This document shows positions 1 through 64,000 of a stretch of DNA of 64,000 nucleotides, one piece after another. The stretch spans positions 131,284 through 195,283 of the IMG/VR virus record IMGVR_UViG_3300042484_003148; one strand, given 5' to 3'. Numbering within the stretch: the first letter of the stretch is position 1; each line of letters opens with the position of its first letter. The DNA is from a virus. Lineage: Duplodnaviria; Heunggongvirae; Uroviricota; Caudoviricetes. The notes below the pieces were generated by a model. That model was not told the DNA's origin and searched no databases. It saw only the letters and a list, made by a program, of their open reading frames with translations. Made by a program: the position numbers and the translations under genes.

Positions 1-960
1 AATCGGAGGAATTTCACCAAAAGCTGTGTTATTTAAATAACCATCTAAACCATTATAAACACCGCCATTAGTCATTGCTGTATTAAATAAATCATAATCA
101 CCATTACCACCACCAAATGTTATTTTACATAAACCATTATGTGTAAATTCAGTAATAAATTTTTTAGTTACCTTATCCCAAACACCCGTTTTTAATGAAC
201 TATTATTATTTGAAGCTTTAAAAATTCTATCTTGTAACAAATAATCAACCTCATACCATAACTTAGTTGAATCATAAAAATCGGCATTAACAGGGTCCGG
301 ATTAGTTAAACCTGGTAATACAATTATTTGGTCAACTTGTATAATATCTGTTTCAGGTAAATTAAAAGATAAAAATGGTTTATAATTACTTGATGTTACT
401 GAACGTGAAAATATCCTAGTTATACCATTATAAACAACCTCACTTTTTGTTATATCGTAACTTAAAACTTTTTCATCAGCAGAAATATTAGGTTTTATAG
501 TTCTATTAGGGAAACCCAAAGCACTTGTATCACTATCAAAATCAACATCACTTCTTAACTCAAAAACTTGTCCACCACCAACAACTTGTGTACCTGCTTT
601 CAATATAGGTAAATATTTTGAATCATAAGTATCACCCAAAACAGGAACTGTAAATGTAAATGAAACTATTGTAACAGAACCTCTTTTGTTAGGAACCTTT
701 AAACCCATATTCTTTGCAATGCTAAAGATAGACCTTCTTTCTTGTGCAAACTCTAATTGTGTTTCCTGAAAACGTCTGTTTATTTGATAATTTAAACTAT
801 CACCCAAACCAGCAATCAACTCAATAAATAAAACACCTAAATCGTTCTCTGTAAAATCAGACAAACTATCAGGATAATACTGTTTAACGTAATTTATTAA
901 ATCCTCTCTAATAGATAAGAAATCTCTAGAACTATAATTAAGTTGTTTGGATGTAGCCAT
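1..960 (-). CDS. Baseplate wedge protein, T4 gp6-like (partial; extends past window start)
   Basis: Reverse-strand ORF starts at ATG 960-958 and stays open to position 1. Its N-terminus (MATSKQLNYSSRDFLSIREDLINYVKQYYPDSLSDFTENDLGVLFIELIAGLGDSLNYQ...ERRSIFSIAKNMGLK) matches the conserved N-terminal pattern of T4 gp6-family baseplate wedge proteins (F.EIK.NLIEWL...DF.GS.L..L.DLLAY....A.RSS...A...GY). Confidence 0.5.
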   Translation of the reverse strand, partial: MATSKQLNYSSRDFLSIREDLINYVKQYYPDSLSDFTENDLGVLFIELIAGLGDSLNYQINRRFQETQLEFAQERRSIFSIAKNMGLKVPNKRGSVTIVSFTFTVPVLGDTYDSKYLPILKAGTQVVGGGQVFELRSDVDFDSDTSALGFPNRTIKPNISADEKVLSYDITKSEVVYNGITRIFSRSVTSSNYKPFLSFNLPETDIIQVDQIIVLPGLTNPDPVNADFYDSTKLWYEVDYLLQDRIFKASNNNSSLKTGVWDKVTKKFITEFTHNGLCKITFGGGNGDYDLFNTAMTNGGVYNGLDGYLNNTAFGEIPPI

Positions 961-1039
961 TAATGTAAAAATCTTTTTTTATAAATAGCTTGGAACTAAA
1001 TAAATTATTTTGTATGTTTGTGTACTTAAATGTTATGTT

Positions 1040-1177
1040 ATGGAAGAAAAACTAGAAAAATTATCAATAGCTGAGTTAAAAATCGTAATTGATGAATCAG
1101 AAAAAATGCGAAAACCTAAACTAAAACAGGTTGCTGAAAAAGTTTTAAAAAATAAAATTAACGAACTGGGTAAATGA
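1040..1177 (+). CDS. small hypothetical protein (45 aa), translationally coupled to next gene
   Basis: ATG at 1040; the stop TGA overlaps the ATG of the 1174 gene (ATGA). Not in the ORF track because it is under 60 aa. Confidence 0.3.
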   Translation: MEEKLEKLSIAELKIVIDESEKMRKPKLKQVAEKVLKNKINELGK

Positions 1178-2028
1178 AAAAGAAACAAATTATAAATACC
1201 AAAGATAGTAGAACTTACCACGTTGGTTCACTTAAGTATGATTTTGAATCATTATTTGAAAATAATGATTTTTATAACAATAATGAAGTCTTTAATATTA
1301 ATTACTTTACATTTCATGTAGAATTACCTTGTGATAATGGTGAAGTTTGTACTGACACTTTTAATGTAAAAGAAATTGTTACTCAAAATAAATTAAACGA
1401 TTTAGTTTTAAGTATTGTTCTTGATAAACATTTTGAAACTAGATTTAACAGTGTAATTGATGTTGAAAATTATTTAAAAATGTTTTTAGATGATTATATA
1501 TTATTTTCATATTCAAAAAAAGTTAATAAGTTCTTTATAGTTAAACCAGAACAAGTTATTAAAAATGCTGAAACATATTTTTTATTTGCATCATTAGCTA
1601 ATGAACCCTTACAAGAACTAGAAGAAAAAGGAGAAATTGTAGATATAATACTTGATACAGTAGAAGAATGTCTAGGTGACAATACATTAGGTTGTATTGG
1701 AATTGATGGAAAAACATGGTTTAATATTTATAAAACTGAAGATAAAGGGTTAATATTTAATGAAACATTTGATGATTTTTACGATACTCTATTTAAAGAA
1801 TTTAATAAACGTAAAAACCAACCTACTTATATTTTCATTAAAGTTGTTACTAATCCAGAAATATCGTTAGATGAACAATATTTAGAATTTTATGGTATTT
1901 GTTGTCTTAAAAATAATACTAACGAATACGAAATAGGTTTTGTTAGTGCAGAGGGTTTAAAACAATGCGTTAAACCTAATGGTGATAAAATAATTTACTG
2001 TGATTTAGAAGGAAATAAAATTAACTAA
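1174..2028 (+). CDS. hypothetical protein, tandem paralog 1
   Basis: 284-aa ORF that shares motifs with the downstream 2031..2948 ORF (LNDLVLSIVLDKHFE...DYLKMFLDDY and C-terminal DLEGNKI). Confidence 0.6.
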   Translation: MKKKQIINTKDSRTYHVGSLKYDFESLFENNDFYNNNEVFNINYFTFHVELPCDNGEVCTDTFNVKEIVTQNKLNDLVLSIVLDKHFETRFNSVIDVENYLKMFLDDYILFSYSKKVNKFFIVKPEQVIKNAETYFLFASLANEPLQELEEKGEIVDIILDTVEECLGDNTLGCIGIDGKTWFNIYKTEDKGLIFNETFDDFYDTLFKEFNKRKNQPTYIFIKVVTNPEISLDEQYLEFYGICCLKNNTNEYEIGFVSAEGLKQCVKPNGDKIIYCDLEGNKIN

Positions 2029-2030
2029 AT

Positions 2031-2948
2031 ATGAACTACAAAGCTAAACAAAAGAAAGAGTATTTTATCGTTTCTAGTGAAGAAATAAATTGGTCAGATG
2101 TTGAAACACAGAATTTTGATATAACTGATTTTGATAGTGAATTACAATATCATGTAGAAATACCTTTAATATCAGGTTCATCAATTACTAGTGATAACAA
2201 AAATCACAAAGATATTATCAAAACCAAAAAACTAAGTGATTTGGTTCTTTTAATTGAATCAGAAGGTTTTTATGAAGATGACTTTACTGAATCAGATGAT
2301 TTTGTTGATTATTTACATAGTTGGTTAGATTTCTACAAAATTTGTTGTTACAATAAAACAACAAAAAAATATTCTATTTGCAAAACTGAAAATGTTATTA
2401 ATTGCTACAATCAAACTGAAGAAGAATTAAATTCATGGAATAATAATATCATTAGTAAACCAGAAATTAGTTTTGATTTAGACAAAATTGGTTTTGATGA
2501 ATCATTATATAAAAGTAGTTTCAAAAACTTAGAATCAGCTTTAAATAAAAGTCTAGGTGATAAATTTAACTTTGGTGTGGTTTACTGTTCAAACAATTTA
2601 ATCTTTGATGTTAATAAAAATAACAAAGGTGAAATTAGTTATGGTACTTTCTTTACTCATCACGAAAAAATAAAACGTGACATTGCTTTATATTTAGCAC
2701 AAGATATTGCACTTGGTATGACTTTTAAAGTTTATACAAAAGGTAAAGATGTGGAAGATAAAAAACAGTTCTTTGAAGTTTACGGTTTCGCTTTAATTAA
2801 CAAACCAAATGTTGATTATATATTTGATATAATGAATGTCACTGCCGAAGAAGTTAAAGATTCTTATAAAACTGACATAAACAAACAACCTGAACACTTT
2901 AAAAACTATGTTTTCTCTGATTTAGAAGGAAACAGAATAATTATTTAA
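2031..2948 (+). CDS. hypothetical protein, tandem paralog 2
   Basis: 305-aa ORF paralogous to 1174..2028 (LSDLVLLIESEGF...DYLHSWLDFY, C-terminal DLEGNRI). Confidence 0.6.
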   Translation: MNYKAKQKKEYFIVSSEEINWSDVETQNFDITDFDSELQYHVEIPLISGSSITSDNKNHKDIIKTKKLSDLVLLIESEGFYEDDFTESDDFVDYLHSWLDFYKICCYNKTTKKYSICKTENVINCYNQTEEELNSWNNNIISKPEISFDLDKIGFDESLYKSSFKNLESALNKSLGDKFNFGVVYCSNNLIFDVNKNNKGEISYGTFFTHHEKIKRDIALYLAQDIALGMTFKVYTKGKDVEDKKQFFEVYGFALINKPNVDYIFDIMNVTAEEVKDSYKTDINKQPEHFKNYVFSDLEGNRIII

Positions 2949-2951
2949 ATA

Positions 2952-3365
2952 ATGGAAATAAAACCAGGACTATCTTTAGTTTCAACTAAAGAATATTTTG
3001 AATTACTTAAATTCAAAGAAACTATCGAAAACAAAGGTACTGTTATTGTAAGTGAAGGTAATCGTTTTAACGGTTATCTTGATACTAAATTCAGCTTCTT
3101 AACTGAAAATGAAACTCTTGATAATTTATCTAAAAAGATAGAAACTTTAACAAAAGAAAATGTTTTATTAAAGGATGAAAACAATGTATTAAAAACTGAA
3201 AATAAAATTTTGAAATCTGATATTTTGTCTTTAAAATCGGTTAATTCTACATTAGAAAAAGGTAATGAATTATTATCTAATCAAATTCTAGAATTGACAC
3301 CTAAAGTATTAATACACGAACCTAATTGGTTTCAAAAACTATTTAAAATAAATATTTTTAGATGA
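2952..3365 (+). CDS. coiled-coil protein
   Basis: 137 aa with leucine/lysine heptad-like repeats (LTKENVLLKDENNVLKTENKILKSDILSLKS). Confidence 0.5.
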   Translation: MEIKPGLSLVSTKEYFELLKFKETIENKGTVIVSEGNRFNGYLDTKFSFLTENETLDNLSKKIETLTKENVLLKDENNVLKTENKILKSDILSLKSVNSTLEKGNELLSNQILELTPKVLIHEPNWFQKLFKINIFR

Positions 3366-3571
3366 CACAACAACAGTTAGAAATCATTGATAGATTATAT
3401 TCGTTTTACGCTATCAACAAGGAAGAATATAACATTTTAGTAGGAAATACTAACCAAGATACTTGCGTTAAATGTAGATGCTCAAAATGCACCAAAAACG
3501 AAAGATATGAAATACCGTATTCTCTTTATTCCAAAGATGGTACTATCAACTATAGTAAACATGGTTGTTAA
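3362..3571 (+). CDS. small Cys-rich protein
   Basis: 69 aa; ATGA overlap with the upstream gene; contains CVKCRCSKC...HGC. Confidence 0.45.
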   Translation: MTQQQLEIIDRLYSFYAINKEEYNILVGNTNQDTCVKCRCSKCTKNERYEIPYSLYSKDGTINYSKHGC

Positions 3572-3583
3572 ACATTATATTAT

Positions 3584-3835
3584 TTATTTTAAATAAAAAA
3601 CTCTTCTTAAATTAATAGGAAGAGTTTTTTGTTTTAATGAGGTTATAAATTGCTCAAGTAAAATCTCAATATTAGTTTCATATTTATCACTAATCTTACC
3701 ACATGTATTACATTTTATTTTAACTAAACTTTGACTATTTTTATAATTTTCATGTACTAACGAATAATCAAACTTACCGATACCATGTATATATTCAGAT
3801 TCTTCAATAAATTGTTCAACAGGTATTGGTTTCAA
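3584..3835 (-). CDS. zinc-ribbon protein (HG-x-GK-x-DYS ... C-x2-CG motif), paralog of 5365..5550
   Basis: 83 aa with IHGIGKFDYSLVHENYKNSQSLVKIKCNTCG. The same motif occurs in the 5365..5550 ORF. The module resembles zinc ribbons seen in phage homing-endonuclease-like proteins, but that family assignment is uncertain. Confidence 0.45.
   Translation of the reverse strand: MKPIPVEQFIEESEYIHGIGKFDYSLVHENYKNSQSLVKIKCNTCGKISDKYETNIEILLEQFITSLKQKTLPINLRRVFYLK
3594..3632. terminator. bidirectional rho-independent terminator hairpin
   Basis: Stem AAAAAACTCTTC...GAAGAGTTTTTT between convergent genes. Confidence 0.6.
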
Positions 3836-3966
3836 AACATTACAGTTTAAAATTTCATAGTATTTTATACTATTACTCTTCTTTTGTGGACTTTGACCTC
3901 ACACTGGGTTAACTGCCAACCCTCTATCGGTTTCATGTTCCGTTTGGAACAATCCGCCCTTGCGTT
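3836..3966 (-). ncRNA. candidate omega/right-end guide RNA scaffold of the TnpB element
   Basis: A GC-rich, hairpin-rich stretch (GUUCCAAACGGAAC, GGGUUGGCAGUUAACCC on the minus strand) lies immediately 3' of the tnpB stop. This is where TnpB reRNAs are encoded. Its composition is sharply different from the flanking AT-rich DNA. Confidence 0.45.
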
Positions 3967-5268
3967 TTATATTATTATCGGTACTAATTTACAGCGACTG
4001 CTGTCTAAGAACCTACCGATACTTAACATATACTTTCTTAGTATATTATAACTACCATTCACATCTGAGTTAACTTTGATGTTGTTTTTACTAACGTACA
4101 AACCTCTTAGCTTACGACTTCCACTGAAACTGTAATTCTTAGCTTGGTTTTTATTATAAGTTGGTATCAAGTCATCATCAACAAAGCTCGCTTGTGATGT
4201 GTAACTTTCCTCTTGTTCCACAACAACGTTACCTATCAACTCACTTTTGTACTTTAACTGTTGAGTTAATTTAGTATAAGGTATCGAAACGAAGTTTTGG
4301 TTAACTTTCTTTGACATATTTACTTCGTCTTTCCAACCTTTGTTACAACCTACAACTATTGTACCAATATTATACTGTAAACATAGTTGCAATATTTTGT
4401 TTGTGTACTCATGAAACTCATGTTCAATTTTACAGTTACGTTTGTGAGTTAAAGTGTTAATCTTATTTGAGTTCTGTAAGATTTGAGGGTTTCCTTCTTT
4501 GTCTTTCAAACTAGAATGATTTGGTAGTTGCGACTGCAACTCTGCTCTGACTTTATTATAAAACTGATTTATTGATTTAACATGACCACCTTTAATTATA
4601 CGAGGCTGAAAGCCTTCTACATTTGATGTTATGGTCATTAAATTGTTAACTCCGTAATCAATACTTATAATATTATCTTTATTTAAGTTCATGTTCTTTT
4701 CTTCTACATCATAAACAACTTCAATTTTATATTTTTTATTTGACATTGGTACTAATCGTACCATTTTCAAAACACCGTTGTGTTTGTTAATGACAGGTAC
4801 TTCAATGTTAGTTCCACTAAGTTTAATAAAACCTTGTTTTAATTTAGTTTTAGATATTGCACCAAGTTCATACGTTACTACGTAACGACCTTTGGTTTTG
4901 TGCAAGTAGTTAGGTAACTTTGGTCTGCCTGTTAAACAGTCTTTATTACTTTTGTACTTTTTACAAAGAGCAAAGAAAGATTTAAAGTTTTTATCAACCA
5001 ACATAAGAGTTTGATTACTAACTTTACGTGGTAATTCACAATAATCAACATCTTTACTGTCAACAAATTGTCTATTAATAGTATTATAATTAAAATAATT
5101 TGCATGGTCAACCATGCCTTGTTCTTTTAATTTGGAAGTATTAATAAATTCTTGTCTTACAGTATAGAGAGCTTTATTATACAGATTTTTACTTTTAAAA
5201 CACAGAGAATCAATCTCTTCATAGAAGCGATGTGATTTATTAATTATGTGTTTTTCGGTATTGTACAT
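3967..5268 (-). CDS. tnpB: TnpB-like RNA-guided nuclease (IS605/IS607 OrfB family), zinc-finger-less variant
   Basis: 433 aa. RuvC-I ISIDYGVNN, TSQ motif, and RuvC-III NSDVNGSYNILRKY (equivalent to D-x-NAA-x-NI). All four zinc-finger cysteines after TSQ are replaced (SQASFVDDD...FSGSRKLRG). The canonical IxxEDL reads IVVGCNKGWKDE. About 90% identical to the partial ORF at 63102..64000. Confidence 0.8.
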   Translation of the reverse strand: MYNTEKHIINKSHRFYEEIDSLCFKSKNLYNKALYTVRQEFINTSKLKEQGMVDHANYFNYNTINRQFVDSKDVDYCELPRKVSNQTLMLVDKNFKSFFALCKKYKSNKDCLTGRPKLPNYLHKTKGRYVVTYELGAISKTKLKQGFIKLSGTNIEVPVINKHNGVLKMVRLVPMSNKKYKIEVVYDVEEKNMNLNKDNIISIDYGVNNLMTITSNVEGFQPRIIKGGHVKSINQFYNKVRAELQSQLPNHSSLKDKEGNPQILQNSNKINTLTHKRNCKIEHEFHEYTNKILQLCLQYNIGTIVVGCNKGWKDEVNMSKKVNQNFVSIPYTKLTQQLKYKSELIGNVVVEQEESYTSQASFVDDDLIPTYNKNQAKNYSFSGSRKLRGLYVSKNNIKVNSDVNGSYNILRKYMLSIGRFLDSSRCKLVPIII

Positions 5269-5364
5269 TAACAGTTATTATTTATTATAAATAGTTTGTT
5301 TTATAAAATAAATATGTTAAATTTACATAAAACTAACATAAAGTTCTATGTTAGATGGTTGCTT

Positions 5365-5550
5365 TTAAACACAACCTCTTCTTTCATTTAGATGTCTATA
5401 CGGCGTATTAAAAAATGTGGTTCCGCATTTATTACATTTAATTTCCACTTTTGTATCCACATTTTTGTAAACTACGTTACTATAATCATAACGTCCATCT
5501 CCATGTATACTCTTACCTTTTTCTATAAAATTTTTTAATTTGTCTTCCAT
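5365..5550 (-). CDS. zinc-ribbon protein paralog (HG-x-G-x-YDYS ... CNKCG)
   Basis: 61 aa with IHGDGRYDYSNVVYKNVDTKVEIKCNKCG; paralog of 3584..3835 on the other side of tnpB. Confidence 0.45.
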   Translation of the reverse strand: MEDKLKNFIEKGKSIHGDGRYDYSNVVYKNVDTKVEIKCNKCGTTFFNTPYRHLNERRGCV

Positions 5551-5611
5551 TTTATTTTAAATTAAAAAACCTGATATTAACTAAAATACCAGGTCACACT
5601 TGTTTAATGTT

Positions 5612-5758
5612 TTATTTTACTGAATCTTTAGCTAAAGAATCCACTTTAACTACTACCGAGTCAACCTTAGTTGAATCTACTGAATCAGTTTTTTTAGTTT
5701 CACCACAAGATAATAAAGCGAAACTTACACAGATAATTGGAACTAATAATTTTTTCAT
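5612..5758 (-). CDS. small putative lipoprotein (48 aa)
   Basis: MKKLLVPIICVSFALLSCGE: signal peptide plus lipobox, followed by Ser/Asp/Val repeats. Under 60 aa, so absent from the ORF track. Confidence 0.3.
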   Translation of the reverse strand: MKKLLVPIICVSFALLSCGETKKTDSVDSTKVDSVVVKVDSLAKDSVK

Positions 5759-5856
5759 TTAATGAAATTTTTGGTTTAAAATTAAAGATTAGACAAAAAT
5801 ACAAAAAGCTTGGAATAAATCCAAGCTTTTCATACAATTTATTTTCAACTTATTGA

Positions 5857-7560
5857 TTAAGCTCTTAAATCAGAACCTACTGCGTAAGTTGGAATTGCAT
5901 CTACATAAATTTTACCATAGAAACGGTTGTTAATTACTTTAGTTGCAAAACGTGACATTAACATATACACTGAAGTACCATCATTGAAGTTAGTCATTTT
6001 TGGTAACATCATGATTGGAGTGTATGGTGCATACACATAACCTGTTGAGAATATGTCTGACCCCTTGTGTCCAATCAATAATTGAGAACTGGGGCTATAG
6101 TTGTCGACATATAAATCATAACGGTTTTGTAACGAACCAATTTTCTCAATACCCATAGAGAATTTAGTTTCACCAGCAGAAGCATCAGATACGTGGAAAT
6201 ACTCTAAAGAGTTAAACAACGCAGCGATTTCTGGAGAACAAACAATCCAGTTAGCTCCACCACCGTTTAAAGTAGATTTAGAGATAGCAGCTGAGATTTG
6301 ATTAATTTTGATAATTAACTCTTGGTTGTAATCTTGACGAGTAATACCACTTCTTTTTGAGAAACCATTGTAATCAAAACGGTCAATATAAGCAGCACAT
6401 GCACGTAATTCTCTTAAGATTGTACGGTCAATTTCAGTAGAAACTGATTGAGACATAAGAGAAACTAAAGACTCTTCAACATCAAAGTTGTGATAAGCTT
6501 TCGCATCAGCAGCAACCTCTGGAGTGAATGTAGCTCTTAATTTTCTTGGTTCTCCAACATCAATTGTAGTATAAGCTAAATCGAATGAAACCTCAGCAAT
6601 TTCTGAATCTTGCTCTAAATCAGAATATAAAGAATAAGAAGCTGTAAATACTGGTGTACCAGTTGTAGAACCTGATAAAGCGATGTATGAACCATCAGTT
6701 GCACCTGGATAAGTTAAATCTAAAATTAATTTTAAGTTACCGTTAGCATCAACGATAGATTTAGACCAAGACTGTAAACCTAATTTGAATGGAATTTCAG
6801 AACCAGCAGCAACATCATAGTTACCATTAGAAGCAGCGTTACCAACAAAAGCAACGTTTGAAGTAATTTTCAATGAAGCTAAGAATTCTTCAGTATCCAT
6901 TGGGTCTCCAACAGGACCTTGCATTTTTCCACCGTTTGAAGTGAAACCAGTTACGTTAACAGTGAAGAATTTAGTTACACCATTAGTGAAAGTACCACCT
7001 GAAACAACTGGAGCTTTTACAAAGATTTTTCCAGTAGTTCTATCGAACAATGCATCACCATACTCAGTAGCAGTTTGAGCATAATAAGCATCATACAATG
7101 AATAAGTCTCAAATTGAGTTCCGCCTGTTTTACCTGTACGTCTTCCGTCAGCATCTAAAGAATAGTTAGCAGCAGCATTTGAATAAGCACCATCCATTGA
7201 AGTATGTGCATCATTTACTCTTTTAGAAATTTTTGGGTTATAGTAATAGATACGTCCGTTAGGTCTATCTAAAGCTTGAACCGAAACAATTTCGTTAGCA
7301 AGTAATTTTGAGAACACACGTCTAATTACAGGGAATACAACTGTTTCAAAAGAACCAGAAGAATCTGTAGTTGTAGACTCATTTACCATCCAAGAAGCTT
7401 GGTTTTCTAATAATTGAGCCATGTTACCTTTTTGGAAACCGTTAAAACCTTCTAAAAGACCAACAGCATCCCATTTTTGAGCAATTAATTCACGTTGCTC
7501 ACGCATTAAATTTGTACCGATGTTTCCTAATTCACCACCAGCTAATAAACTTCTACTCAT
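5857..7560 (-). CDS. major capsid protein (T4 gp23-like)
   Basis: 567 aa. It has the highest GC and the most biased codon usage in the window. Its N-terminus (MSRSLLAGGELGNIGTNLMREQRELIAQKWDAVGLL) resembles a gp23-type propeptide region. It sits immediately downstream of the scaffold and protease genes in T4 head-gene order. Confidence 0.6.
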   Translation of the reverse strand: MSRSLLAGGELGNIGTNLMREQRELIAQKWDAVGLLEGFNGFQKGNMAQLLENQASWMVNESTTTDSSGSFETVVFPVIRRVFSKLLANEIVSVQALDRPNGRIYYYNPKISKRVNDAHTSMDGAYSNAAANYSLDADGRRTGKTGGTQFETYSLYDAYYAQTATEYGDALFDRTTGKIFVKAPVVSGGTFTNGVTKFFTVNVTGFTSNGGKMQGPVGDPMDTEEFLASLKITSNVAFVGNAASNGNYDVAAGSEIPFKLGLQSWSKSIVDANGNLKLILDLTYPGATDGSYIALSGSTTGTPVFTASYSLYSDLEQDSEIAEVSFDLAYTTIDVGEPRKLRATFTPEVAADAKAYHNFDVEESLVSLMSQSVSTEIDRTILRELRACAAYIDRFDYNGFSKRSGITRQDYNQELIIKINQISAAISKSTLNGGGANWIVCSPEIAALFNSLEYFHVSDASAGETKFSMGIEKIGSLQNRYDLYVDNYSPSSQLLIGHKGSDIFSTGYVYAPYTPIMMLPKMTNFNDGTSVYMLMSRFATKVINNRFYGKIYVDAIPTYAVGSDLRA

Positions 7561-7590
7561 TTTGTTTTTTTAAATTATTTTAGTTAGTTT

Positions 7591-7601
7591 TATTTAAATA
7601 G
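7591..7601 (-). promoter_or_regulatory. late-promoter-like motif (CTATTTAAATA) upstream of major capsid gene
   Basis: On the sense strand it reads CTATTTAAATAAAACTAACTAAAATAATTT, about 35 nt before the ATG. The same motif recurs before the scaffold gene (9044..9055), the sheath gene (18343..18354), the 27391..28641 gene (28658..28669), tnpA (62500..62511) and others. Confidence 0.45.
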
Positions 7602-7616
7602 ATAAAAAATTATTTT

Positions 7617-9023
7617 TTAAAGTAATTTTTTCCATCTAGCAACTAACGGATTAGTTTGTGTTTGTTCACCAGCTGCTTCGTTAAGTTTTTTACTATTAAC
7701 TTCATCAGTGGCAAGGATTGTTGTTCTAGTTATTTTATCATTAATAGATTCCTTAACTAAAGTTTTTGTTGAACTAGAAAAACTTTCATTTAAATTACCG
7801 TAACATGCTTTAGCACCTTCGATAGTATCAACTGACATAAATTCTCTAATTACTTTAATTTTCTCATCTTTTGATAAGTCGTGTTCTAGGAACAACTGAT
7901 TAACATGGGAAGTTTTATGTGACAACACTGTTGCCTCGTACAATTTTTCCTTGATTTTATCAAGGCTCTTTAAACTTTCTGTGTTATTTTTTTTAAGTTC
8001 AGTATTTTCAGCAATTAATTTTTCAGCAAGTGATTTTAATTGTTCAAAACCTTCACGTATAGTACCTTTATCTTTATTATATTCTCCGTATTGAGAAGGT
8101 TTAGCATTTACTGATTTAGCGTTAGCGAAACTTCTTGAAGTACCTTCTTCTAAATCATCACCTTCTTGTTCAAATTGACCAGCAATTCTTTCAGCAATAT
8201 CAAAAATTTGATATTCTTGGTCTTCGTTAGCTGGTGCAAATTTATCCGTTAATTTATTTCCTAAAGCTTCAACATTTAATTGGTTATTTGAATCAACTAA
8301 ATCAGAAGCTTCATGTTGAATTAAATATTTAGCAAAAGATTCAACCGCTTTAATATTTAATGGTGTTGAATCAACCTCGGTATTTTCTACTTCAGTATTT
8401 TCAATTTCATTATCAACATCTAAATCATCTGAACCTAAAGCGTTAATAGCTTCTTCTAATTCAGCATCTGTAATTTCTGAATCATCATTATCAACAATAA
8501 CATCAGCTGATTCTTCACTTTCAATTTCTTTTAATAGTGCATTAACTTCTTCTTCTGATAAATTATTTAAAAAATCATCAGTGTCACCATTTTCACCTTC
8601 TTTAGGTTCTAAATTTCCAACCTCAGATTTAATTTCATCTTGTGAAATAGGTTCTTGTTCCTCACCTTTGTTAAATTCAGGCATTTCTGTATCTGTATTA
8701 TCTGTCGTTAGTTTAGTTTCATCAGAACTAGTATTATCTACATCAGTTGTATCAACATCAGCGTTAATTAATCCTTCAATATCAACATCATTTAATATTG
8801 AATTAATAAAATCAACATCATGTTCACCTTCTTGATTTTCAATTCCTGATTCTGGTGTATTTACTGGTGCGTCATTATCTAAATTTTCTTCACCTTCAAA
8901 AAGTCGTGCAAGTTTATTATCAAGGTGTTTTTTTGATTCTTTGATAACTTCTTTATTAGCAACTTTAGAAACGGTGTTTTTAATTTCTTTTAAATCAGCA
9001 ACTGCTTTTTTTATTACACTCAT
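7617..9023 (-). CDS. prohead scaffold/core protein (acidic, coiled-coil; gp22-like)
   Basis: 468 aa, extremely acidic (D/E runs) and coiled-coil, located between the protease-like and capsid genes. Confidence 0.5.
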   Translation of the reverse strand: MSVIKKAVADLKEIKNTVSKVANKEVIKESKKHLDNKLARLFEGEENLDNDAPVNTPESGIENQEGEHDVDFINSILNDVDIEGLINADVDTTDVDNTSSDETKLTTDNTDTEMPEFNKGEEQEPISQDEIKSEVGNLEPKEGENGDTDDFLNNLSEEEVNALLKEIESEESADVIVDNDDSEITDAELEEAINALGSDDLDVDNEIENTEVENTEVDSTPLNIKAVESFAKYLIQHEASDLVDSNNQLNVEALGNKLTDKFAPANEDQEYQIFDIAERIAGQFEQEGDDLEEGTSRSFANAKSVNAKPSQYGEYNKDKGTIREGFEQLKSLAEKLIAENTELKKNNTESLKSLDKIKEKLYEATVLSHKTSHVNQLFLEHDLSKDEKIKVIREFMSVDTIEGAKACYGNLNESFSSSTKTLVKESINDKITRTTILATDEVNSKKLNEAAGEQTQTNPLVARWKKLL

Positions 9024-9111
9024 TTTTTAGTTTTATTTTAAATAGTAATTTTTATTTTATTAAATATTTGTTTTTATGTTAAAACTTTTTTAATAAATTA
9101 TTTTAGTAGTT

Positions 9112-9798
9112 TTATTTTATTAAAAAAGACTTATATTTATTTTCAATTTCTGATAATTGTCTTTTAACAACACTTTCATTAACATTTTTTAATTCATCAG
9201 AATCTATTGATTTATATAAATAAGCATCCGGTGTTGATGGTGATGAAACTAAATCCCAACCAATTAATTCAAAATCATTCTGAACAACTAAAACATCGTT
9301 TTGTTTTCTAACCGAACCTAAACCTCTAGATGAAATACCTAGTTTACATTTCTTTTTAAGTAAATCAGCTATATAATCAGCTTGACAACCTATTGTTCCG
9401 TCATTATCATATTTAATTGATGTTAATAGCTCGATAACACCCCATAATGTGTTTTGTGACCACCAAAAATCGACAACCAACAAACCTAAATCTTGACTCC
9501 TTAAAGAAATATCACTTCTATCAGGATGACAAACTTCACCAAAACTATTTCTATCTTTAACTAACTGAATATATTTTTGTAATTCTCTTTCTAAAATTTG
9601 TCTTGAGTAAATTCTTGAATTACGATTTCTCACTTCTGCTTTTTGCAAAATACATTCAATATAAGTTGATTTACTATCTCTAACTAAATTAGAAACTGAT
9701 TCATTTATATTACTAGAACTAGTTATAATTTTATTAGTATAACCTTCATGTTCAATTAATATCCCAGTACCAACTTCTCTAGCTTCTAAAATTTTCAT
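9112..9798 (-). CDS. putative prohead protease (gp21-like)
   Basis: 228 aa. Assigned by size and by synteny with the gp21-gp22-gp23 order. Catalytic residues could not be verified by eye. Confidence 0.35.
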   Translation of the reverse strand: MKILEAREVGTGILIEHEGYTNKIITSSSNINESVSNLVRDSKSTYIECILQKAEVRNRNSRIYSRQILERELQKYIQLVKDRNSFGEVCHPDRSDISLRSQDLGLLVVDFWWSQNTLWGVIELLTSIKYDNDGTIGCQADYIADLLKKKCKLGISSRGLGSVRKQNDVLVVQNDFELIGWDLVSSPSTPDAYLYKSIDSDELKNVNESVVKRQLSEIENKYKSFLIK

Positions 9799-9934
9799 TA
9801 GTTTTAATTTTAATTAAATAGGTTAAAGAATTTTGTTATTTATTTTTTATAAAAAGTTATAATTAGTTTTTATTATAAATAGTCAACGTTATTTATTCTA
9901 ACTATTTATAATAAATAAAAAAACTTATAACTAG

Positions 9935-10711
9935 ATGATAAACTTTGGAATTATAAACGAGGCACTAAATTCATTATTCGTAAATGAAAGTATTGAAAAT
10001 GGTGGTTTAAATTCTACATACAAGGGTTATGTGGATTTAATTAAAAATTCAGAAATATTAAAACAAGAATTTAAAGTTTACAAAACTTTAGAAGACACAA
10101 AATTTGAAAATAAAGATATAGCTAAAGTATTTCTTGATAAAATTCTAGAACCTTTTAAAAATTATACTTATAACGAGGTATTAAATGAAGTTGCTAAGAT
10201 TAAAAATTTAGTATCAAATCCGGAAAGAATTGAAGATACAAAAAGAGATTTATTTATTGCAATTGACAACTTAATTTTAAGTTCTACTAAGGATGGTATT
10301 TTTAAAGAACCAGTTAAAAATAATTTTGAAAAATCATTAAATACTGTTTTAACATTCATTACAGAACCACAAGTTTTAGAAACTGAAGACGAAGACGAAA
10401 TAAGTGAGGAAGAGTTAGGTTATTTTAAATCAGATGATATAATGGATAAATCAGTTGAGTTATACGAGGAAGAATATGGTGAACAACTTAATGAAATGCA
10501 AAAGGAATTTATTGGTAAGTTATTCAAAAGTGAAGATAATGAAAAACCATTAGTTTTTGAACAAATAAAACAACATGTTTTAAATGTTTTAGTGGAAGAT
10601 AAAACAAGTGACCCACAACTTATTGATAGTTGTATTGCTAAGGTAACTAAAATGAAATTCAATGAAAATAATTTCTATGAAAACGTCACAGATTTACTCG
10701 AATTCTGTTAA
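9935..10711 (+). CDS. acidic hypothetical protein
   Basis: 258-aa ORF, divergent from the head operon. Confidence 0.5.
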   Translation: MINFGIINEALNSLFVNESIENGGLNSTYKGYVDLIKNSEILKQEFKVYKTLEDTKFENKDIAKVFLDKILEPFKNYTYNEVLNEVAKIKNLVSNPERIEDTKRDLFIAIDNLILSSTKDGIFKEPVKNNFEKSLNTVLTFITEPQVLETEDEDEISEEELGYFKSDDIMDKSVELYEEEYGEQLNEMQKEFIGKLFKSEDNEKPLVFEQIKQHVLNVLVEDKTSDPQLIDSCIAKVTKMKFNENNFYENVTDLLEFC

Positions 10712-10784
10712 AAACAAGAAAGATTGCAACTGTCCAAAAGATAAACCTAGAGTTATCAAACGTTAATAATAACCACTTGACTTT

Positions 10785-10820
10785 AAAAACCTCTCTTATT
10801 AATTTAAGGAGGTTTTTTAT
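10785..10820 (+). terminator. rho-independent terminator (AAACCTCTC family)
   Basis: AAAACCTCTCTTATTAATTTAAGGAGGTTTTTTATTTT. Confidence 0.55.
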
Positions 10821-10908
10821 TTTATAACCTCTTTGTAATCTTTACTGAAACGTAATAAATAATACCTGAAACGTAAAATATTTTCTATTTAAAATAAAAT
10901 AGGGAGAG

Positions 10909-11058
10909 ATGAGGATGGTTTTTATTATTATCGCACTGGTTCTTACTTCTGTTGATATTACATTGCTTAACAGAAGAAATAAGACAAAAACTAAATATTC
11001 TGTTGTTTGTACATTAAACAAACAAACAGAATCTGAACTAGAACATTTTTATTTATAA
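10909..11058 (+). CDS. small membrane protein (49 aa)
   Basis: MRMVFIIIALVLTSVDITLL..., preceded by AGGGAGAG; followed by the hairpin 11068..11102. Confidence 0.3.
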   Translation: MRMVFIIIALVLTSVDITLLNRRNKTKTKYSVVCTLNKQTESELEHFYL

Positions 11059-11086
11059 AATATTTTTAAACAGCTTGTAATTAATT

Positions 11087-11464
11087 TTGCAAGCTGTTTT
11101 CTTTATTAACTATTTATTTGAAAAATACACAACTATGATAATACTAGATTTTTGCTTTATATTTATGTTACTTGGAATAAGTGCTGGGTTATTCTCTAAG
11201 TTTATTGATTTTTGTTTTAATGAAGGTAACGTTTTAGATTTTTATTATCTTTGGGTTATCACGTACATTGAACCTTTATACCCTAAACTAGCTAAACCTT
11301 TAGGTGTTTGCAATGTATGTTTTAATTTTTGGTTCTCTAGTTTTTTATTTCCTTTATTATTAACTTCCATCGGGTTAAGTTTTAAAGTTAGTTATTTTTG
11401 TTTATATTTTATTTACATTTCATTCACTTGTATAACTAGTTTATATTTGAATAAAGAAAATTAA
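11087..11464 (+). CDS. hydrophobic membrane protein
   Basis: 125 aa with several hydrophobic segments. Confidence 0.45.
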   Translation: MQAVFFINYLFEKYTTMIILDFCFIFMLLGISAGLFSKFIDFCFNEGNVLDFYYLWVITYIEPLYPKLAKPLGVCNVCFNFWFSSFLFPLLLTSIGLSFKVSYFCLYFIYISFTCITSLYLNKEN

Positions 11465-11495
11465 TTTATTCTATTTATTAATAAACATATCTAAT

Positions 11496-11915
11496 ATGTA
11501 TACTATATATCATTCAAAGAAACTAACTAATTTATCACCTGTTAAATATAAACTTTTCAACTTAGGTGTTGCATTTGCGGTTAATTATTTAAAAATAGAT
11601 AAAAATATTAAATTCAATATTTACTTATTTCATAAAGATGATAAAAGTAAACCACAAAATATTACCCTTGCTGCTTATGACCCACAAACCCACGATATTC
11701 ATGTAAGAGCTGATAATAGAATATTAATGGATATATTAAGAAGTTTCTTTCACGAAATGGAACACTTCAGGGAGCAAACTCAAGGTGGAATAGATTTTTC
11801 AAAGTATGATGATATCCACTGTGATACAGAATATAATGCAAATAAACAAGCAGGTATAATGTGTAAAGTATTTGCAAAAGAAAATAATGCTAAGTGGATT
11901 AATAGTATTGATTAA
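11496..11915 (+). CDS. small HExxH-motif protein (possible metallopeptidase-like)
   Basis: 139 aa containing FFHEMEHF. Confidence 0.4.
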   Translation: MYTIYHSKKLTNLSPVKYKLFNLGVAFAVNYLKIDKNIKFNIYLFHKDDKSKPQNITLAAYDPQTHDIHVRADNRILMDILRSFFHEMEHFREQTQGGIDFSKYDDIHCDTEYNANKQAGIMCKVFAKENNAKWINSID

Positions 11916-11969
11916 TTCATTTAATTAAAGAAACGGCTTAGGACCGATTTGCTGTTACGGCAAAATTTG

Positions 11970-12002
11970 ACCTGCATGATTCGCTCCCATGCAGGTTTTT
12001 TA
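11970..12002 (+). terminator. GC-rich hairpin terminator
   Basis: CCTGCATGATTCGCTCCCATGCAGG followed by TTTTTT. Confidence 0.6.
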
Positions 12003-12037
12003 TTTAAAAAATTGGATTTTATTAATTTTATATATTT

Positions 12038-12904
12038 ATGTTTAAAACCAACTCTATGAAAAAATGTGCTAAATGTAAAATAGAAAAACCTGAAACTGAA
12101 TTCGGTAATAATAAATCTTCAAAAGATGGATTACATTCTTATTGTAAAGAATGTGAAAATAAATGTTCTCGTGATAAATATTATAATAATCGTGAAAAAA
12201 AACTTAAACAACTAAAAGATAAATATCAAAATGACATTGAATTTAAAAATAAAAGAAATTCAATAATAAACACAGATGAATTTAAAAATAAAAGAAATGA
12301 AAATGCTAGAAATAAACGTAAAAATAATGAAGAATATCGCGAAAAAATAAATAAACAAGAACGTGATAAATACAATAATAAAACTGAATTACGTGAAAAA
12401 AAACTAAAGAAAATAAGAGACAAAACTGCTAATGATAGTGAATTTCGTGAAAAAGAAAGCAAGCGAAAAAAAGAATACCACGCAACACCCAAAGGTAAAA
12501 AGGTATTAAAACGTGCATATTCAAAATACATAAATAAACCTGAAAATAAAATGATTCGTACTATTCGTGATTTTATCCATAGAACATTAAAATATAAAAA
12601 TGAAACATATACTAACAAAGATTTAGGTTATACTAAACATGAGCTAAAAGAACACCTAGAAAAACAATTTGATGAAAATATGTCATGGGACAATTATGGT
12701 ATTTGGCATGTTGACCATATTATACCTATTACAAAGTTTGATAAAACAACACCGATATATGTTATTAATCACCTAGAAAATTTACAACCTTTAGATGGTA
12801 CTGAAAATATGAGTAAGAATAACCGCATCGAATTACTACCTGAACGAACAATCGGTGAATATGTTTTATTTTTAAATGAAAATAATAAGTATCAATTAAA
12901 ATAA
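12038..12904 (+). CDS. HNH homing-like endonuclease with N-terminal zinc ribbon and basic EYR repeats
   Basis: 288 aa. N-terminal C-x2-C...C-x2-C (CAKCKIEKPETEFGNNKSSKDGLHSYCKECENK). K/R-rich repeats (EYREKINKQERDKYN...). C-terminal HNH (WHVDHIIPITKF...NLQPLDGTENMSKNN). Paralog of 14141..15574. Confidence 0.75.
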   Translation: MFKTNSMKKCAKCKIEKPETEFGNNKSSKDGLHSYCKECENKCSRDKYYNNREKKLKQLKDKYQNDIEFKNKRNSIINTDEFKNKRNENARNKRKNNEEYREKINKQERDKYNNKTELREKKLKKIRDKTANDSEFREKESKRKKEYHATPKGKKVLKRAYSKYINKPENKMIRTIRDFIHRTLKYKNETYTNKDLGYTKHELKEHLEKQFDENMSWDNYGIWHVDHIIPITKFDKTTPIYVINHLENLQPLDGTENMSKNNRIELLPERTIGEYVLFLNENNKYQLK

Positions 12905-12960
12905 TTTGTTTTATTGAAACCTTTTATGTAGGTTTGCGTTATAGTTTAAAATTACATTTA

Positions 12961-13230
12961 ATGATATTATCAGAACAAGAAATAAACGGATTTGAGATTT
13001 GTAAGTATGAATCTACAAACATAACACAAACCAGGTATAACATTGAAACCAAAGAACTAATTGTGTTTTTTGGTAGAGCAGGAAGAGTTTTTAAATATTT
13101 CCCTGTAGAATACGATAATTATTTGTTTTTCAAAAGTAGTGAATCACAGGGTAAATATTTTATTGCTAATATTCAAAAGAATCCTGATATTGATTTTGAA
13201 CCTTATAAACCTATAGAACAAAATGATTAA
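12961..13230 (+). CDS. hypothetical protein (start moved to first ATG)
   Basis: The ORF-track start 12934 is a TTG inside the conserved promoter motif; the first ATG is at 12961. Confidence 0.45.
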   Translation: MILSEQEINGFEICKYESTNITQTRYNIETKELIVFFGRAGRVFKYFPVEYDNYLFFKSSESQGKYFIANIQKNPDIDFEPYKPIEQND

Positions 13231-13489
13231 TTCAACAAAACGTTTAGAACGTAGGAATATAACCTATAGTGAAATTGGTTATAAAAGTCAAGGTAGTATG
13301 TTTGATTTATTAGATAATAGTTTAAAAACTGTTGCTAGGATAAATGATGAACAATATGATTTCATTGCTGAAAACGCAAATGATGATGAATTAGATTTAT
13401 TAGTTAAAGAAGAATTTACTTTTGCTGAAAAAAGACAATTTATTATTATGTTAGAAAAATATTTAACACAGTTTAACAATAAAAAATAA
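13223..13489 (+). CDS. hypothetical protein
   Basis: 88-aa ORF overlapping its neighbours by a few nucleotides (operon). Confidence 0.45.
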   Translation: MINSTKRLERRNITYSEIGYKSQGSMFDLLDNSLKTVARINDEQYDFIAENANDDELDLLVKEEFTFAEKRQFIIMLEKYLTQFNNKK

Positions 13490-13815
13490 TGGAAAAATAT
13501 TTAGAACTTTGTAAGAAGCATTACGAGATAATGGAAAAGAAAAACGTTCTTATTTCAGTTTACAGTAATGCGAGTGGGTTTTTGTGGCAAGTAATGAAAG
13601 TTGATAGTGGAACCGATTTAGGTTGGTCTGAATTTAATGGAAATTGTGAATTATCTGGTACGTTTATTAAATACGAAGATGCGCTAGAAGATGCTATTAA
13701 TTTAATAGAAAAAGCTAATTTAGTTAAGTTTAAAAAAGAAACTAAAACTTCTGAGTTTCATTGGGGAAATTACGTACACTACTTAAATAAAAATTACAGA
13801 AATGACTCCAAATAA
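13489..13815 (+). CDS. hypothetical protein
   Basis: 108-aa ORF. Confidence 0.45.
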   Translation: MEKYLELCKKHYEIMEKKNVLISVYSNASGFLWQVMKVDSGTDLGWSEFNGNCELSGTFIKYEDALEDAINLIEKANLVKFKKETKTSEFHWGNYVHYLNKNYRNDSK

Positions 13816-14137
13816 CTGGAAAATTAAACCTTCCAATATAACTGATGTGGTTAAAGAAAAGGTCCAAGAAACAAGTAATTTTCTCAAAGAACTAGAAAAA
13901 GATTTTCAAAAGTTCAAGAAAAATAATACCAGCAAGAAAGGTAAAAAAGAATGGCAAACTAATGTTAATATCGAATCAAAGTCGGGCATGTTTGAAGTAA
14001 CAAATTTATTTGATACTAAACAAATTGTCTTTGATATTCACGATGACAAGCTCAATATAGATAAACCTATTCATTCAATAACTTTGAGTTATAAAGAATT
14101 CAAAGAATTAAGTAAATTTATTAAAAAAATATCTTAA
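13802..14137 (+). CDS. hypothetical protein
   Basis: 111-aa ORF. Confidence 0.45.
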   Translation: MTPNNWKIKPSNITDVVKEKVQETSNFLKELEKDFQKFKKNNTSKKGKKEWQTNVNIESKSGMFEVTNLFDTKQIVFDIHDDKLNIDKPIHSITLSYKEFKELSKFIKKIS

Positions 14138-14140
14138 GAT

Positions 14141-15574
14141 ATGGAAATAAACAATACTAAAAAATGTACCAAGTGTGGTGTTGAAAAAGAGTTGAGCGAG
14201 TTTGCTAAAAATAAAAATACAAAAGATGGTGTAAAACCTGCTTGTAAAACTTGTGTAAATAAACAAACATCTGAAAAATATTTTAATGATTCAATTTTAC
14301 GTGAAAAACGAAGTCAAGAAGCTAAAGAACGTTATAAAGAAAAACTTAAGGTTGAGAAAATAACTATTGATTTTTCAGCTTCAAAACCTTGTATTAAATG
14401 TGGTGTTGAAAAAACATTAGATAAATACACCAAAAATATATCTTCTATAGATGGTGTTGAAAATGTTTGTAAAGATTGTAAAAATGAACATAAAAGAAAC
14501 AAGGTTAAAAATGATTCAGAATATCGTGAAAAATTAAATAAACGAGGTAGAGATAGATATTTACAAAAAGCAAATGAAAACAAACAACAAGACCTTAATT
14601 TAATATTAAAGGTTTGTAGTAAATGTGGTATTGAAAAAGATGGTACCTGTTTTAATAAACACAAAAGTAGACAAGACGGATTAACAGGTGTTTGTAAAGA
14701 ATGTAGAAATAAATATTTACGTGATAAAGGTAAAGAAAACCCTGAATATCGTTATATGATAAATCAAAAAAGACAGGATAAAATTATTTTTAAAAAATAT
14801 ACATTTAAAGGTGTTGATAATACAATATTGAAACCTTGTAGTAAATGTGGTATTGAAAAAACTTTAGATAAATTTTCCAAAGAAATATTATGTACTGATG
14901 GTACTAAAAATATTTGTAATGAATGTAAAAATGAACGAAACAAGGGAATACTAAATAATAATCCTGAACGTAGAATTAAATACAATACACAAAGACGTAA
15001 TAAAATTAACAACAATATTGAATATCGTAACAAAATCCGTCAAAAACAAAGGGAATTTTTAAAAAATAACCCAGAAATTAAAGAAAGGTATAAACAAACC
15101 CAAAAAGAAAAGTTTAACGACCCTGAGTATCGTGTTATCTATAATAATAGACAACGTAAATATCACTCATCACCTAGTAGTAAAAAAGCTAGAAAAATAA
15201 GAGAATCTAGACCCGAATACAAAATAGCCAAAGCTATGAGACATTCAGTTAAAAGAGTGTTAAATTATAGTGATGGTAATTTTATAAATGAAAAATTAGG
15301 TTATACCAAACATGAATTAATGGAACATTTAGAAAAACAGTTTGATGAAAATATGTCATGGAACAATTACGGTACTTGGCATATTGACCATATCATACCT
15401 ATAACTAAGTTTGACAAAACAACACCTTCTTACATAATCAATCATCTTGAAAATTTACAACCTTTAGATGGTACAGAAAATAAAAGTAAAAATAATCGTA
15501 TTGAATTAATTCCTGAAATTTCAATTGGTGAATATGTATTATTTTTAAATGAATCAGGTAAATATCAACTATAA
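14141..15574 (+). CDS. HNH endonuclease with four zinc-ribbon/basic modules
   Basis: 477 aa. Four repeats of C-x2-CG-x-EK-x-L-x-F...DG....C-K-x-C, each followed by a basic EYR-type segment. C-terminal HNH domain about 80% identical to 12038..12904 (WHIDHIIPITKFDKTTP...NLQPLDGTENKSKNN). Confidence 0.75.
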   Translation: MEINNTKKCTKCGVEKELSEFAKNKNTKDGVKPACKTCVNKQTSEKYFNDSILREKRSQEAKERYKEKLKVEKITIDFSASKPCIKCGVEKTLDKYTKNISSIDGVENVCKDCKNEHKRNKVKNDSEYREKLNKRGRDRYLQKANENKQQDLNLILKVCSKCGIEKDGTCFNKHKSRQDGLTGVCKECRNKYLRDKGKENPEYRYMINQKRQDKIIFKKYTFKGVDNTILKPCSKCGIEKTLDKFSKEILCTDGTKNICNECKNERNKGILNNNPERRIKYNTQRRNKINNNIEYRNKIRQKQREFLKNNPEIKERYKQTQKEKFNDPEYRVIYNNRQRKYHSSPSSKKARKIRESRPEYKIAKAMRHSVKRVLNYSDGNFINEKLGYTKHELMEHLEKQFDENMSWNNYGTWHIDHIIPITKFDKTTPSYIINHLENLQPLDGTENKSKNNRIELIPEISIGEYVLFLNESGKYQL

Positions 15575-15579
15575 AACAG

Positions 15580-15618
15580 AAAAACCTCTCCTAATTTCTT
15601 AAGAGAGGTTTTCTTTTT
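15580..15618. terminator. bidirectional terminator (AAACCTCTC family)
   Basis: AAAACCTCTCCTAATTTCTTAAGAGAGGTTTTC between convergent genes. Confidence 0.65.
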
Positions 15619-15632
15619 ACATTTTAAGTTAA

Positions 15633-18308
15633 TTAAACATTAGCAAAACTTGCACCTTGGTTTGAAATTATCATACTAACCCCGATATATTCCAAACTCT
15701 TTACAGGTTTAACATAAATATTAAAATACAACTCATTACGTTCTCTAGTTGAACTATCATTAATATCAGCAAATGTAATTTTAGCATCCAATAACCCTCT
15801 TTCTGACCTAACAGCATTAAGTATTGGATTAGCCTGGTCCAAGAACTGATTAATTACTGTATCATCATTAGGTTCAAACAACAAACCTCTTGCAATATTT
15901 GAGAATTGTCTACCTAAATACAAGAACAAACGTCTAACATTAATTCTATCTAAAGCAGATGGTTTAGTTGGTGATTTAAGAGTTTTATTACCAAACACAT
16001 CAATTACACCACCAAAATTAGCCACTGGGTTAATTGCTTGAGCGTATAAAACATCTCTTGCAGATTCTTTCAATTTAAATCTAACTTTATTAGCGTTCAA
16101 CAAACCTCTAGTTGTACCAGCAGTTGCAAACCAACTATAGAATTTATTATCAGTGAATGCGAATGCTCTAGCCATCTCTCCGGTTGGTGGAATGTAAACG
16201 TTAACATTATTATCTGTATCTAAAATCTGAATATGTGGTCCATAAGTACAAGCATAAGTGGTATCTAAATCAGCCGCTTCAATTAAACTAGCAATAGAAC
16301 TAGCATAAGTTTCAGAAGTTTCATTAGGTAAATCTGGTGAGTCCATAATATACAAGAAATCACCTCTTTCATTTTCAATTAAGTCAACAACTTCATTTAC
16401 TAATGTAAGGTTATCTGACCAGTTAAGTCCAGGTGTTGCAAACAAGTTAATAGGTGTTTCCTCAGCATTACTGAATGTTGCAATACCTTGTTCCCATGCT
16501 TGATAATCTGCACCTAAGAAATAACCACTACCACCTTTAGCATATCTAGGTGTAATAGTTCTTTGGTCTCTATATTCATCCCAACCATCAAAACCACCAT
16601 AAGCAGTTACAGTGAATTTTCTAGTGTTTTTATCGAAATATTTATTGTTAACATTTCTAACATCTGTAATAGTTTGTAATGTATCAGCACCTGTAACAAA
16701 TTGACCAATTGAATAAGTACCATCAGTATAAGTACCTGTTGCACCTGAATCAAAGTGGAAACCTTTTGTTTTATTTACACTAGCTGAAGCTAAATTACCA
16801 GAGAATTGGAAGAAATCAGAATTAAGACCAGAACCAACAGTAGTTGTACTATCATAAGCTCTTTCTGAAATACCCAAGAAAACACGTTTAACTTTATCAG
16901 AATCAGCGTAAGATGATTTATATAATAATGTTGGTGTTTGTCCTGTATTAGTTACACCATTTACATAACCTCTTAAATTATAACCTTCAAAACCGCCAGG
17001 TAAAGTTGTTTCATCAATATTATCATAATCAGCGAATTCTAAATAAACATAAGAAGATTGATTATCGTAATTTTCACCACCATCACCAATTCTTTTACCT
17101 ATAAAGTTAGTACTAGATTTTGATAAAGAACATCTAGTATATGATTCCAATACAGACATACTATCATCAGTATCATTAAAATCTCTAATAATTACATCAA
17201 ACTCACCTGTTTCTGGTGAAACATTAGCAATAGAAACTTTAACAAATGTATTAGCTGCATTACCATCTGAGAATAAAACAAACCTAAACAATCTATCAAC
17301 TTTATTTCCTTTTAGTAAAGAAACAATCCAAGGTGTCTCAGGTGTTTTGTAACCTGTATTAAATTCAGTTGTTTCAGTAAATAATGATAATGTAGGTGAA
17401 ACACCATACAATGCACCGTCATTATACAATTTTGAAATTAAAGCATCGTAAGATTTTTCAACAAAAATATCTGCTGTTTTATCTTTATGTTTAGTACCTA
17501 AAACTTTAGTAATATAAGATGAAGATTTTGGGTCAATAGATACTGTATAAGTATTAGTTGATGTACCTGATAATGTAAAGTTACTGTAAGGTGAACTATT
17601 TGCTACAGTTGAATCGCTAATAGTTAATCCTGAAATATTATAAATTAGTGTATCATTACTATAATAACCTCTACTTCTTAACAAACCAACAACCATACCT
17701 TCATAAGCAGCATAAGGTGTAGCTGTTTGAGTAGTTGCTGTATACGATACTGTACCTGTCAAACCATTAATTGTAGAAACAGCAGTTTGAGGGATAATAG
17801 TTACATAATTTCTGTTAAATGTAGCACCAGGTGTTGTAGCTCTAGTAAACGAAGTATAACCTGTTTGAGTAACACCTGTAGTTGTAATAGTTATACCACT
17901 AAACACACCACCTGTATAAGTAGTTGACCCGGTTGTAGTACTACCATTAGCGATAGTTGCAGGGTCATAGTTAGCTAAAACTTTAATAGCGTAACCATTT
18001 CCAGAAGCGTAACCGCTTTTACCCAAAATTCTAGTAACAAATAAATTATTACCTTCACTTAAAAAAGAATCTGCATAGTAAGGTAATGTATATTTAAGGT
18101 TTCCACCTATTTTTTCAATACTTTTACCACCAAAAACTTTTTTAAACTGGGTTTTATTTGTTATTTGCTGAGGTTCAAAAGCTGGACCTTGCGTTGTTTC
18201 ACCCAATAAACCTAATGCAGTAACACCCAAAGCAACACCACCATTATATTGGCTGTTATCAATCTCCCTTACTTTAACGGTTGGTGATACGAAAATAAAA
18301 TCACTCAT
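15633..18308 (-). CDS. tail sheath protein (contractile tail)
   Basis: 891 aa. The N-terminus (FIFVSPTVKVREIDNSQYNGGVALGVTALGLLGETTQGPAFEPQQITNKTQFKKVFGG) follows the conserved sheath signature (SPG.ELKE...GTAAL.GKF.WGPAF....T....F...FG, as in T4 gp18). Confidence 0.7.
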   Translation of the reverse strand: MSDFIFVSPTVKVREIDNSQYNGGVALGVTALGLLGETTQGPAFEPQQITNKTQFKKVFGGKSIEKIGGNLKYTLPYYADSFLSEGNNLFVTRILGKSGYASGNGYAIKVLANYDPATIANGSTTTGSTTYTGGVFSGITITTTGVTQTGYTSFTRATTPGATFNRNYVTIIPQTAVSTINGLTGTVSYTATTQTATPYAAYEGMVVGLLRSRGYYSNDTLIYNISGLTISDSTVANSSPYSNFTLSGTSTNTYTVSIDPKSSSYITKVLGTKHKDKTADIFVEKSYDALISKLYNDGALYGVSPTLSLFTETTEFNTGYKTPETPWIVSLLKGNKVDRLFRFVLFSDGNAANTFVKVSIANVSPETGEFDVIIRDFNDTDDSMSVLESYTRCSLSKSSTNFIGKRIGDGGENYDNQSSYVYLEFADYDNIDETTLPGGFEGYNLRGYVNGVTNTGQTPTLLYKSSYADSDKVKRVFLGISERAYDSTTTVGSGLNSDFFQFSGNLASASVNKTKGFHFDSGATGTYTDGTYSIGQFVTGADTLQTITDVRNVNNKYFDKNTRKFTVTAYGGFDGWDEYRDQRTITPRYAKGGSGYFLGADYQAWEQGIATFSNAEETPINLFATPGLNWSDNLTLVNEVVDLIENERGDFLYIMDSPDLPNETSETYASSIASLIEAADLDTTYACTYGPHIQILDTDNNVNVYIPPTGEMARAFAFTDNKFYSWFATAGTTRGLLNANKVRFKLKESARDVLYAQAINPVANFGGVIDVFGNKTLKSPTKPSALDRINVRRLFLYLGRQFSNIARGLLFEPNDDTVINQFLDQANPILNAVRSERGLLDAKITFADINDSSTRERNELYFNIYVKPVKSLEYIGVSMIISNQGASFANV

Positions 18309-18515
18309 TTATAATAGTATATTAAATAATTAGTTTAGTTTTATTTTAAATAGTTTTTAAAAATCCAAAAAAAGTCTTATTTATTAAAAACAACTATGGG
18401 TTTCGGTTTTATTTTTATAGTCATTTCTTCATTTTTTATTGTTGTTTTCAATAAAAAAATTTTCACCAAATGTGGTTCATGTTCAGACAGTAAACCTAAA
18501 ATAAAATAAATAAAA

Positions 18516-19952
18516 ATGGAAAAAATAACAACTATATTACCTAGCAAAAAGGTATTTAATTCATCCGACAAAGATTTATTTCTTAATATAAATTTAGAAT
18601 CTGATTCTAATGATTTACCTTTAACTGAAAATATTAATACTATTCTAAACTTAAGTGAATTATTAACAACTGAACGAGAAGAAAGTAAAAAATATTACCT
18701 TAATGGTACTGTTGATATTATCGCACCGTTTATTAACAGTTTTAAAAATCCTATAACTATTAGTAATATATTTAATTACTATAATGGTAATGATATTAAA
18801 AGTAATTATGTTTCTATTACTGATTTATTTAAAATACATATTTGTATTCCTAATTCATTAGAAATAATAACAGGTAATACTTATAAATTATTTCTTAAAT
18901 CTTTATACACATCAGATGATAAAATAATTTTTAATCAATCAGGTTTTTCACAGAATTTATTTAGTGAACCCGTTTACCAGTATATTAATAAGAAAAGTGT
19001 TGATTTATCAACTTATAATGATATTATTTCTGATGATGAAAAAATAATCTTACCTATTACAGATTTTTATATTTTTTTAGAATTTAAGAATAATTCAAAT
19101 TATTATATTGACACAATATATGATTACAATAAATTGTTTTATTCTGAAATTATATATGATAATAATGAATTTACATTTACTGAAAGTAATAATTACATTG
19201 AAACAATAAAATTACCTATTACTAGCGGTACAACATCTTTAGAATTACAATACATTTATGAACCTTTTACTAAAATAAAAATAAAAGATTTTGATAATGA
19301 TGTTGAATTTGGTAATATTAAAAATGAAACAAATATACCTTATTATGCAAGTATTCAAGATGACCAAACTAATAATTACAATAGTTTAAAAAGTGAATTT
19401 TATACATTTAATGAATTTCCAATTTTTAGTGGTTCAAGCAGATTAACAACTTCAGACCCTTTATTAATGTTACCTAGAAAATTTATATATGACACTAAAA
19501 CTAATAGTCAAGTTTATTTTTTAGAAAATACGATTTATGACATTAATAGATTAGAAGTTAGTTATAGTAAATACAATGATTTATCAACTAAAATAAAACT
19601 TGATTACTACACTGATTATTATAGTGATGTTATTGATACATATAAAGGTATTAATAAACTATTGTTTAAATTGGGTAATATTAACCAAGGTGATATGTTA
19701 TATTTTACTTATCATAGCGGTGAGAATTATATCTGGCGAGATTTATTAGCTAATGGAATAGTTGATGTTGAAAACAATCTAGGTGTTAATTTTCCTTTTG
19801 TAAATGGGTATCACTATGTTCAGAATAATTTAAAATATATTATACAACCTAATTTAGATAATATTGACACGTTTAATGTTTACAACACATTTAAATTTAC
19901 ATCAGAAAATAACAAAAATATTTTGAATAATAATTTTAACCAGAATTGTTGA
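18516..19952 (+). CDS. hypothetical structural protein (N/Y-rich)
   Basis: 478-aa ORF, divergent from the sheath gene. Confidence 0.45.
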   Translation: MEKITTILPSKKVFNSSDKDLFLNINLESDSNDLPLTENINTILNLSELLTTEREESKKYYLNGTVDIIAPFINSFKNPITISNIFNYYNGNDIKSNYVSITDLFKIHICIPNSLEIITGNTYKLFLKSLYTSDDKIIFNQSGFSQNLFSEPVYQYINKKSVDLSTYNDIISDDEKIILPITDFYIFLEFKNNSNYYIDTIYDYNKLFYSEIIYDNNEFTFTESNNYIETIKLPITSGTTSLELQYIYEPFTKIKIKDFDNDVEFGNIKNETNIPYYASIQDDQTNNYNSLKSEFYTFNEFPIFSGSSRLTTSDPLLMLPRKFIYDTKTNSQVYFLENTIYDINRLEVSYSKYNDLSTKIKLDYYTDYYSDVIDTYKGINKLLFKLGNINQGDMLYFTYHSGENYIWRDLLANGIVDVENNLGVNFPFVNGYHYVQNNLKYIIQPNLDNIDTFNVYNTFKFTSENNKNILNNNFNQNC

Positions 19953-20045
19953 TAGTTAAAAACAATAACTAACAGAATATTTGCTAAAGTGGGTTTTTAT
20001 TCCTACATTTGTTTCTCAATCTAAAATTCTACTAAAAACCAAGTT

Positions 20046-20561
20046 ATGAACTTTATACAATCTTTAATAACCCACCTTCGCAAATATTTAATGTTGTGTG
20101 TTAGTTTGGTAAGACCGAAACGTAAAACAGAGTTGCAAGAGAATGAAAAAATTGGTAAGTTTGAGAATAACTTATATGAATTTATTATGATAAACAACCC
20201 TGAAGCTAAAAATAAAATAGAATCATTTGAAACACACAAATTATTTTCAAAATTTTTAAAAGAAAAAATAATTTTAGATGATATAAAAGAAATAACTGAA
20301 TTTATATCAGAAAGTAAGACTATTATAAATATTGAATTACTTTTTTCAGAAGTTCATATAAAATATGAAGGTTTTATACATGAATCAGGTTTAATCAAAA
20401 ACAAATATATAGTAAAAGATAAAAATTTCAATGTGTTATATGAATTTAAAATAATTAAAAATTACCCAGGACTTTACTGTGAAATTAACAACACAAATCA
20501 AGAGTTTAATGACGTAATGTTCATTAATATTATAATGAAAATAATTAATAATTTAAAATAA
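20046..20561 (+). CDS. hypothetical protein
   Basis: 171-aa ORF followed by the hairpin 20594..20617 (CCCTAGT...ACTAGGG). Confidence 0.45.
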   Translation: MNFIQSLITHLRKYLMLCVSLVRPKRKTELQENEKIGKFENNLYEFIMINNPEAKNKIESFETHKLFSKFLKEKIILDDIKEITEFISESKTIINIELLFSEVHIKYEGFIHESGLIKNKYIVKDKNFNVLYEFKIIKNYPGLYCEINNTNQEFNDVMFINIIMKIINNLK

Positions 20562-21001
20562 ATTCTGTTGAAAGGTTTGGTTGTTAAAGATTACCCTAGT
20601 TTCTGTCAAAACTAGGGTTGTCTGCTCTACTTTCTTATTTCAAAAAATGTAATTTTATTCACATTAATATTAGTAGTTTTGTTAAAGTACATGGCAACGA
20701 CAAATGCCAGAAACAATAGTTTGTAAAAATTTGACATATAAAAATTATTTAGACAGCAATCTACAAACTTTGACAATAACAACCAAACCCAAGACAGAAA
20801 TAACAAAACCAACACACAACATGGGTTTGGTAAAAGCAGGGCTGACGTGAATAACCGAGTTTCTACTTCTACCAAACTTAAGTTGTCAAACAAAGTGATG
20901 TAATTTTAAACCCTGCCTTCACCAAGCCCTTTGACGTTAGTTATCATTTTACAAAACATAAACCTTATCAAGCTATTTAATTTAAACAACCTTAAATTAT
21001 T

Positions 21002-21898
21002 ATGGCTCGTTACGGAACAAATAGATTAGCAACAATACAACCTACTGATGTAGAAATTTTTTACACATATAAAGCAGACAGAACAGTGGCACCAGACTTA
21101 ACTAATGGAATAAATACATTAAATAGTGCTACTGTCTTACAACCATACACAACAAATGGAACTGAATTATTTGGTGGTTTATATTCATTAAAATTACCTA
21201 GTTCAACATTTAATCAATTAGGAATTTACAACATTATCATTAAACCAAAACAAATAAGGGTTCAAATAACAGATTGTGGTTCATTATTTAATTTACCAAA
21301 CGAAAAAGGTATTGTTTTAAATTCAACATCAGCTGTTGATAATAATGGTAATCAAGTTGACTTAACTACTTTAGTTAACGATTTACCAGGTTATAGAATT
21401 GAATATCTTAATAATGATACTTCATTAAAAACTAATTATTTCACTATTATCACAAGTGCAAACAAATGTGAACTTATTAGTAATAATAGTTCAAATAGTA
21501 CACAAAAATCAGTTGCTTATAGATTAAATGACAGCGGTTCATTATTATTTTTATCAGTTACACCATCCACAGCTTCAACAACAAAACCAAATCAAAGACC
21601 ATTTATTGGTGTACCAAATCAAAACATTATTTTAACAAATACATTTTTTAACCCTATAATGATTGAGGTTGAATTAACTGAATATACAGAAAATGAATTA
21701 GGTATCGGTTTATTTGGTGACCAAATTATTGACGAACAAAATGGTGTAGGTAGTTATTATAATCCTGATAAAACAATACTAAAACAAACTTTAATGTACG
21801 TAGTTGAAGATGAAACAGGTAAACCTTTATATAGAGTTCGTGAAAATAAAACTCAAATAGATAACACACAAGATTTTAATACTATAACTACTTTGTAA
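21002..21898 (+). CDS. hypothetical structural protein
   Basis: 298-aa ORF. Confidence 0.45.
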   Translation: MARYGTNRLATIQPTDVEIFYTYKADRTVAPDLTNGINTLNSATVLQPYTTNGTELFGGLYSLKLPSSTFNQLGIYNIIIKPKQIRVQITDCGSLFNLPNEKGIVLNSTSAVDNNGNQVDLTTLVNDLPGYRIEYLNNDTSLKTNYFTIITSANKCELISNNSSNSTQKSVAYRLNDSGSLLFLSVTPSTASTTKPNQRPFIGVPNQNIILTNTFFNPIMIEVELTEYTENELGIGLFGDQIIDEQNGVGSYYNPDKTILKQTLMYVVEDETGKPLYRVRENKTQIDNTQDFNTITTL

Positions 21899-21899
21899 T

Positions 21900-22151
21900 A
21901 TGAAAATATTTTTTAAAAACAAAAAAGAGAGTTTTATTTACGATACTAATAAATCTAAAACAATAATAAAAACTATACACGAACTCATTGATTTTGTGTA
22001 TGAAAAATTAGACGATAATTGGTATCTTTTTGAAATAGAAGATGGCACATTAAAACATTATCAAATTATTGATAGACTAAATAAAACTAAATGTACTTAT
22101 GTTTATTCTAAATTAATTAAGAATAAACTTTATATAAAAAATGTTTATTAA
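21900..22151 (+). CDS. hypothetical protein
   Basis: 83-aa ORF. Confidence 0.4.
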   Translation: MKIFFKNKKESFIYDTNKSKTIIKTIHELIDFVYEKLDDNWYLFEIEDGTLKHYQIIDRLNKTKCTYVYSKLIKNKLYIKNVY

Positions 22152-22153
22152 CT

Positions 22154-24589
22154 ATGAAAACATTAAGAATTAAAACTGACGTTAATAACCCAACAGATAA
22201 ATATATTAATATCAAACTTGAACAAGATTTTGATATTATAAATATTTTATCAATGAATTTATCACAATCAGATGTTTATTCAACATTTAGTAGTGATACA
22301 GGTGTGGTATGTGGTAGAATTAATAGTTTTTTTGTTGGTTTACCTAATGCAAAAGTTTCATTATTTATTCCTGTCTCTTCTGTTGAAAATAGACCTGATG
22401 TATTAGAACTATATCCATTCAAAACCGTTAATGATACTGATAACAATGGTAAACGATATAATTTATTAAGTAGAATTAAAAAACTTAACCCATTTACTTA
22501 TACTAAAGAGAATATTCTAGGTATTGGTTATACACCAAAAACTCCTGTTGGTTCTATACCTGATAAAAATGAATTATTAGTTAATAACACATGGATTGAA
22601 ACTTACAAAGATTATTACAAATTCACCACTACAACAAACGATAGTGGTGATTTTATGTTTACTAACATTCCAATAGGTACGTATAACTTACATGCTGAAT
22701 TTGATATAACAGATATTGGTAAGTATAGTACACCAGCACCTTTATTACAAAAAATAAATAATGTAAGTAAATCATTATATAACGAAGAAGGTAGTAAATT
22801 ATTACCTAATAATGATTTAAATTCAATGCCAAATATTTATAGTAGAAATGTTACAGTAAATGTTTTACCTTCATGGGGTGATAATACACAACAAGAAATA
22901 GACATTACAAGACAAGATATTGATTTTAAAGTAAAACTTACACCTGCTTTTACTGTTATCGGAAATGGTTTTACACAAGATGAAGATTCATTTTGGGGTG
23001 ATAGAGTTTTATTAAGAGTTTTATTTGCTATATCTAATTTATGTTTTGGTATTAATCAAGATTATACTGAAGAAAAAAAAGAATTTGTAACATTAAAATT
23101 TAGAATGAAAATTCTAGGTAAATCTTTTGAATTAGGTTTTGGTAATAAATGGACAAGTAAAGCGCCACCTACAGCACTTTCGTTCAGAGTTGTTATTCCA
23201 GATGCTAGACCTAGATTCAAGTTTGATATTGGACCTTATTATAAAGATAGAGTAAACGGTGGTCAGTTTGAATTAGCACCATTGGATTTTAAATTTCTAG
23301 GTTTTGGTACAACTAAAGATGGTGCAGATGAAATAGGTTGTTGCAATTCATTTCCTGATTGCGGCGCTAACGCTGACACTATAACTGATAGGTTAAATCT
23401 AAACACATTTAGAACAGGTAAGATATTTACAAAATTATTTTCATATCAAGAAAATACTGATTTAACTGACCCATGTGTCGAAACAACAAATTCTGATTAC
23501 ATTGATTATTTAAAATCTGAATTAACAACTATTAATGAAAATAAATTTTATACATTTAATGAAGAGAAAGGTTCTTTTATTCACATAATACCTTGTAACA
23601 GAAAACGTGTTATAACTAATGAATTAGGTCAAGAAATTGAAACCGATGATTCAACAGTTGGTGTATTTACTGAATTTTCAGGTTCTATGATATATGAAAT
23701 GGAAGATTTATCTATAAAATCAACAGGTACTAGAATTGAAACGAATAGAGTTAAAATTAAAATACCACAAAATACTGACTATGATTATAATAATGATTTA
23801 AATAAAAATTTATGGGTTGTGAATTATTATACATTTAAATTAAATGAAGTGTATACAGTTTCTTGTTTTAATAATAGTTTACAGGAAGAATTTGTTAAAG
23901 GTGATAATTTCATTACGAAAGCTATAAATATAATAACAAAAGGTTCCACTGCAACAACTAACAAATATTATGCGCGTACAGGTTTATTTCTACCGAATAT
24001 GTATGATAAATTCACATTAAATTATACTGATGATGAACCTGAATATACAGGTAATAAGATTGACACTAAATATTATTTTAATCAATTCAATCTAACTAAT
24101 ATAAACGAAAACAATTCACCTATATTTAATGATACCATAATACTAGGGACAGACAACTTATCTTCTGACACAATAAACCAAGAATGGATTACTGGCTCAT
24201 TATTCTTTCAACAATACGCAATTAAAAAACGTAGAAATAAAAAGAAAACCAAATACCCTAGTATATTATTCAATAATTATAAATTAGTGTTAAATAATAA
24301 TGATAACATAGGTGCAAACGTAACTAATAGCAAAGGTTTATTATCAGGAACTATGTATCCAACAACATTTGTAAAATTAGGTTTAGAAACAACTGTAAAT
24401 GGTAAAAATATTACACAGAAAGATATTTTAATTGATTTATACAATAATAAAGATTTAGCTATGAATCTTGCTGGTAATGACAATATTAATACATTAATTT
24501 CAAATAATATTAATAATAAATTTTTCATCAAAGGTATTAATACTGAGTCAAATATGATAAATAACTTAATTAAAAAAGATATTATTTAA
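22154..24589 (+). CDS. tail/baseplate protein with carboxypeptidase-regulatory-like beta-sandwich domain
   Basis: 811 aa. DSGDFMFTNIPIGTYNLHAEFD matches the CarboxypepD_reg-like motif common in phage tail fiber and baseplate proteins. Confidence 0.45.
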   Translation: MKTLRIKTDVNNPTDKYINIKLEQDFDIINILSMNLSQSDVYSTFSSDTGVVCGRINSFFVGLPNAKVSLFIPVSSVENRPDVLELYPFKTVNDTDNNGKRYNLLSRIKKLNPFTYTKENILGIGYTPKTPVGSIPDKNELLVNNTWIETYKDYYKFTTTTNDSGDFMFTNIPIGTYNLHAEFDITDIGKYSTPAPLLQKINNVSKSLYNEEGSKLLPNNDLNSMPNIYSRNVTVNVLPSWGDNTQQEIDITRQDIDFKVKLTPAFTVIGNGFTQDEDSFWGDRVLLRVLFAISNLCFGINQDYTEEKKEFVTLKFRMKILGKSFELGFGNKWTSKAPPTALSFRVVIPDARPRFKFDIGPYYKDRVNGGQFELAPLDFKFLGFGTTKDGADEIGCCNSFPDCGANADTITDRLNLNTFRTGKIFTKLFSYQENTDLTDPCVETTNSDYIDYLKSELTTINENKFYTFNEEKGSFIHIIPCNRKRVITNELGQEIETDDSTVGVFTEFSGSMIYEMEDLSIKSTGTRIETNRVKIKIPQNTDYDYNNDLNKNLWVVNYYTFKLNEVYTVSCFNNSLQEEFVKGDNFITKAINIITKGSTATTNKYYARTGLFLPNMYDKFTLNYTDDEPEYTGNKIDTKYYFNQFNLTNINENNSPIFNDTIILGTDNLSSDTINQEWITGSLFFQQYAIKKRRNKKKTKYPSILFNNYKLVLNNNDNIGANVTNSKGLLSGTMYPTTFVKLGLETTVNGKNITQKDILIDLYNNKDLAMNLAGNDNINTLISNNINNKFFIKGINTESNMINNLIKKDII

Positions 24590-24665
24590 AATATTTTTGA
24601 TAAAATGTTTGGTATTACAAAAATAAAACAGTAAGTTTGTTGTATGGATTAAATGAACTAATAAA

Positions 24666-25214
24666 ATGACAACAAATAAAATTCAAGTAACTGAAGCGTT
24701 ACGTTTAAAAAAAGAAATATCTACTTATTTTAATAGAATTTCAAGTTTATATCACAGTAAAGTTTACTTCGGTACAACTACTATTGATAATGTAAAACAA
24801 AATGATTTGATTGCTAATAAAATTTCAGCTTCAGATTATTTAGTTCATTTAGAAACATTATGTAATTTCTCTGAGGAAATAAATGATAAGTTATCTAACT
24901 TTAATAGAACAACAAAAATTGATTCTTTAGTTAGAAGAAAAAGTAACTTACAACATCAGATTGATATTATTTCATTAGTATCTGAAAAATCTGTTGGTGT
25001 TGAAAAAGAAAGCACTACTATTACAGGTACTGGTGAAAAGGTTAAAACAATTACCAAATTCACGCCTACTTTGGATGTAAACAAAATCAAAGAAGATGTT
25101 TTGAAATTAAAATCTGAGGTTAGAGAAATTCAAAATAAAATTGATAAGTTAAATTTAAAAACTATTGACTTAAGTTTTGATTTTGAACAATTTGAAAAAT
25201 TTAAATTAGTTTAA
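24666..25214 (+). CDS. hypothetical protein
   Basis: 182-aa ORF. Confidence 0.45.
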   Translation: MTTNKIQVTEALRLKKEISTYFNRISSLYHSKVYFGTTTIDNVKQNDLIANKISASDYLVHLETLCNFSEEINDKLSNFNRTTKIDSLVRRKSNLQHQIDIISLVSEKSVGVEKESTTITGTGEKVKTITKFTPTLDVNKIKEDVLKLKSEVREIQNKIDKLNLKTIDLSFDFEQFEKFKLV

Positions 25215-25216
25215 AA

Positions 25217-25753
25217 ATGGAACATTATGATTTGGTAGCATTAATACGAAAAACTATTAATGAAGAATTGAATAAAAAAGGTTTATTTGAAATGTCAATT
25301 TCAAAATCTGACGCTATTAGAAAATTTAATAACTCAGCAGATGAGATAGTTGAACATTTATTTAAATTATTTATTTATCAAAACTCACCAAATTATAATA
25401 AATGGAAAAAAGAAATATCAACATTTGTCATACAAAGTGGTTCATTCACTGTAAAAACAGGTAATGGTAAATTAAAACAAAATGAATATTTTAATGGCAT
25501 GTTTCAATATATTGAAACCGATATTGACAAAGAAAATAAATACAAGGTAGTTGTTAGTAAATTTAATTTAAACGCTCTTAGACGTGACATTAAAAATGTT
25601 GAACAACCTTTACCTTATGTTTATTTCATTAAATATATTGATGATATAATTAATACTATTACAGATATTTCTTTTTACTTAGCTGAAAATAAAAGTTTAG
25701 ATGAAGGTAAAATAATTTTAATAATTAACAAACATTTACCTAAATTTAACTAA
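25217..25753 (+). CDS. hypothetical protein
   Basis: 178-aa ORF. Confidence 0.45.
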   Translation: MEHYDLVALIRKTINEELNKKGLFEMSISKSDAIRKFNNSADEIVEHLFKLFIYQNSPNYNKWKKEISTFVIQSGSFTVKTGNGKLKQNEYFNGMFQYIETDIDKENKYKVVVSKFNLNALRRDIKNVEQPLPYVYFIKYIDDIINTITDISFYLAENKSLDEGKIILIINKHLPKFN

Positions 25754-25982
25754 CTTAAAAATATTTATTCATCTCATCGGTTGCACCAAAATTTTTATAA
25801 CTTTTTCTTGGTTGGAAAAATAAAAGTTATAACTTCTTAACCTACGGCTATTGGCTATCTGACGCAAGTTGTAAAAACGGTAAAGTTGTAATCTAGTAAA
25901 TTAGTAAGTTGTAAATAGTATGCACCACATAAACTTGAAAAATTTACTTACCCAATTTAATCAACCGATGATTTGAATAAAC

Positions 25983-26020
25983 AAAAAACCTCACCTAATT
26001 TCTTAAGAGAGGTTTTTCTT
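25983..26020. terminator. bidirectional terminator (AAACCTC family)
   Basis: AAAAAACCTCACCTAATTTCTTAAGAGAGGTTTTTC between convergent genes. Confidence 0.6.
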
Positions 26021-26021
26021 T

Positions 26022-27116
26022 TTATATTTTAAGGTTAACTGTAAATTGAACCGAGTTAAACCTATTCTTTGGTACCGGTTCAGATAATTTAGCAATAGCT
26101 ATTAATTCTTTATTTGCGTTATACAAACCTATTTCTGTTATATAAACAGGGTCATCATTTTCATTACCTGTTGGGTATACATCTAAGAAAGTTGGATTTG
26201 TACTTTCGTAAAATTCACCTGGTCCACCAATACAACTAATACTTTGAACAAACTCTGTTGAGTAACTTGTAAATGCAGCTGAACTAAAAGTTGTACCAGT
26301 AAAATAAATTTGTGTAAAATTAGTACCACCCGTATAAGTAGAACCACTAGTTATACCATCAAAACCAGATGAGAAACCTGCTTCATAATCAAAATTATTA
26401 ACCAAAGTTTGATTAGTAATAACAAAGAAACCTTTATCTAAATAAGCAACTCCAACAACTTCATCTTTAGAAGAACCATCATACTGAGCAAATTGTTTTG
26501 CTGTTGTTGATGTGATAGGATTTTTCACGTCATATTTATTTGCAGAAGACCATGCTGACCAAGTTGTTCCGGTATTCACTTTTGGTGTACTAATGCTATT
26601 ACTAAACAAGAACGCAATATTTGATTGATAATTATTATCACTATTTGCAGGTACACCAAAATATTCAGCTTGAGGAGTTGAATCTGAATATTGTTTATTC
26701 ATATTTCCTTGTGTTGTATTTTGTGAACTATCATTAAAATACGTACCATAACAAGTAACCTGATATTGAGTTGAACCAGTCTTTTGTGGTATGTTAAAAG
26801 TTATAGTTTTACCATCAATAACTTCACCATAAGTATTTTTAGGTATCTCTACAACAATAACATTATCCTGATTAATATTTTGTAAAGCTGTGTTATAAAA
26901 AGTACCACCACTTAAAAATTCATTTTTTTGTTCTTGTGTTACAGGTAAGTTAAATGAAGTAAATAAATTACCATAAGGTCTAACAGTTAAATCAGTTCTA
27001 CTAGCTTTAGTAAAAAACAAATTTGGTCCAGATAAACTTGTAGTAGTTTTAACTAATTGTGTCTGAAAAGCATTAGGGTTTGCCTCAACAGATTTTAATT
27101 TATCATCTATGAACAT
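26022..27116 (-). CDS. putative tail structural protein
   Basis: 364-aa ORF in a minus-strand structural operon. Confidence 0.4.
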   Translation of the reverse strand: MFIDDKLKSVEANPNAFQTQLVKTTTSLSGPNLFFTKASRTDLTVRPYGNLFTSFNLPVTQEQKNEFLSGGTFYNTALQNINQDNVIVVEIPKNTYGEVIDGKTITFNIPQKTGSTQYQVTCYGTYFNDSSQNTTQGNMNKQYSDSTPQAEYFGVPANSDNNYQSNIAFLFSNSISTPKVNTGTTWSAWSSANKYDVKNPITSTTAKQFAQYDGSSKDEVVGVAYLDKGFFVITNQTLVNNFDYEAGFSSGFDGITSGSTYTGGTNFTQIYFTGTTFSSAAFTSYSTEFVQSISCIGGPGEFYESTNPTFLDVYPTGNENDDPVYITEIGLYNANKELIAIAKLSEPVPKNRFNSVQFTVNLKI

Positions 27117-27119
27117 AAA

Positions 27120-27389
27120 TTATTTAATTTTATAGAAAACAGCTTTTTTAACTGTTGAAGTTTGAGAAGTGATTAATGGTTCATTCAATAAACCCAAAGT
27201 TGGTAACATATAATTTTTATTGTAATTACCTGAACTATCAATATCATCAGTAACCAACCCAGTTGTGTTTGTATTATTTGTTATATTTATACCTATCATA
27301 TTAATAGGTAAACCGTAAATCATTGATTCAATATCTTTATTACTAAATGTGGAACCACTAACAACAGGTACGGTATAAGTTTTAGTCAT
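27120..27389 (-). CDS. hypothetical structural protein
   Basis: 89-aa ORF. Confidence 0.4.
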   Translation of the reverse strand: MTKTYTVPVVSGSTFSNKDIESMIYGLPINMIGINITNNTNTTGLVTDDIDSSGNYNKNYMLPTLGLLNEPLITSQTSTVKKAVFYKIK

Positions 27390-27390
27390 G

Positions 27391-28641
27391 TTAAGAAATA
27401 GTTACAAAAGTATCATTAATAGAAGGTGTATAAATCGTTGCTGAATCATATTTCAAAACAACCTTAACAACACCATCTTTAATTTTTATATCATTAGTTT
27501 CTGAAACAAATCTTAAATTAAAAGGTTTCGATGTGTATACAGTTGAAATATTATCAAACAAATCAACTCTATTAATTATATACGATTCTAATAATTCAGA
27601 TTCTCTGTATATTAAAGTTTTATTAGTATTCGGGTCAATAAAACCTTTACCGTATTGATTTTCCGTAAAAGTATTTGATTTAAATTTAGATAAATAATCT
27701 TCTCTAATAATAAAATATTCATTTTGTTGTAAATTATCTTTAACATAAGAAACATTTACTGTAGGTCTAACCAACATATTTTCATCAGTTACATCTACAT
27801 TTAATATTGAATTATTAACCAGTAAATCAGATAAAGAAACAAAAGATTTTAAAGTATAAACACTATTAATGATTGACCAAACACCATAACCTATTGTTCT
27901 ATTATTTACTGTAAATGAAACATTTTTTTGTTCATCAAAAATAAACTGAATTGGTGGTGTTTGATAATTTAATAAAGGTTCTGTCAAAGTAAAAGTATCT
28001 GACAATAAAAATCTATTATATTGTTTAAATATATTATAATCAGCTAAAGACAATTCAATTGATAATAAATTTCTCATATTAGGTACACCGTATTTAGATG
28101 TATTATCATAAACAGTAATACCATCAATAACTGGAATAGTTGTTTTAAATTTACTATCATTAGTATTATATTGACTACCTAAAACAGATGAATATCCACC
28201 AAATGTTTTCAGATATGAAATATATTTAAACAAATCAATTTCAACTTTAACAAAATTTTTACCATCATTGTTTAAAACGTCATTGTTATTTAACCTTACT
28301 TCATAATTAACATTAGTTGACAATTCAACATCTGAACTATTATCATCTAACAAGGTAATAAACGAATCAACACTATCAGGTTTTTTATAAAACACTGGGT
28401 TAGTAATATTATCTTCAGAAATACTTTTTAAACAATCATCAACATCACCAGTTAAATCAGGAATTAAAATATTATTTGTTGTTGTATTAACATCTAAATT
28501 ATAATTGATATCACCATCACCAAATGAAAAGTATGTTATTATTTTATCAGCATCAGTACCACTAGCAAATAAACTTCTACCTTTTTGAGTATAATAAGCA
28601 TTCACTAATATTTCTGATGTTTTTTTGGAAATAAAACCCAT
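27391..28641 (-). CDS. putative tail/baseplate structural protein
   Basis: 416-aa ORF preceded by a late-promoter-like motif. Confidence 0.4.
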   Translation of the reverse strand: MGFISKKTSEILVNAYYTQKGRSLFASGTDADKIITYFSFGDGDINYNLDVNTTTNNILIPDLTGDVDDCLKSISEDNITNPVFYKKPDSVDSFITLLDDNSSDVELSTNVNYEVRLNNNDVLNNDGKNFVKVEIDLFKYISYLKTFGGYSSVLGSQYNTNDSKFKTTIPVIDGITVYDNTSKYGVPNMRNLLSIELSLADYNIFKQYNRFLLSDTFTLTEPLLNYQTPPIQFIFDEQKNVSFTVNNRTIGYGVWSIINSVYTLKSFVSLSDLLVNNSILNVDVTDENMLVRPTVNVSYVKDNLQQNEYFIIREDYLSKFKSNTFTENQYGKGFIDPNTNKTLIYRESELLESYIINRVDLFDNISTVYTSKPFNLRFVSETNDIKIKDGVVKVVLKYDSATIYTPSINDTFVTIS

Positions 28642-28700
28642 AAAAGTTTGGTTGTTTAATTTAAATAGTCTAGTTTTGTGTTGTTAAAATTGTATTTAAA

Positions 28701-28946
28701 ATGAAAAAAAGACGTGTTTGCAAAACCGTGAAATTAATATTAGGGGATAATTACCAAGTTGGTTGGTCAGTTAATAAAATGTCAACTTGCAAGTTTATTA
28801 AAGTCACAAGCAAAGGTTATAATTTTCTAGATATTGAAACTAATAAATGTATTTTAAAACATCATTTATATGCTAGTAAATATGAAAACAATAAAAATGG
28901 TAACTTATTTATTATAAATGAATTATTAAAAATCACTAATGAATAA
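28701..28946 (+). CDS. hypothetical protein
   Basis: 81-aa ORF. Confidence 0.35.
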   Translation: MKKRRVCKTVKLILGDNYQVGWSVNKMSTCKFIKVTSKGYNFLDIETNKCILKHHLYASKYENNKNGNLFIINELLKITNE

Positions 28947-29075
28947 CAAACAACATTGGAAAAAACTTTTCTTAATTACTTATTGGTTAAGAAATGACAA
29001 ATTTAATATTATAACATTCTTATTTGATATTTATATAATTTTTATTATATTAACTGTAGGAATTTATAGTTATTA

Positions 29076-29465
29076 TTAACTAATCACCGCACCACCTGTT
29101 TGTATAGTTGTTACAACTCCATTAGTTACAACAGGGATACCTATAGCATCAGTACCTGTAGCTGTTACATTACCAAACGGTTCGATAGCTACTTGTATTT
29201 TTGCGTTTTCTCTAATATCATTATATATTTCTTGTATTAACAAATAAATTAAAATAGCGTTTGGATTTGGCGAACCATCAGGTAAATTACCAACAGGTAT
29301 GTCCAACTTTTTCATGTGTTCTACCATTTTATTATATACCCTGGTTTCAGAAATACCTGTACGTGAACTAGCAGCCAAAACCAAAGGTGTTGGTATTGAT
29401 TGTGATTTCACACTTTTAAAACCTAATAGGTTTTTAAGATTACTTAACATTTGAGTTATTTCCAT
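29076..29465 (-). CDS. hypothetical protein
   Basis: 129-aa ORF. Its N-terminal half is paralogous to the small ORF 29471..29638. Confidence 0.45.
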   Translation of the reverse strand: MEITQMLSNLKNLLGFKSVKSQSIPTPLVLAASSRTGISETRVYNKMVEHMKKLDIPVGNLPDGSPNPNAILIYLLIQEIYNDIRENAKIQVAIEPFGNVTATGTDAIGIPVVTNGVVTTIQTGGAVIS

Positions 29466-29470
29466 AATGT

Positions 29471-29638
29471 TTACAAGTTAATTTGTATTTTTGCTTTAGT
29501 TCTTAAAACTTCGTAAATTTCTTTGCAAAGTAAATACAAATGAATTGACTCATCATCAGATGGGGTTATACCTAATTTTTTCATGTGCGCTATTGTTTTA
29601 TTATAAACAATAATTTCACGATTTTCTAAGTTATTCAT
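29471..29638 (-). CDS. small paralog (55 aa) of the N-terminal half of 29076..29465
   Basis: MNNLENREIIVYNKTIAHMKKLGITPSDDESIHLYLLCKEIYEVLRTKAKIQINL aligns with RVYNKMVEHMKKLDIP...ILIYLLIQEIYNDIRENAKIQVAIE. Confidence 0.4.
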   Translation of the reverse strand: MNNLENREIIVYNKTIAHMKKLGITPSDDESIHLYLLCKEIYEVLRTKAKIQINL

Positions 29639-29669
29639 TACTGAATCTATTTATTTTAAATAGGATATC

Positions 29670-29960
29670 ATGAGTTATTTTAGTATTTACGATTATTACA
29701 AACCTACCGAATCAATTCCATTTTTTACGATTGATACCAGGTCAAGTGATAAATTTATTACATATAGAGAAGGTTCACACACTATGGACATGTTATCATT
29801 TAAATATTACAGGTCCAACTTATATGGCTGGTTAATATTACAAGGTAACGGTTTTATTGATGAAAATGATATTCCGGATGGAACTGTTTTAAGAATACCT
29901 TTTCCTTTAGAAGAAGTTAGATTTGAATTACAAACAAAAATACAAGCTGACCAAAAATAA
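29670..29960 (+). CDS. LysM-like tail protein X family
   Basis: 96 aa. REGSHTMDMLSFKYYRSNLYGWLILQGNGFIDENDIPDGTVLRIP matches the LysM-like signature of P2 gpX-type tail proteins (GDTLD..A.RYYG.......I..AN......L..G..L.IP). Confidence 0.45.
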   Translation: MSYFSIYDYYKPTESIPFFTIDTRSSDKFITYREGSHTMDMLSFKYYRSNLYGWLILQGNGFIDENDIPDGTVLRIPFPLEEVRFELQTKIQADQK

Positions 29961-29965
29961 TTTTT

Positions 29966-32900
29966 ATGCCAATTAATAATATTACAGACCCAAACGACAC
30001 ACTTATAATAGGTTCTAATTTAACTGAACAAAACTTGGTACCTGAATTACAAAATCAAGTACCTTATGTTGAGTTAGTTGTTTATAGAAATAAAGTTGCA
30101 GATTATTATGTTGCAGAGAATGGTGAAATAAAAGAATATATCACACAACAATCTGTTCCAATACCTTTAATGGGTTATGACCCATCAACAAATGTTTATG
30201 AAAATAATTTTGAAAGTGATAGTGATGTATTTCAAAATTTTGGTATTCTTTCAATTGATATAAATATCAAAAGTAAATTCATCCCAACTGTAAATATTAA
30301 ATTCATTGATGTTAAAGGACAATCAACATTTAATACAGACACTAAAACAAGTAATGCTGGTTATCGTAGTTTATTCGATTTACCACCAGCTACCTATGTC
30401 TTAAAAGTAAAGGGTGTTTTTGGTAATATTGTTAGATATGATTTACACTTACTTAAAACTAATAGTACTTTTAATTCTTCAAACGGTAATTTTGAAATAG
30501 CTTGTGAATTTGTTGGAAAATCATTTATCCCTTTAACTGATATAAAATTAGGCTGGATTAAAGCGGTTAGTAGAATGAATACACCTGATATTGATTCTAC
30601 TAACACCAATAATGGTTCTAATGTAAATAATTTTCAAGATTTGATTTGGCAAACTAAACAAATGTATAGTGATGTACGTAAATTAGTTAATGGTAGTAAA
30701 GAAACTGAAAAGTTAAATCAAAATAATATTAATAAAGATTTATGTGTTTCATATTTGGTTGATTTAAGAAAACGTTATGGAACTGTACTTAACAAAAGAA
30801 ATAACAACTCAAGTACAACACTAAACGAAACAAAAACCATAACATTATATAATCTTTATACGCACGGTTCATCATTTAACCCAGGTGAAGAAATATTTAT
30901 TGTATCAGGTAAGACTTATGAAGAGTTTTATGGTACTACTTACACTACAACAAGTACTGATATAACAAAAACAGTAGAAACTTTATACACTGAATTTAAT
31001 ACATATAAGACTGAGATAATTAGATTTAACAAAACAAAATATAAAGATTTAAATATTGACATAGTTGATACTGATTTAGAAGTATTTTATACTAAACCTG
31101 TAAGTTTATTTGACAATAATAACAATGGGTTATCAACTGACATAACTGTTTACTATAACTATACACCGTTATATAAAAAAATTCAAGAAGCTTCAACTAA
31201 AGCACAAAATGAATTAACTAAAACTGCTACTGATTTAGATAGTAAAATAAGTGAAATAGTAAATGATACAGTTGGTTTTGATTTAAAAATTAAAAAAGTT
31301 TTTGATATTTTAATGGGTGATGCTTCTAAGTTTTTAAGGTTATTAAAAGAATCTGGTGATATATCTGAAGATAGACGAAATTTAGTCAATTCAGGTGCTT
31401 CTACGATAAGGAATGATGTACCCTTAGTTGCATACCCTAGAGTTATTAATAATAACGGAGAGACGATATATCCGGGTGAAATGGAACAGTTTAAAAACTG
31501 GAAGGAAGTCAAGTTTGTTGAATCATTTCTTGATGCTTATTTAGCTACATTAAGAATCGACAAAGAGTTTCAAGATTCATTAGCAAATAGCGATGATTCA
31601 CCTAGAGAATATATTCCAATAGGTACTTTAGATTTTAATTCATTAAAATACAGAAGTAGTTCTAGTATGGATGATATTTTTACTAATTTATTTAAAAGAT
31701 ATTATATTTTAAGTCAGTATAGTTATAAAGGTAGATGGGAAAATAATGATATAGGGTTTTTTGAACGCCAAACGTTTTTTAATGCATTATATAAACAATT
31801 AGGTGAAAATGAATCTGAAAACGTATGTAGAAATATGTTTGATTTAACGTTATTAAAACAATTTAAAACTAATTTAACTGCAATAAAAAATGAAACACAA
31901 AAAAATGGTTTACAATATTTCTTAAACAATAGAAATAATTTTAGGAATACTGTTAGTACACTAAAAGAAGGGTTAAAACCTAACACAGGTACTAGTATAG
32001 ATGGTGAATTTATAACTATAAATAAAAAAGAAATTAAGGGTGAAAATTTATTTATAATACCTAAGCCTAAAATTTTCGATGCAACTACACTAGATAGACA
32101 AAAAGAAGAACCAACGGCAAGTTTACTTGATTCTATAACAGGTTTCTTTAGTTCATTTAATAGTTTTTTTAATAATATAACTAACTTATTTAAAACTGAT
32201 TTAGAACTAATAGGTATTGAAAAAATAACTGAAAATAATGTAACATTAATTATCGACAAAAGCATGTCTGAAAACACTGACGGTTATTACAGTGATTTTT
32301 ATGTTAGTACTGATAAAAACGTGTTATATAAACTTTGTGAAGAATATCTCACAGATAAAGCTAATTTTTTAACTGATAATAATAGTAGGTTTACTTATTT
32401 TGGTCAAAATACACCAAGGAATTATGAAAACTTAACAAATAAATTAAAACAAAAGTTTTCTTTACCTTCCATTGTTGAAATACCTAAAATTACGGTTATT
32501 AATATCGGTAGATTAATGTTTATTTACAGTGCATTACCTGAGTTAAATACTTCTGATAGAGAAATATTTATAGATGCATACAAAGAATACTTGCATAATG
32601 ACACTGAAAATATAATTAAAAAAGAAATTAGTATCATAAACGATTTCTTAAGTGTATCTAATGCAACTGAATATCTCGTAGATAAATTACCAAAAAATTC
32701 AGTTATTTATAGTTTACTAGAACCTATGTATATACAAAACAATAGTTCTTATACATTTCTATTACCTGAAGAGACCAATGATGATATAACAAAAGGTGAA
32801 TTCTTCCCATTAATTTCAGGTAACACTGAAAATTATAACACAAAAGACACACCAAATATTAATTTTACTGAGGTTTTAAATCAAATACAACCAAAAATTA

Positions 32901-34093
32901 AACTATTTCTTGATGCTTTTATTGATAACTCATTAAAAATATTAAATGAAAAAATAAAATCTATTGAAACAACTGAAAAAGATTTATCATCTAAAATAAA
33001 AGATAATGATGTTAAACGTCAAATTTATTATTCATTTAAAAACATATATGATAAATGGTTATCTGATGATGTTAAAATACCTGATGTAAATAATAGTAAT
33101 AATGGATACCTAGAAACTATATTTTTGGATTATGAAAACCAATTTCAATTTGTTGACCGTACTCTAAAAGATATTGGACCAGAAATGGTGATTGATATTG
33201 AACCATTAATTGAAGCTGTTGAAAGTGGACCAGATACATCTTTATACACAGGTATTAGTTTACTGTTATCTAAAAATAACTTTGAGTTCTTTCCATTACC
33301 TAACCTAATTAATTATGATGATAAAAATTTATGGTCTGATGTATTCAAAATAAATACATTTTTACAAACAACAAACAGAACTCAGTTTACCTGCATGTAT
33401 ATTGGTGGTTATAGTACATCTAAAGATGACTATGTGTCATTTACTGATAACAGACCTACAGATTTCACAAAAAACGATATAGGTGTTGTTAATTCATTTA
33501 ATGTATATTTTGGAAAACAAAATCAAATGATTTTTCAAGATATTAAATTAACAACAACTGATATTAAAGAAACTGGTGAAAGTTTAGCTTTAGTTGATAG
33601 AATATTTCAAAATAACGGAACAAATGTACCTGTTATTAAAACACAAAGTTTATTTGAAGTTTATGAAAAACGTGCATATGCTTGTGAAATGACAATACCT
33701 TTAGGTAATACATGTATTCAACCAACTTGTTATTTTGAATTAAAAAATGTACAAATGTTTAATGGGTGTTATATTATACTAGAAGTTAACCATAATATTG
33801 AAAGTGGTTCAAATACAGTTAAAACAACTATTAAAGGTACTAGAATAGGCAAGTTTCCACCACCAATAATAACTAAAATGATTGTGTTAATTAATGGACT
33901 AGAAGGTAATGTTGCTAAAATTATCGCAGACAATAGTGCAAATAGAAATACAACAAATGATAAATATGTAAACCCTGATTTTAATCCTAATACAATGACA
34001 AGACAATGGTCAAGAAAACAAGGTAAACAAACACCTAGTATTATTAGATACAACAGTAAAACAAGTGGTTTTGAATTTAAACCTGACATGTAA
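29966..34093 (+). CDS. large tail/baseplate structural protein (tape-measure or hub candidate)
   Basis: 1375-aa ORF directly after the tail X-like gene. Confidence 0.4.
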   Translation: MPINNITDPNDTLIIGSNLTEQNLVPELQNQVPYVELVVYRNKVADYYVAENGEIKEYITQQSVPIPLMGYDPSTNVYENNFESDSDVFQNFGILSIDINIKSKFIPTVNIKFIDVKGQSTFNTDTKTSNAGYRSLFDLPPATYVLKVKGVFGNIVRYDLHLLKTNSTFNSSNGNFEIACEFVGKSFIPLTDIKLGWIKAVSRMNTPDIDSTNTNNGSNVNNFQDLIWQTKQMYSDVRKLVNGSKETEKLNQNNINKDLCVSYLVDLRKRYGTVLNKRNNNSSTTLNETKTITLYNLYTHGSSFNPGEEIFIVSGKTYEEFYGTTYTTTSTDITKTVETLYTEFNTYKTEIIRFNKTKYKDLNIDIVDTDLEVFYTKPVSLFDNNNNGLSTDITVYYNYTPLYKKIQEASTKAQNELTKTATDLDSKISEIVNDTVGFDLKIKKVFDILMGDASKFLRLLKESGDISEDRRNLVNSGASTIRNDVPLVAYPRVINNNGETIYPGEMEQFKNWKEVKFVESFLDAYLATLRIDKEFQDSLANSDDSPREYIPIGTLDFNSLKYRSSSSMDDIFTNLFKRYYILSQYSYKGRWENNDIGFFERQTFFNALYKQLGENESENVCRNMFDLTLLKQFKTNLTAIKNETQKNGLQYFLNNRNNFRNTVSTLKEGLKPNTGTSIDGEFITINKKEIKGENLFIIPKPKIFDATTLDRQKEEPTASLLDSITGFFSSFNSFFNNITNLFKTDLELIGIEKITENNVTLIIDKSMSENTDGYYSDFYVSTDKNVLYKLCEEYLTDKANFLTDNNSRFTYFGQNTPRNYENLTNKLKQKFSLPSIVEIPKITVINIGRLMFIYSALPELNTSDREIFIDAYKEYLHNDTENIIKKEISIINDFLSVSNATEYLVDKLPKNSVIYSLLEPMYIQNNSSYTFLLPEETNDDITKGEFFPLISGNTENYNTKDTPNINFTEVLNQIQPKIKLFLDAFIDNSLKILNEKIKSIETTEKDLSSKIKDNDVKRQIYYSFKNIYDKWLSDDVKIPDVNNSNNGYLETIFLDYENQFQFVDRTLKDIGPEMVIDIEPLIEAVESGPDTSLYTGISLLLSKNNFEFFPLPNLINYDDKNLWSDVFKINTFLQTTNRTQFTCMYIGGYSTSKDDYVSFTDNRPTDFTKNDIGVVNSFNVYFGKQNQMIFQDIKLTTTDIKETGESLALVDRIFQNNGTNVPVIKTQSLFEVYEKRAYACEMTIPLGNTCIQPTCYFELKNVQMFNGCYIILEVNHNIESGSNTVKTTIKGTRIGKFPPPIITKMIVLINGLEGNVAKIIADNSANRNTTNDKYVNPDFNPNTMTRQWSRKQGKQTPSIIRYNSKTSGFEFKPDM

Positions 34094-34099
34094 AAAAAT

Positions 34100-34146
34100 A
34101 AAACCTACAAATTAATTGGATAAATAAAAATTAATTTGTAGGTTTG
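34100..34146 (+). repeat. hairpin repeat copy 1 (AAACCTACAAATT...AATTTGTAGGTTTGTTGAA)
   Basis: Stem AAACCTACAAATT/AATTTGTAGGTTT. The same stem sequence recurs at 34561..34606. Confidence 0.6.
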
Positions 34147-34554
34147 TTGAAACTAAACAACTTAACTATGAGTACAAAATTAAATTATGAAATTGTTTTT
34201 GACGATTTCGTCATTACTAATGATATTATAATATCAGCAAATAAACCTAAATACGGACATCATTATGTTAATAATTGGTTACCTATAACAATTCAATTAA
34301 ATGACCTAATTAGTAAATCCCCATCACAAACAATATATCACGGATTGGTACGTGAATTACAAAAAGGTAGTAATAAAAATAAAACCTTTAAAATTAGAAC
34401 ACTATCTTCAAATAAAGAAGAATATCAACAATGGGATATTGTAATAGATAAAATACTTTATATTGATTTTGGACAATTAAATGAATATTCTGAAAATAGT
34501 AACGGAATATGTACAATTGTAATACAACCTAAAGACTGTATATTAAATTATTAA
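34144..34554 (+). CDS. hypothetical protein flanked by paired hairpin repeats
   Basis: 136-aa ORF. Confidence 0.4.
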   Translation: MLKLNNLTMSTKLNYEIVFDDFVITNDIIISANKPKYGHHYVNNWLPITIQLNDLISKSPSQTIYHGLVRELQKGSNKNKTFKIRTLSSNKEEYQQWDIVIDKILYIDFGQLNEYSENSNGICTIVIQPKDCILNY

Positions 34555-34560
34555 CAAATA

Positions 34561-34606
34561 AAACCTACAATTTGTTTCATTTTATCGGAATAATTTGTAG
34601 GTTTGT
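34561..34606 (+). repeat. hairpin repeat copy 2
   Basis: AAACCTACAATTTG...TAATTTGTAGGTTTGTTGAA. Confidence 0.6.
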
Positions 34607-34621
34607 TGAAATGTTAGCAAG

Positions 34622-34783
34622 ATGAAATTAAACGTAACAATTTACTTAGCACATATTTTTACTTTTGGAAAAGATGCAAAACAAGTTTGGTTAAATGAAA
34701 CAACTGTAACCAAATCAGTTAATATTGACTTTATTTCAAAAAGAAAGACTAAAAACAGATTACTTATTTTACATAGATTATGA
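34622..34783 (+). CDS. micro-ORF 1 (53 aa)
   Basis: MKLNVTIYLAHIF...; the stop overlaps the next ATG (ATGA). Confidence 0.3.
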   Translation: MKLNVTIYLAHIFTFGKDAKQVWLNETTVTKSVNIDFISKRKTKNRLLILHRL

Positions 34784-34911
34784 AATTAAAAATCAACGGT
34801 AAACCTAAAATAATGTTTAATGAAACATTTGTAAAACAAATATTATGTCATGAAATATTATTTAATTTAGAATCATATCACTTAAACACTTTAATTATAA
34901 CTGAAAGATGA
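34780..34911 (+). CDS. micro-ORF 2 (43 aa)
   Basis: MKLKINGKPKIMFNE...LIITER; ATGA overlaps on both sides. Confidence 0.3.
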   Translation: MKLKINGKPKIMFNETFVKQILCHEILFNLESYHLNTLIITER

Positions 34912-35057
34912 AAATAAAATTTATTAAAAGAAGTGATTACAAATATAGTGCAACTTATATACATGATTGGTTGAATATTGGAATACTAAACCCGACATTA
35001 CATTCAGCTTTAGGTCAAAAACTGTATAAAAATACAATATATATTTACGGAAGATGA
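34908..35057 (+). CDS. micro-ORF 3 (49 aa)
   Basis: MKIKFIKRSDYKYSATYIHDW...IYIYGR; ATGA overlap with the 35054 gene. Confidence 0.3.
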   Translation: MKIKFIKRSDYKYSATYIHDWLNIGILNPTLHSALGQKLYKNTIYIYGR

Positions 35058-35392
35058 AAACACTAAGATTTTACAAAACAACAATAGGTGAATGGTTTAT
35101 TGATTTACCTGAATATCAAGGTTTTCAATCAGATTTGCAGATGGTTGAAGGTGCTGAGACTTTGTTAGATATTATTTCTGATAATAGTAATGAATGTGAA
35201 ATAACTATATCCGAAGACCCTTTCTACAAATGCAATGTTCTAGAATTAATAGGACCTAACACTGAATACAATAACGGTGCTTATTATTTTATTGAAGAAT
35301 ATAACGGTAAACAAATTAACCTAAAAATATGGTTGTGTGATGTAACTTTAGAGGTTATTGGCACGTTTCCAGAAGAAATATATTTTTATTAG
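35054..35392 (+). CDS. hypothetical protein
   Basis: 112-aa ORF that continues the ATGA-coupled chain. Confidence 0.45.
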   Translation: MKTLRFYKTTIGEWFIDLPEYQGFQSDLQMVEGAETLLDIISDNSNECEITISEDPFYKCNVLELIGPNTEYNNGAYYFIEEYNGKQINLKIWLCDVTLEVIGTFPEEIYFY

Positions 35393-35395
35393 AAT

Positions 35396-35827
35396 ATGTC
35401 AATATACAACCAACAAACAAAAACATGGTTAATTGATACATTAACCAACGGAACATTTGAATTAAAATATTTAGATTTGGTTGCCTTTCCGGAACTAAAT
35501 GAAACATTAATTTCAACAGACCCAACACCTGAAGCTTTAGCTAATTTACAATATATTATTGATAATATATACGAACCATGTTGTCAACAATATACGTCTA
35601 TAATTAAAGTTTTACCTTCTTATAGAAATTACGAAGTTAGTCAATATTTACAGACTGACGTGAATTCAGGGTATTTTACAGGAAATATACTAGTTCTTGA
35701 TATTGAATCAACCTTAAGAGGTATTAGTAATCATGATTTGTTTGATTATATAAAAAATAATATATATACCGATACATTAGTTTATAATAATGATAGTATA
35801 GTAGTTGGTTTGTATAAAAAAGAATAA
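35396..35827 (+). CDS. hypothetical protein
   Basis: 143-aa ORF. Confidence 0.45.
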   Translation: MSIYNQQTKTWLIDTLTNGTFELKYLDLVAFPELNETLISTDPTPEALANLQYIIDNIYEPCCQQYTSIIKVLPSYRNYEVSQYLQTDVNSGYFTGNILVLDIESTLRGISNHDLFDYIKNNIYTDTLVYNNDSIVVGLYKKE

Positions 35828-35833
35828 AAACAA

Positions 35834-35868
35834 AAAACCTCTCCTAAAATTAATTAAGAGAGGTTTTC
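35834..35868. terminator. bidirectional terminator (AAACCTCTC family)
   Basis: AAAAAACCTCTCCTAAAATTAATTAAGAGAGGTTTTC. Confidence 0.6.
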
Positions 35869-36831
35869 TATTTTCTGGATTCAGACATCTTTTTTTGTTG
35901 TTCAAATTCTTTAACTAATCTATCGAAATGTTTTTTTCTTTCATAAACAGTCATTATGTTTTTAACATCACTAAAAGAATAACCACCATGTTTAACTAAT
36001 ATACCTATTTCATCATTTATGTAGTTCTCATAATCAACCCATAATTTTAATGATTCTTCTGAACTATCGTTAAACTGGATAAAAAAAGTCTGGACCGATT
36101 GAAACCCTAGCTTGAAATGTTTGTCCTGTATCTGGACACGTAAATTCATACGTTAAATCCAAACCAGCTTCTACCTCATTAATTTTATTTCTTAGTTCTT
36201 TAGCTTCTCTAATTTGCATCCTATCCAAGAATAAATCATTCTTAGCTTTATTATCATTACCATTAATTGAAACAATTTGTGTTTTTAATTTATTCATAAT
36301 TAGATTATTTGCACCACCTAACATCTTAACTTCACTCTCAGATGTAGATTGCAATCTTCTCATTTCACCCATTGTCAGATATCTAAAAATAAATGTGTTA
36401 CCGTTTTTAGATACATATCTAAAATAACCGTCTTTATCATGAACATCACCAAATGGTCTAGTTTCAAATTTACCCAAATCAACAACTTCTTTAAATTCTA
36501 CACCTGTATATGGTGAAGTAACTATTGTTTCATACTCAGCACCATAAGCTGTAATCCTTAAGTTAAATAAAATTGCATCATAATCACCAGGTAATAACTG
36601 GTCTGGTTGCATACCTAAATCTTTAGCTTTCAATGAAATTAAAGTATCAAAAGCCTTGTTTGATTTAATTAAGTTAGGTGATAATAATATTGCTTCATCC
36701 TTCGCACACATACCTTCAACAGTTACCTGTGTCTTGCCATTAGGGTACAACACACCACCACTAGGTAAATCTACAACGTCAAACATTATATTACCAAACT
36801 CTGGTTTTTCGTTTAAATTATTTTGTTCCAT
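35868..36831 (-). CDS. hypothetical protein split by a +1 frameshift at a T7 tract (ORFs 36070..36831 and 35868..36149)
   Basis: The 253-aa and 93-aa ORFs overlap in different frames at the homopolymer 36081..36087 (A7 on plus, T7 on minus). Removing one base gives a continuous reading ...SIGPDFFIQFNDSSEE.... Confidence 0.4.
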
Positions 36832-37002
36832 AAAAAATTAATTTATTAGTCTTTTATTTAAATATAAAAATTTTATAAAAAATAGTATGTTTATTGAAAC
36901 TTTTTTTGTAAGTTTACGTTAGAATTAGAAAATGAGGTATAACGGCTACGGCTATGTGCAGTAGCGGATTTGAAACACAAAACTTTAAATAACAGATAAA
37001 TT

Positions 37003-37777
37003 ATGATAGTAGAACAAATGTTGAAGAACGCACAAACACCGCTATTGCATATAGCCGATGTTAGCGGTAGTGCTTTATTTCAAGGCGATTGCTTAGATAT
37101 TATGCCTTTGATACCTGATAAATCGGTGCAGTTAATTTTGGCTGATTTGCCTTATGGAACGACACAATGTAAATGGGATAGTGTTTTGCCTTTGGACTTA
37201 CTTTGGAAGCAATACGAAAGGATTATTACAGACAAAGGAGCAATGATTTTTACTGCTTCCCAACCATTTACAACAATATTGACTGCAAGTAACATAAACC
37301 ACTTTAAATATTCTTTGGTTTGGGTGAAAACAAAAGCAACTGGACACTTGGATGCAAAAAAAGAAGCCAATGAAAAAACACGAGGATATTTTGGTATTTT
37401 GTAAAAACGGATTTCCAAACTATTACCCACAAGGTCTAATTGATGGGGAGTTTAAGACTGGAAGAGATGTTGATATGGAAGGTAGAGTTTATGGACAATA
37501 CAAAAATCATAAAATATCTACAAAGGGTAACTATCCAAAAAGTGTTTTAGAAATACCAAACCCAAGCGGAAAGGGTAATTTGCATCCAACAGTAAAACCT
37601 ATTGATTTAATGAAGTGGTTTATTGAGCAATATTCACTTGAAAACGATATGGTATTAGATAACACAATGGGAAGCGGAACAACTTGTTTAGCTGCCAAAG
37701 AACTTAACCGTAAATTTATCGGGATAGAAAAGGAAGCCAATTATTATGAGATTGCTTGTCGAAGATGCGGTTTTTAG
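37003..37777 (+). pseudogene. beta-class N6-adenine/N4-cytosine DNA methyltransferase, frameshifted at an A7 tract
   Basis: ORF 37003..37404 carries the DLPYG (DPPY) motif. ORF 37352..37777 carries HEDILVF, HPTVKP and DNTMGSGTT (motif I). The frame switches (+1) at A7 37356..37362; an A6 tract lies at 37373..37378. The region is about 40% GC against roughly 30% in the flanks. Confidence 0.65.
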
Positions 37778-37967
37778 CATTACCGCTAACGTTAAAACGC
37801 TTGGCGAAGAAGCGGACTTGAAAGCACAAACTTTCAGTTTAGCACAAACGCCAATAGAAAGCACGAGTGTTCAATTTAGCACTAAACCCGCTTTTTTGCC
37901 AAACGTGTGTTATGTGCCGTTTTTTTTTTCGGAGTAGGATTTAATTAACAAAATAAAAAACAATAAA

Positions 37968-38306
37968 ATGGAATTTAAAAATTTATTACAAGACCACGAT
38001 TACTATTGCTCTGATAGCAATTATTATTCAAATGATGCAGGGCAAAAATGGGAAAACTTTCAGGATTTTTATGATGAATATAAAGATGCTGATGTAGATA
38101 TGAACTTAATATTTAGATGGGATATTAAGAAAAGAGATGACGGAATGTTATATATGGAAGTATTTATTATACACCAAAGAAAAGGGATTTTTGCACCACA
38201 TTTTATTGAGAATGTCGTGGAAAATGATTTTGAAAGTATAAAAACATTGCTTCAACCACATTTAGATAAATTGGCTAAAAATTGGCTTCCATTTACGGTG
38301 TCTTAA
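37968..38306 (+). CDS. hypothetical protein
   Basis: 112-aa ORF. Confidence 0.45.
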   Translation: MEFKNLLQDHDYYCSDSNYYSNDAGQKWENFQDFYDEYKDADVDMNLIFRWDIKKRDDGMLYMEVFIIHQRKGIFAPHFIENVVENDFESIKTLLQPHLDKLAKNWLPFTVS

Positions 38307-38349
38307 AATGGCACATAACTACTATATAGAAGAATGTATATTTAAATAA

Positions 38350-39165
38350 TTGATTATGAATGTAAAGGGTGAATCAACTCTCGAAAAATTAAAAAATATT
38401 TTAAGAGTTAAAAATTATAGTGATAAAACAATAAATAATTATATACACTGTGTTGGGGTTTTTATAAACTCACATAATAAACAAACTTATCATTTAAATG
38501 AACAAGATTTAAAAACATATCTTCTAAATTATAATTATAGTTCTGTTTCTCAACAAAATCAAATTATTTCTTCTCTAAAATTATTTTATAAATATATTTT
38601 GGAGAAGAAAAATATACACTTAGATAAAATAGAACGACCTCGTTCAGAAAAGAAATTACCGAAAATAATTGATTCAGAATCTATTTTAAATAACCTTTCT
38701 AAAATAGAAAATTTAAAGCATAGAACAATATTAAGTTTAACTTATAGCGTTGGTTTGAGAGTTTCAGAAGTCGTGAATTTAAAAATTGGTGATATTGATT
38801 CAAAAAGAATGATTATTAATATAATCAATGGAAAAGGCAGAAAAGATAGAATTGTTCCGCTATCTCAAAATATTCTTAATTTATTGCGTGAATATTATAA
38901 AGAATATAAACCGAAAGAATATTTATTTAACGGTCAAAATTCAAATCAATATTCTATAAAATCAATACAGAATATTTATAAAAAATATATTGATGATAAA
39001 ACATCTGTACATAATTTACGACATAGTTGTTTTACAAATTTATTAGAAAATGATACCGATATAATGATAATTAAAGAAATCGCAGGTCATTCAAATATTA
39101 AAACAACGCAAATTTATACTCACGTTTCGACTAAATTACTTAACAAAGTGAAATTACCAATATAA
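38350..39165 (+). CDS. tyrosine site-specific recombinase (XerC/D-like small integrase)
   Basis: 271 aa. C-terminus NLRHSCFTNLLENDTDIMIIKEIAGHSNIKTTQIYTHVS shows the R...H-x-x-R...Y catalytic pattern. Confidence 0.75.
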   Translation: MIMNVKGESTLEKLKNILRVKNYSDKTINNYIHCVGVFINSHNKQTYHLNEQDLKTYLLNYNYSSVSQQNQIISSLKLFYKYILEKKNIHLDKIERPRSEKKLPKIIDSESILNNLSKIENLKHRTILSLTYSVGLRVSEVVNLKIGDIDSKRMIINIINGKGRKDRIVPLSQNILNLLREYYKEYKPKEYLFNGQNSNQYSIKSIQNIYKKYIDDKTSVHNLRHSCFTNLLENDTDIMIIKEIAGHSNIKTTQIYTHVSTKLLNKVKLPI

Positions 39166-39169
39166 AAAT

Positions 39170-39200
39170 AAAACCTCTACCAATTAAGATAGAGGTTTTA
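39170..39200. terminator. bidirectional terminator
   Basis: AAACCTCTACCAATTAAGATAGAGGTTTTA. Confidence 0.55.
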
Positions 39201-39204
39201 ATAT

Positions 39205-39855
39205 TTACTTCGTAAAACTAGTATCATAAAATACACCACCACCTATATCACTAATTCCTGATTCTTGGTAAGCTAGATTAGGAACTAAACAAAAACTATT
39301 ACCTCTACGTTGAATAACTTCTCTTAGAACCATGTCTAATGGTTTTTCATTCTTCTCTAATTCAGTTAGTAACTTTTGAAATACACTAGAGTTAATACCA
39401 AAACAATGACAAGCATTTGCTTCTCTAACAATACCTACAACATTATTATAATATTTAAATGGTACTAAATGAGTGCAACCAAAATAAAATAAATCATAAG
39501 TAAACGGCATATTTATTTTTAATGTTGAAAATACATCAAAATAATTTTCTTTAAACCTTAAATCATCTTCACAAATTAAAATAGATTTGTATTTCTTCTT
39601 AATAGCTTCTTTAAGAATATTTATAACCGTAAGATTTAAAGCATAAGAATTTTTATTAAATCTTAAATATGTTTTTTGGTCATCAGTAAAAACAGGTACA
39701 CCATTCTCACCTTCAACTAAAGTTTCACCATCTACGGCACTAACTCTAGTAAACTCAAAATCAAACTGTTCAGTTAACTGGTTAATACCTGCTAGTCTAT
39801 CAGTCCTTCTATCTAAATTAATTAGATATGTTTTGTCAAATATTGTATTTATCAT
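39205..39855 (-). CDS. glycosyltransferase family 25 (LPS/LOS glycosyltransferase-like)
   Basis: 216 aa. N-terminus KTYLINLDRRTDRLAGINQLTEQFDFEFTRVSAVDG is a typical GT25 signature. It is the last gene of the tail-fiber operon. Confidence 0.55.
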   Translation of the reverse strand: MINTIFDKTYLINLDRRTDRLAGINQLTEQFDFEFTRVSAVDGETLVEGENGVPVFTDDQKTYLRFNKNSYALNLTVINILKEAIKKKYKSILICEDDLRFKENYFDVFSTLKINMPFTYDLFYFGCTHLVPFKYYNNVVGIVREANACHCFGINSSVFQKLLTELEKNEKPLDMVLREVIQRRGNSFCLVPNLAYQESGISDIGGGVFYDTSFTK

Positions 39856-39872
39856 AAAAGTAAATTTAAGTT

Positions 39873-41864
39873 TTATATATAAGTTTCAATTGAAGCATAA
39901 ACAGGTGTTGTACCACCAGTAAATGTTAAACCAACTAATTGGTTTGTTTCATCTAAACCTATAAAGTTTTTATTATTAATATCTATATTAGTTATCGTTA
40001 TATTTGGTCTTAATGGTGATGCTTTATAACCATCATAGGCTAAACATGTTTTAATATTAGTATATATTTTAGTTGTAAAATCAGGTGTGTTAAAATTAAT
40101 ATTTTGAGTACCTGGTGCAAATGTACAATTTGTCAAACCAACATTCCAAGCTAACATTCTAATATTTTTACACCTTTCACCAAAAGAACAATTAGTTATT
40201 TGTCCAACATTTAAATATGTACTAATATTTTCACAACCTGATTTATATGTACTGTAATCAGAAAATAAATAAGGTGTTGCTCCTGTTGTGTTACTTATAC
40301 CCAAATTCAAACAGTTATCTAAATTATTGTAACTACCGTATAAATTAATATTATTAGAATTTTTAATAATGTTATTTGTATTAGTACCATAAGTTGTTGT
40401 ATTTCCTGTTGTACCGATATTTATGTACGTTGAATTAGATACATCATGATAAGAACCACCAATAACTGAATTAACAACATTAGTTAATAATAAGTTATTA
40501 CTTGTACTAAAAACTTTACTGTAATAAAATTTATTTATAATATTATTTGTACACCCCCCTTGAAAAATTGAATATCGCACGTCAAAGAAAGTAGAATCAG
40601 AATTACTTAAAATGTTATTAAATTGTGAACGAGATATAACTGTACCGTTACTCCCTCCACCAACTAAAATATTATTACTATAAGTTATTTCAGTATTATT
40701 AAACGCTCCATCCACAAAAGTACTATTAGCCACGTTAGCTAATGTAATATTACTAAAAGTACCATTAATAATATTAAAATTATTAATATCATTAATTTTA
40801 AAATTTGTTAATGAACCTTTAAATAAAGTTACATCTGTTACACTATCTGAAAAATATCCATTTTGACAAAAACTACTCCACAAAACAATATTAGGTTTGT
40901 GTGTGTAATTAGTTGATGTATAGTCATAAAAAGGTCTCCAACCGTTATAACTATAAAAACTATCTATTTCAATATTTTTATATTGTGTTGATGAATTATT
41001 ATTTTCACTATATGTTAAACCAAAAGTAAAACCTGATGTAACCCCTGTCATTGTATTACCGCTAATATATGTTGACGCTGAAGTAATAACAGGATATAAT
41101 AAAATATCAGCCTTAACAGTTGTACCGTAATTAGTGGAACCTGTTTTTGTTAAATATATATCTGAATCAATTATACAAACTGAATTATCAGTTGTTGGCG
41201 GTGTACTAGCACCAACGTTTTTAGAGTAAACATACAACTTACCATTGTACCATACATAATCACCGGTTCCACCTGTTACAGCAGGGTTATATTGATTATA
41301 ATTTACTTTATCAACAGGATACCTAAACATAATATGAGTTCTAAAATCATACCCCCTTACCTTAATATTTCTTACTGTATCATGCCTATAATAAATATAC
41401 CCATTTCTTCTATAAACTTCAGTTCCATTAGGTAAAAGAAAACCGTTATTACTAAAATCATAATAAATTATATCTTGTGGGTAATCTTTACTGTAAACTT
41501 GTGTATGAAAACTATAATCATCAACAGCTAATAATAATAACGTTTCTGTTTGTCCTGTATATACAATATTTGTATTATTAATACTATCAATAGTGTTATG
41601 ATTTAATTCATAATACATTCCAGATATTAAATCACCGGCTAATGCTAAACTCAATAAAGAATTGTAAGTATTACCTGTAACAATATTACTTTTATTAATA
41701 ACCGTACTAAAGGAACCACCACCTATTTTATTATAGGTTATAACAGTACGTGCTACCGAATCAACAGTACTTACTGATTCAATAACCTCATCAACTAACC
41801 CATTATATTTAATTGCCCAAGCACCAACCTTATCAGCACCCTCAACAACTTTAAAATCACTCAT
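39873..41864 (-). CDS. tail fiber / tailspike protein with beta-helix repeats
   Basis: 663 aa with repeated N-x-T/S-x-I/V beta-helix-like segments (TNCTFAPGTQNINFNT, ISRSQFNNILSNSD). Confidence 0.5.
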   Translation of the reverse strand: MSDFKVVEGADKVGAWAIKYNGLVDEVIESVSTVDSVARTVITYNKIGGGSFSTVINKSNIVTGNTYNSLLSLALAGDLISGMYYELNHNTIDSINNTNIVYTGQTETLLLLAVDDYSFHTQVYSKDYPQDIIYYDFSNNGFLLPNGTEVYRRNGYIYYRHDTVRNIKVRGYDFRTHIMFRYPVDKVNYNQYNPAVTGGTGDYVWYNGKLYVYSKNVGASTPPTTDNSVCIIDSDIYLTKTGSTNYGTTVKADILLYPVITSASTYISGNTMTGVTSGFTFGLTYSENNNSSTQYKNIEIDSFYSYNGWRPFYDYTSTNYTHKPNIVLWSSFCQNGYFSDSVTDVTLFKGSLTNFKINDINNFNIINGTFSNITLANVANSTFVDGAFNNTEITYSNNILVGGGSNGTVISRSQFNNILSNSDSTFFDVRYSIFQGGCTNNIINKFYYSKVFSTSNNLLLTNVVNSVIGGSYHDVSNSTYINIGTTGNTTTYGTNTNNIIKNSNNINLYGSYNNLDNCLNLGISNTTGATPYLFSDYSTYKSGCENISTYLNVGQITNCSFGERCKNIRMLAWNVGLTNCTFAPGTQNINFNTPDFTTKIYTNIKTCLAYDGYKASPLRPNITITNIDINNKNFIGLDETNQLVGLTFTGGTTPVYASIETYI

Positions 41865-41874
41865 ATATATTTAG

Positions 41875-42615
41875 TTAAATTATTTTTGTATTAGTTCTTA
41901 ACCTATTATAAGCTTTAGTAACTGTAAAGTCTTTTTCACTTAATATATAAGCTCTCAAATTTATTTTTGTTGTAATTACATAATACCTATCAGCATTTCT
42001 ATCTCCAGTTGTGCCATCATCACTAAATTCAACATCTCTTAACATTCTAAAATAATGACCATTAACTGTTATGTAATATTCTAAACCTTTAAATTTATCT
42101 AATATATGTTCAATAAATGTATTGGTGTCTTGAATATACCTACTAACAAAACTTACTTTATATTCAATATCCAAAGCACTAGGTTCTGGTATTTTATACA
42201 AATCATATCCGTACAAACCATTTTCAAATGTTGGTTTCTTATAATACAAATAATTTTTTACTGGTGTGTTATACCTACCCTCATAATAAGTCCCTTTCTG
42301 TATTCTACCTCTTTCAATTAAAATATATGGTGGTACAACATTCTTATCACCATCATTATATTCCCAAGTCTTAGCAAAATCACCCCACCTTTCATTTGTT
42401 AAATAAATAACAGGTATTTGTTTATTATCAATGGTCATAGCAAACTCACCAGTCTGAAATACATCCATCACACCACCCTCTATATCTTCCATATAAATCG
42501 GTTGCGGTAAATCCGTACTATACTGACTGTACTCATCAACAATTTCAGCAGTTCTACCAGGACCACCTTTTTGTAATGAAATATCTATATTATTTTTTAA
42601 CCTCTTTTTTAACAT
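41875..42615 (-). CDS. hypothetical tail-associated protein
   Basis: 246-aa ORF in the tail-fiber operon. Confidence 0.4.
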   Translation of the reverse strand: MLKKRLKNNIDISLQKGGPGRTAEIVDEYSQYSTDLPQPIYMEDIEGGVMDVFQTGEFAMTIDNKQIPVIYLTNERWGDFAKTWEYNDGDKNVVPPYILIERGRIQKGTYYEGRYNTPVKNYLYYKKPTFENGLYGYDLYKIPEPSALDIEYKVSFVSRYIQDTNTFIEHILDKFKGLEYYITVNGHYFRMLRDVEFSDDGTTGDRNADRYYVITTKINLRAYILSEKDFTVTKAYNRLRTNTKII

Positions 42616-42618
42616 AAT

Positions 42619-43362
42619 TTAAACAATTACTGTATATTTACCATCCACATTAATATAATCTTTATTTTTATCAGTATTATATTTTTGTGTCGGTACAAAG
42701 TCTGCATTGTTTTGAATACTAACTAACTCATTTGGATTCTTATACTCATCTAACATGAAATAATCAGACGAATCAAAAGACCATAAATCACTTGTATTAT
42801 CCAACAATACTTTAATATAAATATCATTATTTTTTGTTTTAAAAAACTTAAGTTCACCATTCTTTGCATTGAATAACCTAACTCTTAAATACAATGAACT
42901 ATAATTTGTGTTCTTCGGTAAAAACAACATTAAATCACTTAATGTAAATGATAATAAATCTATTAGTTTACCAGAAGTATCAACCAAAGACCTAAAATAT
43001 TTTCGATAACTATAAACTAATCTGTTTAACCTAGGGTCAGTTGTTTCGTAAAACTCTAACAAATAAAAACTTTTTAAAAATTTATCACTACCACTTCTAA
43101 CCTCTTGTTCAGTAAACATATTAGTTAAATATGTGTTAAAAATTGTACCACCTGTTGTTAAACAAGATAAGTTGATTTGATATGTTATTGATGGGTCAAA
43201 AACTGTGACTTCTGTATCTCTAATTGGATTAGTATTTTGTTTTAATGTCTCTAATTCAAAAACACCTAATAAGTTATTATTCTCAACAACTATGTCATTT
43301 GATATGTTTATATCAATATATGAATCAGAATTAGTTGTTTGTTTAACCTTATAGAACTCCAT
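42619..43362 (-). CDS. hypothetical tail-associated protein
   Basis: 247-aa ORF, first gene of the minus-strand operon; late-like motif upstream. Confidence 0.4.
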   Translation of the reverse strand: MEFYKVKQTTNSDSYIDINISNDIVVENNNLLGVFELETLKQNTNPIRDTEVTVFDPSITYQINLSCLTTGGTIFNTYLTNMFTEQEVRSGSDKFLKSFYLLEFYETTDPRLNRLVYSYRKYFRSLVDTSGKLIDLLSFTLSDLMLFLPKNTNYSSLYLRVRLFNAKNGELKFFKTKNNDIYIKVLLDNTSDLWSFDSSDYFMLDEYKNPNELVSIQNNADFVPTQKYNTDKNKDYINVDGKYTVIV

Positions 43363-43427
43363 GTGTTTTTATGTAAATAGATAAAAACTATTATTTACTA
43401 TTTATTTGTAAAAGTTAATAATTTTTT

Positions 43428-45122
43428 ATGGCTGATATAACAATTTTACCAAAAACCAAACAAGAACTACAAGAAGAGTGGTTGAAATGCGCTCTTGATT
43501 TTGAATATTTTGCTGAGACTTATCTTAAAGTTGAAGATAAAAAAAAAGGTGGGTGGTTTCCTTTTAAATTAATGCCACATCAAAAAGATGTTTTTGAATT
43601 ATATGAAAATAATGAATTAGCTATAACTAATAAATATAGACAATCAGGTATTACCACCTTTACTTGTGCTTATTATACATGGAAAATGTGTTTCAATAAA
43701 AATATAAGAATTGCAGTAATCGGTTCAAACTTAGAACATGCTAAAACTGAACTATTAAAACGTATATCAGATAATATTGAAGGTTTACCTGATTTTTTAC
43801 GTATAGAAACAATAATAGATTCACAAAAATATAAAACATATAAAAATGGTGGTGAAATAATCGCTAAAGCAGCTCAAGGAAATGCACTCAGGGGGACGAG
43901 TCCGAATCATATCATCCTAGATGAATTAGCACATTATGAGGACCTTGATAGTTTTTGGGAATCATCAAAATCAGCTTTTTCTATGGGGGGGTGTGTGAGA
44001 ATCATAAGTACCCCTTTAGGGTCAAGTAACATATTTTTTCAACTTTTTGATTTAGCTAAACAAGGTAAAAGTAGTTTTAAACCTATCGAATTAAAATGGT
44101 ATCATGATATACGATTAAATACTGACCTTAAATGGGTTTCTGGGTCAGATGAAATTATTGAGTACAATAAAGATAAACAAAAAGAATTAATTTTAAAAGG
44201 TTATAAACCTACATCTACATGGTATGAAAAAGAATGTGCAGGGTTTAATTATGATAAAAAGAAAATTGCACAAGAATTAGAAGGCGAATTCCTAGGTTCA
44301 GGTAATAGTTTTATAGATGAAGAATACATTAACCAACAGGAATTAGAAAACGTCTCAAAACCTATGTATTATGAACATAGTGATAAAAACTTTTGGATAT
44401 GGAAATATCCTTTAAATAGTGAACAAAAATTTATATTTGGTGTTGATGTTTCGTTAGGTACAGCAGAAGACTATAGTACTATTACTGTAATGGATATGTT
44501 TAATTTAGAAATGTATGCTGAATATAGAGGTAAAATACCACCAGATTTACTTGCTGATGTTGTTTACAAATTCGCAAACATATTCAATCATGCTTATGTT
44601 TGTGTTGATATAACAGGTGGTTATGGTGTTGCAACAGTACAAAAATTAATTAATGAATATAGTTATAAAAATTTACATTACACTGAAATTAAAGATAGAT
44701 ATATAAAAGATAGACTAGAAGGTGAAGCTAATGGTGATTTACGACCAGGTTTAACTATTGGGAAAAATCGCATGGAAATATTAGAATGTATGGCTAAAGC
44801 ATTCAGAAGTGGTGAATTAATTATTAGGTCATCTAGATTAATTGATGAATTAAAAGGTTTTAAAGATGTGGGTGGGAAACCTGACCATAAAAGAGGTGGT
44901 ACATCTGATTTAATTTTTTCATTAGCTATTGCATTATATGTTGGTGATAATAGTGGAACTACCATACTTAAAGCACTTGAAAGAACTAAATCTATGGTTT
45001 CATCATGGGTTGTTGTAAACTATAATAATGAAGATTTTGCTAGAGAACAAATTAAATTTGAAGAAAATTTAAAAAATAACGAAAATAATAATAAAATCCC
45101 TAGTTTATTTTATTTTAATTGA
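43428..45122 (+). CDS. terminase large subunit
   Basis: 564 aa. P-loop-like RQSGITT, Walker B IILDELAH, and a C-terminal RNaseH-like nuclease motif FGVDVSLGTAEDYSTITVMD. Confidence 0.75.
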   Translation: MADITILPKTKQELQEEWLKCALDFEYFAETYLKVEDKKKGGWFPFKLMPHQKDVFELYENNELAITNKYRQSGITTFTCAYYTWKMCFNKNIRIAVIGSNLEHAKTELLKRISDNIEGLPDFLRIETIIDSQKYKTYKNGGEIIAKAAQGNALRGTSPNHIILDELAHYEDLDSFWESSKSAFSMGGCVRIISTPLGSSNIFFQLFDLAKQGKSSFKPIELKWYHDIRLNTDLKWVSGSDEIIEYNKDKQKELILKGYKPTSTWYEKECAGFNYDKKKIAQELEGEFLGSGNSFIDEEYINQQELENVSKPMYYEHSDKNFWIWKYPLNSEQKFIFGVDVSLGTAEDYSTITVMDMFNLEMYAEYRGKIPPDLLADVVYKFANIFNHAYVCVDITGGYGVATVQKLINEYSYKNLHYTEIKDRYIKDRLEGEANGDLRPGLTIGKNRMEILECMAKAFRSGELIIRSSRLIDELKGFKDVGGKPDHKRGGTSDLIFSLAIALYVGDNSGTTILKALERTKSMVSSWVVVNYNNEDFAREQIKFEENLKNNENNNKIPSLFYFN

Positions 45123-45156
45123 TTACATTTGCATCGTAAATTTAAAACAAATAAAA

Positions 45157-47949
45157 ATGGCTAAAAAGTATTTTACTCCAGAACAAGTTAATCATATTAT
45201 TGATTGTTACGAAAATAAAAATTATTCTATTAAAAATATAGCTGTGGAATACAGATGTGACCCTGGTACTATTACTAGGGTCTTAAATGAAAATGACGTA
45301 AAAATTAAAGATTATAGGATACCATTTACGCCTGAACAAGAAGAGTATATTAAAATACAATATAACAATGGTAAAAGTACAGTCAAATTAGGTGAAGAAT
45401 TTGGTTGTTCAGCTAAAGCTATTGGGTCTTTCTTGAAAAGAAATGAAATAGTTGTAACTAAATCAACATTATTGTGTGATGAAGATATATCTAACATTAT
45501 TTTAGATTACATTGAAAATTCACTTACTTTAGAAGTTATTTCCGCAAAATATAATATTGCTAAAAGAAGACTTTCAGATATTTTACAAGAAAAGGGTATT
45601 GAAACAAAAAATAAATTATATAAAACATTTTCAGAAGAAGATGTTAAAGAGATTATCAAAATGTACACTATCGGATTTATTAGTTTAAAGAAGATAGGTG
45701 AAAAATATAATTGCGATAAAAGTGTTATTAGTAATCTTCTAAAGAAAAACAAGATTGAAATATATGATAGAAACCTTAAACACCATTTAATTGACGATGA
45801 AACCGTTTGTAATGAACATATTAACGGTTTATCAATAAATGATTTAAGTAAAAAATATGGTTGTTCTGACACAGTTATTACTAGAATTTTACAAAAAAAT
45901 AACATTGAAACTATTAATCATAGATTTTATAATTTTTCTAAAGAACAAGTTGATGAATTAATTAGGTTATACACAACTGAACTTAAACCAACATCTGAGT
46001 TATCTGTTTTATTTGACTGTACTGTTGATAGAGTTAATAAGATTTTACATGATAATAATGTATCTTTAATTAAACAAGCAGCAAATAAAATAACTTTCTC
46101 TACTGAAGATATTGATAAAATAAAAAGTTTACACAAAACAATGTCTAACAAAGAAATAGGTAGTTTATTTAATTGTAGTCCTGATACAATCAGACGACTT
46201 CTAAATAAGGAAGGTGTTAATACAAGTAAAAATTATCAAACCGAACAAAGTGTCATTGATAATATTGTTATTGATTATTCAATAAATAAACTTAGTACTA
46301 GAACATTATCTGAAAAATATAATTTCTCTCAAACGTATATTAGTAAGGTTTTAAAAGAAAATAATGTTGAAGCTAATTTAAGATATATAATTTCAGTTTC
46401 TTCTGATGAAGAGAAAGAAATTATTAGAAAACATGTTGAAGATAGAAAAACTTTAACTGAGATTAGTAATGAATATGGCATTAATATTAAATTTTTAAGT
46501 GAAAATATCTTTAAAAAGAATAATATTAATATTCAACTTAAAAAACCTGCTCAAGAGAAATTAAATATTGAACAAATATTAACCGAACTAAAAACAGGTA
46601 AAGGTATTTCAACTATCGCTAGAGAGAATAATTGTTCTTTCGGTACTATAAACTCAATAGCTATTAGTAATGGAATTAAAACAACAAATGAATTAACAGA
46701 TGTTTTTACTAATGAGTTGATTCTTAAAAAAGAAAATAGAAGATTTGTATTTGATAATTATCAAACTAAATTTGTTATTGAAAAATACACTAATGGTGCA
46801 ACAATAAAACAAATTAGTAATTTCCTTAAAGTTGACTATACTACAATCCACAGGGTACTTGTAAATAACAATATAAAGGTTCAACATAAATTATTAAAAA
46901 CATTTACTGAACAAGTTGAAGAAGATATCTGTTCAGAATACGTTGATAATAACAAAACTATGTTAGAAATTGGCAAACTATACAATGTGTCACAATCAGT
47001 TATTAGAAAAGTTCTAATAAAACACAACGTAGAAATTACCAATAATTATTATTCATCGGTTAACGAAAATAAAATTCGTTATATTCTTGGTTATTTTATT
47101 CCAACTATTCACAAGAAATCAGATTGTGATAATATTTTGCAAGCTAAGGAAATAGACATTATTGATTATACCAAAAAGATTGGTATAGAATATAACGGAA
47201 CATATTTTCATAGAAGCGAGAATAAATCCGAAACTTATCATATTGATAAAACAAAAGAAGCTTCGTCTGCCGGTTATAAACTGTATCATGTTTTTGATGA
47301 TGAATATGTACATGATTCTGTTAAAATAATAAACCGACTTTTGAAGTTATTTAAAACAGGTTTGTATATTACTGAAGATACTTATGATGAACTAGAAGAA
47401 TGTTTCTTCAGCAATACTAGTTACGATGAAATTTACATTGAAGGTTTAGTTAAAACCAAACTACCACTTTCTGAATGTACGATAACTAAAGTTGAACCAA
47501 CTAAACAATATTATCAGTTTTACACTGCGTTTGGTTTATTGAAATCTTACGATGAAACTATTAATAATGTCAATTACAATATTGAACATAAAGAATACGG
47601 TTTAATTGGTTATATTAGTATTAATAAAACAACCAATACTGTTGAAAATTTATTCATTGAAGATGATTATGTAATTACAGGTTTAAACAAAAGAATCTTT
47701 GATTTATATTTAAATGAATTTAAACCAACTGAGTTATTTATTGAAATTGACAGAAGATACGCTTCAGAGCCAGAGAATTTATCTGGTTTATCATTTGAGT
47801 TAATTAACGAAACAGAACCTAGAATTCATTATTTTAAGAATTATTCAAGATATATCGCAACTAATGAAACTAATTTAGAATTGGATTCTGATGTTGAGTG
47901 GAACATTATTCACGATTGTGGGACTTGGAAATATAAATTGATTAAATAA
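45157..47949 (+). CDS. modular endonuclease: 12 tandem helix-turn-helix repeats plus C-terminal DUF559/Vsr-like PD-(D/E)XK nuclease domain
   Basis: 930 aa. Twelve repeats of about 50 aa with consensus F(S/T)xE(Q/D)(V/I)xxIIxxY....S...I...Y.CS..TI.R.L..NNI. C-terminus DIIDYTKKIGIEYNGTYFH...YKLYHVFDDEYV aligns to the DUF559/Vsr-like motif (DF....IE.DG..H...L...G..V.RF...EV). Confidence 0.7.
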   Translation: MAKKYFTPEQVNHIIDCYENKNYSIKNIAVEYRCDPGTITRVLNENDVKIKDYRIPFTPEQEEYIKIQYNNGKSTVKLGEEFGCSAKAIGSFLKRNEIVVTKSTLLCDEDISNIILDYIENSLTLEVISAKYNIAKRRLSDILQEKGIETKNKLYKTFSEEDVKEIIKMYTIGFISLKKIGEKYNCDKSVISNLLKKNKIEIYDRNLKHHLIDDETVCNEHINGLSINDLSKKYGCSDTVITRILQKNNIETINHRFYNFSKEQVDELIRLYTTELKPTSELSVLFDCTVDRVNKILHDNNVSLIKQAANKITFSTEDIDKIKSLHKTMSNKEIGSLFNCSPDTIRRLLNKEGVNTSKNYQTEQSVIDNIVIDYSINKLSTRTLSEKYNFSQTYISKVLKENNVEANLRYIISVSSDEEKEIIRKHVEDRKTLTEISNEYGINIKFLSENIFKKNNINIQLKKPAQEKLNIEQILTELKTGKGISTIARENNCSFGTINSIAISNGIKTTNELTDVFTNELILKKENRRFVFDNYQTKFVIEKYTNGATIKQISNFLKVDYTTIHRVLVNNNIKVQHKLLKTFTEQVEEDICSEYVDNNKTMLEIGKLYNVSQSVIRKVLIKHNVEITNNYYSSVNENKIRYILGYFIPTIHKKSDCDNILQAKEIDIIDYTKKIGIEYNGTYFHRSENKSETYHIDKTKEASSAGYKLYHVFDDEYVHDSVKIINRLLKLFKTGLYITEDTYDELEECFFSNTSYDEIYIEGLVKTKLPLSECTITKVEPTKQYYQFYTAFGLLKSYDETINNVNYNIEHKEYGLIGYISINKTTNTVENLFIEDDYVITGLNKRIFDLYLNEFKPTELFIEIDRRYASEPENLSGLSFELINETEPRIHYFKNYSRYIATNETNLELDSDVEWNIIHDCGTWKYKLIK

Positions 47950-48003
47950 TATTAAGGTAATTAAACATAAAAGTTGTAAGACTATTTACAATAAACGACT
48001 TTT

Positions 48004-50955
48004 ATGTTTAATAACAAACCTAAAGAAATTGAATTGATAAATGAAGGTTTAATTCCAAGTATATTATCACATCAAGAAATGTTAAAAATGGGTGCGACAG
48101 GTGCTTTATCAAGAGCATTTGAAAGATATATTCTTTTAGATAAAATAGAAGGATTAGACCCAGAACCTTCTACATGGGGTGATGGTTATGAATTTAAAAA
48201 AGGTGAAGAAATTAAAAGTTCAATCGAAGTTATTTACGATAAAGACCGTGATATTTATTTTTTACAAAACGGTAATCATCGCATTAAACAAGCTAGAGTT
48301 AACGGTGATAAATATATACGTGCATTTATACAACCAGATAATGGTAAAATAGGTAATGATGCAAAATTATCTATAAGTGAATCATTAAATGAAACACGAC
48401 TTAACGAAGGTTACGAAGAAATTAAAGATATTAATGAATTAGCTAATGATATTATATATTCATTAAGTTATAAATTAAATGCAACAAAAACACCTAGTAA
48501 AAGTAACCCAGGTACATATTTATATGAATTTAATAAAGCTATTACTACAATAGAAGAATCTATTAATTTTCAAAAAACTGTTAAATATCAAAATTTTACA
48601 TCTAATAATTTTAAAAACTTTTGTGATAAGTTTAAAAATATTTCAATTACTTTTGAAAAAGGTTCAAAGGATAATGAAGGTAGATACAATCTTAATACTA
48701 AGAGTATTATATTATTTATTACAGATGAAAAAGAACTAGAAATTAATCAAGATTTAAATATTGATAATAAAGTTACAACTACTAAAGATATATATTTTAA
48801 AATTCATGGTAAGTTCATTTCTATATTAGAACATGAATTACAACATGTTTATGATGACTATATTTCAAAAGGTCAAGCTTTTAATGTTAAACAAACTAAA
48901 CATGAATACGATTATACTCAATTTGATGATGCTAAAGAATATTTAAATTTACCTTATGAAGTTAATGCTAGATTTACTCAAGCTATTAATAAAATTAATT
49001 TCTTAGAATTAGTGGATTTTACTGATGATAATAAACAAATTGAAAGACCTTATGAATTTAAAAAAGTATTACGTGATTTTTTATATCAATTTCCACATAA
49101 ACATTTGTTAAATCAAAATGTTAAAAATACTGTTATCAAAAGGTTATATAATATTTACAACAAAGCTATTGAAAAAGCTAAAACTGATGATAAAATTGAG
49201 TTAATTAAAGAAAATAACTTAGATTACACTACAACTGATGATAAAAATAATGTTTTAATTTATGTTGATGGTAATAAAATATTAAACAAATTAAAAACTG
49301 ATTCACCAGAGTTTGATATTACTAATAAAGATAACCAAATTGGTAATAGAGTTGAGAAAGCTAAAGAGTTTATTAGTAATTACAAAACCGACAAAAGACC
49401 AATTCACCCTACGACAGGTGAAAGAATAGATTATTTAGGTAAACATAGTTTTGAACCTTCAGTTGCATCTTTTGATATGAATGGTAAGTTAGGTTTTACT
49501 GACGGTAGACATAGAATATTAGCAGCAATTGAATCTGGAATAAACAAAGTAGGTGTATTAGTACCTAAAAACCAAGTAGATATGTTTAAAGATTTAATAA
49601 ACGAATCCAACTCACAACTTGAAGACACGTTTATTAAAATAAATTCACCAAATATTAAATCACACATTGATTCTTTAATTAATAAATACAGTGAGAAATC
49701 TGAGGTTATGAATTATATTAAACATGCTGATGAAGAATCAAATAAACCTGAGTATTCTATTTCATATACATATTGTAAAAAACTAATTAGTTTAGCTACT
49801 AATTTAAAAGACAAACATGGTCTTGATAAAGATAAATTTGAATTATATGGTGGTTTTCCTCTTATAAATTATTTATCAAAAGAACTAAATAATAAACGTG
49901 AAATAATATCACGTTCTAAAAAAATAAAAACTATGGCAGGATTTAATCACCAATATAACAAAGAACATGAAAGAGTTGGTTTAATTAAGAATGGTAAAAA
50001 ATATGTTGATAGAAATTTAAGAGAATGTATTGAATTAATTAAAGAATCTGAAGTTAAGGTAAATAAAGAAGCTTCATGTATTGTTTTATTAAATGAAGAC
50101 AAAAAAATATTATTACTTAAACGTAGTGATAAAACCCCTTGGGAACCTGGTAAATGGTCTTTAGTTGGTGGAAAGATTGATTTAGGTGAAAACGCTAAAG
50201 AAGCTGCTATTAGAGAATGTGGTGAGGAAACAGGTTTAGGTATCAAAGGAAATAAATTAATTTATTGTTTCACAATGAAAGAGGATGACTATGAAGTTAA
50301 TTTCTTTATTGGTGTTTCTGAAGGTAGTGATGTTAGATTAAATGGTGAACATACTGAATATAAATGGGTTAACCCAAATGAAATACCTGAACTAGAAACA
50401 GTACCTAATTTATTAGGTGAAATTAAAAAGTGTTTTGAAACGTTAAATGAAAATAAAGAAGAAACGGTTATTAACGAAGAATTCAATAAAACTGAATATT
50501 TAAAATGGAAACGTAATAATGTAACATATAGAGGAATTAAAGAATTAGGTCAAGATAACAATGTTTATGGTTCTTTTGGTAAAGGTTTATATACTGTACC
50601 AGCTAGCAATAAAGTTATGGCTAAAACTTTCGGAAAACTTTATTTTGTTGTAAATGGTATACCAAAAAATCCTAAAGTTGTTAATTCATTAAATGATGCT
50701 GAAATGTTCAGATATAATCTTATTAATGAATATTGTAAACAACATAATAACATTAAATCAGACGGATTTTTTGATGATAATACATCAATGGAAGCTGAAA
50801 TGTTAAAGCTTGGTTATGATGGTTTTGTTATTAAAGGTAGAGAAATGGTTAATTATAAACCTGAAAATGATAAGGTTAAATATTTTTCAAATGAAAACCA
50901 ATTAATTCAATATTATGAAAACTTTATCGAAAACAATAATTCTGTTATTAACTAA
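48004..50955 (+). CDS. large multidomain protein: two ParB-like nuclease domains, HExxH motif, NUDIX hydrolase domain, uncharacterised C-terminal domain
   Basis: 983 aa. ParB-like YFLQNGNHRIKQARVNGDKYIRAFI and LGFTDGRHRILAAIESGINKVGVLV. HELQH motif. Perfect Nudix box GGKIDLGENAKEAAIRECGEETGL (G-x5-E-x7-REUxEExGU). Confidence 0.65.
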   Translation: MFNNKPKEIELINEGLIPSILSHQEMLKMGATGALSRAFERYILLDKIEGLDPEPSTWGDGYEFKKGEEIKSSIEVIYDKDRDIYFLQNGNHRIKQARVNGDKYIRAFIQPDNGKIGNDAKLSISESLNETRLNEGYEEIKDINELANDIIYSLSYKLNATKTPSKSNPGTYLYEFNKAITTIEESINFQKTVKYQNFTSNNFKNFCDKFKNISITFEKGSKDNEGRYNLNTKSIILFITDEKELEINQDLNIDNKVTTTKDIYFKIHGKFISILEHELQHVYDDYISKGQAFNVKQTKHEYDYTQFDDAKEYLNLPYEVNARFTQAINKINFLELVDFTDDNKQIERPYEFKKVLRDFLYQFPHKHLLNQNVKNTVIKRLYNIYNKAIEKAKTDDKIELIKENNLDYTTTDDKNNVLIYVDGNKILNKLKTDSPEFDITNKDNQIGNRVEKAKEFISNYKTDKRPIHPTTGERIDYLGKHSFEPSVASFDMNGKLGFTDGRHRILAAIESGINKVGVLVPKNQVDMFKDLINESNSQLEDTFIKINSPNIKSHIDSLINKYSEKSEVMNYIKHADEESNKPEYSISYTYCKKLISLATNLKDKHGLDKDKFELYGGFPLINYLSKELNNKREIISRSKKIKTMAGFNHQYNKEHERVGLIKNGKKYVDRNLRECIELIKESEVKVNKEASCIVLLNEDKKILLLKRSDKTPWEPGKWSLVGGKIDLGENAKEAAIRECGEETGLGIKGNKLIYCFTMKEDDYEVNFFIGVSEGSDVRLNGEHTEYKWVNPNEIPELETVPNLLGEIKKCFETLNENKEETVINEEFNKTEYLKWKRNNVTYRGIKELGQDNNVYGSFGKGLYTVPASNKVMAKTFGKLYFVVNGIPKNPKVVNSLNDAEMFRYNLINEYCKQHNNIKSDGFFDDNTSMEAEMLKLGYDGFVIKGREMVNYKPENDKVKYFSNENQLIQYYENFIENNNSVIN

Positions 50956-50981
50956 ACTATTTAATTTAAACAACTAAAAAC

Positions 50982-51209
50982 ATGGCAATTATAAAATCAA
51001 AAGTTAAGGCTTCACAAACCTTACAAAAACCTGTATTAGAAGCAAAGAATGATTATAAAGAAGCGAAACAATACTCTATATCTGATACTTTGACAGCAAA
51101 TGGTGGTAAAAGTGATAACGGTAGTTTCTTGGATATTAGTCAACGAGCTAAATTGCAAGCGTCCAACATTTTCTCTGATAATTCTCCGTATGGAATGCCG
51201 TCTGACTGA
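50982..51209 (+). CDS. hypothetical protein
   Basis: 75-aa ORF. Confidence 0.35.
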   Translation: MAIIKSKVKASQTLQKPVLEAKNDYKEAKQYSISDTLTANGGKSDNGSFLDISQRAKLQASNIFSDNSPYGMPSD

Positions 51210-51285
51210 AAATCAATAACTTACAAAACAAAAACCCTTATCTAAATTATTCAGATAAGGGTTTTCTATTTTAAATAGTTGTTAA

Positions 51286-51792
51286 TTACTTAACAAAACC
51301 TTTTTTCTTATGTTCAATATAATGTTTTGTTTTAAAATAATCAACATAAGTTTTTCCATTAAACACTAATACACCTTGAGGTTGACCTGGTGTAATTCCA
51401 ATATGTAACCAATCTGGCATAACGACATCACCTTTCTCCCAAATAAGTTTTGTGAATTTTAAAGTTTTTCTGTTATTAACCAACCAAAAGAAAACTTGGT
51501 CACTTATTTCTTTACCATCCTTAATGAAAGTTTCATCAAATGCCTGACCATCTAAATGTTGTGATTTTTTAGCTGCACCTGGAATAGCATCGTTAACACG
51601 TTTACAACGATAAGCAACGGTTGGTGAAAATGACCCAAATTGTTTTCTAATTGGTTCGGCTACTTCAATAGCTAATAATTTAAGATTTTCTATAATATTA
51701 GCTGGTGGATTAAATTGTTCTTTAATCCCAAGACGCATTGCAGTTGCTGAAGAAGTAAATTCCCTCAGACTAAAATTTTCTGATAATTGCAT
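51286..51792 (-). CDS. endolysin, peptidase M15 family (L-alanyl-D-glutamate peptidase-like)
   Basis: 168 aa. FSLREF...EPIRKQFGSFSPTVAYRC...SQHLDGQAFD...WLHIG match the M15 zinc-peptidase motifs (SxHxxGxAxD, WxH). Confidence 0.7.
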   Translation of the reverse strand: MQLSENFSLREFTSSATAMRLGIKEQFNPPANIIENLKLLAIEVAEPIRKQFGSFSPTVAYRCKRVNDAIPGAAKKSQHLDGQAFDETFIKDGKEISDQVFFWLVNNRKTLKFTKLIWEKGDVVMPDWLHIGITPGQPQGVLVFNGKTYVDYFKTKHYIEHKKKGFVK

Positions 51793-51816
51793 AGTTTAAA
51801 ATATTTTTAATAAATA

Positions 51817-51857
51817 GTTTAGGTTTACTGAAACCTTTTCTATAACTTTGCGTTCAA
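51817..51857 (+). promoter_or_regulatory. early promoter-like element, exact 41-nt duplicate (copy 1)
   Basis: CTGAAACCTTTTCTATAACTTTGCGTTCAAGAACATATAAT; identical to 52339..52379; contains TAacTTTG. Confidence 0.5.
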
Positions 51858-51877
51858 GAACATATAATTTATATAAA

Positions 51878-52339
51878 ATGGTAATAACTGAAGAAGTAGC
51901 TGAATTTTGTTTAAACAACAATCTAACATTTAACCAATTCTTTGGAATTGAAAAAATTATTGGTTCTTTAGATTTAAGTAAAGTTAAACATTTACCTAAA
52001 GGGTTTGAACCTGTTATAGAAGGTTCATTATATTTAAACTCATTAAAAAGTATTGAATACAAGACACGTTTTATTGTTAGTGAACGATTACATTTACCAT
52101 CATTAAGATATTTATGCACTGATTGTGTATTATTTGTTCTTGGGACAATTTATTTATCAAATTTAAAGTCAATTCCTAGCAGAACTACAATTGTAACAAA
52201 TACTGTTTTAGATATTATGAATTGTATATTTATAACAGATAGTTCAGTTATAATAAGTAAAGAGTATATTATTAATAACAATAATTTAAAAATAAATAAT
52301 GTTATTTCCTTTGAAAAATTAGTTGATAATTTAAAATAA
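51878..52339 (+). CDS. hypothetical protein with leucine-rich-repeat-like segments (start moved to first ATG)
   Basis: The ORF-track start is a TTG inside the duplicated promoter element; the ATG is at 51878. This reading was chosen over the overlapping minus-strand ORF 51796..52119. Confidence 0.4.
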   Translation: MVITEEVAEFCLNNNLTFNQFFGIEKIIGSLDLSKVKHLPKGFEPVIEGSLYLNSLKSIEYKTRFIVSERLHLPSLRYLCTDCVLFVLGTIYLSNLKSIPSRTTIVTNTVLDIMNCIFITDSSVIISKEYIINNNNLKINNVISFEKLVDNLK

Positions 52340-52379
52340 ACTGAAACCTTTTCTATAACTTTGCGTTCAAGAACATATA
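52339..52379 (+). promoter_or_regulatory. early promoter-like element, exact 41-nt duplicate (copy 2)
   Basis: Identical 41-mer to 51817..51857. Confidence 0.5.
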
Positions 52380-52399
52380 ATCAAAATATAAATAAAGAA

Positions 52400-52972
52400 A
52401 TGAAAAAAACTAAATTCGATGTGTTTGTTGGTGACACTTATATTACAACTATTAATCCAACTTTAATTAAAAGACAAAACATTGATTCAGATGGTTTAAA
52501 ACTTATCAAGGAATTACATAAAATAAAATATTCTGTTTTAAAACAAATGGAAGAAACAGATGATTCTGATAAGTTAAAAGAATTGGGTAAAAGTATTACT
52601 GATATCGAATTTAAGTTACAAAAAGCTTGGGGTTTTAAAGAAGATATTAATTTTCATAGATTCTGGGATGTCCCTAAATGTGAATGTCCAAAAATGGATA
52701 ATGAAGATAGTTACCCTTCTGGTCATTATGTAATAAATCAAAATTGCCCAGTACACTGTGTTTTCCATAGTTCTATTGAATCAGAATTAGAAAGTGATAA
52801 CAACATAACAGAATTTGTTTTGAACGCTAAGAATGATGTTAAAACAGCAAATATTGAAGAGTTAACAAAAGGTGCAAGTTACCTTGCTAAAATAGCTGAT
52901 TTAGTAGGTAAAGGTGACTTAACAAAAATTAACGATTTAAAGAAAGCTATTAATTCAATTAATCTTAATTAA
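52400..52972 (+). CDS. hypothetical Cys-rich protein (start moved to first ATG)
   Basis: MKKTKFDV...; contains CECPKMDNEDSYPSGHYVINQNCPVHC. Confidence 0.45.
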   Translation: MKKTKFDVFVGDTYITTINPTLIKRQNIDSDGLKLIKELHKIKYSVLKQMEETDDSDKLKELGKSITDIEFKLQKAWGFKEDINFHRFWDVPKCECPKMDNEDSYPSGHYVINQNCPVHCVFHSSIESELESDNNITEFVLNAKNDVKTANIEELTKGASYLAKIADLVGKGDLTKINDLKKAINSINLN

Positions 52973-52974
52973 AA

Positions 52975-53355
52975 ATGAATCAAATCCAAGAAGTAATCAA
53001 ACAAATAAAAACTTCAATTCAGTTAATTGAAGAAAAACAATACCAACGTGCTAAACAAATATTGGTTGATTTGGCTGGAACTAATTATTCTTTATTAGAA
53101 GAATATAATAAGGAATTCGGTGAGATAGATACATTAATTAGAGAACAAGAAGACTTAAAAACTGAAGTTCGAGATTTGGAATCTAAAATTGAAGATAAAG
53201 ATACTGAAATTGATGAAAAAGAAGATGAAATTACATCTTTAGAAAATGATATTCTTCAACTTAATAGTAAAATTCAAGAATTAGAACAAGAAGTCGAAAT
53301 GTTGACTGATGAAAAGAATAGTTTAGAACTAAAATTATTTGATTTCAGAAATTAA
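52975..53355 (+). CDS. coiled-coil protein
   Basis: 126 aa, acidic heptad repeats. Confidence 0.45.
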   Translation: MNQIQEVIKQIKTSIQLIEEKQYQRAKQILVDLAGTNYSLLEEYNKEFGEIDTLIREQEDLKTEVRDLESKIEDKDTEIDEKEDEITSLENDILQLNSKIQELEQEVEMLTDEKNSLELKLFDFRN

Positions 53356-53435
53356 ATATAAAATATATTAACATAATATTTGTTTATTATGTTTTCAATA
53401 ACTAAATTTGCACTATCAATTTAAACAATTAACTA

Positions 53436-54143
53436 ATGCAGTTCACACACGAATACAATTTAATCAAAATATTTCAGGAATCATTCTCATTTCCTGTTCT
53501 TTGTTATTCACCGTTAAATAACAAAACAATTACATTAAGACATAACTTAATTAAAGAAGAAGCTGAAGAAACACAAGAAGGTATCGAACTTTACTTACAA
53601 AGAATTAAAGAAAATGTTTTACAACCAAAAGATGACTCTTTAGTTGAGATAGCGGATGGTTTAGGTGACTTAACCGTTGTAACATTAGGTAGTTTATTTA
53701 CATTCGGTTTATCTGTTGATTTAGAACTAGGTAAGAAATTTAGTTTACAAGCTCCCATGTATTTTAGAGATGATACTAGCACTATCATCTACCTTTTAGA
53801 TAATTATATTTTAAAAGAATATGATGATTCAGTTAGTTTAGAAGATTATCATGGTGCTTTAAATTTAATTCTTTTAGAAATTAAAAGACTTTGGAATGTT
53901 TTCTTACCTAAAGTATCTTTTAAAGACATATATGAAGAAATTCATAATTCAAACATGTCAAAAGCTTGTGAGACAGAAGAAACAGCTTTAAAAACAATTG
54001 CACAACCTCAATATAAAGATGTTAATTTATCTTACACTGTAACAGATGGTAGATATTTTGTTAGACGTGACGATAACAAACTAATCAAAAGTTGCGATTA
54101 TAAACCTGCTAATTTAAGTCCTATTGTTTATGAAACTAAATAG
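53436..54143 (+). CDS. MazG-like nucleotide pyrophosphohydrolase (putative)
   Basis: KEEAEETQEGIE and LVEIADGLGDLTVVTLGS resemble the EExxE and ExxDxL motifs of all-alpha NTP pyrophosphatases. Confidence 0.45.
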   Translation: MQFTHEYNLIKIFQESFSFPVLCYSPLNNKTITLRHNLIKEEAEETQEGIELYLQRIKENVLQPKDDSLVEIADGLGDLTVVTLGSLFTFGLSVDLELGKKFSLQAPMYFRDDTSTIIYLLDNYILKEYDDSVSLEDYHGALNLILLEIKRLWNVFLPKVSFKDIYEEIHNSNMSKACETEETALKTIAQPQYKDVNLSYTVTDGRYFVRRDDNKLIKSCDYKPANLSPIVYETK

Positions 54144-54432
54144 ATTATCAGAAAAAACTCTTCAAGAAACTGAAAATCTTGAAGAGTTGTATTACAAAAT
54201 GTTCTTCACAGTTGATGGTGAATTTATTGGTCCAGTTGGATGTAAAACATTTGAAGATTTTTACAATCTGTATTGTTTCTTTACAGAACATATTTGTAAA
54301 CTAATTCCTGATATAACTTTAGGTGAGTTTCTAAAATTCGATAGGAACTACTCAAAGTTACAAGAAATTTATACATGGAAAAACACCGAGTTTTACATTA
54401 AAGCTCTTGAATTTGAAATAAACAAAAAATAA
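54124..54432 (+). CDS. hypothetical protein
   Basis: 102-aa ORF. Confidence 0.4.
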   Translation: MFMKLNRLSEKTLQETENLEELYYKMFFTVDGEFIGPVGCKTFEDFYNLYCFFTEHICKLIPDITLGEFLKFDRNYSKLQEIYTWKNTEFYIKALEFEINKK

Positions 54433-54436
54433 ACCG

Positions 54437-54715
54437 ATGGGATATAATTTTAAAAAGAAAACAGTTGTTTGTGATTGTGAATGTCAGCGTGGTTCAAACT
54501 GTGGACGAAAAACTTGTTTTATGTTTAGATACGGAACAAATACTGATATAGGTGATTTATACATTAAAGACATACCACCAAATACTGAAAATGAAGATTC
54601 ATTACCATATCAACACATTAGAACATTCACCGATGATGAAATATCCGCTATATGTAGTGTAATGGAAGGTGGTCAAAGCGAGGAAGAAATAACTAAAAAC
54701 GATAAATTAGCTTAA
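54437..54715 (+). CDS. hypothetical Cys-rich protein
   Basis: 92-aa ORF with CDCECQRGSNCGRKTC. Confidence 0.4.
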   Translation: MGYNFKKKTVVCDCECQRGSNCGRKTCFMFRYGTNTDIGDLYIKDIPPNTENEDSLPYQHIRTFTDDEISAICSVMEGGQSEEEITKNDKLA

Positions 54716-54776
54716 AAATATTAGGTTATTTAAAACCTTTTAATTAATTTTACGTTCAAGATAAAAACAAATTATT

Positions 54777-55646
54777 ATGTTTATAAAATCAACAAACGAT
54801 TTCGAGAAAATTTACCAAGATATGTTTCAAGCCATTCATCAATATGGTGAATGGTCAACTGAAAAAGTACGTACCAAATACATAGATGGTACACCAGCTA
54901 AAAGAAAACAAATAATTGGTTATCAATTTAAATTTGATAACTCTACTGATGTAGTACCATTAGTTAGAAGTAGATTCATTCCTACTAAAGATGCTTTACG
55001 TGAGATGCAGTGGATTTGGATTATGCAATCTAACAAAGTACAAGACCTTAGAGATTTGGGTTGTAAATATTGGAACCAATGGGAGAAGGAAGATGGTACG
55101 ATAGGTCCATCTTATGGACATCAAATAGCTAAGTCTGTTTTCGGACACAAAAACCAATTAGATTATATTCTACATGAATTAAAAAACAATCCGGATTCAA
55201 CTAGAATATTAACTGAACTTTGGAACACTAGTGATATTGATAACATGTCATTAACACCATGTATTCATTTAACACAATGGTCTGTTAATAATGGTAAAGT
55301 TCATTTAGAAGTTAGAGCAAGAAGCCAGGATTTTGCTTTAGGTTTATGTTCTAATGTATATCAGTATTCGATTTTACATAAAAAAGTTTGTCAACAAATA
55401 GGTTTACCAGCTGGTGATATGTTATATACTATTCATAATTTACATTATTATGACCGACATGAAGAGAATTTATTAAAACAATTTTCTGTTTATAATAATG
55501 AAATTAAAGGTTCTAAACTAGATGTTTTATCAACAGCTAACCTAACCAAACTAGATAGTATCTATGATTTTGTTGCTGATAAACATGTTGAATTAATAAC
55601 GACCAACAAAGAATTACCAAAATATAAGTTTGAAATAGCAATATAA
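54777..55646 (+). CDS. thymidylate synthase family protein (ThyA or pyrimidine hydroxymethylase)
   Basis: 289 aa. EMQWIWIMQSN, GTIGPSYGHQ, PDSTRILTELWN, TPCIHLTQW (PCH catalytic Cys region), and SQDFALGLCSNVYQYSIL against the canonical QRS.D..LG.PFNIASYALL. Confidence 0.65.
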   Translation: MFIKSTNDFEKIYQDMFQAIHQYGEWSTEKVRTKYIDGTPAKRKQIIGYQFKFDNSTDVVPLVRSRFIPTKDALREMQWIWIMQSNKVQDLRDLGCKYWNQWEKEDGTIGPSYGHQIAKSVFGHKNQLDYILHELKNNPDSTRILTELWNTSDIDNMSLTPCIHLTQWSVNNGKVHLEVRARSQDFALGLCSNVYQYSILHKKVCQQIGLPAGDMLYTIHNLHYYDRHEENLLKQFSVYNNEIKGSKLDVLSTANLTKLDSIYDFVADKHVELITTNKELPKYKFEIAI

Positions 55647-55648
55647 CT

Positions 55649-56056
55649 ATGAAAAAAATAGCAATGTATGACCTTGAAGGTTATCTACTAGAGGTATTTG
55701 AAGTTGAGACTTACGTTGAACTTGAAAGACAATTAAAACTACCTCAAGCAAGTATTTACTCTTGTGTTAATAACAGACAACATCAGGTTAAGAATAGACA
55801 GTTTAAAGAGATAAAAGGTGAAAGAGTTGCATTGCAAAAAATAGGCGATGTGTCAATGTTAGTCAATGGAAGTACAGAGTATAAAACAATACTTAAACTA
55901 TACAAAGAACGTGTAATATGTGCTTATGAATCTTTGCAAGAAGCTTCTTTTAAAAACAAAATAAGTGACACTTCTATAAAAATTTGTCTTAATGGTAAAA
56001 CTAGCAATGCTGGAGGGTTTGAATGGAAATATGCAGATAGTTTAAATGATAATTAA
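55649..56056 (+). CDS. NUMOD-like DNA-binding protein (homing-endonuclease DNA-binding module without an obvious nuclease domain)
   Basis: 135 aa. Two HTH-like segments ending NRQFKEI and SIKICLNGKTSNAGGFEWKY (the GISxxxIsxxLxGKxKxAGGFxW pattern of NUMOD1/IENR modules). Confidence 0.45.
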   Translation: MKKIAMYDLEGYLLEVFEVETYVELERQLKLPQASIYSCVNNRQHQVKNRQFKEIKGERVALQKIGDVSMLVNGSTEYKTILKLYKERVICAYESLQEASFKNKISDTSIKICLNGKTSNAGGFEWKYADSLNDN

Positions 56057-56228
56057 TATGATTAAAAGAATTATCCAACAAATCATAGACAAATTGTTTT
56101 GTTTACATGAATATGAAGAAAAACATTATAGAAACGTAATGGAAAATGAAAGTGACACTTTACCGTTATATTCTAAAGTAACATACATGTGCAAAAAATG
56201 TGGCAAGATTAAACAAATTAAACTTTAA
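56046..56228 (+). CDS. small zinc-ribbon protein
   Basis: 60 aa: CLHEY...CKKCGK. Confidence 0.35.
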   Translation: MIINMIKRIIQQIIDKLFCLHEYEEKHYRNVMENESDTLPLYSKVTYMCKKCGKIKQIKL

Positions 56229-56230
56229 CT

Positions 56231-56485
56231 ATGCAAAAGATTACCTGCATTAACGATAAAAACAAACCCAATGATATTTCTAACAAACATTGGATTAAAG
56301 CTGAACAAGAATACACACCTGTTAAGATTATTAGGTCAAAATTAACCGGAGACCATTATTTTGTTTTAGAGGAAGTTAAACCCGACAACCCTTTGTATGG
56401 TGGTTATAATGTAAACAGATTTGCAATCAGAGTTTCGATAAAAGATTTTATTGAAGAAAACGAACTTGAATTAATTGAGAAATAG
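56231..56485 (+). CDS. hypothetical protein
   Basis: 84-aa ORF. Confidence 0.4.
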   Translation: MQKITCINDKNKPNDISNKHWIKAEQEYTPVKIIRSKLTGDHYFVLEEVKPDNPLYGGYNVNRFAIRVSIKDFIEENELELIEK

Positions 56486-56487
56486 TT

Positions 56488-56610
56488 ATGAATAAAAAAT
56501 TTATTGCAACTCTTATTATACTAGCTGTTGTTACAACAATGTGTTTTGTTTTAACAAGTTGTAGAAAGAAACCTGCTTCATGTCCGACATTTAATTATTG
56601 TAAACGATGA
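56488..56610 (+). CDS. small lipoprotein (40 aa)
   Basis: MNKKFIATLIILAVVTTMCFVLTSC has a lipobox; ATGA overlap with the 56607 gene. Confidence 0.3.
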   Translation: MNKKFIATLIILAVVTTMCFVLTSCRKKPASCPTFNYCKR

Positions 56611-57071
56611 GAATATATAATTCTAACAACATAATTAGATATAAAAATAATTATTATTGTAAGGTTAAAATTAAAACAGTTAACATACAGTTTAAATATT
56701 TAACTAAGTCACCAATCTTAGTTGTTGAAGATGAACCTTATATGTTAGGTGAACCTGTTTGTTTATTTGAAACAGATAATAAGAAAATAACTGAATCTTG
56801 TCATATAGTTGAATACCAAGGGCAAGAAGAACATTTATTAAACAAATTTGTTCCTTACAATATACCTGATAGTTTATCTAATTTACATGACACTAACGAA
56901 ATACAAGATTTTAATGTGTTATTAATTAAAGCTAAAAAAGTATTTGGTTTATATTTCATTGATGAACAAGATGATAATATTATATTTGAATCAACATTTA
57001 AAGATTTTCATAAAATAGAAACTAAATTTGAAAAATGGTTTTATAATTTTAAAGAAAAATATTTTATATAA
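56607..57071 (+). CDS. hypothetical protein
   Basis: 154-aa ORF. Confidence 0.4.
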   Translation: MRIYNSNNIIRYKNNYYCKVKIKTVNIQFKYLTKSPILVVEDEPYMLGEPVCLFETDNKKITESCHIVEYQGQEEHLLNKFVPYNIPDSLSNLHDTNEIQDFNVLLIKAKKVFGLYFIDEQDDNIIFESTFKDFHKIETKFEKWFYNFKEKYFI

Positions 57072-57113
57072 AATGTGTAACCTTATTAATTTGTTTGCGT
57101 TAAAGACTAATAT

Positions 57114-57296
57114 ATGAATTACAAAGAACTATTAAAAAATGCAGAAGAATATTACTCTGGTAATAAAATGAAATTAGATAACAGACATATTGTTACTATC
57201 AAAAGTTTAACTCCAAACTTTATGTTTTCAACAGTTTATGTTGATAATGAAAATGATTCTTGGGATGTTATGTCAAATAGGTTAAAAAAGATTTAA
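57114..57296 (+). CDS. hypothetical protein
   Basis: 60-aa ORF preceded by an early promoter motif. Confidence 0.35.
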   Translation: MNYKELLKNAEEYYSGNKMKLDNRHIVTIKSLTPNFMFSTVYVDNENDSWDVMSNRLKKI

Positions 57297-57357
57297 AATA
57301 ATTTTGTTTTATCGAAAACTAATTGTAAGTTTGTAAAGTCATTAATTTATTAAGGAA

Positions 57358-57567
57358 ATGTTAAAGAATATTATCATAATTATTATCGCTCTAGTTGTAA
57401 TTTTAAATCTAATATTAACAGGGTTTAAATTACTATCCGAACCAAATGATTTAGCTTTCTATTTTGGTTTTGTTGTGTTGTTCGTTTTACCTGCAACAAT
57501 TATTTATCTTACATATCAAATCATTAAAAAATCGTTTAAAAACAAAAATGAAAAAGTTAATCTTTAA
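57358..57567 (+). CDS. small membrane protein
   Basis: 69 aa with two hydrophobic helices. Confidence 0.4.
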   Translation: MLKNIIIIIIALVVILNLILTGFKLLSEPNDLAFYFGFVVLFVLPATIIYLTYQIIKKSFKNKNEKVNL

Positions 57568-58369
57568 TTTAGCTATTGTAGCTACACTATTATCATTTTT
57601 CTCATGTAGAGAAAAAATTGATGCAGGAAATGTTGGTTTATTAATTAATCAGTATGGCACAGGAAAAGGACAAGGTGTTGAAATTGTTGCAGGTTCAACT
57701 TGGTACAATCCTTGGACAGAAGATGTAATTCAAGTTCCAGCCTTTGTTCAACACAAAGAATTTGAAAAAGTTACTGTTAATGATAAAAACGGTACTGAGT
57801 GGACAATGACACCAACATTGGACTATAGAATTGAAAAAGGTACTATTTCTGATACTTACAGAAAATACAGAAAACCTTTAGCTGAACTTGAAGAAGGTGT
57901 TATTAAAACTATTGTGAAAGAATCTTGTAGATTTATCATTAATAATTACAGCACTGATTCAATTATGGGTTCAAGAGGTGATATTGAAAAACAAATCAAA
58001 GCTAGAATTAAAATCACACTTCAAAGTGAAGGATTTAATACAGAAAACTTTACTTCAGGTCTATACCCACCTAAAGCAATCACTGAATCTATCACCTTAA
58101 AAAACCGTGCCATCCAAGACGCAATGCGAATTGAGAACGAAGTAAAGTCAACAGAAGCTGAAGCCAAGAAAAAGGTTGCTCAAGCAAAAGGTAGCGCTGA
58201 AAGTTTACTTATCAATGCAAGAGCTGAAGCTGAAGCAAATAGATTAAAACAACAATCATTAACACCAATGTTAATCCAACAACAATGGATTCAAAAATGG
58301 AATGGTAATCTACCAGAAACTATGACTGGTTCCGGTTCAAATCTAATGATTGGAATTAACAAACAATAA
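57548..58369 (+). CDS. SPFH/band-7 domain lipoprotein
   Basis: Start set at MKKLIFNLAIVATLLSFFSC (lipobox). The C-terminus has an alanine/glutamate-rich SPFH-type coiled segment (EAEAKKKVAQAKGSAESLLINARAEAEANRLKQQ). Confidence 0.5.
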   Translation: MKKLIFNLAIVATLLSFFSCREKIDAGNVGLLINQYGTGKGQGVEIVAGSTWYNPWTEDVIQVPAFVQHKEFEKVTVNDKNGTEWTMTPTLDYRIEKGTISDTYRKYRKPLAELEEGVIKTIVKESCRFIINNYSTDSIMGSRGDIEKQIKARIKITLQSEGFNTENFTSGLYPPKAITESITLKNRAIQDAMRIENEVKSTEAEAKKKVAQAKGSAESLLINARAEAEANRLKQQSLTPMLIQQQWIQKWNGNLPETMTGSGSNLMIGINKQ

Positions 58370-58375
58370 AAACCA

Positions 58376-58415
58376 AAACCTATGTAGATTTGAAATACAT
58401 TCTACATAGGTTTTA
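58376..58415 (+). terminator. hairpin terminator
   Basis: AAAACCTATGTAGATTTGAAATACATTCTACATAGGTTTT. Confidence 0.6.
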
Positions 58416-58422
58416 AAAACAT

Positions 58423-58573
58423 GGTTCTGTAGGTTTTACTTGGTCGCACCAGTATTACTGAAATTGGGTTCCTGATGATTTCTTGTTCGTAAGATAACAA
58501 TATTCTAGATAGTTATAATTACGAGCAAGTTAATATGTAAGGGATGTTGTTGGTTCGATTCCGACCAGAGCCA
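58423..58573 (+). other. tRNA-like element (canonical T-arm plus acceptor 3' strand; 5' acceptor match 151 nt upstream)
   Basis: GTTGG-TTCGATT-CCGAC followed by CAGAGCC-A at 58549..58573 fits a tRNA T-arm, acceptor and discriminator. A complementary GGTTCTG lies at 58423..58429. No normal 73-90 nt cloverleaf could be folded by eye. Confidence 0.2.
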
Positions 58574-58590
58574 CTTAAATTTAAAGTAAA

Positions 58591-58863
58591 ATGAAAAAAC
58601 TTATATTAATTTTATCAGCAATAACTTTACTTAGTTGTTCTGAATATAATGAACAAAGAGAGTGTTATAGTGGAACTTTAGTTGTTTTGAAGAAAGAAAC
58701 CCAATCAGGTGTTAGAGGTGTTGGTTATTGGTATTTTCTATACATCTTTGATGGTAAAGAAGCTAAATATTATCAAACCTCAGAAAAAGATTATAACAAA
58801 TATAATGTTAACGATACATTACCAACATTGGTTCTTAAAACAACTTTAACTAAAAATAAATAA
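58591..58863 (+). CDS. small lipoprotein
   Basis: MKKLILILSAITLLSCSE lipobox. Confidence 0.45.
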   Translation: MKKLILILSAITLLSCSEYNEQRECYSGTLVVLKKETQSGVRGVGYWYFLYIFDGKEAKYYQTSEKDYNKYNVNDTLPTLVLKTTLTKNK

Positions 58864-58864
58864 T

Positions 58865-59272
58865 ATGTTAAATTCTGAAACAATAAAAAATAAATTTCTT
58901 AAAGAAAAAGAAGAATATCTTAAAACTTTAAAAGAAAACGACACAGTAGTCTTTGAATATCAATTTACATTTAAAGGTTTTACTGTATATGTTTATTACG
59001 AGGATGATGAAACTGTACATTACAGTATTACATCAATAGTTATTAAAGGGAATGAATATGTACTACCTGAAAGAGTTGTTGATAGTTTAACTGAAATTGA
59101 AGATTTAAATCACTTAGAAGATTATATATTTGCGATTGAAAATCGTGATTTTGATTGGATTAAAAGTCTTTATAGTGATTTATTAAAAATAAATGAAAAA
59201 TACATTGATAATTCATTTACTGATGAAGCAACTGTTGTTAATTTAATCTACCACTTACTACCAATAGAATAA
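58865..59272 (+). CDS. hypothetical protein
   Basis: 135-aa ORF. Confidence 0.4.
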   Translation: MLNSETIKNKFLKEKEEYLKTLKENDTVVFEYQFTFKGFTVYVYYEDDETVHYSITSIVIKGNEYVLPERVVDSLTEIEDLNHLEDYIFAIENRDFDWIKSLYSDLLKINEKYIDNSFTDEATVVNLIYHLLPIE

Positions 59273-59273
59273 T

Positions 59274-59450
59274 ATGAATCTAGTCAACTCCTGGGTCTTG
59301 GAAGTACTTTCTGAACCTGAATTTAAATATAATTTTTACTTTGTTAAAGTTAAAGCGATTGCTGAAGGTTCTGAATTTCAAACTGATATAATGGTTGAAA
59401 CATTAGAACAAGCTTTATCAATTAAAAAAGATTATAAATTTCTTAGTTAA
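59274..59450 (+). CDS. small hypothetical protein (58 aa)
   Basis: ATG 2 nt after the previous stop; under 60 aa, so not in the ORF track. Confidence 0.3.
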   Translation: MNLVNSWVLEVLSEPEFKYNFYFVKVKAIAEGSEFQTDIMVETLEQALSIKKDYKFLS

Positions 59451-59526
59451 AACGTAACCTTATTAATTTATTTGCGTTAAACACCTTAAATCAACAACGA
59501 AGTTGGTTTGTTAAATATAAAATGTT

Positions 59527-59736
59527 ATGTTAGAAAGAATGCTAAAATACAAATTGTTGTTCTTCCTTGTAGGTTCACCAATCATCACTGTTGTTTTATT
59601 CAACAAAACAATGAATTATATAGGTTTACATTTCCAAAGAAATAGTGAAATGTACCACATCAGTAAAACAATATTTCTTATGTTGATATTCGTTTTGATT
59701 TATAAATTCAGAAAACAAATATTTAAATTGTTTTAA
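59527..59736 (+). CDS. small membrane protein
   Basis: 69 aa, hydrophobic. Confidence 0.4.
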   Translation: MLERMLKYKLLFFLVGSPIITVVLFNKTMNYIGLHFQRNSEMYHISKTIFLMLIFVLIYKFRKQIFKLF

Positions 59737-59738
59737 TT

Positions 59739-59942
59739 ATGGGAAAACCGTATACCTTTAAATATATTATTAATACAGTTTCAACATTAGTATTAATATT
59801 ATGTGGTGCTTTCTTATTACCTATCATGTTCAACTTTTCAGTTGTTCCGGAATCAGAAAAAGATGTTAACTTCTATTTGTTAATGATTGATATTAGTTTA
59901 GGTTCAATTAGTTGGTTTATTAGTTATTTGAGTAAAGAATAA
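59739..59942 (+). CDS. small membrane protein
   Basis: 67 aa, hydrophobic. Confidence 0.4.
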   Translation: MGKPYTFKYIINTVSTLVLILCGAFLLPIMFNFSVVPESEKDVNFYLLMIDISLGSISWFISYLSKE

Positions 59943-59946
59943 AAGC

Positions 59947-60291
59947 ATGACACCACCTGTTATATTACTATTAATATGTTTAGGCATATTAATACTCTTC
60001 GCAACTATTATGTTTTCAATAGTAGCTTACAAAATTATGAAAAGAGAACCAGTTATCTACAAGTTAGAAGAACTAAGAGGTTGGGGGAATTCAATACATC
60101 TTGATAGAGCTGATGACAATGGTAAAATTACAGCACATGGTTGGATTTCAAGACCTTATGTAAACAAAGGTGATTTTCTAACTTATAAACATTTCGATGG
60201 TTCTGAAGTAAAACTTAAGTTTACTAAAGTAAAATATTGTAACGACCCTCGTGATATGTTCTTTGCTGAACTTAAACAATTTGATAAATAA
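59947..60291 (+). CDS. membrane-anchored hypothetical protein
   Basis: 114 aa with an N-terminal transmembrane helix. Confidence 0.4.
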   Translation: MTPPVILLLICLGILILFATIMFSIVAYKIMKREPVIYKLEELRGWGNSIHLDRADDNGKITAHGWISRPYVNKGDFLTYKHFDGSEVKLKFTKVKYCNDPRDMFFAELKQFDK

Positions 60292-60764
60292 TGAGTCACC
60301 ACGTATATGTTATTTCTGACCCTCACTTTGGTCACGAAAACATGGCAATTAAACGAGGTTTTAGTTGTTCAGAAGAACATGATAATTATATTATTCAGGA
60401 ATGGAATAAAGTTGTAAATAAAAATGATACAGTTTGGATTCTTGGCGATATTACAATGGAAACAACTAAACATTATTATTTACTTAACAAGTTAAAAGGA
60501 ATTAAAAATGTTGTTTTAGGTAACCACGATTTACCACAACATATCCCGGAACTAATGAAATATGTAAATAAAGTTTGTGGTTCTGTTAAACTTAAAGGTT
60601 GTATATTAACACACATACCAATTCATCCACATGAAATTGGTAGATTCAAATATAATATATTTGGTCACTTGCACGATGAAATAATCAATCACGATAAATA
60701 CATTAATGTTTGTTGTGAACAAATTAACTATAAACCTGTTTTATTAAACGATTTAATATGTTAG
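60291..60764 (+). CDS. calcineurin-like metallophosphoesterase
   Basis: ISDPHFGH (D-x-H), VWILGDIT (GD), VVLGNHD (GNHD). Confidence 0.7.
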   Translation: MSHHVYVISDPHFGHENMAIKRGFSCSEEHDNYIIQEWNKVVNKNDTVWILGDITMETTKHYYLLNKLKGIKNVVLGNHDLPQHIPELMKYVNKVCGSVKLKGCILTHIPIHPHEIGRFKYNIFGHLHDEIINHDKYINVCCEQINYKPVLLNDLIC

Positions 60765-61039
60765 AAAATATCATACAATTTTGTATATTTGTATTATCAG
60801 CATCAGCTATTTGGTTTGTTGGGTCCACAGAAAAGTGGTCAAAATATGGTTATGTTCTTGGTTTACTTAGTCAACCATTTTGGTTCTACTCAACTATTAC
60901 CAAAGAACAATATGGAATGCTTTGCTTAACAGTATTCTATACGTATAGCTGGGGTCGTGGTTTTTATAATCATTTTATAAAAAAGAAAGAAATTACAATT
61001 GAAGAACGAGTTGCACAGGTTTATACTGATATTGATTAA
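60758..61039 (+). CDS. small membrane protein
   Basis: 93 aa, hydrophobic. Confidence 0.4.
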   Translation: MLENIIQFCIFVLSASAIWFVGSTEKWSKYGYVLGLLSQPFWFYSTITKEQYGMLCLTVFYTYSWGRGFYNHFIKKKEITIEERVAQVYTDID

Positions 61040-61042
61040 TAA

Positions 61043-61192
61043 ATGAAGAAAATACAATTCACCGAAGAAGAACTTTTACTATTATTAAACGATGTAGTAA
61101 AAGAACAACAAAATAAAGTAGAAATTTGGACCAACAATCTTTCGTTAAAAGAAGTTGTTGAAAAAGTTGGTTTTAAAATAGTTAAACAATGA
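61043..61192 (+). CDS. micro-ORF A (49 aa)
   Basis: MKKIQFTEEELLLLLNDVVKEQQNK...; ATGA overlap with the next ORF. Confidence 0.3.
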   Translation: MKKIQFTEEELLLLLNDVVKEQQNKVEIWTNNLSLKEVVEKVGFKIVKQ

Positions 61193-61314
61193 AACTAGAA
61201 ATAGCAAATTATAGTGATAGAAGATTTATTACAAGTAAATCGTTTGAAGTAATAAATAAGGAAATCCCTGTTAAAGAATATTGGTTTAACAACTTAAGAA
61301 TATATGAAAGATGA
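61189..61314 (+). CDS. micro-ORF B (41 aa), paralog of C
   Basis: MKLEIANYSDRRF...EYWFNNLRIYER; ATGA overlaps. Confidence 0.35.
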   Translation: MKLEIANYSDRRFITSKSFEVINKEIPVKEYWFNNLRIYER

Positions 61315-61436
61315 AATTAAATATCGATAACTTATATACAATTTCTTTTGAAGAAAGTAATGCGTATTTCTTTCTTATACAATTAACCCCAGCAAAGAAA
61401 CATTTACTAAACAATCTAAGGATTTATAAAAGATGA
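61311..61436 (+). CDS. micro-ORF C (41 aa), paralog of B
   Basis: MKLNIDNLYTISFEE...KHLLNNLRIYKR; ATGA overlaps. Confidence 0.35.
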   Translation: MKLNIDNLYTISFEESNAYFFLIQLTPAKKHLLNNLRIYKR

Positions 61437-61585
61437 AACTAATAGTTGCTTCAAATCCATATATCTATTTTAATTCAACTGATAGTTTCAGAGAATTATT
61501 TAATTTTATTACTAACGGAGATAAAATTAAGTTAGATAATTGGATGAATAAAAATAAACCTGATTTTATAGTAATGAAAAGATAA
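61433..61585 (+). CDS. micro-ORF D (50 aa)
   Basis: MKLIVASNPYIYFNSTDSFRELF... Confidence 0.3.
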   Translation: MKLIVASNPYIYFNSTDSFRELFNFITNGDKIKLDNWMNKNKPDFIVMKR

Positions 61586-61647
61586 TTTTGTTTTATTGCA
61601 ACCTTTTGTTTAGATTTGCGTTAGAATCATTATAAAATAACTAAACT

Positions 61648-61926
61648 ATGAAATCACATATTTTACCATTCCTTGCAGGTTGTTTCTTAATAACAACTAT
61701 TGCAGCAACATCACCAAAGGTTCAAGAAATACTAACCTTCAAACCAGCACAACCTAAGTTAGTTGTTTCTCAGACATTTGAACATGTTTCGTTAAACACA
61801 ATAAATAACTTTATTTTATCTAAAGCTAGAGAAGGCTACATACTTAAAAGTAATAGTTTAGGTATAATAACAAGTGCTGGTTACTCAAATGAATATTCAG
61901 CAATCGTAACATTAGAAAAATATTAA
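61648..61926 (+). CDS. secreted/periplasmic hypothetical protein
   Basis: 92 aa with N-terminal signal peptide MKSHILPFLAGCFLITTIAATS. Confidence 0.45.
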   Translation: MKSHILPFLAGCFLITTIAATSPKVQEILTFKPAQPKLVVSQTFEHVSLNTINNFILSKAREGYILKSNSLGIITSAGYSNEYSAIVTLEKY

Positions 61927-61930
61927 TATT

Positions 61931-62461
61931 ATGGAATTAAAAATCAACAACAAATATATTTTGCTTGAAAAGAATAATGATTATGTTTTCAAAGCATTAA
62001 TTAATGATGTTACTAAAACATCTATTCAAATTACTAACTTAGATAACGGAAGTGGTCCTGTTAGAACATTATTAACAGCGTTTCATGAACAACTTGATGT
62101 TATTGAGTTTATTGATGATAAACAAATAGAATCTCAAATAACAAATTCTATAAATAAATTAAATAAACTAGATAACATAGTAACTAAAGAACTTGTCTCT
62201 TTACCGACTAAGGTAATAAAAGATAATTTAGAAATAGAATCAGCAATGATGAATGTTTTTCTAGAAAATCAAAAACCTTTAGAACCGGATTTTCAAGATG
62301 CACTTAATGAGTTAACTAAAGAATCCGGAAAGGAAATACCAATTCGTTTTATTTCACCTCAAATTAATGTTCGTGAAATTGATAATATTATTTCTGATGA
62401 ACCAGATTACATTCAACCAACCAAACCTTTAACAAACAATTGGTGTTTTAAAAGCAAGTAA
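61931..62461 (+). CDS. hypothetical protein
   Basis: 176-aa ORF. Confidence 0.45.
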   Translation: MELKINNKYILLEKNNDYVFKALINDVTKTSIQITNLDNGSGPVRTLLTAFHEQLDVIEFIDDKQIESQITNSINKLNKLDNIVTKELVSLPTKVIKDNLEIESAMMNVFLENQKPLEPDFQDALNELTKESGKEIPIRFISPQINVREIDNIISDEPDYIQPTKPLTNNWCFKSK

Positions 62462-62521
62462 ATAATCTTTAATTTTATGGAAGTTTTATTTAATTTCTAC
62501 TATTTAAAATAAATAACTACA

Positions 62522-63094
62522 ATGTACTACAAACTATCTGATTACGCAAAAAAATTTAACATTACCTACCGTGCAGCGTGGAATCGCTTCAAAGCTGGTA
62601 AAATTAAAGATGCTTTTGTTGATGATACAAACCATGTTTGTATCCCTGTTCATAAAATGGACTCAATGTCTAAAAACATGGTAATTTATTCCAGAGTTTC
62701 TTCTAATGAAATGAAAGAAAACTTAGAACGTCAATCTGAAAGATTGACCAACTACGCTATCTCTAACGGTTATACTATCATTAAAGTTGTTAAAGAAGTA
62801 GGCTCTGGTCTGAACGACCACAGACCTAAACTTATGAAAGTTTTAACAGACAACAACTTTGATTTTATTTTAGTTGAAAATAAAGATAGATTAACCCGTT
62901 TCGGGTTTAATTATCTTGAAACTCTTTTAAAAACTCAAAACAAACAAATTATCGTTGTTAACAATACAAATGATGATAAAACAGATATCATTAATGATTT
63001 AGTTTCTATTATCTACTCATTCTCTGCCCGTATCTACGGGTTAAGAAGAGCTAAAAACAAACAAAAAGAAATACTTAATATTATAAATAATTAA
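62522..63094 (+). CDS. tnpA: IS607-family serine recombinase transposase TnpA
   Basis: 190 aa. N-terminal MerR-like HTH (MYYKLSDYAKKFNITYRAAWNRFKAGKI), then the serine-recombinase catalytic region VIYSRVSS...KVVKEVGSGLNDHRPKL...FDFILVENKDRLTRFGF. Confidence 0.75.
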   Translation: MYYKLSDYAKKFNITYRAAWNRFKAGKIKDAFVDDTNHVCIPVHKMDSMSKNMVIYSRVSSNEMKENLERQSERLTNYAISNGYTIIKVVKEVGSGLNDHRPKLMKVLTDNNFDFILVENKDRLTRFGFNYLETLLKTQNKQIIVVNNTNDDKTDIINDLVSIIYSFSARIYGLRRAKNKQKEILNIINN

Positions 63095-63101
63095 TTCTTT
63101 A

Positions 63102-64000
63102 ATGTACGTTACTGAAAAACATATAATCAACAAATTACATCGCTTCTACGAAGAGATTGATTCTCTGTGTTTTAAAAGTAAAAACTTGTATAATAAAGCT
63201 CTTTATACTGTAAGACAAGAATTTATTAATACTTCTAAATTAAAAGAACAAGGCATGGTTGACCATGCTAATTATTTTAATTATTATGATATTAATAGAC
63301 AATTCATTGACAGTAAAGATGTTGATTATTATAATTTACCTGTTAAAATTAGTAATCAAACCCTTATGTTGGTTGATAAGAACTTTAAATCTTTCTTTGC
63401 TTTATGTAAAAAGTACAAAAGCAACAAAAATAATTTAACAGGTAGACCAAAGTTACCTAACTACTTGCACAAAACCAAGGGTCGTTACGTAGTAACGTAT
63501 GAACTTGGTGCAATATCTAGCAAGTTTTTAAAACAAAATGTAATTAAACTAAGTGGGACTAACATTGAAGTACCCGTCATTAACAAACACAACGGTGTTT
63601 TAAAAATGGTACGATTAGTACCCATGTCAAATAAAAAATATAAAATTGAAGTTGTTTATGATGTAGAAGAAAAGAACATGAATTTAAATAAAGACAATAT
63701 AATAAGTATTGATTACGGAGTTAATAATTTAATGACTATAACATCAAATGTAGAAGGCTTTCAGCCTCGTATAATTAAAGGTGGTCATGTTAAATCAATA
63801 AATCAGTTTTATAATAAAGTCAAAAGTGAGTTGCAGTCGCAACTACCAAACCATTCTAGTTTGAAAGACAAAGAAGGTAAACCTCAAATCTTACAGAACT
63901 CTAATAAGATTAACACTTTAACACATAAGCGTAACTGTAAGATTGAACATGAGTTTCATGAGTACACAAACAAAATATTGCAACTGTGTTTACAGTATAA
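63102..64000 (+). CDS. tnpB: TnpB-like RNA-guided nuclease, second copy (partial; runs off window end)
   Basis: ATG at 63102, open to the end of the window. About 90% amino-acid identity to the 3967..5268 protein, including ISIDYGVNN (RuvC-I). Absent from the ORF track because no stop lies in the window. Confidence 0.8.
   Translation, partial: MYVTEKHIINKLHRFYEEIDSLCFKSKNLYNKALYTVRQEFINTSKLKEQGMVDHANYFNYYDINRQFIDSKDVDYYNLPVKISNQTLMLVDKNFKSFFALCKKYKSNKNNLTGRPKLPNYLHKTKGRYVVTYELGAISSKFLKQNVIKLSGTNIEVPVINKHNGVLKMVRLVPMSNKKYKIEVVYDVEEKNMNLNKDNIISIDYGVNNLMTITSNVEGFQPRIIKGGHVKSINQFYNKVKSELQSQLPNHSSLKDKEGKPQILQNSNKINTLTHKRNCKIEHEFHEYTNKILQLCLQY

Follow-up and report, generated by a model that had tools for sequence, protein, structure and literature searches.

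A probable tnpA-less IS607-family element encoding a zinc-finger-less TnpB in a DUF723-type locus of an uncultivated T4-like jumbo phage

Introduction

In a 64,000-nt stretch of phage DNA (the window), a tnpB gene with an atypical active site lies between two small zinc-ribbon ORFs on the same strand. This arrangement raises the question of what kind of element the gene belongs to, whether its product could still cut DNA, and how the two ORFs came to surround it. A search of 50,697 phage records for near-identical DNA gave no match and the phage is therefore considered uncultivated. Its gp23 shares at most 37% identity with known phages, and the host genome is that of an AT-rich, T4-like jumbo phage. 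The locus (Table 1) is probably a non-autonomous IS607-family derivative that keeps its left end (LE), tnpB, ωRNA and right end, lacks tnpA and is inserted in a DUF723-type locus. Its TnpB, termed copy 1, belongs to a zinc-finger-less lineage with Gly307 and a relocated Glu residue.

Table 1 Coordinates of the copy-1 element, its flanks and the sister copy within the window.
Feature	Position	Strand	Remark
Left fragment, module 1 of DUF723/treble-clef zinc-finger gene	5368..5550	-	Annotated ORF 5365..5550
GTGTT, candidate TAM / TnpA target-site motif	5368..5372	-	Directly 5' of left end
Copy-1 element	3842..5367	-	~1,526 bp; both ends placed to within 1 nt
Left end (LE)	5269..5367	-	~99 nt, TAAAAGCAAC..., without tnpA
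tnpB (copy 1)	3967..5268	-	Full-length, 433 aa
Predicted ωRNA scaffold	3842..4031	-	Overlaps tnpB 3' end; reaches right end
Predicted guide segment	3822..3841	-	~20 nt; right-flank sequence AATGTTTTGAAACCAATACC, directly 3' of conserved right end
Right fragment, degenerate DUF723-type module	3584..3835	-	First CxxC knuckle only
Copy-2 TnpA, IS607-family serine recombinase	62522..63094	+	NCBIfam transpos_IS607 7.4e-50, 169 bits (cut-off 110)
Copy-2 tnpB	63102..>64000	+	Leaves window; equals P0001 (434 aa)

Results

TnpB identity and fold

Copy-1 TnpB passes the curated cut-offs against which the Pfam and NCBIfam calls were judged: Pfam OrfB_IS605 (6.3e-15, 55.9 bits; cut-off 30.5), Pfam Cas12f1-like_TNB (9.7e-8, 32.5 bits; cut-off 26.3) and NCBIfam guided_TnpB (6.9e-41, 140.8 bits; cut-off 100). 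Its AlphaFold2 model (mean pLDDT of 86.5) has the TnpB/Cas12f fold and is matched in Foldseek by AsCas12f (2e-17), ISDra2 TnpB (3.5e-14, TMt 0.71), ISFba1 TnpB (3.6e-13) and Fanzor2 (1.3e-12). As stated in the original prediction, the RuvC-I, TSQ and RuvC-III motifs are kept. The RuvC-I Asp is D204, within SIDYGVNN, the TSQ motif is T357-S358-Q359 (YTSQ at 356-359), and the RuvC-III Asp is D402, within NSDVNGSYNI; the C-terminus is full length. More than 7,220 homologs were found, and at least 560 relatives are present on IMG/VR viral contigs. Comparison of copy-1 tnpB with relatives, tnpA-less copies included, yields dN/dS values of 0.16-0.19, and the gene is under purifying selection.

Rearranged RuvC-II and loss of the zinc finger

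In a profile alignment to Cas12f structures, G307 of 'tiviGkn' aligns with the Glu of 'TIQMEDL' ('QMED'), and 'qeesYTSk' aligns with Cas12f 'IDPQYTSQ'. Because G307 stands opposite the Cas12f Glu, the canonical RuvC-II Glu is absent from copy-1 TnpB. In all 121 relatives compared, Gly likewise replaces the Glu of the I-x-x-E-D-L motif of canonical TnpB ('TnpB1'). There is likewise no Cys in residues 357-402 of copy 1 and no CxxC in any of the 121 homologs, and the C4 zinc finger that canonical TnpB carries between RuvC-II and RuvC-III is missing. An Arg-rich hairpin (R385, R388, G389) would stand in its place. The non-canonical RuvC-II and absent zinc finger that had been predicted are confirmed. 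Judged from these alignments, both traits are common to the lineage and not peculiar to copy 1.

A relocated catalytic Glu had also been proposed; the idea is upheld, but not the residue that was hinted at. E315 ('GWKDE') was rejected as the candidate, as it is conserved in 50% of the 121 homologs and lies in residues 315-326, the sole disordered stretch of the AlphaFold2 model (pLDDT <50). The candidate is instead the E353/E354 pair ("QEESYTSQ"), at +46/+47 from G307. D204, G307, E354 and D402 are each 100% conserved among the same homologs, and E353 is 93% conserved. In the model, G307 is within the strand formed by residues 301-308, and E353/E354 close the end of the next strand (348-353). 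Copy-1 TnpB therefore combines Gly for Glu with a conserved alternative Glu ~45 residues downstream, the pattern of a rearranged RuvC-II. Based on this secondary-structure position and on analogy with the literature, D204, E354 (with E353) and D402 are proposed as a putative D-E-D triad. In rearranged TnpBs and Fanzors, Glu is replaced by Gly/Pro and the alternative Glu is found 'approximately 45 residues away' (PMC10530073), and in Fanzor2, Glu467 is shifted 50 residues (PMC11832414). The likeness to rearranged TnpB/Fanzor lineages that was first suggested is borne out, as the copy-1 pattern matches that of the TnpB2/RIIr clades and of Fanzor. The solved structures in the Cas12f profile alignment include none from precisely this zinc-finger-less lineage, and no activity assay on the lineage was found in the literature.

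Element ends

The left boundary was placed by comparison with the intact gene of a relative, L007: the left fragment matches this gene with 77.6% nucleotide identity, and the match stops exactly at 5368. The stop codon of the annotated left ORF (TAA, 5367..5365) falls within the element. L005 and L006, two elements without tnpA, share the copy-1 LE, which also recurs upstream of copy-2 tnpA (TAAAAGCAAG...). GTGT(T) is present at six of six independent left junctions (copy 1, copy 2, L005, L006, L088 and L089), and the sequence further upstream is unrelated. Because the L007 gene, which is uninterrupted, also has GTGTT, this motif originates from the target; its last T (5368) may nonetheless be element sequence, which leaves a 1-nt ambiguity at the left boundary. 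By analogy with known systems, GTGT(T) may serve as the TAM.

The right end, ...GAAATTTTAAACTGT at 3842, ends in ...AACTGT. Across eight loci (seven distinct sequences), the right end and the ωRNA region that leads to it are conserved through ...ACTGT and diverge beyond. In all copies GT stands last in the flank (GTGT) as well as in the right end (CTGT), and for the right end this was seen at 8/8 loci. This pairing parallels an experimentally defined IS607 case, in which the flank is TGGG and the right end is TCGG (PMC10690162).

A conserved structured RNA and its predicted guide

The non-coding part of the predicted ωRNA (3842..3966) comprises the 125 nt past the tnpB stop codon and has a GC content of 39%, compared to 27% for the window. 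One hairpin of the predicted ωRNA shows compensatory changes in five of six pairs, the core (TAGAGGGTTnGCAGTTAACCCAGTGTGA..AAAGTCCAC) is almost invariant, and the single-sequence fold has a z of -2.15. When 3300..5900 was scanned against Rfam at E<=1, no family was assigned to the ωRNA and only a chance miRNA match appeared. As the same scan detected neither a group I intron nor RAGATH-18, IStron and reRNA variants were rejected. On the strength of sequence conservation and covariation, the region 3' of tnpB is a conserved structured RNA of the TnpB type with a flank-derived predicted guide. This RNA had gone unmentioned in the original prediction. The predicted guide shares 14 nt with the start of the right ORF, and no further target for it was found in the window at up to three mismatches. 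Its use as a guide is suggested by TnpB biology. Upstream of tnpB there is a T4 late-promoter motif, TATAAATA, but this motif shows no enrichment across the window (29 occurrences vs 25.6 expected) and nothing was concluded from it.

A sister copy with its transposase

A second copy, also overlooked at first, lies on the opposite strand of the same window and spans 62522..>64000. Its TnpB is 93.6% identical to that of copy 1 over 299 aa (93% for P0001), and the complete 3' end of its tnpB with ωRNA is seen in L001. Its TnpA, 57 kb from copy 1, additionally matches Pfam Resolvase (4.4e-18). The reported absence of a transposase thus holds beside copy 1, where only ~99 nt separate the left boundary from tnpB and no adjacent serine-recombinase TnpA is found, but not for the genome, which encodes a cognate IS607 TnpA next to copy-2 tnpB. 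Because tnpA is absent from copy 1 and present in its sister, copy 1 is classed as a non-autonomous IS607 derivative, which copy-2 TnpA could mobilize in trans. Loss of tnpA is recurrent: L004 has a tnpA remnant coding only for the TnpA C-terminus and both L005 and L006 have the short left end. The two copies are old in this genome (dS ~0.29).

Flanking ORFs and the interrupted locus

The flanking ORFs were searched for the module HG-x-(x)-YDYS ... CxxC ... GCxxC. The left ORF matches the module HMM at 1.5e-27, has a precomputed PF05265 (DUF723) match and retains three of the four Cys residues. The right ORF matches the module HMM at 6.3e-19, has a weak precomputed PF05265 match and retains two. 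The two ORFs also align with each other (BLASTP E=2e-12, 51% identity over 41 aa), and are paralogs as had been proposed. In current Pfam, they match zinc ribbons only below threshold; a relative, P0123, passes DUF4379 (39.5 bits; cut-off 24.5). The right ORF shares 42-48% identity with modules 1 and 2 of P0122, its C-terminus departs from the module pattern, and a hairpin plus T-run lies across its 3' end. In the syntenic relative L007, an intact 206-aa, three-module DUF723 gene is present at this locus without TnpB, and the gene order is prohead protease, scaffold, gp23, small ORF and intact DUF723 gene. At the DNA level, the right flank shows only short chance matches to the relative's gene. 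A homolog search with the in-silico fused ORF returned three proteins only, including the intact relative P0122. An empty site in the same phage was not found: every contig with the right ORF has the element too or stops within the ωRNA (L091). These comparisons identify the flanking ORFs as neighbouring modules of a single repeat-containing zinc-finger locus, probably of DUF723 type. Insertion into a tandem gene pair, as originally suggested, is thus correct in placing the element between related ORFs, but the 'pair' corresponds to repeat modules that are found in one intact gene in L007.

Discussion

The form of this locus before insertion depends on the left boundary, because the 1-nt ambiguity determines whether there was a single fused ORF or a pair of overlapping ones. 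With a boundary after GTGTT (joint GGTTGTGTT/AATG), the left and right parts fuse in frame to a 146-aa ORF. It is also possible, if somewhat doubtful, that two separate, translationally coupled one-module ORFs preceded the element, which would then sit at their junction. IS607 serine recombinases have an identical core dinucleotide at both junctions (PMC10690162), and with a right end in GT at every locus the flank should end in ...GTGT, which would make the T at 5368 part of the element. The donor joint would be GGTTGTGT/AATGTTTTGAAACC (GGTTGTGT/AATG), and the left ORF would end in ...GCVMF-TGA, and this stop codon would share bases with the TTG at which the right ORF begins (TTGA). However, the gene in L007 is continuous through three modules and has GTT at the corresponding codon, the alternative boundary gives an in-frame fusion, and neither ORF has the full set of four zinc ligands; either way, both ORFs descend from one repeat-containing locus. 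A role for the ORFs as cargo or accessory genes moving with the element, in line with the co-mobilization that was initially considered, is highly improbable. Although they closely flank both of its sides on the same strand, they lie outside the ends defined by comparison of element copies, and a relative's gene that occupies the same place without TnpB is the ortholog of the left ORF. Moreover, the module HMM found no such domain within 2-6 kb of TnpB at 88 other loci, of which 8 come from close relatives and 80 are viral loci of IMG/VR.

A further question is whether loss of the RuvC-II Glu and of all zinc-finger Cys residues reflects inactivation, such that TnpB would be a nuclease-dead, domesticated protein, either a TldR-like RNA-guided repressor or one exapted to another role. 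Phage-encoded domesticated TnpBs (TldR) are known (PMC10705468), and the lack of tnpA in copy 1 would be consistent with this idea. Nevertheless, domestication is improbable given the invariance of D204, E354 and D402 and the presence of the same pattern in rearranged-site enzymes that cut DNA, TvTnpB and ApmFanzor (PMC10530073). In addition, the C-terminus is untruncated with an intact RuvC-III, and element ends and ωRNA with a flank-derived predicted guide are kept at several distinct insertion sites. The IS607 TnpA of the sister copy is intact, and insertion sites vary with no conserved partner gene seen. By analogy with the characterized enzymes, copy-1 TnpB most probably still cuts DNA under RNA guidance.

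The element probably inserted where module 1 ends in a DUF723/treble-clef zinc-finger gene with several modules. For an active element at this site, the following steps are proposed from published TnpB biology. Its transcript would be processed to the ωRNA, with the flank just past the right end (3841..~3822) as the 3' guide. The resulting RNP would recognize an unoccupied site, composed of GTGT(T) and guide-matching sequence, that arises by excision or is found in a co-infecting phage without the insertion. Cleavage of this site followed by recombinational repair from the occupied copy would restore the element (homing/retention), whereas transposition to a new site would require copy-2 TnpA in trans. 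More speculatively, and with a rather low likelihood, the element may serve phages in competing with each other, as a homing endonuclease guided by RNA. In a co-infected cell, the copy-1 guide would direct it to uninterrupted DUF723 alleles next to the major capsid gene, thereby converting rival genomes and carrying the gp23 region along, with a TNB domain that functions independently of zinc. In T4, the seg/mob endonucleases bring about marker exclusion, which the proposed homing with gp23 drag resembles.

The TnpB site that appears odd here, with Gly for Glu and no zinc finger, is the norm in an IS607-type lineage that is very large and mostly carried by phages; the locus is real but ordinary, and its traits have already been described for that lineage. 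It provides a clean worked example, with ends placed to 1 nt, a relative's intact gene, a candidate TAM (GTGT/T), a candidate guide and an autonomous sister copy, and may be useful for work on compact zinc-finger-less, rearranged-site TnpBs or on TnpB homing between T4-like phages. Among known systems, TnpB2/RIIr (PMC10691335, Altae-Tran et al. PNAS 2023; PMC10530073, Jiang et al. Sci Adv 2023) shares with copy 1 the Gly for Glu and the alternative Glu ~45 residues on in the next strand. It also shares the RuvC-III N-[A/S]-D-x-N, the association with a serine-recombinase (IS607) TnpA, the many standalone copies and the presence in viruses. Clade RIIr-5 has Gly in place of Glu and a RuvX-like beta-5 Glu; the major RIIr clades still carry the C4 zinc finger, which 'some large branches' no longer have (PMC10691335). 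The finger is absent throughout the family described here, for which RIIr-5, RIIr-4 or Ser-2/5 are candidate branches.

Other relatives share fewer of these features. The Clostridium botulinum IStron (PMC10690162), an IS607 element, has the same LE-tnpA(Ser)-tnpB-ωRNA-RE order as copy 2 and similar tnpA-less derivatives, but differs in its target motif; the present element lacks a group I intron by Rfam and resides in a T4-like phage. ISFba1 TnpB (PMC11061315; PDB ID: 8iaz) is a compact IS607-associated RNA-guided nuclease of similar fold that, unlike copy 1, has a canonical triad (D194/E290/D371), a RAGATH-18-derived RNA and the TAM AGGAG. In the Fanzor2 ApmFz2 (PMC11832414; PDB ID: 9b0l), as in copy 1, the catalytic Glu lies ~50 residues C-terminal, and the gene has an IS607-like context in a viral genome; ApmFz2 differs in a retained zinc-finger domain, an N-terminal extension with an NLS, and its occurrence in giant viruses of eukaryotes. 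ISDra2 TnpB and Cas12f (PDB IDs: 8h1j, 8exa, 8j12) share the WED-REC-RuvC-TNB architecture and a 3' ωRNA with a flank guide, but have the canonical RuvC-II Glu and C4 zinc finger, and the partner of ISDra2 TnpB is a Y1 (IS605-type) transposase. Finally, the IS607-like OrfB of Helicobacter pylori, at 35% identity to copy-1 TnpB, has the same G / EE / no-CxxC pattern.

TnpB active site and family conservation

Copy 1 is a genuine, clearly delimited TnpB element and an ordinary representative of a TnpB lineage that is already known. Its 433-aa product scores above the curated cut-offs for Pfam OrfB_IS605 and Cas12f1-like_TNB and NCBIfam guided_TnpB, and its Foldseek matches are Cas12f, ISDra2 TnpB, ISFba1 TnpB and Fanzor2. 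All motifs quoted in the original prediction are present. In an alignment of the TnpB family profile with solved Cas12f chains, "tiviGkn" falls opposite "TIQMEDL" and "qeesYTSk" opposite "IDPQYTSQ"; the former pairing places G307 in the canonical RuvC-II Glu position, in agreement with the non-canonical RuvC-II that had been proposed. In the AlphaFold2 model (mean pLDDT 86.5), G307 ends strand 301–308 and E353/E354 end the next strand, 348–353. The idea of a relocated Glu stands, but not the residue first named: E315 of "KDE" is 50% conserved and lies in the sole stretch with pLDDT <50 (residues 315–326), whereas E354 is 100% conserved. The shift is 46–47 residues, compared with 50 for Glu467 of Fanzor2 (PMC11832414). 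Enzymes with the published rearranged RuvC-II pattern cleave DNA (PMC10530073).

The predicted absence of the zinc finger was borne out, with no Cys at residues 357–402. More than 7,220 TnpB homologs are found in the database, and at least 560 relatives lie on IMG/VR viral contigs. In an alignment of the query and its 120 best matches (43–93% identity), CxxC is present in 0 of 121 sequences. The combination of Gly, EE and no CxxC recurs in the OrfB of a Staphylococcus phage (43% identity) and in an IS607-like OrfB from Helicobacter (35%). Zinc-finger loss is lineage-wide and, like the odd active site, a family trait that matches the published pattern. The dN/dS of tnpB versus relatives (0.16–0.19) indicates purifying selection.

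Motifs and residues of copy-1 TnpB and their conservation (n=121)
Motif	Residue(s)	Conservation
SIDYGVNN	D204	100%
IVVGCNKGWKDE	G307	100%
	N309	99%
	K313	100%
KDE	E315	50%
EESYTSQ (353–359)	E353	93%
	E354	100%
	S358	100%
NSDVNGSYNI	D402	100%

Element ends, target motif and ωRNA

The left flank is 77.6% nt identical to the intact gene of a relative up to window 5368, after which the element begins TAAAAGCAAC... This short left end is also present in L005 and L006, two of the close relatives. GTGT(T) precedes 6 of 6 independent left junctions, and the sequence further upstream is unrelated. On the 3' side of tnpB, conservation at eight loci (seven distinct sequences) runs to ...GAAATTTyrwACTGT and the sequences are unrelated immediately beyond, which places the right end at 3842; in a 70%-identity pair the conserved terminus is instead ...CACAACTGT. 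As independent confirmation of this boundary, strains with identical copy-2 TnpB diverge from exactly the first nucleotide past the right end. The flank GTGT is paired with the right-end CTGT, the counterpart of Clostridium IS607, in which the experimentally defined TAM/target TGGG and internal TCGG share a core dinucleotide (PMC10690162). From this parallel and the six junctions, we infer that (K)GTGT(T) would serve as both TnpA target and TnpB TAM, with 3841..~3822 as candidate guide.

The conserved stretch of the predicted ωRNA has a GC content of 39%, a hairpin with compensatory changes at 5 of 6 pairs and a nearly invariant core, TAGAGGGTTnGCAGTTAACCCAGTGTGA..AAAGTCCAC; it matches no Rfam family. 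Upstream of the TTG of the right ORF, its frame has no stop for ~65 nt and crosses the 3' portion of the scaffold (…GQSPQKKSNSIKYYEILNCNVL-KPIP…), which is probably a coincidence.

Coordinates of features (window unless a locus is named)
Feature	Position	Strand
Right ORF	3584..3835	-
Candidate guide	3841..~3822	
Open frame through ωRNA scaffold	3836..3900	-
Copy-1 element	3842..5367	-
Copy-1 tnpB	3967..5268	-
Left ORF	5365..5550	-
Left ORF stop codon	5367..5365	
Terminator-like hairpins	5595..5568; 5835..5799	
48-aa ORF	5612..5758	-
gp23 ORF	5857..7560	-
Tiny ORFs upstream of copy 2	61189..61585	+
Copy-2 element	62522..64000 / L001 5421..7429	+
Copy-2 tnpA	62522..63094	
Copy-2 tnpB start	63102	+
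Copy-2 right boundary	L001 7429/7430; L002 1497/1498	
Small ORFs downstream of copy 2	L001 9711..12422	
TnpA remnant	L004 4747..5001	

Insertion site and flanking ORFs

The two ORFs flanking copy 1 are paralogous, as predicted (BLASTP 2e-12, 51% identity over 41 aa). A search with the two joined retrieved P0122, a 206-aa protein in which three such modules stand in tandem. Its gene is syntenic in a related phage contig, in the order protease, scaffold, gp23, small ORF, P0122 gene, and its site there has no TnpB. The left ORF corresponds to module 1 of this gene; the right ORF resembles what is left of a module and has a single CxxC knuckle. The sandwich arrangement is best explained by insertion into a repeat-containing gene. 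Co-mobilisation of the ORFs with TnpB, the other option offered, is rejected because, at 88 further loci (8 close-relative and 80 IMG/VR viral), a module HMM found no comparable modules beside TnpB.

The ancestral state of the gene depends on the boundary, although the left ORF stop codon lies inside the element whichever is chosen. With a boundary after GTGTT, deletion of the element joins the ORFs in frame to give a 146-aa protein. If the boundary instead follows GTGT, as a GT recombination core predicts, the left ORF ends ...GCVMF-TGA, overlapping the TTG of the right ORF, and the ancestral locus would be two coupled ORFs. Among the retrieved contigs of the phage, none had an empty allele of the site.

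Copy 2 and loss of tnpA

Copy 1 belongs to the IS607 family and no longer carries tnpA. The original prediction of no transposase holds for copy 1 itself, but a cognate TnpA (NCBIfam transpos_IS607, 7.4e-50, above cut-off; Pfam Resolvase) is encoded in the same window, directly upstream of a second tnpB whose product is 93.6% identical to copy 1 across the 299 aa that the window covers. This copy-2 TnpB equals P0001, a database protein, and is 93% identical overall. Copy 2 is a full IS607-type element, with serine-recombinase tnpA followed by tnpB; its left end begins TTAAAAGCAAG, preceded by GGTGT. With a dS of ~0.29, the copies are not recent duplicates. Close relatives (TnpB 81–83% identity) are found on other contigs of T4-like phages, at different loci. 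One of these, L004 (81%), retains only an 84-aa TnpA C-terminus remnant (…DDKTDIINDLVSIIYTFSARIYGLRRAKNKQQEILNIIHS*) and is an intermediate stage in tnpA loss. L005 and L007 are one Logan contig, SRR29492082_6111; the L007 relative, with an intact DUF723 gene, has its own tnpA-less element (P0002, 83% identical) at a different site, near a NAMPT/PRPP-synthetase gene cluster.

The copy-2 right end lies just past the window. Contigs L001 and L002, in which the copy-2 TnpB is identical, share the upstream genes and have nothing in common from the first base beyond it, one continuing with a 200-aa ORF and the other with 65-, 125-, 76- and 131-aa ORFs. This divergence points to a strain-level rearrangement or insertion abutting copy 2, and the candidate copy-2 guide would vary between strains. 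Upstream of copy 2 there are runs of tiny ORFs (40–50 aa) whose stops and starts overlap, and more of this size lie downstream; two share the ending NNLRIY(E/K)R, and together they resemble mini-paralogs arrayed in tandem.

Phage and genomic setting

The window (GC 26.8%) belongs to the 308,574-bp JGI metagenome contig Ga0453662_0000001. A T4-type head module surrounds copy 1, with Gp23 (Pfam, 2.6e-57) and, past it, prohead protease and scaffold genes. No shared DNA was found in a collection of 50,697 phage records and the best gp23 matches are ≤37% identical, which makes this a T4-like jumbo phage that is uncultivated. The stretch separating gp23 from the zinc-finger gene holds a 48-aa ORF with a lipoprotein-like signal (…FALLSCGE) and a strong terminator-like hairpin on either side of it; L007 has a 52-aa ORF in the equivalent position.

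What the first reader, a model, noticed from the sequence alone, without database searches (positions are those of the whole stretch)
3836..3966. GC-rich structured segment 3' of tnpB: candidate omega/reRNA scaffold and transposon right end
An approximately 130-nt block immediately past the tnpB stop on the minus strand is far more GC-rich than its surroundings. It contains hairpins (GUUCCAAACGGAAC, GGGUUGGCAGUUAACCC). TnpB guide RNAs derive from exactly this location, overlapping the 3' end of tnpB and the right end. The guide would be the phage sequence just beyond about 3880.
Basis: inference. Interest (0 to 1): 0.6.

Follow-up and report, generated by a model that had tools for sequence, protein, structure and literature searches.

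The report
Guide-RNA scaffold at transposon right end
The GC-rich block is the right end of an IS607-type insertion sequence in a large phage genome and almost certainly encodes the scaffold of the guide RNA used by the neighbouring TnpB nuclease, which is an ordinary though well-preserved example of a known system.

Summary
Window 3836-3966 is 38% G+C against 27% for the window, and its core, 3886-3966, is the most G+C-rich 81-nt stretch in all 64 kb. Both hairpins exist.

1. The element is IS607-type, with a serine-recombinase TnpA in copy 2. It is not IS200/IS605.
2. The right end is at 3842 (…AAACUGU), not about 3880. The guide would therefore start at 3841 (AAUGUUUUGAAACCAAUACC).
3. The RNA does not reach Rfam's threshold for any family. 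The closest is IS605-orfB-II, at 13.9 bits against the 88 needed.

A covariance model built only from the tnpB 3' regions of 35 distant relatives finds 3842-3939(-) as the sole significant hit in the window (47 bits, E about 8e-5).

The block folds as a 5' hairpin, a nexus hairpin, SL2 and SL3. A pseudoknot joins the nexus loop GCAGUU to the terminal AACUGU. Across 54 distinct relatives that pseudoknot covaries (C-G 30, U-A 22, G-C 1, unpaired 1).

The second copy's 3' flank, recovered from the same genome, keeps the block at about 90% identity with a compensatory A-U to G-C change. So does a roughly 410-nt derivative without tnpB.

No RNA data exist. This is a new member of a known kind, of modest interest.

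The parts
3842..3966 (-). Non-coding right end (RE) of IS607-type element copy 1; predicted omegaRNA scaffold.
   Evidence: Conserved in five independent variants at 96% mean column identity (A7). The model R1, built without this subfamily, matches 3939-3842 at 47.1 bits, E = 7.6e-5, full length. The tnpB-less mini element keeps exactly this block.
3937..3950 (-). 5' hairpin GUUCC-AAAC-GGAAC.
   Evidence: Present in the folds. It pairs in 5 of 5 variants. Its only stem change is U-A to U-G, and its other change is in the loop.
3906..3922 (-). Nexus hairpin GGGUU-GGCAGUU-AACCC. Loop bases 3916-3911 (GCAGUU) form the 5' strand of the pseudoknot.
   Evidence: The stem covaries across relatives: 3 of 5 pairs change on both sides, and 91% of cells are paired. 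In most relatives the homologous sequence lies inside the ORF and codes GIEGxxVxP.
3886..3902 (-). SL2: GUG(A)GG-UCAAAG-UCCAC, following the conserved AGU spacer (3905-3903).
   Evidence: A hairpin sits at the same position after CCC-AGU in relatives. On A4, 69% of cells are paired and 3 of 4 pairs change on both sides. Within the subfamily 92% of cells are paired.
3858..3872 (-). SL3: UAGUAU-AAA-AUACUA.
   Evidence: Pair 3871/3859 is A-U in copy 1 and L156, G-C in copy 2, and G-U in L044 and the mini element.
3842..3847 (-). Terminal AACUGU: the 3' strand of the pseudoknot and the last bases of the element.
   Evidence: Four different flanks diverge immediately after this hexamer: AATG, AGTA, TATA and TCTC. 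Pseudoknot covariation is C-G 30, U-A 22, G-C 1, other 1, with 0 of 500 shuffles reaching the observed score.
3822..3841 (-). Predicted guide, AAUGUUUUGAAACCAAUACC. The 20-nt length is assumed by analogy, not measured.
   Evidence: This is the first sequence past the RE and is unique in the window at up to 3 mismatches. That the guide follows the last scaffold base is taken from published TnpB work (10.1101/2023.11.20.567912; PMC11061315).
3967..5268 (-). tnpB copy 1 (433 aa), with the RuvC residues D204, E354 and D402 present.
5269..5368 (-). Left end (LE) of copy 1. There is no tnpA.
   Evidence: Shared with L156 and, in part, with the LE of copy 2.
5369..5372 (-). GTGT flanking the LE: the candidate TAM and TnpA target core.
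   Evidence: GTGT precedes the LE at 4 of 4 junctions. The uninterrupted orthologous gene reads through GGTTGTGT.
62443..64000 (+). Copy 2: GTGT (62443-62446), LE (62447-62521), tnpA (62522-63094) and tnpB from 63102, cut off by the window end.
   Evidence: The remainder, including its omegaRNA block, is at L001 7885-8009.
3584..3835 (-). Downstream half of the interrupted DUF723 (Hef-like) gene. The upstream half is 5365..5550 (-).
   Evidence: Pfam DUF723 is recorded on both halves. The two halves align colinearly to Hef-like homing endonucleases and to an uninterrupted syntenic 206-aa orthologue.

Best explanation
Window 3842-3966 (minus strand) is the right end of a tnpA-less IS607-family element (5368 to 3842). 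It most likely encodes the scaffold of the omegaRNA (reRNA) used by the TnpB encoded just upstream.

Anatomy, 5' to 3':
- a 5' hairpin (3950-3937);
- a nexus hairpin (3922-3906);
- an AGU spacer;
- SL2 (3902-3886);
- an A-rich linker;
- SL3 (3872-3858);
- a U-rich tail ending in AACUGU (3847-3842), which pairs with the nexus loop GCAGUU (3916-3911) as a pseudoknot.

Inferred mechanism, by analogy with characterised TnpB systems:
1. Transcription runs through tnpB and past the right end.
2. TnpB binds the scaffold.
3. The next 16-20 nt of phage sequence (from 3841, AAUGUUUUGAAACCAAUACC) serve as the guide.
4. The complex cuts DNA that carries that sequence directly after the motif found on the left flank (GTGT). 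Such a site would be either the joint left by TnpA-mediated excision or an uninterrupted allele in a co-infecting phage.
5. Recombinational repair from an element-bearing copy restores or spreads the element.
6. The right end itself reads CTGT rather than GTGT, which would spare the element from self-cleavage.

The same DNA must also hold whatever the serine recombinase TnpA of copy 2 recognises at the right end.

What is shown: the location, the boundaries, conservation among copies, family-wide structural covariation, and different flanks after AACUGU. What is inferred: expression, TnpB binding, guide length, TAM identity and cleavage.
For: - TnpB and TnpA identities.
- Independent model test: R1 was made from 35 relatives at 37-53% TnpB identity, with this subfamily left out. 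It gives one significant hit in 64 kb, 3939-3842(-), at 47.1 bits and E = 7.6e-5, full length and ending at 3842.
- Pseudoknot: on the model-made alignment A6 (54 distinct sequences) the helix is 94.8% paired. The key pair is C-G 30, U-A 22, G-C 1, other 1, and a second pair has one A-U to U-A flip. None of 500 shuffles reaches the score, and slid controls give 31-50% pairing. The hand-trimmed A4 gives the same result.
- Published work describes this architecture for IS605 and IS607 omegaRNAs: consecutive stem-loops, with the nexus pairing to the scaffold's 3' end (10.1101/2023.11.20.567912, read).
- Copy 2's flank from the same genome keeps the block with a compensatory change in SL3. L001 overlaps the window over 7479 nt with 0 mismatches.
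- A mini element without tnpB keeps LE plus this block only.
- Flanks differ after AACTGT at four insertion sites.
- GTGT lies at all four LE junctions. The uninterrupted orthologue reads GGTTGTGT. The joint GTGT+TATACC restores 69 codons of an HNH ORF for L156/L044.
- IS607 TnpBs are experimentally RNA-guided nucleases that use 3'-flank RNAs (PMC11061315).
- IS607 transposes as double-stranded DNA by a serine recombinase, so conserved base-pairing points to an RNA role rather than to DNA hairpins for the transposase.
Against: - There is no transcript, 3'-end or binding data.
- No Rfam family is reached. The best, RF02998, scores 13.9 bits (E = 6.6) and is mis-registered at its 3' end.
- Within the subfamily only five variants exist, so covariation there is not significant (300 of 500 shuffles reach the observed values).
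- E-values from R1 are rough because calibration was shortened.
- The seed ends for A4 and A5 were trimmed by eye at the ACNNT motif, though A6's ends were set by the model.
- For copy 1, the GTGT joint does not put the two DUF723 halves in frame. The right flank is also not colinear with the orthologue, so the original target of this guide cannot be confirmed.
- This TnpB clade lacks the usual CxxC...CxxC zinc finger. Its activity is untested.
Confidence: 0.85

Rival explanations
1. The block is only the DNA right end, a recognition site for the IS607 serine recombinase, and makes no functional RNA. Its conservation would reflect transposase binding and recent common descent of the copies.
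For: The RE is needed in cis for transposition, and the mini element keeps LE plus RE. The five subfamily copies are 96% alike, too close for independent proof of RNA structure.
Against: The long-range complementarity between the nexus loop and the last six bases covaries across 54 distant relatives, and hairpin stems covary too. A recombinase acting on double-stranded DNA does not require that. The same motif is an Rfam structured-RNA family in relatives: RF02998 scores 148 and 114 bits in L009 and L011.
Confidence: 0.07
2. The block is a decaying remnant of the TnpB C-terminal coding region, with no role of its own. In relatives, AUAGAGGGU..GCAGU..CCC codes for GIEGxxVxP.
For: In most relatives the motif lies inside the ORF. 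Here it lies after the stop codon.
Against: It is as conserved as the coding sequence between copies: about 90% against 92% (hand count). It keeps all helices. The tnpB-less mini element retains it. It scores with a structure-aware model. A relic would not keep complementarity to the element's last six bases.
Confidence: 0.04
3. The block is the 3' part of a group I intron (an IStron), which lets the element splice out of the interrupted DUF723 mRNA.
For: Some IS607-family elements are IStrons (10.1101/2023.11.20.567912). Copy 1 sits inside a gene.
Against: No Intron_gpI or other intron hit appears at gathering threshold in the window, nor at E <= 10 in 3400-5700 or 3790-4120. The LE is only about 100 nt in copy 1 and about 75 nt before tnpA in copy 2, too short for the 5' ribozyme core. 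The two exon halves are not in frame across the GTGT joint.
Confidence: 0.01
4. The block is an intrinsic transcription terminator or mRNA-stabilising structure for tnpB.
For: It contains G+C-rich hairpins right after a stop codon.
Against: No terminator-like site was called in 3836-3966. Neither hairpin is followed by a U-run. The only U-run (3852-3849) follows the weak A/U-rich SL3. This reading explains neither the pseudoknot nor the exact coincidence with the element boundary.
Confidence: 0.02

Closest known systems
omegaRNA of IS607-family TnpB (Clostridium botulinum IStron CboTnpB; Zedaveinyte et al., bioRxiv 10.1101/2023.11.20.567912)
   Same: Both have a serine-recombinase TnpA plus TnpB. 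The guide RNA is encoded at the right end. Consecutive stem-loops are present, with a nexus loop that pairs to the scaffold's 3' end. The guide starts right after the last element base. The RE terminus resembles the TAM but differs from it at one position: TCGG against TGGG there, CTGT against GTGT here.
   Different: There is no group I intron here. The scaffold sequence is different. The candidate TAM is GTGT, with a GT rather than GG core. The host is a lytic-type T4-like jumbo phage rather than a bacterial chromosome. Nothing has been tested experimentally here.
Rfam RF02998 IS605-orfB-II RNA
   Same: It lies directly 3' of tnpB in relatives whose TnpB is 37-38% identical: L009 at 148 bits and L011 at 114 bits. 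It shares CAUGA, GAUAGAGGGU..GCAGU..CCC and the terminal AACUGU.
   Different: The window scores only 13.9 bits against a gathering score of 88. The block is about 50 nt shorter. It lacks the long G+C-rich central helix, and the order of the 5' elements differs. Model R1 in turn gave no match at E <= 0.01 in the RF02998-type loci L009, L011, L041 and L045.
RAGATH-18-derived reRNAs of IS607 TnpB (ISFba1; Ren et al. 2024, PMC11061315)
   Same: An IS607 TnpB uses an RNA from its 3' flank. The scaffold has stem-loops and pseudoknots. The TAM lies 5' of the target.
   Different: There is no RAGATH-18 match in the window. The TAMs there are AGGAG and GAGGG, and the scaffold is 187 nt.
ISDra2 (IS200/IS605) TnpB reRNA
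   Same: The RNA derives from the 3' end of tnpB and the RE, has a pseudoknotted scaffold, and is thought to serve transposon maintenance by homing.
   Different: ISDra2 uses a Y1 (HUH) transposase with single-stranded DNA hairpin ends and the TAM TTGAT. Here the transposase is a serine recombinase. The TnpB has no detectable sequence match to solved TnpB structures; only weak Cas12f hits appear (E about 2e-3).

Membership tests
TnpB omegaRNA / reRNA (OMEGA guide RNA) | Encoded at the 3' end of, or just downstream of, a tnpB gene and running to the transposon right-end boundary. | tested here: met
   The stop codon is at 3969-3967 and the block is 3966-3842. The boundary at 3842 is fixed by four different flanks.
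TnpB omegaRNA / reRNA (OMEGA guide RNA) | Adjacent TnpB with an intact RuvC catalytic triad. | tested here: met
   NCBIfam guided_TnpB scores 140.8 bits against a cut-off of 100. D204, E354 and D402 are invariant in A2.
TnpB omegaRNA / reRNA (OMEGA guide RNA) | Conserved scaffold of stem-loops in which the nexus loop pairs with the scaffold's 3' end (pseudoknot). | tested here: met
   The pseudoknot is 94.8% paired across 54 sequences (C-G 30, U-A 22, G-C 1), with 0 of 500 shuffles as good. The nexus and SL2 stems covary.
TnpB omegaRNA / reRNA (OMEGA guide RNA) | The sequence after the scaffold (the guide) is insertion-site specific. | tested here: met
   After AACTGT the flanks read AATGTTTT (copy 1), AGTAATAA (copy 2), TATACCAA (L044 and L156) and TCTCTATC (mini element).
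TnpB omegaRNA / reRNA (OMEGA guide RNA) | A TAM on the left flank that matches the transposase target and differs from the RE terminus. | tested here: inconclusive
   GTGT lies at 4 of 4 LE junctions, against CTGT at the RE. The orthologous uninterrupted gene contains GGTTGTGT, and the L156 joint restores an ORF. No cleavage or TAM assay was possible.
TnpB omegaRNA / reRNA (OMEGA guide RNA) | The RNA is expressed, bound by TnpB and guides DNA cleavage. | not testable with these tools
   No transcriptome or biochemical data are available.
Rfam RF02998 (IS605-orfB-II RNA) | Covariance-model score at or above the gathering threshold of 88 bits. | tested here: not met
   13.9 bits, E = 6.6, at 3823-3937(-). 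There are no hits at gathering threshold in the window.
IS607 family insertion sequence | Serine-recombinase TnpA (MerR-like N-terminus plus resolvase domain) upstream of tnpB. | tested here: met
   In copy 2, window 62522-63094 matches NCBIfam transpos_IS607 (equivalog) at 169.1 bits against a cut-off of 110, and Pfam Resolvase. Copy 1 lacks tnpA and is a non-autonomous derivative.
IS607 family insertion sequence | No terminal inverted repeats and no target-site duplication, with a shared core dinucleotide at both junctions. | tested here: met
   The junctions read ..GT|LE and RE..GT|flank, with no duplication of flanking sequence. No inverted repeat pairing the two ends was reported.
   The only transposase linked to this tnpB is a serine recombinase.
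IStron (IS plus group I intron) | A group I ribozyme core in the element ends. | tested here: not met
   No Intron_gpI match appears at E <= 10 in 3400-5700 or 3790-4120. The LE is only about 100 nt.
RAGATH-18-derived reRNA | A match to the RAGATH-18 motif downstream of an IS607 tnpB. | tested here: not met
   No such Rfam match appears.

The most novel reading that the evidence does not exclude
In this T4-like jumbo phage, the IS607 TnpB and its omegaRNA may work as a reprogrammable homing endonuclease in phage-against-phage competition. Each insertion carries a guide for its own empty site, so the element could convert naive alleles in co-infecting phages. A tnpB-less mini element that keeps only LE plus the omegaRNA block could borrow TnpB and TnpA in trans. 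Both mapped tnpB-only insertions lie inside genes of classical homing-endonuclease types: a Hef-like DUF723 gene and an HNH gene.
Probability: 0.35. Interest if true: 0.55.

Novelty: new member of a known kind. Interest (0 to 1): 0.3.

Why it matters
The result gives a precise, testable annotation of a TnpB guide-RNA locus in a phage genome. It defines the scaffold boundaries, the pseudoknot, the first guide base (3841) and a candidate TAM (GTGT).

It also shows that this scaffold type is missed by current Rfam models at threshold, whereas a simple custom model recovers it.

If the system is active, it would be a compact nuclease (433 aa plus a scaffold of about 100-125 nt) with a short TAM. 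It would also be a natural case of RNA-guided homing in lytic phages.

None of this changes what is understood about TnpB systems.

Tried and rejected
- Rfam at gathering threshold on the whole window: nothing. Permissive scans of 3400-5700 and 3790-4120 gave only a sub-threshold, mis-registered RF02998 match.
- Megablast of 3300-5800 against GenBank phages: no match.
- Exact-pattern search for an empty site in IMG/VR (left flank, 0-10 nt, right flank): none. A search for the L044/L156 right flank in the window, as a possible empty site, also found none.
- Group I intron (IStron) reading: rejected. There are no ribozyme hits and the LE is too short.
- Terminator reading: rejected.
- First attempts to score the pseudoknot with loose regular expressions were too noisy or used the wrong loop register. 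They were replaced by alignments A4 and A6.
- Alternative boundary with the LE starting at GT, which would fuse the two DUF723 halves in frame: rejected. The uninterrupted orthologue contains GGTTGTGT, and the L156/L044 joint needs both GTs to restore the HNH ORF.
- PDB sequence search gave only weak Cas12f hits and was not informative.
- Guide search in the window at up to 3 mismatches found only the site itself.
- Sigma-70-like promoter hits inside the tnpB 3' end (4181-4153 and 4073-4045, minus strand) are not above the shuffle expectation.

Full report
**What is at the site**

ORF 3967..5268 (-) encodes a 433-aa TnpB. It matches Pfam OrfB_IS605 and the Cas12f1-like TNB domain and NCBIfam guided_TnpB at 140.8 bits against a cut-off of 100. 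The RuvC residues D204, E354 and D402 are invariant in an alignment with relatives.

The block 3836-3966 lies directly 3' of the stop codon (3969-3967). It is 38.2% G+C in a 26.8% window. Its core, 3886-3966, is 50.6% G+C, the richest 81-nt stretch of the 64 kb.

**Which transposon**

A 902-nt inverted repeat (92%) links 4370-5271 to 63099-64000. That second copy has a 190-aa serine recombinase directly upstream (62522-63094), which matches NCBIfam transpos_IS607 at 169 bits.

The element is therefore IS607-type, not IS200/IS605. Copy 1 is a tnpA-less derivative.

The exact TnpA protein led to a 308,574-bp metagenomic contig (L001). L001 overlaps the window over 7479 nt without a mismatch, so it is the same genome and supplies the rest of copy 2.

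**Boundaries**

Copy 1 and copy 2 stay homologous past the stop codon and through the whole G+C-rich block. They diverge right after ...AAACTGT / ...GAACTGT.

Three further close variants were found:
- L044, in an IMG/VR contig;
- L156, with a TnpB 95% identical to copy 1, also tnpA-less;
- a roughly 410-nt derivative without tnpA or tnpB, 3.5 kb beyond the window end in the same genome (L001 about 11930-11522, minus strand).

After AACTGT the flanks read AATG, AGTA, TATA (L044 and L156) and TCTC. The right end is therefore window 3842, not about 3880.

On the left, all four junctions read GTGT followed by TT(T)AAAAGC or AGTCAAAGC. A syntenic, uninterrupted orthologue of the interrupted gene sits next to gp23 in a related phage contig (L236). 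It reads ...CGTGGTTGTGT|TGCTTG..., so GTGT is host sequence. For L156/L044, the joint GTGT+TATACC... restores 69 further codons of an HNH-type ORF, whereas dropping one GT ends the ORF after 7 codons.

Copy 1 thus spans 5368-3842, with GTGT at 5372-5369.

**Is the block an RNA of the TnpB-associated kind?**

Rfam finds nothing at gathering threshold. A permissive scan gives only RF02998 (IS605-orfB-II) at 13.9 bits, E = 6.6, with the 3' end mis-registered. The same family is hit strongly directly 3' of tnpB in two phage relatives: L009 at 148 bits and L011 at 114 bits. The window shares its CAUGA, GAUAGAGGGU..GCAGU..CCC and terminal AACUGU.

I collected TnpB relatives at 37-53% identity from viral, genomic and metagenomic contigs. 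I aligned 35 of their 3' regions, leaving out this subfamily (A5), and built a covariance model, R1.

In the whole window, on both strands, R1's only significant match is 3939-3842(-). It scores 47.1 bits with E = 7.6e-5, covers the full model length and ends exactly at 3842. The next hit, 17605-17686, is noise at E = 4.5. R1 also finds copy 2, L044, L156 and the mini element.

**Structure**

The relatives share four features:
- a nexus hairpin;
- a conserved AGU spacer followed by a second hairpin;
- a variable terminal hairpin;
- a U-rich tail ending in ACNNU.

The nexus loop, G-N1-N2-G-U, is complementary to the terminal A-C-N2'-N1'-U.

On the model-made alignment A6 (54 distinct sequences), the six-pair pseudoknot is 94.8% paired. 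The N1/N1' pair is C-G 30, U-A 22, G-C 1 and unpaired 1. The N2/N2' pair shows one A-U to U-A flip. None of 500 shuffles reaches the observed covariation score, and sliding the partner by 1-3 columns drops pairing to 31-50%. The hand-trimmed A4 gives the same picture and adds partial support for SL2.

This is the architecture published for IS605 and IS607 omegaRNAs: consecutive stem-loops, with the nexus pairing to the scaffold's 3' end (10.1101/2023.11.20.567912).

In the window the elements are:

| Element | Coordinates (minus strand) |
|---|---|
| 5' hairpin | 3950-3937 |
| Nexus hairpin | 3922-3906 |
| Pseudoknot, 5' strand | 3916-3911 |
| SL2 | 3902-3886 |
| SL3 | 3872-3858 |
| Pseudoknot, 3' strand | 3847-3842 |

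Among the five subfamily variants, 98.5% of cells pair. SL3 pair 3871/3859 is A-U, G-U or G-C. With only five sequences this is not significant by itself.

**A point about origin**

In most relatives the nexus sequence lies inside the ORF and codes the C-terminal GIEGxxVxP. Here, and in RF02998-type elements, it lies after the stop codon yet is kept.

The mini element retains homology exactly from the stop-codon region to the right end.

**Mechanism**

This section is inferred. By analogy with tested IS607 and IS605 TnpB systems (PMC11061315; 10.1101/2023.11.20.567912; PMC10278001 for processing of tnpB mRNA, abstract seen), the transcript through tnpB and the right end would be bound by TnpB. 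The 16-20 nt after 3842 (AAUGUUUUGAAACCAAUACC) would act as the guide; they are unique in the window.

The complex would cut DNA carrying GTGT followed by that sequence. Such a site would be the post-excision joint or a naive allele in a co-infecting phage. Repair from an element-bearing copy would then restore or spread the element.

The right end reads CTGT where the left flank reads GTGT. This mirrors TCGG against TGGG in the C. botulinum element and would prevent self-targeting.

Because IS607 moves as double-stranded DNA via a serine recombinase, conserved base-pairing argues for an RNA role rather than for DNA hairpins.

**Caveats**

- No expression or biochemical data exist.
- R1's E-values are rough.
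- Seed ends were trimmed by eye.
- For copy 1, the two DUF723 halves (5365..5550 and 3584..3835) align colinearly to Hef-like homing endonucleases but are not in frame across the GTGT joint. The right flank is also about 4-5 codons shorter than the orthologue, so the original target of this guide cannot be verified.
- The TnpB clade lacks the usual zinc-finger cysteines, and solved structures give only weak Cas12f matches.

**Verdict**

It is a new member of a known kind, of modest interest. The phage setting, the omegaRNA-only mini element and the insertions into homing-endonuclease-type genes are the more interesting side observations.

Noticed in passing
L001 about 11522-11930 (minus strand); same genome, about 3.5 kb past the window end: A roughly 410-nt derivative without tnpA or tnpB. 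It consists of GTGT, an LE like that of copy 2, about 250 nt of unknown sequence containing three small hairpins, and then the complete 125-nt RE/omegaRNA block (R1: 46.8 bits). It looks like a non-autonomous element that could use TnpA and TnpB in trans.
   Followed up: partly
window 5365-5550 (-) and 3584-3835 (-); L236 1501-2121: Copy 1 interrupts a tandem-DUF723 (Hef-like homing-endonuclease-type) gene next to the gp23 capsid gene. A related phage has the uninterrupted 206-aa gene at the same position. The close copy L156/L044 interrupts an HNH-type ORF.
   Followed up: partly
window 3967-5268 (-) and relatives in alignment A2: This TnpB clade, comprising phage, cyanobacterial and other relatives, has no CxxC...CxxC zinc-finger motif in the TNB region, although the RuvC D-E-D triad is intact.
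   Followed up: no
L016, L022, L024, L028, L034, L042, L049, L067 and many of L076-L235: In most relatives the nexus hairpin of the 3' RNA lies inside the tnpB ORF and codes the C-terminal GIEGxxVxP motif. In the window and in RF02998-type elements the same sequence lies after the stop codon.
   Followed up: partly
window 12905, 36885, 51819, 52340, 54721, 61587: A repeated 37-52-nt intergenic motif, TTTATTGAAACCTTTT..TA..TTTGCGTTA, occurs in 5-6 copies. It may be a phage promoter or regulatory box.
   Followed up: no
window 10785-10823, 15580-15618, 25984-26022, 35835-35873: A repeated palindrome, AAAAACCTCTC...GAGAGGTTTTT, looks like a family of shared intrinsic terminators.
   Followed up: no
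window 12587-12886 / 15260-15559 and 14142-14936: A 300-nt direct repeat (80%) and tandem 123-nt units contain C..KCG zinc-ribbon-like codons. They suggest paralogous modular genes, possibly further homing-endonuclease-like ORFs.
   Followed up: no
window 4153-4181 and 4045-4073 (minus strand): Two sigma-70-like promoter matches (10 of 12) lie inside the 3' part of tnpB, upstream of the RNA block. Their count is not above the shuffle expectation.
   Followed up: no

What the first reader, a model, noticed from the sequence alone, without database searches (positions are those of the whole stretch)
45157..47949. Giant modular nuclease: 12 tandem HTH repeats fused to a DUF559/Vsr-like PD-(D/E)XK domain, immediately downstream of terminase
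The 930-aa protein consists of twelve head-to-tail repeats of about 50 aa, each with a helix-turn-helix signature (consensus ..S...I...Y.CS..TI.R.L..NNI). The repeats vary at positions that would contact DNA. A C-terminal domain aligns to the DUF559/Vsr-like endonuclease motif (DIIDY...IGIEYNGTYFH...YKLYHVFDDEYV). An array of 12 DNA-binding modules fused to a nuclease resembles a TALE-like or homing-endonuclease-like modular recognition architecture. It could read a long asymmetric site of about 12 half-turns. It sits between terminase and a ParB/NUDIX giant protein, so a role in packaging-site recognition, homing or anti-host nuclease activity is possible. I do not recognise this exact architecture.
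Basis: partly seen in the sequence, partly recalled or inferred. Interest (0 to 1): 0.8.

Follow-up and report, generated by a model that had tools for sequence, protein, structure and literature searches.

The report
Giant twelve-HTH phage homing endonuclease
This 930-residue jumbo-phage protein is an unusually large member of a known class of selfish DNA-cutting enzymes (Hef-like / EDxHD homing endonucleases): twelve different helix-turn-helix DNA readers are strung in front of a Vsr-like nuclease and a probably inactive Mom-like domain, and the gene sits in a slot after the terminase gene that is variably filled or empty in related phages.

Summary
ORF 45157..47949 (+) encodes 930 aa with twelve ~50-aa tri-helical HTH units followed by a Vsr-like nuclease, 34 nt downstream of a T4-type terL.

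Residues 736-930 form a GNAT/Mom-like fold, so the nuclease is not C-terminal.

The last 295 aa are a conserved two-domain cassette. It is found in about 55 of the top 150 cluster representatives and in 166 phage records, annotated 'Hef', 'Hef-like' or 'homing endonuclease EDxHD'. It matches I-Bth0305I (PDB 3R3P) by profile and by fold, and the nuclease residues are intact. Five of the seven residues important for Mu Mom activity are replaced.

In related phages the slot after terL holds cassette-bearing genes with 12, at least 5 (783 aa) or 5 HTH units. These share only 27-35% identity. One relative has no such gene there.

Alleles are recombinant. The HTH array and the nuclease cassette have separate histories, and both are under purifying selection.

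Best reading: a free-standing homing endonuclease with an extreme modular DNA-binding array. It is a new variant of a known kind. A TALE-like code, a packaging role and a self-protecting momylation role are not supported.

The parts
45157..47949 (+). Whole gene: 930-aa HTH-array / Vsr-like nuclease / GNAT-like protein (stop codon included)
   Evidence: ORF list. The identical protein is on record on contigs of 265-308 kb. Orthologues of 68% and 61% identity exist.
45166..47046 (+). Array of twelve tri-helical HTH modules (aa 4-630)
   Evidence: Repeat HMM. Pfam HTH_38/HTH_28/HTH_23/HTH_7. AF2 gives 36 helices in 12 triplets with low-pLDDT linkers. dN/dS is 0.34 against the orthologue in L006.
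45166..45312 (+). HTH repeat 1 (aa 4-52)
   Evidence: (HTH_38 E 2.8e-5 on its own)
45316..45462 (+). HTH repeat 2 (aa 54-102)
45469..45615 (+). HTH repeat 3 (aa 105-153)
45619..45768 (+). HTH repeat 4 (aa 155-204)
45775..45921 (+). HTH repeat 5 (aa 207-255)
45925..46077 (+). HTH repeat 6 (aa 257-307)
46090..46233 (+). HTH repeat 7 (aa 312-359)
46234..46380 (+). HTH repeat 8 (aa 360-408)
46390..46542 (+). HTH repeat 9 (aa 412-462)
46546..46692 (+). HTH repeat 10 (aa 464-512)
46693..46740 (+). Irregular 16-aa spacer between repeats 10 and 11 (aa 513-528). The model's small beta-hairpin (aa 524-531) straddles the spacer and the start of repeat 11.
   Evidence: AF2 strands at aa 524-526 and 529-531; pLDDT below 50 at 509-518
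46741..46890 (+). HTH repeat 11 (aa 529-578)
46897..47046 (+). HTH repeat 12 (aa 581-630)
47062..47361 (+). Vsr-like / EDxHD-type nuclease domain (aa 636-735). Conserved residues: E637 (47065-67), D667 (47155-57), E678 (47188-90), N680 (47194-96), H685 (47209-11), H695 (47239-41), K698 (47248-50), D715 (47299-301).
47362..47946 (+). GNAT / Mom-like domain (aa 736-930), starting with a linker of ~30 aa present only in some family members (10 of the 34 aligned). Residues at the positions of the Mom catalytic residues: G793, L794, N831 (or F833), K845, D865, R867, L875.
43428..45122 (+). terL (T4-type large terminase), the conserved left flank of the insertion slot
   Evidence: Pfam Terminase_6N and PHROG terminase large subunit. 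Synteny holds in L006, L007, L015, L016-L018, L019, L020 and L021.
48004..50955 (+). 983-aa NUDIX protein, the right flank of the slot. Its N-terminus (MFNNKPKEIELINE) matches the giant ParB_N/ART-PolyVal/NUDIX protein that lies 244 bp downstream of terL, after only a 50-codon ORF, in the gene-less relative L019.

Best explanation
The gene is a free-standing homing-endonuclease gene of the Hef-like (EDxHD, Vsr-fold) family, lodged in the intergenic slot between terL and a giant NUDIX protein of a T4-like jumbo phage.

Proposed mechanism. The twelve different HTH modules are joined by flexible linkers. They lay the protein along a long, asymmetric stretch of DNA. The Vsr-like domain (E637, D667, N680, H685, H695/K698) hydrolyses the backbone with metal ions, probably as a dimer, as I-Bth0305I does. 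In a mixed infection the break in a genome lacking the gene would be repaired from the genome carrying it. That copies the gene and converts flanking markers such as terL.

The GNAT/Mom-like domain packs tightly against the nuclease. It has lost most Mom catalytic residues, so it most likely serves a structural, dimerisation or DNA-contact role.

Shown here: the domain identities, conservation of the nuclease residues, purifying selection on all three parts, the filled/empty/replaced slot, and recombination between the array and the nuclease cassette.

Inferred, not shown: cleavage itself, the target site, the length of the footprint, dimerisation, and homing.
For: 1. The last 295 aa form a cassette shared, always at the C-terminus, by about 55 of the top 150 representatives. 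It also occurs in 166 phage records annotated Hef, Hef-like or 'homing endonuclease EDxHD', often in several copies per genome.
3. D667, E678, G681, H685 and K698 are invariant. E637, E665, Y694 and H695 are at least 90% conserved across 30-34 cassettes, and D715/E716 across the 12 full-length relatives.
4. I-Bth0305I itself carries three weak matches to the same HTH module in front of its nuclease. PMC3239194 states that Hef-type enzymes belong to this family.
5. Slot polymorphism in relatives that share terL and its upstream genes: 930 aa with 12 HTH (window); 933 aa (L006/L007); a split copy (L015); 554 aa with 5 HTH at 35% identity (L016-L018); 783 aa at 27% identity (L020/L021); and no such gene in L019. 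TerL stays 60-82% identical throughout.
6. Mosaicism: P0152 has the array of P0001 (76-92% identity in all but one 50-aa window) and the cassette of the window protein (94-98%). P0003 shares the GNAT-like domain of P0001 behind a different 9-HTH array. L015 is recombinant inside the array.
7. Selection: dN/dS is 0.34 for the array and 0.03-0.06 for the cassette.
8. No Rfam family reaches threshold anywhere in the window, so no known intron family is detected and the gene is free-standing.
Against: No cleavage, target site or homing event is demonstrated.

The only empty-site relative found has a TerL just 60% identical. The polarity (gain or loss) and the target sequence therefore cannot be read from it.

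Five of the six terL lineages examined carry a gene of this kind at the same place. That could also mean the gene does something useful next to terL.

The fifth EDxHD motif residue (Asp222 of I-Bth0305I) aligns with His695, not Asp.

Purifying selection on all twelve modules is more than a purely selfish, decaying gene would need.

The dN/dS figures are Nei-Gojobori estimates. dS is near saturation in the array.
Confidence: 0.75

Rival explanations
1. A single-polypeptide conflict system, as proposed for jumbo-phage REase-Mom fusions. The Mom-like domain would modify adenines in the phage's own DNA. The fused nuclease would then destroy unmodified host or competitor DNA. The HTH array would set the recognition sites.
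Against: In this protein the positions of H58, Y59, R111, S124 and Y159 are G793, L794, N831 (or F833), K845 and L875. R111A and S124A abolish Mu Mom activity (PMC13219725). The gene is absent from one relative, and the alleles found in the slot share only 27-35% identity. That pattern fits a selfish gene better than a genome-wide protection system.
Confidence: 0.08
2. A packaging accessory: a TerS-like or pac-site-recognising nuclease that works with the adjacent large terminase.
For: The gene is immediately downstream of and co-oriented with terL in five of six related lineages. terL and the HTH array form one divergent block between the window and L006. There is a weak PHROG match to a TerS family (phrog_1206, E 9e-5).
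Against: The PHROG match covers only 33 residues of one HTH. No TerS or oligomerisation domain is detected. L019 keeps terL and the same neighbours without any such gene. The alleles in the slot are far more divergent (27-35%) than TerL (60-66%). T4-type TerL carries its own nuclease (established knowledge). All annotated homologues are named homing endonucleases, none terminase.
Confidence: 0.05
3. A competitor- or host-directed nuclease without homing (exclusion of co-infecting relatives or degradation of host DNA), or a domesticated DNA-binding regulator that keeps its nuclease for another purpose.
For: Purifying selection acts on all twelve modules and on the cassette. The same HTH-array type is attached to non-homing effectors such as an SNF2 helicase, and also occurs alone. 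PHROG matches include 'transcriptional regulator, D5-like'.
Against: The nuclease residues are fully conserved, so this is not a nuclease-dead regulator. Presence/absence and allele replacement at one slot are the signature of homing genes. Marker exclusion is in any case part of how free-standing homing endonucleases act (PMC2988022).
Confidence: 0.1

Closest known systems
I-Bth0305I (EDxHD family; intron-encoded, Bacillus phage 0305phi8-36; PDB 3R3P)
   Different: I-Bth0305I is 266 aa with about 3 modules, against 930 aa with 12 here. It is intron-encoded, whereas this gene is free-standing (no Rfam match). It has no GNAT/Mom-like domain. Its Asp222 aligns with His695 here.
Hef (phage U5) and 'Hef-like' free-standing homing endonucleases (Campylobacter phages, Bacillus AR9/PBS1, Dickeya LIMEstone F-LimVII, Klebsiella Muenster 'EDxHD')
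   Same: The same two-domain C-terminal cassette of nuclease plus GNAT/Mom-like domain, at 23-33% identity. These are free-standing genes placed next to or inside essential genes. Hef cuts nrdB of phages lacking it (PMC2988022).
   Different: Their N-terminal DNA-binding parts are DUF7487 repeats, CapR domains or zinc ribbons, or 0-4 HTH modules, and they are 450-610 aa long. Most keep the Mom catalytic residues, whereas this clade has lost them. Homology to U5 Hef itself rests on PMC3239194 and on record annotations, not on a direct comparison made here.
Jumbo-phage REase-Mom fusions (Iyer et al. 2021) and phage Mu Mom
   Same: A GNAT/Mom fold fused to a REase-fold nuclease in jumbo phages. 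The PA5oct 'putative homing endonuclease' is among the structural matches.
   Different: Five of the seven residues important for Mu Mom are replaced here. A momylation function is therefore doubtful for this protein.
GIY-YIG and HNH phage homing endonucleases with NUMOD/HTH tails (I-TevI, I-BmoI, I-HmuI, Seg/Mob proteins)
   Same: The same design principle: a small nuclease loosely tethered to an elongated chain of small DNA-binding modules (PMC3943268). The same HTH-array type occurs with GIY-YIG (P0007; BcepSauron/Saruman) and LAGLIDADG (P0034) domains.
   Different: The nuclease folds are unrelated. Characterised members have 1-3 modules and contact up to about 30 bp.
TALE repeats and zinc-finger arrays
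   Same: Tandem small DNA-binding modules fused, naturally or artificially, to a nuclease.
   Different: This is an analogy only. These repeats are 10-36% identical, have no defined specificity residues, and give no confident solenoid.

Membership tests
EDxHD / Hef-like homing endonucleases | Catalytic domain with the Vsr-like variant of the restriction-endonuclease fold | tested here: met
EDxHD / Hef-like homing endonucleases | Motif residues E, D, (N/H), H (I-Bth0305I E170, D196, N208, H213) | tested here: met
   N680 and H685 (and E678 with I-Bth0305I E206, which is outside the motif) align directly. E637 and D667 are assigned by motif and spacing against the I-Bth0305I sequence. These positions are invariant or at least 90% conserved, except N680, which is variable among the 34 cassettes.
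EDxHD / Hef-like homing endonucleases | Fifth motif residue Asp (I-Bth0305I D222, Vsr D97) | tested here: not met
   D222 aligns with His695, which is at least 90% conserved as His in the Hef-like cassette. K225 aligns with the invariant K698. The acidic D714-D715-E716 lies on the next strand and may substitute; this is unresolved.
EDxHD / Hef-like homing endonucleases | Nuclease tethered to modular HTH/NUMOD DNA-binding region | tested here: met
   Twelve HTH modules lie N-terminal to the nuclease.
EDxHD / Hef-like homing endonucleases | Site-specific double-strand cleavage and homing into genomes that lack the gene | not testable with these tools
   This needs biochemistry and mixed infections.
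Free-standing homing endonuclease genes (behaviour) | Presence/absence or replacement polymorphism at a fixed intergenic slot between conserved genes; not within a detectable intron | tested here: met
   The slot after terL is filled with alleles of 27-77% identity, split, or empty. No Rfam match in the window.
Mom family (GNAT-fold DNA adenine modifying enzymes) | GNAT fold resembling Mu Mom | tested here: met
Mom family (GNAT-fold DNA adenine modifying enzymes) | Residues important for Mu Mom activity: H58, Y59, R111, S124, D149, R151, Y159 (PMC13219725) | tested here: not met
   The window protein has G793, L794, N831 (or F833), K845, D865, R867 and L875. Only the D149 and R151 equivalents are kept. 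The hhalign to a single Mom sequence is weak (E 9e-4, probability 23%), but both alignments give non-Arg and non-Ser at the key positions.
Canonical PD-(D/E)XK nucleases | D ... (D/E)-x-K triad | tested here: not met
   The sequence is D667 ... E678-Y-N680. Asn replaces Lys, as in I-Bth0305I (N208); Vsr has H64 there.
TALE-like modular code | Near-identical repeats that differ at one or two specificity residues and form a superhelix around DNA | tested here: not met
   Repeats are 10-36% identical, mean 23%. Variation is spread over all surface columns. Full-length pTM is 0.39 with disordered linkers. Binding to DNA was not modelled.
Terminase small subunit | TerS family domain with oligomerisation region; indispensable partner of TerL | tested here: not met
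   Only a 33-aa HTH-level PHROG match. No TerS Pfam family is detected. The gene is absent next to terL in L019.
Transposase (one source's annotation) | Transposase catalytic domain (DDE or other) | tested here: not met
   JGI names the protein 'transposase'. Only the HTH parts of transposase families match (HTH_38, HTH_Tnp_ISL3, HTH_7).

The most novel reading that the evidence does not exclude
The twelve-module array may be a natural, recombination-shuffled modular reader of a very long DNA target, on the order of 100 bp. Each diverged HTH would read its own sub-site. Retargeting of the nuclease would occur by swapping whole modules or blocks of modules between alleles, as the mosaics P0152, P0003 and L015 suggest. 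The same scaffold is reused with GIY-YIG, LAGLIDADG and SNF2 effectors. If modules bind independently and additively, this would be a third natural modular DNA-recognition scaffold beside zinc fingers and TALEs.
Probability: 0.15. Interest if true: 0.8.

Novelty: new variant of a known kind. Interest (0 to 1): 0.45.

Why it matters
Homing endonucleases are usually small (a review gives fewer than about 200 residues as typical), and phage ones contact about 20-30 bp, or about 60 bp for I-Bth0305I. A 930-residue member with twelve distinct HTH modules, all held under purifying selection, is the largest array found in this family here. It raises a testable question: how does a loosely tethered chain of weak readers set specificity, and how long a site can it read?

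The locus also offers a clean natural example of a slot being invaded, replaced and lost next to terL. It shows the DNA-binding array and the nuclease cassette being exchanged as separate units.

It further shows that the Mom-like domain of 'Hef-like' enzymes exists in two states. In 18 of 30 cassettes the His and Arg at the Mom H58 and R111 positions are kept. In 12 of 30, including this one, they are replaced. That bears on the published idea that these fusions both modify and cut DNA.

Tried and rejected
**Searches that gave nothing or too little**
- The word-indexed protein search with the C-terminal 295 aa found nothing. Single-sequence phmmer against PDB also found nothing. A family profile was needed.
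- IMG/VR scans with TerL and with the upstream 246-aa protein found no relatives.
- The metagenome scan returned only a terL contig truncated before the slot, plus distant terminases.
It was rebuilt without them.
- Sandegren et al. 2005 (the Hef paper) is not held.

**Checks that came back negative**
- No tandem DNA array with about 12 units occurs in the window.
- Promoter-like sites are not above the shuffled expectation, 71 against 66.5 +/- 8.3.
- No Rfam family reaches threshold, so no known intron family is detected.
- There are no paralogues of the array or the cassette elsewhere in the 64-kb window.
- The triple repeat GTGAAAAAYRGTTA of the empty site in L019 does not occur in the window.

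**Interpretations rejected**
- Terminase small subunit: only an HTH-level match, and the gene is absent in L019.
- Transposase (the JGI name): no catalytic domain.
- TALE-like code: the repeats are too diverged and have no hypervariable pair.
- Diversifying selection on the recognition helix: mean orthologue identity is about 0.63 for helix 3, against 0.53 and 0.58 for helices 2 and 1 (computed).
- Recent duplication of repeats: TRF finds no repeat of about 150 nt in the gene, and there is no higher-order periodicity.
Full report
**1. The observation**

The ORF at 45157..47949 (+) is real and encodes 930 aa. A repeat HMM finds exactly twelve units of about 50 aa between residues 4 and 630. Pfam supports HTH_38, HTH_28, HTH_23 and HTH_7 independently (HTH_38 E 5e-24).

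A full-length AlphaFold2 model shows 36 helices in twelve triplets of about 12, 7 and 10 residues. Nine of the eleven junctions between units include a stretch with pLDDT below 50. Overall mean pLDDT is 74 and pTM is 0.39. This looks like beads on a string rather than a confident rigid solenoid.

The repeats are old and all different. They share 10-36% identity (mean 23%) and show no higher-order period. There is no DNA-level tandem repeat in the gene.

terL (T4-type) ends 34 nt upstream. The next ORF (983 aa) has a NUDIX domain.

**2.

The nuclease motif lies at aa 667-718, inside a domain spanning about aa 636-735. A further ~195 aa follow it.

| Domain | Match | Score |
|---|---|---|

Foldseek agrees on the GNAT fold.

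**3. Family assignment**

- tblastn against phage genomes matched the cassette in 166 records. These are annotated 'Hef', 'Hef-like homing endonuclease', 'homing endonuclease EDxHD' or F-LimVII, often with several copies per genome.
- An exhaustive HMMER search of 1.84 billion representatives gave 4652 hits. About 55 of the best 150 carry the same nuclease-plus-GNAT cassette, always at the C-terminus, behind 0 to 12 HTH units.
- A profile of the cassette hits PDB 3R3P at E 1e-6.
- hhalign to full-length I-Bth0305I gives 95% probability.
- Taylor et al. (PMC3239194) state that Hef-type enzymes belong to this Vsr-like 'EDxHD' family.

Residue correspondence is as follows. N680 and H685 align directly with N208 and H213, and E678 aligns with E206, which lies outside the motif. 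E637 and D667 correspond to E170 and D196 by motif and spacing. The fifth motif residue, D222, aligns with a conserved His (H695), so that feature is not met. D667, E678, G681, H685 and K698 are invariant across the cassettes.

I-Bth0305I itself has three weak matches to the same HTH module. The present protein is therefore the same design with the array expanded about four-fold and a GNAT domain added.

**4. The Mom-like domain**

Iyer et al. 2021 (PMC7824862) already noted Mom domains fused to REase-fold nucleases in jumbo phages. They read them as combined modification and restriction systems. Work on Mu Mom (PMC13219725) identifies H58, Y59, R111, S124, D149, R151 and Y159 as important, and R111, S124 and R151 as essential.

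I aligned Mom to the cassette profile and tabulated the columns.

- In 18 of 30 cassettes the His and Arg at the Mom H58 and R111 positions are kept. D149 and R151 are kept in 26-28 of 30. The Ser at the S124 position is kept in 13. The corresponding motifs are NHIQG, ELxR, GGxSKL, DRRW and Y.
- In 12 of 30, including the window protein and its relatives with long arrays, the His and Arg are replaced.
- The window protein has G793, L794, N831 (or F833), K845 and L875 at the positions of H58, Y59, R111, S124 and Y159. It retains only D865 and R867.

I infer that it does not momylate DNA. The domain is still under strong purifying selection (dN/dS 0.06), so it presumably has a structural, dimerisation or DNA-contact role. 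Mu Mom is a dimer.

**5. Evidence that the gene behaves as a free-standing homing gene**

TerL relatives were found and their contigs read.

| Locus | TerL identity to window | Gene(s) directly after terL |
|---|---|---|
| window | 100% | 930 aa, 12 HTH + cassette |
| L015 | 82% | same gene, split into 418-aa and 186-aa fragments |
| L006 / L007 | 73% | 933 aa, 12 HTH + cassette |
| L016-L018 | 66% | 554 aa, 5 HTH + cassette, 35% identity to the window protein |
| L020 / L021 | 61% | 783 aa, at least 5 HTH + cassette, 27% identity |
| L019 | 60% | no such gene: a 50-codon ORF, then a 1639-aa ParB_N/ART-PolyVal/NUDIX protein |

The N-terminus of the L019 giant protein (MFKKKPKEIELMNE) matches that of the window's 983-aa protein. 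The gene is therefore dispensable. The alleles in the slot are far more divergent than the flanking genes, as with mob/seg/hef replacements in T-even phages (PMC2988022). No Rfam family reaches threshold anywhere in the window, so no known intron family is detected.

**6. Modular recombination**

Between the window and L006, nucleotide and amino-acid identity change sharply along the locus.

| Segment | Identity (window vs L006) | dS | dN/dS |
|---|---|---|---|
| Two upstream genes | 95-99% aa | – | – |
| TerL | 73% aa | – | – |
| HTH array | 55% aa | about 1.06 | 0.34 |
| Nuclease + GNAT cassette | 96-97% aa | 0.27-0.43 | 0.03-0.06 |
| Next gene downstream | unrelated | – | – |

- P0152 is a chimera. 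Its array resembles that of P0001 (76-92% identity in all but one 50-aa window) and its cassette resembles the window's (94-98%). The breakpoint lies at the junction of array and nuclease.
- P0003 shares an almost identical GNAT domain with P0001 behind a different 9-HTH array.
- L015 switches parentage inside the array.
- All three parts are under purifying selection, and the number of modules (12) is kept between alleles that are only about 50% identical in the array.

**7. What is not supported**

- TALE-like code. There are no near-identical repeats with hypervariable positions. Between orthologues the recognition helix is, if anything, slightly more conserved than helices 1 and 2.
- Packaging or TerS role. 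The only match is a 33-residue HTH-level PHROG hit, and the gene is absent in L019.
- A DNA repeat matched to the twelve modules. None occurs in the 64-kb window. The rest of the 265-308 kb genome was not available.

**8. Mechanism and confidence**

The most likely mechanism (0.75) is that of a Hef-like / EDxHD homing endonuclease. A chain of twelve HTH readers anchors the protein on a long asymmetric site near the terL-proximal slot of genomes lacking the gene. The Vsr-like domain cuts. Repair from the genome carrying the gene copies it across and co-converts flanking terL sequence.

Cleavage, the target, the footprint length and dimerisation are inferred. The rivals are a momylation-plus-restriction system (0.08), a packaging accessory (0.05), and an exclusion nuclease or regulator without homing (0.10).

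**9. Novelty**

The kind is known: Hef/EDxHD homing endonucleases and REase-Mom fusions. The variant is not characterised. Twelve HTH modules is the highest count seen with this cassette among the top hits; the next highest is nine. Characterised phage homing endonucleases have one to three modules.

Arrays of the same HTH type also occur with GIY-YIG, LAGLIDADG and SNF2 domains, and alone. The array is therefore a widely reused but essentially unstudied scaffold. I found no paper in the held library that describes such arrays.

Noticed in passing
window 43591-44190 (inside terL): This block of terL is only 58-71% identical in nucleotides to the orthologue in L006. The 1.8 kb upstream is 91-97% identical and the rest of terL about 78-88%. 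terL and the HTH array together form one divergent block bounded by near-identical DNA. This is a possible co-conversion or recombination tract.
   Followed up: partly
window 48004-50955: The 983-aa protein downstream has a NUDIX domain (aa 690-797) but no Pfam ParB match at E <= 1. Its relatives are larger (1199+ aa and 1639 aa) and carry ART-PolyVal plus NUDIX, and one has a faint ParB_N hit. Only the first ~14 residues and the NUDIX-containing part (aa 532-894) are clearly shared. Sequence motifs GNHRIKQA and DGRHRILAA suggest two ParB/Srx-like segments; I did not test this.
   Followed up: partly
L015 4569-6319: In the relative with 82% TerL identity the orthologous gene is broken by a frameshift inside repeat 8, giving 418-aa and 186-aa fragments. 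It also switches from window-like (77%) to P0152/P0001-like (77-79%) sequence. This is either a decaying copy or an assembly error.
   Followed up: partly
L019 7673-7736: The empty slot just after terL in the relative lacking the gene holds three direct repeats of GTGAAAAAYRGTTA, with 20 and 30 nt between successive starts. The motif is absent from the window and from the other 21 loci.
   Followed up: partly
window 47969-48003: The 54-nt spacer after the gene contains nested inverted repeats (AAAAGT...ACTTTT around TTGTAAgactatTTACAA). It is AT-rich and was not called as a terminator by the scan.
   Followed up: no
proteins P0006, P0007, P0027, P0034 (representative library): The same HTH-array type occurs in other contexts. 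P0006 (1136 aa) has at least 11 units and no detected nuclease. P0007 (898 aa) has 12 units, with a Pfam GIY-YIG match at its N-terminus and a second GIY-YIG-like segment by eye. P0027 is fused to an SNF2-type helicase. P0034 has a LAGLIDADG domain.
   Followed up: partly
L002 (Bacillus phage AR9) 572-3316: In AR9 a Hef-like endonuclease and a second 'group I intron VSR' endonuclease both lie inside the split gene for the virion RNA polymerase beta' subunit.
   Followed up: no
window 45157-47949 (annotation): One public source (JGI) names this exact protein 'transposase'. This appears to rest only on matches to transposase-type HTH families, since no transposase catalytic domain is present.
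   Followed up: yes
L006 9718-10470 and L016 9433-10239: In two relatives a 250-268-aa protein of unknown function (48% identical between them, absent from the window) follows the endonuclease gene. The right side of the slot is therefore variable too.
   Followed up: no
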